From a virus (Duplodnaviria; Caudoviricetes): 25,003 nucleotides of DNA. Positions within the stretch are counted from its first letter, which is position 1, and every line of letters begins with the position of its first letter. Below the pieces are notes generated by a model. It worked only from the letters and a program-made list of their open reading frames with translations, was not told the origin of the DNA and ran no database searches. The stretch lies in IMG/VR virus record IMGVR_UViG_3300042891_000381, positions 1 through 25,003 of that record; one strand, written 5' to 3'. Position numbers and translations under genes: made by a program. Shown piece after piece: positions 1-25,003 of this stretch.

Positions 1-386
1 TAGACGTTAGAGTTTACAAAGACTTGGATCTAAATTTTAGAGCCCATCCAGTAACAAAGGATGTCGTCAAGCGCACAGGAAATGCAGCGATTATTGGCGC
101 ATTAAAGAATTTAATTCTAACCAATGTGGGCGAAAAACCATTCCAGCCTAATTTTGGTTCTAGAATTCGTAGTTTGTTGTTTGAAGATGTTTCGTTTATT
201 ACTGCAAGCATTATGCAGACCGAAATACAGAACACAATTAAGAATTTTGAACCTCGCGTCGGTATAGATGGTGTAAGAGTCCAAGCAAATCCAGAACAAA
301 ATCGTTATGATATTACTATCAGATTTTATATTAATAACCTTGAAGCACCAGTTACAATTAACTTTTTCTTAGAGAAGGTCCGTTAA
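1..386 (+). CDS. gp25: Baseplate wedge subunit gp25-like (5'-truncated)
   Basis: The frame is open from position 3 (DVRVYKDLDLNF...), so the true start lies upstream of the window, not at the TTG at 24. Motifs YKDLDLNF, LKNLILTNVGEKPFQPNFGS and IKNFEPRV are typical of gp25/GPW. The stop overlaps the next start (TAATG). Confidence 0.92.
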   Translation, partial: DVRVYKDLDLNFRAHPVTKDVVKRTGNAAIIGALKNLILTNVGEKPFQPNFGSRIRSLLFEDVSFITASIMQTEIQNTIKNFEPRVGIDGVRVQANPEQNRYDITIRFYINNLEAPVTINFFLEKVR

Positions 387-2488
387 TGGCTAATACAGAC
401 CAAAAACTAGTTGTTACAGAACTAGACTTTGCGCAGATTAAAACTAATCTAAAAAACTTCCTGCGCGATCAATCAGAATTTACTGACTTCGACTTTGAAG
501 CCTCAGGCATGAGTACGTTACTTGACGTTCTCGCGTACAACACGCATTACATGGCATATTATAACAATATGATTGCCAACGAGATGTTTCTGGACACTGC
601 CATTCTTCGCGATTCCGTAGTTTCCCATGCTAAGATGCTAGGTTACACTCCTGTTTCTTCTGTTGCTCCAAGAGCAACTGTCAACCTTCAAATTACCAGA
701 CCAACTGGCGACACAACAGCATCATTGACGTTACCACGTTTTACACGACTTCAGTCAACACCACTAAATGGTATCTCATATACCTTTGTGAATACAGAAG
801 CCAAAACTACAAATTACGATCCAACATGTAATCGTTTTTGTTTTGATAATCTGTACATCTACCAAGGTCAACCATTGACCTATACATTTACATATAATCC
901 AACAAACAATCCATCTGCTTCATTCGAACTTCCTGATGATGGGATTGATACAAATACAATGGAAGTGTTGGTACAAGAATCTTCAACAAGTATTAAAACT
1001 GAACGATATACATTGTCAACAGATGCTACGACAGTTTCTTCTAATGCTGCAGTATACTATCTAGACGAAACTCGTAACGGTAAATACAAAATTTATTTCG
1101 GTGATGGTGTATTAGGTAAATCTCTCACCAGCGGAAACATTGTTATCGTAAACTACATTCGCACTGACGGTGCCGCAGCGAACAAATCTAATGCGTTTTC
1201 TCTTGTTGATTCTGTTGGTGGATTTACAACTTCTATCATCTATCCAATTAAAGCAGCTTCTGGTGGCACTGCGCAAGAATCAATATCAAAAATTCGTTTC
1301 AGTGCGCCAAAGGCATATGTTTCTAATAACCGTGGTGTGACTAAAGAAGATTTAATTGCGTTGATCAATAAAAATTATCCATACTTTGAAGCAGTCAACG
1401 TTTGGGGTGGCGAAGAAAATGATCCGCCAATTTATGGAAGAGTATTCATTGCAGCGAAACCAACGCTTGGATTTGAGATAACAGAGTCTGAAAAATTAGA
1501 TGTTATTAATAATATCATTAAACCAGTTTCTGTAGTTACGATTATCCCTGAATTCGTAGACGTTGACTATAACTATTTGAATATTTTTGCTGAAGTATTT
1601 TATGATAAAACTAAAACAACTCGTTCTGCTGATTCAGTAAAATCTATCGTTAGAGATGCAATTATAAACTACAAAGATTCAGATCTAGATAATTTTAATG
1701 GTAGATTTAAGATCTCCAAACTGCTTCGAAATATAGATGACTCAGAATCTTCTATTCAGTATTCTGATGCAGTTACATTAATTGAGAAAAGATTTATTCC
1801 TCAAGTTGGTGCTGCAAGAAACTATACAATTGATTTCGGTACATCAATTTCGCGCGAAGATCCTTCGTATAGAATTTATTCAACACCAGCATTTAGACAA
1901 TATGACTCAGAAGGCGTTCTTCGTAAATGTTTTTTTGAAGAAACAGAAGGCACTTCTTCTGGTGTTGAGTCTATAGATATTGTTGCTGGAACTACTCAAT
2001 CATCGTATGAGATTACAACATCGATGATCAATAGTGGAACAGCGCCATTTATTACGATTAATGGTGACGGCGTTGGAGCAAATGCATATCCAGTAATTGT
2101 AAATGGAAAAATTAAACAAGTTATTGTGGATAAACCAGGTATAAACTATACAACAGCAACTGCTCTTTTGTACTATCAGGATAAGGTTGATACAACCGCA
2201 TCGTTTAGTGTAAATATTCAGGGTCGCTATGGTGTATTGCGTAGTTACTTCTTCGACAACAATAACATTAAAACAACACTAAATGCAGAAGCAGGAACGA
2301 TTGATTATTTGTTAGGTAAAATTGTGCTTAATCAGTTTGATCCAGTTTCTATCGAAGACCCACTAAAGATCTTTAGAATTGTGGCTAAACCAGAAACAAA
2401 TAACTTTGAATCTGCTCGTAGTCGCATTATTACTATTGATGACCAAGATATAAATGCAATCAACATAACAGTTAAATCAGTCGATTAA
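386..2488 (+). CDS. gp6: Baseplate wedge subunit gp6
   Basis: 700 aa with the T4 gp6-type N-terminus (LDFAQIKTNLKNFL...FTDFDFEASG...LLDVLAYNTHY...NEMFLDTA..RDSVVSHAKMLGY), plus IYFGDGVLGK, VWGGEENDPPIYGRVFI and a C-terminal GTIDY. Confidence 0.95.
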   Translation: MANTDQKLVVTELDFAQIKTNLKNFLRDQSEFTDFDFEASGMSTLLDVLAYNTHYMAYYNNMIANEMFLDTAILRDSVVSHAKMLGYTPVSSVAPRATVNLQITRPTGDTTASLTLPRFTRLQSTPLNGISYTFVNTEAKTTNYDPTCNRFCFDNLYIYQGQPLTYTFTYNPTNNPSASFELPDDGIDTNTMEVLVQESSTSIKTERYTLSTDATTVSSNAAVYYLDETRNGKYKIYFGDGVLGKSLTSGNIVIVNYIRTDGAAANKSNAFSLVDSVGGFTTSIIYPIKAASGGTAQESISKIRFSAPKAYVSNNRGVTKEDLIALINKNYPYFEAVNVWGGEENDPPIYGRVFIAAKPTLGFEITESEKLDVINNIIKPVSVVTIIPEFVDVDYNYLNIFAEVFYDKTKTTRSADSVKSIVRDAIINYKDSDLDNFNGRFKISKLLRNIDDSESSIQYSDAVTLIEKRFIPQVGAARNYTIDFGTSISREDPSYRIYSTPAFRQYDSEGVLRKCFFEETEGTSSGVESIDIVAGTTQSSYEITTSMINSGTAPFITINGDGVGANAYPVIVNGKIKQVIVDKPGINYTTATALLYYQDKVDTTASFSVNIQGRYGVLRSYFFDNNNIKTTLNAEAGTIDYLLGKIVLNQFDPVSIEDPLKIFRIVAKPETNNFESARSRIITIDDQDINAINITVKSVD

Positions 2489-5400
2489 TGTTTGCAAATA
2501 ATTACATATCAACGCTTGTTGAGAATCAATTACCAGGATTCGTCCTAGCAGATCACCCAAAATTTGTTACACTGATTAAAAAGTATTATGAATATCTAGA
2601 ACAAAATACTAAAGCAGTAAACGTAGGAAAACAATTATACGATTATATGGATATTGACGAGACTCGCGCAGACCTCGTTAAGTATTTTAAATCTAAAATT
2701 ATTCCAAATTTTCCTGAAGAAACTGAGTTTACAACAGAAAAATTACTAAAAGCAGCCAAGTATTTTTATTCTAAGAAAGGTACTGGCGAATCTTTTAAGT
2801 TTTTATTTCGTACATTGTATGGTCAAGATGTAGATCTTCATTTCCCTAAAGAAGATATCTTAAAAGCATCTGACGGTAAATGGAAACTACCACAAGCACT
2901 TCGTTTGGCATTTACAGATGCAAGTTCTTTGGTTCCTGGTGGCAATGTAAACGTATTTGCAGCAACTGCTAACACAATTACTGCTAATGGTTTTAACTTA
3001 ATCACTAAAGGTATAACTGCAAACTCATACATTCGTATTGGTGAAAATCGTCGTCTAGTGACATTTGTTAATACAGCTGGCGATTACATGAACGTTGAAA
3101 TCGCATTCGCAAATACAAAGTATGCTAATAACGATGTAATCCCTCAAACCTATGATTCTGTAAAACTCTACAAAGTTGAATTAAGCGAATACACCAACTT
3201 TAACATTAAACTTCTTGAAAAATGTTTAGGTGTAGGCGAAAACTCAAGAACAACTTGTGTGATTGAGAAAGCAGTGCTGACAGTAGACGGTGAAACAGGT
3301 CGAGAGTTCGTAGAAATATATGTGTCTAATGTAACTCGACTGTTTGATGCTGGCGAAAATCTTGTCGTAAACTACACCGATGAGAACGGCGATATTAAGC
3401 AATTTAAATCTAAGATCATATCTTTGATATCTAATTTAAGTTTGTTTAGAAACAGATTTGGCGTTGTACAAACTGGTAGAAAATACAAGAAAGGTGACCC
3501 AGTAGTTTTATTTGGTGGGTTAGCAGATTCACCAGATGCAACCAAAGCAGTTGCTGTTGTTAATAATGTTTCAACAGGTTCTATTGAATCCATCGAAGTT
3601 ACTAAACCTGGATACTTCTTTAGAGAAGATCCGAATTCGCTAGTTCGCATATTCTCAACATCAGGTATTGGTGCTAATGTCATCATTTTCGGTGTTAACG
3701 ATGTTGGTGCTAATGGTGCAGACATAGAGTTCAATACAGATGCTATTGTATATAAAAATGATATTCTATTAAACGCAACACAATATGACTTTGATAATGT
3801 TACAGCATATGCAAATTTAACTACTAATCCTGGTAATACAACAACAACGGTAAACCTAAACACTGCCACATATACAGCAAGCACTGTAAATGATTGGTAT
3901 AAGTCTTTCGTTTTGCAAATTGTTGGCGGAACAGGAGTAGCAGGTTCACCGAACTCAGCAGTTATTTCCGCATATAATGGTACAAGTAAAGTTGCAACTT
4001 TGGCTACAGCACTTGCCGTTGCTCCAGATGCTACGAGCAATGTAAAAATTTATGCAAATGCTCAAACCGAAATCGGTAGAGCCATGACGTTTGAAACAAT
4101 ACGATTGGGAAGAATCAGTGCATTAGATCTAAAAGATGGTGGGTCGTTCTTTGAAGAAGAACCAACCTTTGATGCTATTTCAGTATTTGAATCTGATTAT
4201 TCTCTTGACGAAGGATTTATTCGTATTCCTTCAAGTCAATTTTCTCAATATAATCCTGCAGCAACACCACCAACAATTCGTTTAAATTCATCTAATGCTT
4301 CATATAGTTTGGCTAATGGATTTTACACAGGATGTCGTCTATTCTTAGATGTCGGCGATACAGCACACTTCGCTGAAGTGGTAGATTATGTTGTAAATAA
4401 TCCAGGAAGTTCATCAAATACTAAAACATTATATCTTGACAGATTATTTGAGAATAATATAAATCAAACCAACATTCTAAATTTTGCATTATTCCTAGAT
4501 GTCCGCCCTAATGTGCGCGGTGCAGGTAAACTCGGAACAATTTTAATTCGAAATGGTGGAACTGGATATAACACCATAAACAATGTAATTGAATTTGTTG
4601 GAACTGGATATGGTGCTAATGCATATCACACCGTAAATGCAACTGGAACTATAGAAACCGTCACGTTAGATAATCGCGGTGAAGGATATTCAGCCAGACC
4701 AACAATATTAATTAGAGACATCAATACTGGTAATGCCTCTACTGGAACTGGCGCGGTGTTGGATGTTATTTTGTTGAGCGACGAAGAAGAATTTTCAGCT
4801 GAGACGTCAGACATCGGTCGTATTCAAGACTTTAAGATTATTAATCGTGGATTCGATTACGCTAACACGCCTACAACTTCTCTAAAGGTTGTAGATATCC
4901 TCACTGATAATCTTGCTGCAGGACAAATTATTTTGGGTGGCGATTCAGTTTGGCAGGGTGGTGCAACAAATGCTGATGCAACCTTCCGCGGAACTGTCGA
5001 CGAGATTTATCGTGCTGACTCAACGAATACCGTAATTCGCGTCTTCAATTATTCTGGTTCTATAGACACATCCTTGCCGATTAAAGTTGCAACAACCTCT
5101 AGCAACCTAACGCTACGATTGCCAACCAGCACTTCTGCAAATGCTACAATATCATTTAATGATGTAAATGATGCAGTGGAAAGAACTTACCCACACTTTT
5201 ATGGTAATGGTCTTGCTAAAGCCAATGCAGAATTCTTAAGAGGTCTTATTAAGTACAATGGATTCTATCTAAACACAGATGGATTCTTAAGTGCAGATAA
5301 AAAAATCCAAGACAACGATTACTACCACAATTTCTCATATGAAATCTCATCAGAACGGTCGTTAAACGATTACAGTGATACCTTGTACCGTGTGGCTCAT

Positions 5401-5955
5401 CCAGCTGGTATGCAGTTACTCTCCAAGTATCTTCTTAAAAACATTATAGATGGCGAAATCGTTATTGAATCTGATCTACACACAACAAATACTGCTCAAT
5501 CTACTAATGGTAATACAACCTACTCCAGCAATGTATTTTATGGTAATACTTCAGCATTTTTAACTCGAGCCAACGTGGGTGATCTTTTTGTAATAAATAC
5601 AACTGAAACTGCAGAGTTTAAGCGTTATACCAGAGTTATCACGAACGTTGTCAACGACAATACCTTATGGTTAGAAAGTCCGATTGGTGGGCTTGGCGAT
5701 GGTAGGTTAAGAATAACCAGCGGTAATCCAGACGTTGTTGTTTATGCCAATAGTTCTCCAATAGGCGAAAGTTTAGAAAATGGAGATAACATTAGTTTTA
5801 ACATTTCTGGAACAGTTTATGATCGATACGTTTCAGCTAACAGCGGCAATGTATTGACTTTAAATGCCTCAGTATCAGCTACAGGAAATGTCTTGTACCT
5901 CAAGAATCCAACATATAACGTTGTATCTTACACAATTATTAGAAATAACGGATAA
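2488..5955 (+). CDS. gp7: Baseplate wedge initiator gp7-like, with inserted beta-rich modules
   Basis: 1155 aa lying between gp6 and gp8. N-terminal VENQLPGFVLADHPKFVTLIKKYYEYLE and FYSKKGTGESFKFLFRTLY; late motif GFLSADKKIQDNDYYHNFSYEI...HPAGM. TAATG overlap with gp6. Confidence 0.8.
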   Translation: MFANNYISTLVENQLPGFVLADHPKFVTLIKKYYEYLEQNTKAVNVGKQLYDYMDIDETRADLVKYFKSKIIPNFPEETEFTTEKLLKAAKYFYSKKGTGESFKFLFRTLYGQDVDLHFPKEDILKASDGKWKLPQALRLAFTDASSLVPGGNVNVFAATANTITANGFNLITKGITANSYIRIGENRRLVTFVNTAGDYMNVEIAFANTKYANNDVIPQTYDSVKLYKVELSEYTNFNIKLLEKCLGVGENSRTTCVIEKAVLTVDGETGREFVEIYVSNVTRLFDAGENLVVNYTDENGDIKQFKSKIISLISNLSLFRNRFGVVQTGRKYKKGDPVVLFGGLADSPDATKAVAVVNNVSTGSIESIEVTKPGYFFREDPNSLVRIFSTSGIGANVIIFGVNDVGANGADIEFNTDAIVYKNDILLNATQYDFDNVTAYANLTTNPGNTTTTVNLNTATYTASTVNDWYKSFVLQIVGGTGVAGSPNSAVISAYNGTSKVATLATALAVAPDATSNVKIYANAQTEIGRAMTFETIRLGRISALDLKDGGSFFEEEPTFDAISVFESDYSLDEGFIRIPSSQFSQYNPAATPPTIRLNSSNASYSLANGFYTGCRLFLDVGDTAHFAEVVDYVVNNPGSSSNTKTLYLDRLFENNINQTNILNFALFLDVRPNVRGAGKLGTILIRNGGTGYNTINNVIEFVGTGYGANAYHTVNATGTIETVTLDNRGEGYSARPTILIRDINTGNASTGTGAVLDVILLSDEEEFSAETSDIGRIQDFKIINRGFDYANTPTTSLKVVDILTDNLAAGQIILGGDSVWQGGATNADATFRGTVDEIYRADSTNTVIRVFNYSGSIDTSLPIKVATTSSNLTLRLPTSTSANATISFNDVNDAVERTYPHFYGNGLAKANAEFLRGLIKYNGFYLNTDGFLSADKKIQDNDYYHNFSYEISSERSLNDYSDTLYRVAHPAGMQLLSKYLLKNIIDGEIVIESDLHTTNTAQSTNGNTTYSSNVFYGNTSAFLTRANVGDLFVINTTETAEFKRYTRVITNVVNDNTLWLESPIGGLGDGRLRITSGNPDVVVYANSSPIGESLENGDNISFNISGTVYDRYVSANSGNVLTLNASVSATGNVLYLKNPTYNVVSYTIIRNNG

Positions 5956-5958
5956 AAG

Positions 5959-7584
5959 ATGAAGTCATTAATTACCAAAGATTTTGGGATCACAAACGCT
6001 AAGAACTTCGAGAAGATGGTTTCCGTTCCCCTCGCAAATGTTTATGTTTGCATTGGACGGTCTTTGGCTTGGGCTAACACTTCGAACACAGCATTATTTG
6101 ATGACGTTGAAATTGCGGCGCCACACGATACAACTGAATATAAAAATGAATTGTTTAGAGATGGTCAACTGTTAAAAAGAATTACCAGCAACGATATTCA
6201 GCCAGTTATCCCTCGTGTAGACTGGTCTAACAACACAGTTTATGTTGCGTATGATCAAACAGCAAATCTATTCGTTAAAATTCTTGATACAAAAGTTGCT
6301 GGTGGTAATGTTAACGTATCATTAAGTTTAGCAAACACTGTAAATGCCAACGTTGTAAATCTCGCTTCTGCCACACCAGCATTGACTGCAGGTTCAATCA
6401 TTAAGATAGGTAACGAAACTAAAGAAGTTGTTTCAGTAAATGCCAAAGGCGACTTTTTGCGAGTTAACAGCGTCTTTACTTCAGCGTACACTTCTGCTAA
6501 CATATTTAAAGTAGACATTTCTGATACCCAATATTCTAATAAATTTTATGTAAGAAATTCTAAAGACCAAGTATTTAAATGTTTGTTCAATAATGCTGGT
6601 ATTGTTTCTAACACCGAACCACAAATTTCATTAGGTGGCGAATTGCCAGAAAATCCATACGTTGAAACTGCCGATGGATACAAATGGAAGTATATGTATA
6701 CAATCCCAACTGGATTAAAGAATAAGTTCTTCACCGATAAGTATATGCCAGTTCTTCGCGACATTATCGTATTCGATAACGCAGTCGATGGTCGTATCGA
6801 TATTATTAAGATTATTAATGGTGGATCTGGTTATTATGCAGGTAGTAGTGTTAACAATTACCCAGTAGTGGCGGTTACAGGCGATGGAACATTGGCAAAC
6901 GTCAGTGTTGACGTTGCGTCTGGTGTGATTGTGGATATTAATATTCTAGATGGCGGCAATAATTATACAACTGCAACCATTACGACCAACGACCCACTGC
7001 AACAAACAATAGGAACAGCTGCAAACCTTAAAGCAATTATCAGTTCACAATATGGTCATGGATATGATCCACAAAGAGAACTTGGTGGGTCAGATTTAAT
7101 GATTTCAGTAGATTTTGAGGGTGATGTCGATGGAAATCTACCAGTAGAAAATGATGGCACAGACCTAATCAGACAAATTTCTATTATTAAGGACGTTAAA
7201 TTTGCTAATGGTTTATTTGCAACTGCATCAGCCTATCCAATGTACACTCAAATTATTACATCCAACCCTCCAGTAGATTTTGGTCATAATGAAACTGTAT
7301 ATGTTGGAAGTAGTTTTGCGACTGCCACATTTAGTGCAAGGGTAGTGCATTTCGACAATGATACCAATATCTTATATGTAAACAACATCGTTGGCGACGT
7401 CACTGGCGCTGAAAACGAAACGATTTACCAAAAAGACGCTCCGTCAGTCTTTGCTAAAGTGTTTAATGTTATTGAACCAGATATAAATATTTTCTCTGGA
7501 GAAATTCTTTACATTGAAAACAGAGCAAAGATTACTCGTCACGAAAATCAAACAGAAACAACCAAACTTGTTGTAGAATTTTAA
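5959..7584 (+). CDS. gp8: Baseplate wedge subunit gp8
   Basis: 541 aa. Motifs VIPRVDW, FYVRNSKDQVFKCLFN, TADGYKWKYMYTI, GHGYDPQRELGG and the C-terminal SGEILYIENRAKITRHENQTETTKLVVEF are typical of cyanophage-type gp8. Confidence 0.9.
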   Translation: MKSLITKDFGITNAKNFEKMVSVPLANVYVCIGRSLAWANTSNTALFDDVEIAAPHDTTEYKNELFRDGQLLKRITSNDIQPVIPRVDWSNNTVYVAYDQTANLFVKILDTKVAGGNVNVSLSLANTVNANVVNLASATPALTAGSIIKIGNETKEVVSVNAKGDFLRVNSVFTSAYTSANIFKVDISDTQYSNKFYVRNSKDQVFKCLFNNAGIVSNTEPQISLGGELPENPYVETADGYKWKYMYTIPTGLKNKFFTDKYMPVLRDIIVFDNAVDGRIDIIKIINGGSGYYAGSSVNNYPVVAVTGDGTLANVSVDVASGVIVDINILDGGNNYTTATITTNDPLQQTIGTAANLKAIISSQYGHGYDPQRELGGSDLMISVDFEGDVDGNLPVENDGTDLIRQISIIKDVKFANGLFATASAYPMYTQIITSNPPVDFGHNETVYVGSSFATATFSARVVHFDNDTNILYVNNIVGDVTGAENETIYQKDAPSVFAKVFNVIEPDINIFSGEILYIENRAKITRHENQTETTKLVVEF

Positions 7585-7594
7585 GGTGTAATTT

Positions 7595-10500
7595 ATGGCA
7601 GATTTTAACGCATCACCGTATTGGGACGATTTCGAGGCAACGAATGGCGCATTAGAAAAGAACTATATGCGTATTTTGTTCCGTCCTGGATTCGCTGTTC
7701 AGGCTCGCGAATTGACTCAAATTCAGTCTATTCTACAGAACCAGATTAAGCAGTTCGGTGATCATATCTTTCAGGATGGCTCACCAGTTATTGGCGGTCA
7801 CCTAACGCTCGACACATCAATTAACTATGTTAAATTAAACCCACAATTTGCTGGAAACGATATTGACCTTGAAGACTTTTTTGGTCTTACCGTGTTCAAT
7901 TCAGGCGCACCTAAAACACGTGCAAAAGTAATTCAGACATATTCAACGACCGCCGACCGTACTTTGATGATTAAGTATCTTCGTGGTACTTCATTTACTT
8001 CTGGGCAAACTATCTCAACAGCTGGTGGCAATTCTGCAAACGTAACTACAACAGCACCAACAGGCACTGGTTCTGTTGTTTCTATCAATCAAGGTGTGTT
8101 TTATGTCGACGGTTACTTCGTAACAGTTGCACCACAAACAATTGTTCTTGAACCATATTCTAGCACACCAACCTACAGAGTTGGTCTAGAAATCGATGAG
8201 GAAATTGTCACTGAGTCAGTTGATAATGCTCTACTAGATCCAGCTCAGGAAGCCTTTAACTATCAGGCTCCTGGTGCTCATCGCTATCAGTTCTCGTTAG
8301 TCTTGGCTAAGAGAACATTAGATTCTGTTGACGATAGTCGTTTCTTTGAACTGTTGCGTGTTGAGAATGGTGTAATTACACGTCAAGTCAGTTATCCAAT
8401 TTACTCTGAACTTGAAAAAACATTTGCGCGTAGAACCTATGATGAATCTGGCAACTATGCTGTAAAACCTTTCCGTGTTAATATTACTGCAAACACGCCA
8501 ATAGGTCAATCAGAAAACACATCAACATTTATAATCAACGTAGAGCCAGGAAAAGCATACGTTAAAGGATTTGAGTTTGAAACAATTGGAACTCGCAAAA
8601 TTTCTGCTGACCGTGCAAGAAATTATAAGTCTAGTAAAGATTACAATCTTTCTGTGTATTATGGAAATAGAATACAGCTTGCCAATGTTCAAGGCAGCAC
8701 TACAAATGGTATTATATTCTCAGACAACCTAGACGAAGTTGACATTCACTGCGTTGCAAACAATCAAGTTGATTTGTCCAGCGGTGAGTCATCAAAGTAT
8801 TATGCAACTCGTATCGGTACTGCAAAATTAAGAAACCTTGATAGAACATCTAGTGCATCAATTTACTATGCATATCTAACAGATGTAAATTATAATCCAT
8901 TTATCTCAATGACAGGTGCTCAAAGCCCTAACGTCACATCAGTAAATCTTGGTTCACACTTCTCATCAACTAATGATGCTTATGTTGGTGGAACGGTCAC
9001 AATGATCGATCAGATTTCAGGTGAGTATGGTATTATCACAAATTACAACGGAACTACTAAAGTTGCTGTTCTAGATCGTCAGTTGTCACAAACTATTGTT
9101 GTGAATCAAAGATTCTCGCTCTCTATGCCAGTGAGCACATCAGAATCTATTATGGTAGCAAATACAACATCATTGACGTCAGCTAATTTACAAGCCAATG
9201 TTTCATCTACTAGCAAGGATATCTTAGGAAGTGCTTCTATTCAGGATACATCGTTTAATAGAATGGTATTTGAATTGCCAAACTATTATATCCGCTACAA
9301 TAGCGACCTAAGCGTTGATTTGTATAGAAAAAAAATTATTAAGAATCAAAGTTTCACAACGAATGGTGCTTTGACTCTTGCACTCACAGGCTCTGAAACA
9401 TACGATTTCGGTGTGAATGGAAGTGTTGTTTCTGATGCAGATCTAATTGAAAATATTATTGTTGTTCCTACAACTGGAACAACTCCAGGTAGAATCGTAG
9501 ACTTAACTGCTGGCGCAGCAAATGTAAAGCGCACAACAAGTCAGTCAATTGATATTTGTACAGATAGCGCGTCAGGAACAGATTTTACTGGTGACGTATA
9601 TGTTACAGTTAAAATTACAAATGCTAACGGTAGTTTCCGCCGCAATAAGACACTAGTTCAATCTAACTCAGCATTAACTGCTGGTGATACATTAAGCAGC
9701 TCCGATCCAGTGTTAGGGTATACTGATGTTGAATTGAACACATCAAATGGTATTGCTTGGTACACATCATCAAGTGTTATTGCTAGAGTGCCTGGCGAAA
9801 AACAATCATTGTTCGTTTCTGACGTTGTAAAGATTAAAAAGATTTATGATTCTGGCGACATAACTCAAATACCAAGTACAACAAATATGATTGACATCAC
9901 TGATCGCTATACATTTGATAGTGGTCAAACAGATAACTATTATGATCATGCTGCGATTATTTTAAAGCCAGGTGCATCAGCTCCAAAAGGTCAAACTGCA
10001 GTTCTATTTGACTATTATACGCATACAGGTACTGGTTATTTGTCTGCTAAATCATATGACAGCACAATTTACGACGAAGAAAAGATTCCTGTCTACAAGA
10101 GCATTTCTGGTAAAAACTATAATCTTCGCGATTGTATTGACCTTCGTCCATTCCGCGAACCAGGAACATCTGTTACACCATATTCAACAGCACCTGTCGA
10201 TGCTCGCGTAAATGTGGCTTCTGGTGGAACTCTAGTTCAATCTAACACAGCATTGTCTTCAAACATATTGACGCCACCTATTGTTACTGGATCTATAATT
10301 AAAATTGGTAACGATTATCGCACTGTTAATTCTGTTATTAATTTAACAGCTGTCACAGTCAGTTCTTCATTCAGCGCATCGTCTACGAATACTGCAATTA
10401 ATATGGTATTCCAAAATTATGATTTTAATGGGTCAATTATTCAGCGTCCAACAGATCCTATGGAACTGGACTATGACTATTATCTACCACGCATAGATAA

Positions 10501-11524
10501 ACTTATTGTAACAAAAGACAAAGAATTTAAAATTTTAAATGGCGTTCCTTCACTAACACCGAAAGAGCCAATTGAAAACGAAGATTCAATGGCGATATAC
10601 ACGCTGTATATTCCACCATACACAGCTTCGTTGCAGTCAATCGATCTGAAGTATATCGACAATCGTCGTTATACGATGAAAGATATTTCTGTTATGGATA
10701 AGAGATTGGCTGAAGTTGAAAACTTTATTGCACTAAAACAATCTGAGCAGGATTTAATCCAGGATCCACCTAAATCACCAATTACACCAGAAGTGAACAA
10801 ACCAATTTATGGAACATTGGTAGATGAGTTTAATGACCTAACAATCGCTGACACCAATAACGATTTCGCGTGTTCAATTGAGAACGGCAAACTTTCAGCA
10901 TATAAGAATATCACAACTTTCTCGCTAAAACCAGCAACAACTGGAAATAATATTCGCGATAAATTTGTAACGATTCCATATACAGAATCATCTTTTGCTG
11001 AGCAGAAACTATCTACAACTGGCGCAAGTGAAACTGTACAGTCAACAATGATTGCTAAATTTGAAGGATTCGTAACGCTTACACCAGAAAGCGATTATTT
11101 TTACTCGCTAGAGCATCAACCATATATCACTGATTCTATTGGTCGATACTTCGAATTGCGTCAAACACAAACAACACCAGCTTCTTCATTAACTGATAAT
11201 GTTATTGAGACAATTGGTGGCGGTGGATATTACTCTACGACATATTATGATTCAGTTATTTCTGGTAGAAATTCGCCAATTTCAGTGAGTTCAACCGTAT
11301 CAGTTCCTCATTATGCTGGTCCAGCATCTGACATAGATCCAAGGGTGACACAACAACTAGATATTAATTTAGCTGGTGTTGCTCCAGAAACGTTCTTAAA
11401 CTCAACTTGGGCTGGAACGCAACGAGGATTTGGACAATCTGCTGTGGAAAACATCTTTACTCCTGACTGGACTCAAGATGGATTCTTAACTGCGCAAAGT
11501 TTCGGTAAATTTGACGACTTTTAA
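7595..11524 (+). CDS. Large virion structural protein, VrlC/DUF4815-like, N-terminal part
   Basis: 1309 aa. N-terminal FNASPYWDDF...RILFRPGFAVQARELTQIQSILQNQI, then APGAHRY, ARRTYDESGNY, EPGKAYVKGFE, YYLPRIDKL and NRRYTMKDI. SD-like AAGGTG upstream. Confidence 0.8.
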   Translation: MADFNASPYWDDFEATNGALEKNYMRILFRPGFAVQARELTQIQSILQNQIKQFGDHIFQDGSPVIGGHLTLDTSINYVKLNPQFAGNDIDLEDFFGLTVFNSGAPKTRAKVIQTYSTTADRTLMIKYLRGTSFTSGQTISTAGGNSANVTTTAPTGTGSVVSINQGVFYVDGYFVTVAPQTIVLEPYSSTPTYRVGLEIDEEIVTESVDNALLDPAQEAFNYQAPGAHRYQFSLVLAKRTLDSVDDSRFFELLRVENGVITRQVSYPIYSELEKTFARRTYDESGNYAVKPFRVNITANTPIGQSENTSTFIINVEPGKAYVKGFEFETIGTRKISADRARNYKSSKDYNLSVYYGNRIQLANVQGSTTNGIIFSDNLDEVDIHCVANNQVDLSSGESSKYYATRIGTAKLRNLDRTSSASIYYAYLTDVNYNPFISMTGAQSPNVTSVNLGSHFSSTNDAYVGGTVTMIDQISGEYGIITNYNGTTKVAVLDRQLSQTIVVNQRFSLSMPVSTSESIMVANTTSLTSANLQANVSSTSKDILGSASIQDTSFNRMVFELPNYYIRYNSDLSVDLYRKKIIKNQSFTTNGALTLALTGSETYDFGVNGSVVSDADLIENIIVVPTTGTTPGRIVDLTAGAANVKRTTSQSIDICTDSASGTDFTGDVYVTVKITNANGSFRRNKTLVQSNSALTAGDTLSSSDPVLGYTDVELNTSNGIAWYTSSSVIARVPGEKQSLFVSDVVKIKKIYDSGDITQIPSTTNMIDITDRYTFDSGQTDNYYDHAAIILKPGASAPKGQTAVLFDYYTHTGTGYLSAKSYDSTIYDEEKIPVYKSISGKNYNLRDCIDLRPFREPGTSVTPYSTAPVDARVNVASGGTLVQSNTALSSNILTPPIVTGSIIKIGNDYRTVNSVINLTAVTVSSSFSASSTNTAINMVFQNYDFNGSIIQRPTDPMELDYDYYLPRIDKLIVTKDKEFKILNGVPSLTPKEPIENEDSMAIYTLYIPPYTASLQSIDLKYIDNRRYTMKDISVMDKRLAEVENFIALKQSEQDLIQDPPKSPITPEVNKPIYGTLVDEFNDLTIADTNNDFACSIENGKLSAYKNITTFSLKPATTGNNIRDKFVTIPYTESSFAEQKLSTTGASETVQSTMIAKFEGFVTLTPESDYFYSLEHQPYITDSIGRYFELRQTQTTPASSLTDNVIETIGGGGYYSTTYYDSVISGRNSPISVSSTVSVPHYAGPASDIDPRVTQQLDINLAGVAPETFLNSTWAGTQRGFGQSAVENIFTPDWTQDGFLTAQSFGKFDDF

Positions 11525-11547
11525 CACATTACTCAGGAATAACTAAT

Positions 11548-14478
11548 ATGGCTTGGAGAGATCAAGATTTTAGTCGCAATAGATGGGCGAGAGACGAAAA
11601 CGAATTAGGTGCGATTCCTTCGCGTCTTAATCGTGGTGGATTCTCCCTCACCGAAAGCGCAATTACAGGCGACACTGGTGAAGTTACTCCGATTGGGTTA
11701 AGTCCATTTATTCGTGAAAATGATATTAATTTCGCAGCCAGAAATTTAAAACCAGAAGCACTTGCAAATTTATTCTTTGATGCAACGCCAGTCAATCGTT
11801 TTGCGCAAAGAGCTTCTACTATCAACGTAAGTTCTTCAAGTGTATTGACAAGTGTTAAAGTCAACGAGGGAATTTATGCAACAACTTCTCGCGCATATGC
11901 TGAAGTTCTAGGAACATCAAGAACTGGAACACAAAATCTTATCTATGTAAACGATAACTTTATCACAATTAAGGTTACTAAAGGTGCTGGTTCTGCAGAT
12001 CTAGGCGCGAGCGATTATCGCGTTGACGATTTAGTGTACCAAACAGCAGCAGGAACCGCATTAACATTTACGATTTTCGATCCTAGCAGCATTCAGCCAA
12101 ACTTTAGTTTCCTGGGAAAAGTTAAGAAATGGGAAGTGTCAAGTGCAACAGTAGGTTATCTTGTAGTTGAACCTATACTTGGAAATCTAAAGACAACATT
12201 AAGCGATGCAGCTGCATACAATGTTTGGAATCTTTCTACCTTTATCGCAGATGCGCGCGAAGCAACTATTACTATGGCTAACAACAGATTCCAAAATAGT
12301 GAATCTATTGTTAATGCAACCAGCGGAGCATCAATTGGAACATTAAGTGGCGCCAATGCATACATTGCATTGTCCTCTTCAGTCACTGGTGCTAACACAA
12401 ATAATCTTCGTTCAATCGTTATATCGTCAAACAATACAACTCGCGACGGAATCAGTACCATTGTTGGTAACACAATCACTATTGTTTCTGGAACTAACAT
12501 GGGATTCAAAGCCAATGTTGTTGCAGTTGCAGCAAATACAGCAAATGGCTGGAACGAAGCAATTATCGATGCTAATTTACCAGAATTATGCACATCAAAT
12601 TCTGTATACTCCATCGGTGAGCAGAAAGTAGATGACGTTGGTTCTCTATTTGGTATCTTCCATATTCCATCTGAATCTAATTTAAAATGGTTAACTGGTG
12701 AGCGTGTATTTACAATTACCGACACCGCAACTCATAATGATAACGATTATAAGATGCGTGCAATTACCAAGTATACAGCTCTCGGTAAAACAAATACAGC
12801 GGAAAATGCTCGTAACTTTGTTCTTCGCGAACAAACGCCAAACACGCAACAAGCCGAAGCAAAAATTATCAATGAAACCACGAGCGTTAAAATCAACGAT
12901 CGTAAGTATATGGCACAAACTTTCTTTACACCAAAAGGCAATTCAATTGTCAACGGTCAAGTAAAGAATGCGTATGGCGTCTTTATGACTTCTGTTGATT
13001 TGTTTTTTAAAGAAAAACCAACTAACAACGATGAGTTGCTACCATTTACAGTGGCTATCTCAAAGGTTGAAAATGGTTTACCTTCTAACGACATTATAGC
13101 AGAAAGAACACTAGAGCCAGGATATATTAACACATCAACTAATCCAAGTTTATCAAACACATCAACGTTGACGAAGTTTACGTTTACGGATCCAGTGTAT
13201 TTGTTACCTGCAACAGAATACTGCATTAAATTAATCACCGAATCACCAGACTATCAAGTATGGACAGCCGAACTCGGTGGTGAATATACAGACGAAACAG
13301 GAAACAAGCGTCGTATTTCTGAGCAGCCATACGTTGGTAATTTCTTCAAGTCAATGAACGCATCAAACTGGAATCCGATCCTCAATCAGGATTTGATGTT
13401 CCGCGTAAATCGTGCTTCATTCGCAACGACACCATCAGAAGTTTACTTTAATCTTGTTCCGTCAAGGGACTTACAAAGCAATACTATTGCAGACTTAATC
13501 AAGATTCAAGTGACAGAACAACAATTCTCGCCAACAAGTGTGAACTTCGAAGTTGAGACATTCTTAACAGATGGTACTTCTGCTGGTTTCATTAAGATTG
13601 ATAATAATGAGATCTATAACTTCGGTAAAGATACTAATATTTCTAGCGCATCTGCAAAACGCAGAAGATTAATTCCAGCAGCGAATGTAAATGCTGTAAA
13701 TGTTAAAGTTACAATGGCAACATCTGACGATTCCGTAGCACCAATTATCAACCGCGAACGTTTTGCTGTTTACACACTACAAAATATTATCAACAATGCT
13801 GGTATTGCCAATAATCTAATTTCTATTACAAATAGCGGAAGTCATGCAAATGCCGCTAACATTGCTGTTACAATCAGTAATCCTGATGTTGGTTCTAATA
13901 GAGCAACAGCCAATGTCTTGCCTTCAATGCTATCAAGTGGTAAGGTTACTGGAATTAATATAATTAATCCTGGTGCTGGATATTTCACATCACCAACAGT
14001 TTCTATATCAGAAGCAGCTGCAACGTCAAACGCAACAGCAATTGTTAATGGCGAAACAGACATATCTGGTGGTAATATTATCGGTGGTAAATACCAAACT
14101 AAGATTGTCACGCTCGAAGATGGATTTGATGCTGGCGATCTGATTGTCCGTATGAATGCAATCAAACCGCAAGGAACAAATATTGCTGTATACTTTAAAG
14201 TGCTATCAGCTTTAGATTCTGATCCTTTTGTAACGAAGAAGTGGCAGAAGATGAGACTAGTGAAAGAATATACTTCGCCAGATCAGGTTAAAACAGTTCC
14301 ACTAGAATTCCGATACACCTTGGATAAGGGATCTATTACATACTTTGATGGTGCAAGAACGCTACCACTCGGCGGCAAATTTAAATATTTTGCTGTAAAG
14401 ATTCGCTTGACAGCCGAAGATCCAACAGTGGTTCCAGCTGTTGAGTCTCTCAGAGTTGTTGCTGTTCCAGGTGGTTAA
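11548..14478 (+). CDS. Large virion structural protein resembling the C-terminal part of VrlC/DUF4815-like proteins
   Basis: 976 aa. Motifs PFIRENDINF..RNLKP, AQTFF, FMTSVDLFFKEKP, TKFTFTDPVYL, QPYVGNFFKSMNASNW..QDLMFRVNRASF and FKYFAVKIRL. SD AGGA upstream. Confidence 0.72.
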   Translation: MAWRDQDFSRNRWARDENELGAIPSRLNRGGFSLTESAITGDTGEVTPIGLSPFIRENDINFAARNLKPEALANLFFDATPVNRFAQRASTINVSSSSVLTSVKVNEGIYATTSRAYAEVLGTSRTGTQNLIYVNDNFITIKVTKGAGSADLGASDYRVDDLVYQTAAGTALTFTIFDPSSIQPNFSFLGKVKKWEVSSATVGYLVVEPILGNLKTTLSDAAAYNVWNLSTFIADAREATITMANNRFQNSESIVNATSGASIGTLSGANAYIALSSSVTGANTNNLRSIVISSNNTTRDGISTIVGNTITIVSGTNMGFKANVVAVAANTANGWNEAIIDANLPELCTSNSVYSIGEQKVDDVGSLFGIFHIPSESNLKWLTGERVFTITDTATHNDNDYKMRAITKYTALGKTNTAENARNFVLREQTPNTQQAEAKIINETTSVKINDRKYMAQTFFTPKGNSIVNGQVKNAYGVFMTSVDLFFKEKPTNNDELLPFTVAISKVENGLPSNDIIAERTLEPGYINTSTNPSLSNTSTLTKFTFTDPVYLLPATEYCIKLITESPDYQVWTAELGGEYTDETGNKRRISEQPYVGNFFKSMNASNWNPILNQDLMFRVNRASFATTPSEVYFNLVPSRDLQSNTIADLIKIQVTEQQFSPTSVNFEVETFLTDGTSAGFIKIDNNEIYNFGKDTNISSASAKRRRLIPAANVNAVNVKVTMATSDDSVAPIINRERFAVYTLQNIINNAGIANNLISITNSGSHANAANIAVTISNPDVGSNRATANVLPSMLSSGKVTGINIINPGAGYFTSPTVSISEAAATSNATAIVNGETDISGGNIIGGKYQTKIVTLEDGFDAGDLIVRMNAIKPQGTNIAVYFKVLSALDSDPFVTKKWQKMRLVKEYTSPDQVKTVPLEFRYTLDKGSITYFDGARTLPLGGKFKYFAVKIRLTAEDPTVVPAVESLRVVAVPGG

Positions 14479-14481
14479 TAT

Positions 14482-14694
14482 ATGAAATTGAAGATTCAAG
14501 GAACTAAATTTTCTCGTGACCTAAACAATATGGCTGTATTGTGTAATGACAAATCAGAAGTCACAAGATATGAATCTGAGATGAGGAAATATAGAGAAAA
14601 TCAGATTAGAGATGAGGAAATAAATAAACTTAAGAACGAGATCTCAGAAATTAAAGAGATGCTTCAGATCTTGATCAGAGGACAAAATGGCTAA
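14482..14694 (+). CDS. Small hypothetical protein with C-terminal coiled coil
   Basis: 70 aa. The pattern KIQGTKFSRD....AV...EEINKLKNEISEIKEMLQIL resembles small ORFs I recall at this position in T4-like aquatic phages. It overlaps the next gene. Confidence 0.7.
   Translation: MKLKIQGTKFSRDLNNMAVLCNDKSEVTRYESEMRKYRENQIRDEEINKLKNEISEIKEMLQILIRGQNG
14619..14626 (+). promoter_or_regulatory. Possible T4-type late promoter (AATAAATA)
   Basis: One mismatch from TATAAATA, about 60 nt upstream of the fibre gene start at 14687. It lies inside an AT-rich CDS, so it could be chance. Confidence 0.35.
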
Positions 14695-17236
14695 CGCAAA
14701 TATATCTGTTATTGCAGTTACGAACACATTCGATGAATGGCGTACACGCACAAATGATCTGGTTGTAGATCGAAACATTCTTCGCAATCACCCATATGTA
14801 AAAGACAACTCTAATTTTACAATCGCCAATGGCGCTGTTGTTATTGACCGCTCTGGTGGTGGTACGCTGTTAACCGTTGGTTCTGGTGGTGATGCCATTG
14901 TTGGTGGTACAACAACCACATCAGATCTTATCGTAGGTGATGACGCTTCGGTCGCTAATCAATTATCTGTTACTGGTAACACAGTTATTACTGGTAATCT
15001 TGCTGTTTCTAAAAATACAACCATCTCTCAAAACGCAAATGTTACTGGAACTCTTAACGTTGTTTCAAGATTAGATGTTGTTGGTAACACACAATTATTT
15101 TCTAATCTAACAGTATCTCAAAATTCTACTTTATCTGGAACATTAGGAGTTACAGGAAACACTACACTTTCTTCTAATCTTGCAGTTTCTAAAAACACAA
15201 CAATTAGCCAAAACCTAGCAGTCACTGGAACTGCTGATGTTACTGGTGTTACAACATTAGGTAATACTCTAGATGTAACAGGTAACACTGCACTGTCAAG
15301 CAATTTGTCTGTATCTAAAAATACAGCGATCAGTCAAAACCTAGCAGTTACTGGCACAGCAGCAGTTACTGGGGCAACTACACTCAGCAATACATTAGAT
15401 GTAACTGGAAACACAACCCTTTCAAGTAATCTTGCTGTCTCAAAGAACACTACAATTAGCCAAAATCTAGCAGTTACTGGTACGGCAGCAGTTACTGGTG
15501 CAGTTACATTAAGTAACACATTAGATGTAACTGGAAACACAACGCTTTCAAGTAATCTAGCAGTTTCTAAAAATGCAACTGTCTCGCAAAACGCCACAAT
15601 TTCTGGTACTGCAAACGTAACTGGCGACTTCAAAGTTGGATCCGATAGATTTAATGTAACTGCATCTTCTGGTGATACAACTGTCGCTGGTGATTTAACT
15701 GTATCTGGTGGTGATATTACTTCTACTGCTACAGCAAATCTAGTTAATACAACAACCACAACTTTAAATTTCGGTGGCGCAGCAACTACACTCAATATGG
15801 GTGCATCTAGCGGAACTACAGACGTTAAAAATAATTTAAACGTCACAGGTGATCTTGATGTTGATGGCGGAGACATTACTTCCACTACTACAGCAAATCT
15901 ACTTAATACAACCACAACAACACTAAATTTTGGTGGTGCTGCAACTGCATTAAACATGGGTGCAGCTGCTGGTACAGTGACTGCTGCTGGTGATCTAGTT
16001 GTATCTGGTGGAGACATTACTTCTACTGCTACAGCAAACCTATTAAACACCACGACAACAACACTAAATCTTGGTGGCGCTGCTACAACAGTTGAGATTG
16101 GTGCTGCCTCTGGAACAACAAACATCAACAACAATCTCGATGTTGATGGTGATGTAAACATCGACGGTGGCGATTTAACTGTTTCAACTTCTGCATTTAA
16201 TCTTGCTAATACAACTGCAACAACGGTAAATTTTGCTGGTGCTGCTACGCAGCTAACGATGGGTTCGTTAGTCGGCACAACTAACGTAAGAAATGATTTA
16301 AACGTGGTTGGTGATATTGATGTTGATGGTGGAGATCTTACTGGTCCAGCAACTTTTAATCTTGGAAATACATCGACAACTGCATTAAATGTTGGTGGTG
16401 CTGCTGCTAATGTCGTTCTTGGTTCTCCAACTGGCACTGTAAATGTGCGCAATCAGTTGTATGTGACTGATAATGTGTATATTCCGCAAGGAAAAAACTT
16501 ATTCGCATATTATATTCAAACGTCGTCAACTGAATCGTTCTATATTGAACGTGGTAACGGTGTATTTAAAAACCTCAGTGTTTCAGGTACGTTTACATTA
16601 TCGCAACCATCAGTTACAACTTCTGATAGAATTATTCTAAACGAAGTTCCTACAGCAGCACGCGATGGCTATTTTACTGTTCGCCGTGGATCAGCAACTG
16701 CAAATGCCTCAGTGCAATGGTCAGAAACACTTGGTGTTTGGAGAGCAGGTGGTAGCGACGCAACTCTTAATACAATTATTACAATCGCCAATGTTGTTGA
16801 TTCGTTTACATCTACTAGCCTCGTTAATGTTCCAACTGCAAACTCAGTTCGTTGGGCACTGGCAAGCGGCACATTCGGTGGCACATTAAAGGCATACAAA
16901 GATTCTATCACTGAAGACACGAATGTTACAGGAAGTAAGACAGTAGATTTGTCAGTGTCAAACTGGTATAAACTAACACTCACCAGTACTGCTGGAAACA
17001 GACAAATTACATTTACCAATGCACCTACTTCTGGAACTGGATTTACAGTAACGCTAGTCATTCTTCAAGATGGAACTGGCAGTAAAACACCAACATGGGC
17101 TAACACAATTTACTGGGCAGGTGGGCAAGTTCCTCCTGCAACAACCAGCGCCAGCGCAAGAGATCTTTGGACGTTTACAACATATGATGGCGGATCGACA
17201 TTCATCGGAACACTTGCTGTTAAAGACGCGAGATAA
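14687..17236 (+). CDS. Tail fibre/spike-like protein with beta-repeat shaft and C-terminal domain
   Basis: 849 aa; SD GAGGA. N-terminal TNTFDEWRTRTN attachment-like motif, two families of Thr/Gly/Asn/Val repeats, and a C-terminal domain (TVDLS...LQDGTGSKTPTW..TIYWAGG..P....DLWTFTTYDGG) of a kind common at phage fibre ends. Confidence 0.78.
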   Translation: MANANISVIAVTNTFDEWRTRTNDLVVDRNILRNHPYVKDNSNFTIANGAVVIDRSGGGTLLTVGSGGDAIVGGTTTTSDLIVGDDASVANQLSVTGNTVITGNLAVSKNTTISQNANVTGTLNVVSRLDVVGNTQLFSNLTVSQNSTLSGTLGVTGNTTLSSNLAVSKNTTISQNLAVTGTADVTGVTTLGNTLDVTGNTALSSNLSVSKNTAISQNLAVTGTAAVTGATTLSNTLDVTGNTTLSSNLAVSKNTTISQNLAVTGTAAVTGAVTLSNTLDVTGNTTLSSNLAVSKNATVSQNATISGTANVTGDFKVGSDRFNVTASSGDTTVAGDLTVSGGDITSTATANLVNTTTTTLNFGGAATTLNMGASSGTTDVKNNLNVTGDLDVDGGDITSTTTANLLNTTTTTLNFGGAATALNMGAAAGTVTAAGDLVVSGGDITSTATANLLNTTTTTLNLGGAATTVEIGAASGTTNINNNLDVDGDVNIDGGDLTVSTSAFNLANTTATTVNFAGAATQLTMGSLVGTTNVRNDLNVVGDIDVDGGDLTGPATFNLGNTSTTALNVGGAAANVVLGSPTGTVNVRNQLYVTDNVYIPQGKNLFAYYIQTSSTESFYIERGNGVFKNLSVSGTFTLSQPSVTTSDRIILNEVPTAARDGYFTVRRGSATANASVQWSETLGVWRAGGSDATLNTIITIANVVDSFTSTSLVNVPTANSVRWALASGTFGGTLKAYKDSITEDTNVTGSKTVDLSVSNWYKLTLTSTAGNRQITFTNAPTSGTGFTVTLVILQDGTGSKTPTWANTIYWAGGQVPPATTSASARDLWTFTTYDGGSTFIGTLAVKDAR
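14970..15625 (+). repeat. Coding tandem repeats with a 42-aa (126-nt) period
   Basis: Unit TGNTTLSSNLAVSKNTTISQNLAVTGTAAVTGxxTLSNTLDV. The DNA ttagatgtaactggaaacacaac occurs at 15395 and 15521. Boundaries are approximate. Confidence 0.85.
15685..16450 (+). repeat. Second coding repeat family (GGDITST.TANLLNTTTTTLNFGGAAT.LNMGA..GT), about 5 copies
   Basis: Read directly from the translation. Unit length varies at around 45-55 aa; boundaries are approximate. Confidence 0.8.
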
Positions 17237-17238
17237 TT

Positions 17239-19068
17239 ATGCCTCGTAGTTTTGATTTAAATAAAACATGGATTCCTGGGTCTTCCAGAGGAACTACCAC
17301 ATTCAATGCCAGTGGCAATATTAATATTGCTTATGGTAGAAACAAAACATCAGTGAGTGGTCGCGGTGGTTCTGGTGTTGCACCATCATATAACACAGTA
17401 ACAAATTATCCGTATACAGCAGCAAGTTACAACACAGTAACGAATTATCCATACACACCTGTCAGTTATCCGTTTGTTCCTGCTTCATACAATACTACTC
17501 CAGCAAGTTACAACACAGTTCCAGCAAGTTACAATACTACTCCAGCAAGTTACAATACTACTCCAGCAAGTTACAACACAGTAACGAATTATCCATATAC
17601 AGCAGTCAGTTACCCATACACACCTGCTAGTTATCCATTTGTGCCTGCAAGTTATAACACAGTTCCAGCAAGTTATAACACGGTAACAAATTACCCATAT
17701 GTAAATGCAAGTTACAACACCGTTCAAAATTATCCATATACACCAGATAGTTATCCGTTTGTACCTGCAAGTTATAACACGGTAACAAATTACCCATATG
17801 TTAATGCACGTTACAACACAGTCACGAACTATCCATATACAGCAGCAAGATATAATACGGTAACAAACTATCCATACACGCCAGTCAGTTATCCGTTTGT
17901 TCCTGCTTCATACAATACTACTCCAGCAAGTTATAACACAGTTCCAGCAAGTTACAACACAGTAACGAACTATCCATATGTACCTGCAAGTTACAATACT
18001 GTTGTTAATTGGAATTCAACACTTTATGAAGAAGTATTCGACGAGCAAAATTATGCATTCTATTCAGCAAGTTATCCAGGCAGCGGATCTGGAACTAGTT
18101 GCCCACCTGATGGTTATGCCGATCTAGGACCACAGATACCTGCAAACACACCACCAAACCCTTATAATTACCCATTTGGATACTACTCGTTTCCGAATTT
18201 TGGTGGATTTCTTTCTGGAGGTTATTTTCTAACTTATTATTCAGTAACATATAGTTGCACAACTAATTATCCATACACACCAGCAAGTTATAATTCTGTA
18301 GTGACGAACTATCCATACACGCCAACAAGTTACCCATACACACCTGTCAGTTATCCGTATGTAAACGCGAGTTACAATACTACTCCAGCAAGTTATAACA
18401 CGGTAACAAATTACCCATATGTAAATGCAAGTTACAACACAGTGACGAACTATCCATTTGTACCTGCAAGTTATAATGCAGCTGTGACAAATTATCCATA
18501 TGTGGCTCCAAGTTATAACATTGTTCCAAGCAGTTATAACATAGTCACTAACTATCCATTTGTACCTGCAAGTTATAATGCAGCTGTGACAAATTATCCG
18601 TATACAGCAGCAAGTTATCCATATGTAAACGCGAGTTACAATACTACTCCAGCAAGTTATAACACAGTTCCAGCAAGTTACAACACAGTAACGAATTATC
18701 CATACACGCCAGTCAGTTACCCTTACACACCAGTCAGTTATCCATATACACCAGTTAGTTATCCATATACACCAGTTAGTTATCCGTATGTAAATGCAAG
18801 TTACAATACTACTCCAGCAAGTTATAATACGGTAACGAATTATCCGTTTGTACCTGCAAGTTATAACACTGTAAACAGTTATCCATATGTTCCTGGAAAC
18901 CCAGGAACACCAACTACAGTTCTTGGTGTATATTTCCCAGGCGGTGGAGTTGGTGCAGTTGCTCCATATGTTTCTGAAACAGTTACAAATTATTGGGATT
19001 ATCCAGACAATGCAACATATCCTGTTGCAGTTCCAACAGGTGGATATATAGTAGTGAAGGTTGAATAA
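17239..19068 (+). CDS. Tyr/Pro/Asn-rich repeat protein with two complementary repeat arms and a central unique domain; putative fibre tip or adhesin
   Basis: 609 aa, starting 2 nt after the fibre gene. Layout: about 49-aa N-terminal cap, 31 repeats, 86-aa unique segment with 2 Cys, 31 repeats, about 58-aa C-terminal cap. The function is inferred from gene context. Confidence 0.75.
   Translation: MPRSFDLNKTWIPGSSRGTTTFNASGNINIAYGRNKTSVSGRGGSGVAPSYNTVTNYPYTAASYNTVTNYPYTPVSYPFVPASYNTTPASYNTVPASYNTTPASYNTTPASYNTVTNYPYTAVSYPYTPASYPFVPASYNTVPASYNTVTNYPYVNASYNTVQNYPYTPDSYPFVPASYNTVTNYPYVNARYNTVTNYPYTAARYNTVTNYPYTPVSYPFVPASYNTTPASYNTVPASYNTVTNYPYVPASYNTVVNWNSTLYEEVFDEQNYAFYSASYPGSGSGTSCPPDGYADLGPQIPANTPPNPYNYPFGYYSFPNFGGFLSGGYFLTYYSVTYSCTTNYPYTPASYNSVVTNYPYTPTSYPYTPVSYPYVNASYNTTPASYNTVTNYPYVNASYNTVTNYPFVPASYNAAVTNYPYVAPSYNIVPSSYNIVTNYPFVPASYNAAVTNYPYTAASYPYVNASYNTTPASYNTVPASYNTVTNYPYTPVSYPYTPVSYPYTPVSYPYTPVSYPYVNASYNTTPASYNTVTNYPFVPASYNTVNSYPYVPGNPGTPTTVLGVYFPGGGVGAVAPYVSETVTNYWDYPDNATYPVAVPTGGYIVVKVE
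17386..18003 (+). repeat. Repeat arm 1: 31 units of 6-7 aa, YN-type or YP-type
   Basis: Unit order NPNPPNNNNNPPPNNPNPPNPNPNPPNNNPN, read from the translation. Confidence 0.95.
18262..18891 (+). repeat. Repeat arm 2: 31 units of 6-7 aa, YN-type or YP-type
   Basis: Unit order PNPPPNNPNPNPNNPNPPNNNPPPPPNNPNP, read from the translation. Confidence 0.95.
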
Positions 19069-19089
19069 TTTAAAGAACTATAGTATAAT
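19061..19089 (+). promoter_or_regulatory. Sigma70-type promoter
   Basis: TTGAAT (19061-19066), a 17-nt spacer, then a perfect TATAAT (19084-19089), just upstream of SD GGAG (19103-19106) and ATG 19113. Confidence 0.7.
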
Positions 19090-19112
19090 ATGATTTAAAA
19101 TTGGAGTTTGTT

Positions 19113-19703
19113 ATGCCCACATTTGTAAAATATATTCGCCCATTACCACAATTTTCAATCAACGAAAGTTACTTCACACCAGAAGAAATCGAAAAGATCA
19201 TCGACTTAGAAGAACTACAAACTTTCTCAGAAGGAAAACTTGGTGTAGATAATGGTGGAAAAATCAACAAGGATTATCGAGACAGCGAAATATCCTGGCT
19301 TATTCCATCACCAGAGTCAAAATGGTTGTTTGATAAATTCAGTTGGTTGATGGCTCAAGTGAATCATGCTAATTTTATGTATGATATCGATGGATTTGAT
19401 GCCTTTCAATACACAAAATATAAAGCAAAACAACATTATAATTGGCATTTTGATTGCTTTACTGAGTATCAAAATTATGAACGCAAAATGAGCGCAATAA
19501 TTTTGTTATCTGACCCATCAAAATATGGTGGTGGTGAATTCGAAATAGTTACTGATGGTAACATTGAAAAACCAATATCTCTAAAGCCACCAATCGGATC
19601 CGTTGTATTTTTTGCTTCTTGGATGCCACACAGAGTGGTGCCAGTGAAGTCTGGTGTCCGTAAATCATTAGTTACTTGGATTATGGGTAAGCGATCATGT
19701 TGA
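19113..19703 (+). CDS. 2OG-Fe(II) oxygenase, prolyl 4-hydroxylase-like
   Basis: HxD (YNWHFD), RKMSAIILLS...YGGGEF, distal His (PHRV) and the 2OG-binding RxS (RKSLVTW). Start moved from TTG 19101 to ATG 19113 because GGAG precedes it. Confidence 0.9.
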   Translation: MPTFVKYIRPLPQFSINESYFTPEEIEKIIDLEELQTFSEGKLGVDNGGKINKDYRDSEISWLIPSPESKWLFDKFSWLMAQVNHANFMYDIDGFDAFQYTKYKAKQHYNWHFDCFTEYQNYERKMSAIILLSDPSKYGGGEFEIVTDGNIEKPISLKPPIGSVVFFASWMPHRVVPVKSGVRKSLVTWIMGKRSC

Positions 19704-20437
19704 ATACATTGCGCAATATATTTAAATTTTGGGGTAACGATGTCATTGAGTTTTATTGCCATCCAGATTTAAGTGGTGTGATTCCAGAACCTAAACCAGC
19801 AATAAAATATCTACCAGAATGGTTTAGAATTTTGCCACCAACTCTCCCAGATAAAAGGGATACTATGTTCAATGTTCCTTCAATGAGTGCAAAAAAATGT
19901 TTGCCGTTGATTGATGCAATGTCCCTAGGATATGTAATCCCATTGTGCGGTGATCTTCATGTTCAAGTTGATCCTGATATGACGGAAATTAAAACTCACA
20001 ATCCACCTGGTTTAAAACTTGCTGAATTTCATTCAGTAGATCAATTAGGGGGTGAAAATGCGCCAAGATTTCCATTACATCCGATTAAGTTTGTGAATCA
20101 TTGGATCGTTAAAACTGCTCCTGGTTGGTCAACATTGTTTGTGCCACCAATGAATCATATTGATCAACCATTTACTTGTTTAAGTGGGCTGGTAGATACA
20201 GACAAATATCCAAAAGAAGTTAATTTTCCTGCAATCTGGAATAAGCCTGGTTTTGATGGTATTATTTCTGCAGGAACACCACTAGTAACTGCTATTCCAA
20301 TTAAACGTAATACATTTGATAAAAAACCAAAAATTAGAAAAATGACGGATGACGATTTTAACACTATTGAAACAATTAAAAAGCAACAACACAGTAGAAT
20401 GCATGTTTATACAAATGAATTGAGAGTTAAGAAATGA
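19697..20437 (+). CDS. Conserved phage hypothetical protein (possibly DUF6065-like), paralog 1
   Basis: 246 aa with PKPA...LPEWF, KKCLPLIDAMSLGYVIP, KFVNHWIVKTAPGWSTLF, SGLVDTD and AGTPL..IP. As I recall, this family often sits beside 2OG oxygenases in aquatic phages. The family name is uncertain. Confidence 0.65.
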   Translation: MLNTLRNIFKFWGNDVIEFYCHPDLSGVIPEPKPAIKYLPEWFRILPPTLPDKRDTMFNVPSMSAKKCLPLIDAMSLGYVIPLCGDLHVQVDPDMTEIKTHNPPGLKLAEFHSVDQLGGENAPRFPLHPIKFVNHWIVKTAPGWSTLFVPPMNHIDQPFTCLSGLVDTDKYPKEVNFPAIWNKPGFDGIISAGTPLVTAIPIKRNTFDKKPKIRKMTDDDFNTIETIKKQQHSRMHVYTNELRVKK

Positions 20438-21285
20438 ATCTTTTTAATATTTTTAAATCTAAAAAACCTCTTTATGAATCAACTTCAGTTGAAGAAGAAA
20501 TAGAAGTTTCTAACTCAACAGTAATTCAATCTCCTTTGCAAAAAAATAAACTAGAATTTATTGATTCTTCTGAGTTGGTATTTGCCAGTTTGCCAATCAA
20601 ATTAGCAAAAGATGTTCCAGTCAATTCTAGAAAACATGTTGAGGACCTAGGAAATAAATTTACATTTCCACTATGCCCTGGGATGTTTGATTATTCTAGA
20701 TTAGGATATATTGTTCCGTGTTGGGCAGATTTTCATTTTAAAATAAACAAAGCAGGTTGTATCGCCTATGCTGGGGGTGGTAAACGAAGTTCTCCATTTA
20801 GAGATCCTGTTCCAATGGCTAGTGACATAGTCGATGGTATCTTTAACATTCAAGATGGCATTCCTCTACGACCATTTAATATAAATTCTCCATGGAAAAT
20901 CTTTAGTTATGATAAAGATATTTCAGCGTTAATATTACCTGCATGGTATCATTCAAGTCCAGAATTTCTTGAAAATTTTTATGTTTATCCTGGCATAGTT
21001 GACTATAATACATTTCATACTATGAATGCAATTTTAGCACCAAGAAAAAAATGTGAGTATACAATCAAAGCAGGGGAACCCCTATTGCATGTGATACCGT
21101 TTTACAATAGACACATTGAGTGTGGATACGGTCCACCTAATATCGAACAAAAAAGTATACTCTCATATGATCCAAAAATACATGAGAATCAATTTTATAG
21201 AAAAAACCATAATATTAAAAAAAGTTTTACATTAGATAGAGTGGAAGAAGATCCTAATCAACAACCAAAAGAAGATAAAGAATGA
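20434..21285 (+). CDS. Conserved phage hypothetical protein, paralog 2 of the upstream gene
   Basis: 283 aa. CPGMFDYSRLGYIVP, SPWKI, PGIVDY and IKAGEPLLHVIPF align by eye with the motifs of 19697-20437. ATGA overlaps at both ends. Confidence 0.65.
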   Translation: MNLFNIFKSKKPLYESTSVEEEIEVSNSTVIQSPLQKNKLEFIDSSELVFASLPIKLAKDVPVNSRKHVEDLGNKFTFPLCPGMFDYSRLGYIVPCWADFHFKINKAGCIAYAGGGKRSSPFRDPVPMASDIVDGIFNIQDGIPLRPFNINSPWKIFSYDKDISALILPAWYHSSPEFLENFYVYPGIVDYNTFHTMNAILAPRKKCEYTIKAGEPLLHVIPFYNRHIECGYGPPNIEQKSILSYDPKIHENQFYRKNHNIKKSFTLDRVEEDPNQQPKEDKE

Positions 21286-22232
21286 AAATATTTGTAAGCA
21301 TATGCTCATATAGAGATCCACTGTTAGTTTACACACTAAAATCTCTAATTCAAAGTAAGTCCTCGCTTGCTGAAGTAGTATATGGAATATTCGAACAAAC
21401 AGAAAAAGAAAATAGTTTAGAAACACTGCATCCAGAATTAATATCAAGACCTGATGTAAAGTATAAGAGAATTGACCCACAATATTCTGAGGGCGTTGGG
21501 TGGGCGAGAAACATTAATGCTTTACAATTAACTGATGAGGATTTTTATTATCAAATTGATTCTCACATGGTATTTGATAACAACTGGGATAGGCAACTAA
21601 TTAATGATTACAAAGAGGGCTGTTTAATTGCTAACTCAAATAAAGTAGTCATATCATCTAATTGTAAAAATTTCAATCTCGTCGAAGGACATGTTAAACT
21701 TGAGCACAATAAAAATGTTGCTTGTATAGCCAAATTTTATCAATTTGATAAAAGTCTTTCGTTATTTGCTCACGGCGAACATACCAATCCAACTACTAGT
21801 GTTATGCCAGCCAGCCATATTTTTGCAGGCAACATGTTCACTCATGCAGATTGGATTAATAATGTTGGGATAAATCCAAAAATCTTTTTTCATGGGGAAG
21901 AACAAATTATGGTTCTTTCTTCGTTTATGGTTGGCTATTCAATCTTTCACGGTAAACAGATTAATTGTTACCATTATATTGGATCTAATCAACATACTTC
22001 TAAACAGGACTATAATCCTATAGTCTCAGATGAAGTTATACAAGAAAGAAAATATAGATCAGATTTAGAATTTAGACGGTTCATTGATTCTGTGGACGAC
22101 GTAGTCTTTGAGGAGTTTAGGCGCTACTCTGGAGTCGATTACATAAACAGAAAGATTGAAAAACGTGCTTTGACAAACGCAATTAAACCAAATATCGAAG
22201 TCGATTGGGTAATCCCAGATAAAACGGACTAA
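21282..22232 (+). CDS. GlcNAc transferase, Gnt1/GT60-like (GT-A fold)
   Basis: 316 aa with IFVSICSYRD, GVGWAR, YYQIDSHMVF..NWD (DSH metal motif), FAGNMF and IFFHGEE. These match the motif pattern of Skp1-hydroxyproline GlcNAc transferase-like enzymes. Confidence 0.85.
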   Translation: MKIFVSICSYRDPLLVYTLKSLIQSKSSLAEVVYGIFEQTEKENSLETLHPELISRPDVKYKRIDPQYSEGVGWARNINALQLTDEDFYYQIDSHMVFDNNWDRQLINDYKEGCLIANSNKVVISSNCKNFNLVEGHVKLEHNKNVACIAKFYQFDKSLSLFAHGEHTNPTTSVMPASHIFAGNMFTHADWINNVGINPKIFFHGEEQIMVLSSFMVGYSIFHGKQINCYHYIGSNQHTSKQDYNPIVSDEVIQERKYRSDLEFRRFIDSVDDVVFEEFRRYSGVDYINRKIEKRALTNAIKPNIEVDWVIPDKTD

Positions 22233-22238
22233 GACAAT

Positions 22239-22246
22239 TATAAATA
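22239..22246 (+). promoter_or_regulatory. T4-type late promoter TATAAATA
   Basis: Exact gp55-dependent late consensus, intergenic, immediately after the GT stop and upstream of structural genes. Confidence 0.75.
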
Positions 22247-22279
22247 CATATTGGGTTGGATATTACAGGGTTCAAATAA

Positions 22280-22357
22280 ATGCCAAGTCCAAGTTCAACG
22301 TCAGCACAAGATATTAATACTGATTTCGCAGAAGTTTTCTCTGGCGCACCGTTATAA
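22280..22357 (+). CDS. 25-aa micro-ORF or gene remnant (MPSPSSTSAQDINTDFAEVFSGAPL)
   Basis: ATG to TAA directly downstream of the late promoter; weak SD (AGGG). Confidence 0.3.
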   Translation: MPSPSSTSAQDINTDFAEVFSGAPL

Positions 22358-22370
22358 GATAGTTTTTGAA

Positions 22371-22400
22371 ATACCTAAATACCTAAAACTCTCTTTAGGA
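22371..22400 (+). promoter_or_regulatory. Late-promoter variant CTAAATA overlapping a small SD-sequestering hairpin
   Basis: CTAAATA at 22375-22381. Stem CCTAAA (22382-22387)/TTTAGG (22394-22399) overlaps SD AGGA (22397-22400). Tandem ATACCTAA x2 at 22371-22386. Confidence 0.45.
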
Positions 22401-22407
22401 TATAACA

Positions 22408-22743
22408 ATGGCTAGTTTTTTAGAGCTTTCCTGCGACCAAGGTACAGATTTTACTGTAAATTTAGACCTTACCAATGACGATGGAAGCACCATAAACGTC
22501 ACAAACTATACGTTTAGTTCCTCTATTCGCAAATCATATTATTCATCTAATGTTACTGCTAATCTAACGGTAACTGTTGCCAATGCCGCAAGCGGAAATG
22601 TTGTTCTTTCCATGAACGCTGCAACAACTGCAAACATTCGTGCAGGAAGATATCTTTATGATATCAAAATGGTAAGAGCAGACAGCACCAAATCCAGAGT
22701 TGTAGAGGGCATTATAACAGTTTTTCCACAAATTACGCAGTAA
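22408..22743 (+). CDS. Small virion structural/adaptor protein (BppU N-terminal-like)
   Basis: 111 aa with DQGTDF..., IRKSYYSS, AGRYLYD and RVVEGIITVFP, a pattern often seen before fibre genes in T4-like aquatic phages. SD AGGA. Confidence 0.75.
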   Translation: MASFLELSCDQGTDFTVNLDLTNDDGSTINVTNYTFSSSIRKSYYSSNVTANLTVTVANAASGNVVLSMNAATTANIRAGRYLYDIKMVRADSTKSRVVEGIITVFPQITQ

Positions 22744-22748
22744 ATTAA

Positions 22749-25003
22749 ATGAAGATTAAAGTTACCACAAGTAATACAACTACTGCTGCTACAATTGGTG
22801 CGAACAAAGTTCGTGGTGATCGTGTAGTCGCGACAACTGGCGATGGCGGCATTACAAACCTCGCCACTGGTAACGGTTTAACTGGCGGTCCGATTACATT
22901 AACTGGTACCATTTCCGCCAATTCAGCAAATGTGAATCAAGCTGGTGTTGTTCAACTAAACGACACAGTGACTTCCAATAGTGTCACACGCGCAGCCACA
23001 CCAAACTCAGTTAATGCTGTATATCTCGTTTCTACATCTGCATATAACATAGCGAATCTTGCTTACGCTCAAGCAAACTCAGTATTCGATCAGGCTAATT
23101 TAAAACTTAATATTGCTGGTGGCACAATCACAGGCAGTTTGACGATTGATGGCAATCTAACTGTCTCTGGCAACACAACAACACTTAATGTAGAAACGTT
23201 AAGCGTTGAAGACAACGAAATTATTTTAAATTCCAGTTTAACTGGAACACCAACTCTTAATGCTAGCATTACTGTTAATCGCGGTAACTCAACCAATGTG
23301 TTTCTTCGCTGGGACGAAAGCACAGATAATTGGGGTTGGTCTGATGTTAATGGTAATTTTTACAGTTTTCAAATCGCGCGCGATGCATATAATCAAGCAA
23401 ACACTGGATACAATATTGCTGTTGATGCGAACAACACTGCAATTAATGCAAACACAACTGCTAATGGTGCGTTCAATCAAGCAAACCTAGCATATTCGTT
23501 AGCCAACGCTGCATATGCTCAAGCAAATTCAGACTATCAGCCAGCTGTAACTGAATTGGCAGTGACGAATAACGGCGCAACAGCATATCGATTTGATCAG
23601 TACGGCACAGTAGATAATCCTGCAATATATGTTCGCGCTGGTGAAACCATTGCGTTTAATTTAAATAATGCAGGGCATCCATTTACGATTCGTGTGTCAA
23701 GTGGCGGCGCAAATTATGACACAGGATTAACTCACGTTGCAACAAATGGCACTGTAAGCACTGGGTCTAGCGCACAAGGTAAAGTCAGTGGTAAACTGTA
23801 CTGGAAAATTCCTTATGCGCTACAAGGTAATGCATATGTTTATCAGTGTACAGTGCATAGCGGAATGGTCGGTAACATTGTTATCGAAACTAATAGTGCA
23901 ACCATTTATGCTCAAGCAAATGCTGCTTATAATCAAGCAAACGCAGCGTATACACAAGCAAACAATGCATATAGTCAGGCGAACACAGCAACATCGATTG
24001 CTCAAAATGCTTATGATCAAGCAAACACTGCGAATGTTACTGCAGGAATTGGCTACATCATTGCAACTTCTGCTTATGGTCAAGCGAATGCAGCCAGACT
24101 TCAAGCGAATAATGCCTACGCGCAAGCAAATCTAGCCTATGATGCTGCAAATAATGCAGCAGTTAAAGTAACAGCAAACTCAGGCGCATCGTTCTCTGCG
24201 AATACATTATCATTTAATAATACAGCAACTGTATCTGTTACTGTAGAACAAAATGGCACGAATGCAAATATCTCGTTTACTGCTGCTCCGCAAGTTATTG
24301 TCAACGACACATATACTGCGCAAGGAAACGTAACTGCTGCTGCAACTGCGAACATTGCGAATGGATTATATCTAATCGCTACTAATGCATATGGGCAAGC
24401 AAATGCTGCTTATAGTGCAGCAAATTCTAAATTAAGTTTAACAGGTGGTTCGCTCAGCGGATCACTTAATATTAGCGGTGATTTGAATGTTACGAGTGGT
24501 AACATTTATCTATCTGGTAACACAACCTTCATCAACGTAGCAACATTCGTTGTTGATGATGCGTTAATTTATCTTGGTTCAAATAATACAATTAGCGACA
24601 CAGTTGATCTTGGATTTGTTGCTGCAAAAAATAATGGTCCGCAAACAACACATACTGGTCTTGCTCGCGATGCTTCCGATGGCACTTGGTACTTGTTTGA
24701 CAATTTACCAGACGCAGGGCATCAATCAAATGTTATTGATTTTGCTAACACAAACCTAGCAACACTTCGTGCTAATATTAATGCTAATAGCATTTTATTA
24801 TCTGGAAATTCTGTTGCGACTGTTATAGACGTTTCAGCTGCATACAATCAAGCCAATCTTGCGTATAATGCTGCGAACAATGCAGCTGTAAGAGTCACTG
24901 CTAATTCTGGTTCTACTGTTTCAGCGAATGTATTATCCTTTAATAACACATCATCGATTGCAGTTACAGTAACTGGAGCTGGATCTAATGCGAATGTTTC
25001 GTT
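22749..25003 (+). CDS. Long tail fibre-like protein (3'-truncated; absent from the ORF track)
   Basis: Manual translation from ATG 22749 (MKIKVTTSN...) stays open to the window end. It contains a tail-fibre repeat (AGVVQLNDTVTSNSVTRAATPNSV), AYxQANx heptads, GGTITGSLTIDGNLTVSGNTT beta segments and a cupredoxin-like domain. Confidence 0.88.
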   Translation, partial: MKIKVTTSNTTTAATIGANKVRGDRVVATTGDGGITNLATGNGLTGGPITLTGTISANSANVNQAGVVQLNDTVTSNSVTRAATPNSVNAVYLVSTSAYNIANLAYAQANSVFDQANLKLNIAGGTITGSLTIDGNLTVSGNTTTLNVETLSVEDNEIILNSSLTGTPTLNASITVNRGNSTNVFLRWDESTDNWGWSDVNGNFYSFQIARDAYNQANTGYNIAVDANNTAINANTTANGAFNQANLAYSLANAAYAQANSDYQPAVTELAVTNNGATAYRFDQYGTVDNPAIYVRAGETIAFNLNNAGHPFTIRVSSGGANYDTGLTHVATNGTVSTGSSAQGKVSGKLYWKIPYALQGNAYVYQCTVHSGMVGNIVIETNSATIYAQANAAYNQANAAYTQANNAYSQANTATSIAQNAYDQANTANVTAGIGYIIATSAYGQANAARLQANNAYAQANLAYDAANNAAVKVTANSGASFSANTLSFNNTATVSVTVEQNGTNANISFTAAPQVIVNDTYTAQGNVTAAATANIANGLYLIATNAYGQANAAYSAANSKLSLTGGSLSGSLNISGDLNVTSGNIYLSGNTTFINVATFVVDDALIYLGSNNTISDTVDLGFVAAKNNGPQTTHTGLARDASDGTWYLFDNLPDAGHQSNVIDFANTNLATLRANINANSILLSGNSVATVIDVSAAYNQANLAYNAANNAAVRVTANSGSTVSANVLSFNNTSSIAVTVTGAGSNANVS

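Follow-up and report, generated by a model that had tools for sequence, protein, structure and literature searches.

The window analysed here is the whole 25-kb stretch (25,003 nucleotides), a single contig of an uncultured T4-like phage, and lake water metagenome is the label of 24/24 listed runs containing its sequence. Its gene order runs from baseplate wedge genes through large virion proteins and a tail-fibre-like gene to an ORF for a protein of 609 amino acids. This ORF is followed by a 2OG-Fe(II) oxygenase, two DUF6065/phrog_7084 genes, a PF11397 GlcNAc transferase and an LtfC-like gene (Table 1). Judging from sequence and position, the product of the upstream gene is likely the attachment partner of the 609-aa protein. 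In most loci that have upstream DNA, the C-terminal domain of this fibre gene precedes the family gene. The fibre itself (849 aa) bears internal repeats of its own, with periods of about 38 and 41 residues by eye; in relatives its length is very variable (347 aa in L013) and its C-terminal domain conserved. On the other side, the oxygenase, the two DUF6065-like genes and the transferase trail the family gene in most loci, among them L029, L031, L033, L034 and L035 besides the window. Some loci (L018, L019, L022, L027, L028) carry a tandem pair of complete family genes, and where there are two paralogs each has a separate oxygenase.

Table 1. Genes and features of the locus, in window coordinates.
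Feature	Position	Strand	Basis or remark
Upstream tail-fibre-like gene	14687..17236	+	phrog_7760/9017 tail fiber matches at aa 717-845
609-aa repeat protein P0001, putatively fold-back	17239..19068	+	ORF
Base domain, N-terminal half, aa 1-50	17239..17388	+	Invariant columns in 38 relatives; predicted to fold with C-half, pLDDT 70-90, in P0026
Arm 1, 31 YN/YP units, aa 51-257	17389..18009	+	Unit parse
Span of arm-1 junctions YPFVPAS x4 (17467, 17632, 17752, 17890) and YPYVNA x2 (17692, 17791)	17467..17910	+	
Atypical arm-1 units 17-18, YNTVQN YPYTPDS	17713..17751	+	Face YNIVTN and YNIVPSS
Variable tip, aa 258-343, Cys288 and Cys340	18010..18267	+	Cysteines; tips unlike in near-identical relatives, e.g. 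P0007/P0008/P0011
Arm 2, 31 YN/YP units, aa 344-553	18268..18897	+	Unit parse
Span of arm-2 junctions YPFVPAS x3 (18451, 18553, 18841)	18352..18861	+	
YPYVNAS junctions x4 in the same arm-2 span (18352, 18412, 18616, 18781)	18352..18861	+	
Atypical arm-2 units 12-14, YPYVAPS YNIVPSS YNIVTN	18493..18552	+	Identical in L050
Base domain, C-terminal half, aa 554-609	18898..19065	+	Conserved across relatives; model of P0026
Downstream cassette: 2OG-Fe(II) oxygenase, two DUF6065/phrog_7084 proteins, PF11397 GlcNAc transferase	19101..22232	+	Kept after family gene

The 609-aa protein has no Pfam match at E<=1 and no PHROG match, and a comparison with PDB sequences gave nothing below E 0.76. Likewise, no usable match came from the ESM Atlas, no match from GenBank phages queried with the C-terminal half of the base, and no family relative from the GTDB genomes searched. 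By sequence searches, the family amounts to 46 distinct complete proteins. In the window protein, two repeat arms and a tip lie between the halves of a base domain. Seven residues (Tyr, Thr, Pro, Asn, Val, Ser and Ala) account for 403 of the 417 residues of the arms, whose spans come to 201 and 204 residues. The protein holds 0 His, and an LPxTG motif, which was looked for, is not present. In run X21, strain differences are concentrated in the tip (18118-18123 and 18219-18242), and the stretches of the arms that were covered show no such cluster.

The order of the two unit types, YN and YP (N and P below), is mirrored between the arms. Arm 2 read backwards with N and P exchanged is the same as arm 1 at 31/31 units; the run-length shuffle null for this order is 2.8e-6, and the next-best antiparallel offsets reach 18/24. 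The units themselves keep one orientation, and it is their order that is reversed and their type that is switched. A DNA inverted repeat joining arm 1 to arm 2 was searched for and none was found. Over arm 1, the overlapping contigs from run X1 agree without a difference, and none of them spans the gene. Matched arm deletions were sought in strains from six public runs and none was seen; as contigs break in the repeats, none is excluded either. In L050, which has the same tip as the window protein, arm 2 has 22 inner units against 30, and arm 1 lies off the contig.

A preliminary description had gone beyond this first-order order and read the linkers of facing units as a code of more than two letters. 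In the facing register i/(32-i), with 31 Tyr-started units per arm, our recount reproduces its figures: 7 of the 9 facing P-to-N pairs have YPFVPA on exactly one side, and in the window protein its partners are YPYVNA five times, YPYTAA once, YPYVAP once and FVPA never. The N-to-P junctions do face N-to-P junctions (9/9), because the first-order complement already forces such facing. Three of those in arm 2 are, as described, 7 residues long (YNSVVTN once, YNAAVTN twice), and their three extra residues have no partner and form unmatched bulges. In L051, 6 residues stand against 7 in 3/3 inner pairs, and thus such facing may be a tolerated type.

The weight of the FVPA pattern is another matter. 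FVPA occurs four times in arm 1 and three times in arm 2, and with these totals the absence of an FVPA-FVPA pair has a one-sided Fisher p of 0.12. The number of FVPA-YVNA pairs gives a permutation p of 0.036, for a pair chosen post hoc. In arm 1, FVPA is found exactly where the preceding unit is P-type, and in arm 2 only in the context N[PN]P. Shuffling within the local N/P context always reproduces 7/9 (conditional p=1.0), because the position of FVPA is set by its N/P neighbours within its own arm. In addition, the five FVPA-YVNA pairs come down to two repeated block types (3+2). The flip of the context rule between arms is what pairing would predict, yet it amounts to only two events. Tabulated across homologs, the exclusion of FVPA by FVPA does not hold as a rule, since the two face each other in L002, L004 and L053, where they constitute one inherited pair. 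The FVPA/YVNA pairing of the window protein is probably a single tolerated block type that was copied several times and no general rule, and we rather doubt that this pairing itself was selected.

The facing of atypical units that had been pointed out comes down to two adjacent pairs (17/14, YNTVQN-YNIVTN; and 18/13, YPYTPDS-YNIVPSS); arm-1 unit 19 and arm-2 unit 15 are ordinary YPFVPAS. A matching of singletons with singletons is not significant (p=0.29) and was rejected. Mutual information summed over the four junction classes, with shuffles within class, has p=0.006, which changes to 0.023 without pairs 17 and 18 and to 0.056 with both flanks held. This whole-protein signal is modest, a hint and not a proof. 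A further candidate, a tendency of canonical YPYTPVS to face YNTT over YNTV/YNIV (6/1/1/4, p=0.045), was set aside as post hoc.

Besides the window protein, four family proteins are built on YN/YP units. In L002, L004 and L053 the two types alternate strictly, and the junction lengths are matched in 25/25, 23/23 and 21/21 cases. In these three, Phe at position 3 tends toward Phe on the opposite arm (8/2/2/11 in 23 distinct pairs that are not independent, p=0.003; p=0.013 in L004 alone). For the same proteins, a rule that acid never stands opposite acid was tried and rejected, as 0/23 such pairs still corresponds to p=0.26. In L007, YPYTAAV lies opposite YPYVSGES in 7/7 pairs with one swap between the arms (p=0.14 for the swap by itself). 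N-to-P linkers, long or short, mirror each other in 7/7. Further YN/YP relatives with non-periodic order were sought, and only L050 was found.

The same base carries quite different repeats, with base domain identity of 50-84% across ten representatives. For instance, L006 has 14+14 units, every one of 14 residues, and SGG is opposite PTA in 8/8 cases, three with SGG in arm 1 and five with it in arm 2. Only 5 of 200,000 shuffles reached this count, and the controls gave at most 5 off-register and at most 4 in parallel register. In six proteins with a glycine-based alphabet (G-code), of 35-43 units per arm and equal arm counts within each, exactly one Gly is present at position 4 in 227/233 facing pairs, on the arm-1 side in 101. 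The six exceptions are one conserved Pro-Pro pair, and 0 of 20,000 length-preserving shuffles matched the rule in each of the six proteins. In this group F[TS]PG is also opposite YNxP in 12/12. Duplications are matched in facing blocks; thus L034 differs from L033 by three units (23 residues) added in each arm, at facing sites.

In a further group (Y/P), Tyr 4-mers are opposite Pro 5-mers in reverse-complement order, with 54/54, 52/52, 43/43 and 40/40 units in agreement. Second-order counts for this group retain 13 of the 17 parsed proteins, with L019_2387 and L028_6099 left out for parser breaks and P0016 and P0027 for unequal arms. Over 136 distinct blocks, Ile at position 3 is opposite PExxR in 81/81 and Thr/Ser is opposite non-PE in 51/51, with Val splitting 3:1. 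The next residue pairs Leu with Ser (28/28), Thr with Gly (16/16) and Asn with Ala/Asn/Thr (37/39). Shuffles within protein, arm and run length reached this in 0/5000 for L019_4224 and gave p=0.0002 for L022_4227; other best cases have p=0.005 and 0.008, and several short proteins show nothing. Protein by protein, rule A has p=1.0 in 4/13 and rule B has p>0.05 in 6/13, one of these six having no testable block. P0016 and P0027, with their very unequal arms (26 against 11 and 8 against 21 parsed units), may be true exceptions to the pattern, products of collapse during assembly or proteins that partner a second chain.

Finally, P0014 and L025 (3992-5560) have arms without regular repeats, in which cysteines are mirrored 11:11 and 10:10. 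Their distances from the base are mirrored too (spacing-order p=0.0003 and 0.0016; mean-offset p=0.04 and 0.09), and a cross-arm disulfide ladder is predicted from this arrangement. For all these groups, the pairing rules were first noticed in the data and their counts then taken from the same proteins and their relatives, the members of a lineage share history, and the independent lineages number about 4-5. The second-order counts leave out the P0002-type and P0004-type proteins and L040.

In effect, the two parts of the original proposal have separated. Across homologs, linker covariation takes the form of strict, two-way second-order rules and of swaps between arms in four other lineages, and the FVPA rule is broken. 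Mirrored matching, for the most part of unlike letters, is seen at two or three levels. Support for compensatory changes and for a code with over two letters comes from the relatives and not from the FVPA pattern. The proposal is partly supported, wrong in its example from the window and right in its idea of a multi-letter code; the FVPA example adds little, and it is the family-wide rules that carry weight.

Unrelated tips sit on near-identical stalks (P0002, P0003, P0007, P0008, P0011, P0013; L027 against L028), and similar tips recur across different stalk alphabets; from the sequences, tip exchange appears to be through recombination. There is also a split form (P0028, P0029), in which the N-terminal half of the base, arms and tip are followed by a Hint domain (PF01079) that replaces the C-terminal half. 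In L031 (2-1000, 1000-2385) and L033 (3-839, 839-2389) the Hint-ending ORF adjoins a gene with only the C-terminal half and two tip-like segments. As the former directly precedes the latter, it probably takes two chains to complete the base at these loci.

Structure prediction informs mainly about the base. AlphaFold2 gave a pLDDT of 29 for the window protein alone. For P0026, with an alignment of 38 rows, it placed the N- and C-terminal ends in one beta domain (pLDDT 70-90), with strands 51-57 and 322-328 at the entry to the stalk and further strands within the tip. The arms of P0026 stayed at pLDDT 25-35, with no arm fold resolved. The ends are thus predicted to form one beta-sandwich base. 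Foldseek searches of viral models with this domain gave nothing at E<=0.001, and a match to a "Glycine-rich domain-containing protein" came at E 0.14 only. The best solved-structure match by VIA-align has Z 5.4, rmsd 3.1 and 86 aligned residues, among many tied beta-sandwiches. This match is not decisive, and the base domain may at most be a candidate relative of the Gly-rich domain proteins (Pfam Gly_rich_2).

The best reading of these observations is a swappable tip on a fold-back adhesin stalk with a multi-letter pairing code. More precisely, we give a probability of roughly 0.8 to the ORF being a phage tail-region protein whose arms fold back as an antiparallel stalk, with the register set by complementary, mostly unlike facing units. 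Physical pairing of the arms is the likely cause of the linker covariation, as far as sequence can tell. The chain would run out along arm 1, turn at the small tip with its cysteine pair and return along arm 2. The Tyr of a YN unit would pack onto the Pro of the facing YP unit, and Asn side chains may compensate for the absent NH of Pro. Steric fit would decide which letters stand between these anchors (Gly against large, Thr against Gly, Leu against Ser), such that a change or duplication in one arm would be kept only if matched on the opposite one. Placing Tyr of YN opposite Pro of YP would be one register that fits both the YN/YP and Y/P groups. This register would put position 5 of the P-to-N junctions (Pro/Asn, Pro/Ala, Pro/Pro) on a local dyad and would set Phe3 against Ser7, not against Tyr3. 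With about 200 residues per arm, the stalk could reach up to about 60-65 nm if extended. Mounted at the end of the upstream-encoded tail fibre, it would present its variable tip to a receptor on the host. Because tips differ among near-identical relatives and the gene follows a tail-fibre gene, the protein likely acts in receptor binding. As for the downstream cassette, the oxygenase and the GlcNAc transferase might hydroxylate proline and transfer GlcNAc on the stalk, a candidate modification that we take to be comparable to the Skp1 pathway. A literature search returned no paper joining all the elements of this Skp1-like idea.

There are parallels to this architecture in known adhesins. In the streptococcal antigen I/II proteins SpaP and BspA, two repeat regions flanking a variable domain intertwine as a stalk and the terminal domains lock the base (PMC7732690). 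SpaP interlocks Tyr with PxxP pockets, while BspA has an Asn seam (PMC7732690). The 609-aa protein has Tyr, Pro and Asn anchors also, and the covariation between its arms hints at an intertwined Tyr-Pro stalk in the style of antigen I/II. By contrast, antigen I/II has Ala-rich repeats throughout one arm and Pro-rich repeats throughout the other, and thus there is no order code, whereas here each arm combines YN with YP units, in an order that is the reverse complement of the other arm's. Moreover, the phage protein is the product of a phage structural gene, with neither homology to antigen I/II nor its LPxTG.

The second parallel is with T4-like tail tips. The gp37 needle has His-based metal sites along its length, and gp38 has glycine-rich motifs. 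In the account of gp37 excerpted from its source, the chain at the tip of the T4 long tail fibre extends to a variable region that sets specificity and then returns antiparallel, with conserved flanks and a divergent centre. This tip, about 215 residues long, ends the long fibre as a needle of six strands from three chains (PMC9659904). Of such an out-and-back chain, the P0026 model shows the termini folded together but no fold for the arms. The differences are that repeats with mirrored order are absent from the excerpted description of gp37 (PMC9659904) and that the 609-aa protein lacks His. The Gp38 adhesins of Straboviridae are, in the part of the source that treats them, modular receptor-binding proteins of the distal tail, encoded by a separate gene directly after the tail-fibre gene (PMC12032242). 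The family gene is also directly downstream of a tail-fibre gene, in conserved order, but it has no Pfam/PHROG family match and the window protein has long Tyr/Pro/Asn arms. In short, the protein resembles antigen I/II and the gp37 needle in how it would work and is a member of neither; with gp38 it shares gene position alone.

Several other explanations of the mirrored arms have to be weighed. The strongest of them, although we think it a minority possibility, is that the pairing takes place between chains, as a domain-swapped dimer or a gp37-like trimeric needle, so that the code is real but intermolecular; at the level of sequence this is compatible with the best explanation. The tail-fibre-like nature of the upstream gene, the three-chain, six-stranded antiparallel needle in the excerpted account of gp37 (PMC9659904) and the split two-gene form, with base halves on separate chains, all agree with it. 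It sits less well with the lack of His, which leaves no metal sites of the gp37 type, and with the P0026 model, in which one chain suffices to complete the base. A different and improbable explanation accepts pairing of the arms and lets selection act on coarse length and N/P pattern only, with the finer letters hitchhiking in co-duplicated facing blocks. This accounts fully for the window protein, where two block types were copied three and two times, codons are shared between copies and the conditional p is 1.0, and it suits the facing of FVPA by FVPA in relatives. Nevertheless, in L006 the units are alike in length and type, so that any duplication restores the coarse pattern, and yet SGG/PTA holds in 8/8 with arm swaps. 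The Gly/non-Gly and the Leu-Ser/Thr-Gly rules also persist under shuffles that preserve the coarse pattern.

Still further from the preferred reading is the view of the arms as disordered spacers matched in length only, which the low-complexity composition and low pLDDT would allow. We consider it very unlikely, as length matching would need neither unit-by-unit complementarity nor mirrored cysteines. Least probable of all is a mirror order that arose at the DNA level (hairpin, conversion between arms) or as an assembly artefact, with no pairing in the protein. Near-identical 21-bp units are common to both arms, and none of the contigs compared spans the whole repeat region. However, there is no inverted repeat between the arms, and unit orientation is constant while order is reversed and type switched. 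The agreement of the run X1 contigs over arm 1, and the recurrence of the same logic in other lineages and assemblies with unrelated alphabets, argue against an artefact.

Returning to antiparallel pairing of the arms by a code, a wider proposal can be made for the family, which we favour with less assurance than the fold-back stalk itself. These proteins would be stem-loop adhesins whose arms zip antiparallel by a residue-level, multi-letter code, repeatedly rewritten on a single base (YN/YP, Tyr 4-mer/Pro 5-mer, Gly/non-Gly, SGG/PTA and Cys/Cys), with compensatory changes as in RNA stems. Such a protein could be divided between two genes, with a Hint domain, and the oxygenase and GlcNAc transferase encoded next to it would perhaps take part in its maturation. 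Fold-back stalks as such are already known from antigen I/II and the gp37 needle. What appears to be new is that the register can be read as a reverse-complement code, one that exists in several independent alphabets and shows compensatory swaps; in the literature, searched mostly at the level of abstracts, no description of a reverse-complement pairing code in proteins was found. If the arms pair, the family would offer rules, taken from nature, for programming the pairing of peptide strands and for rods of tunable length. It would also provide a test on which AlphaFold2 fails and, in an uncultured group of lake phages, a modular scaffold for receptor binding.
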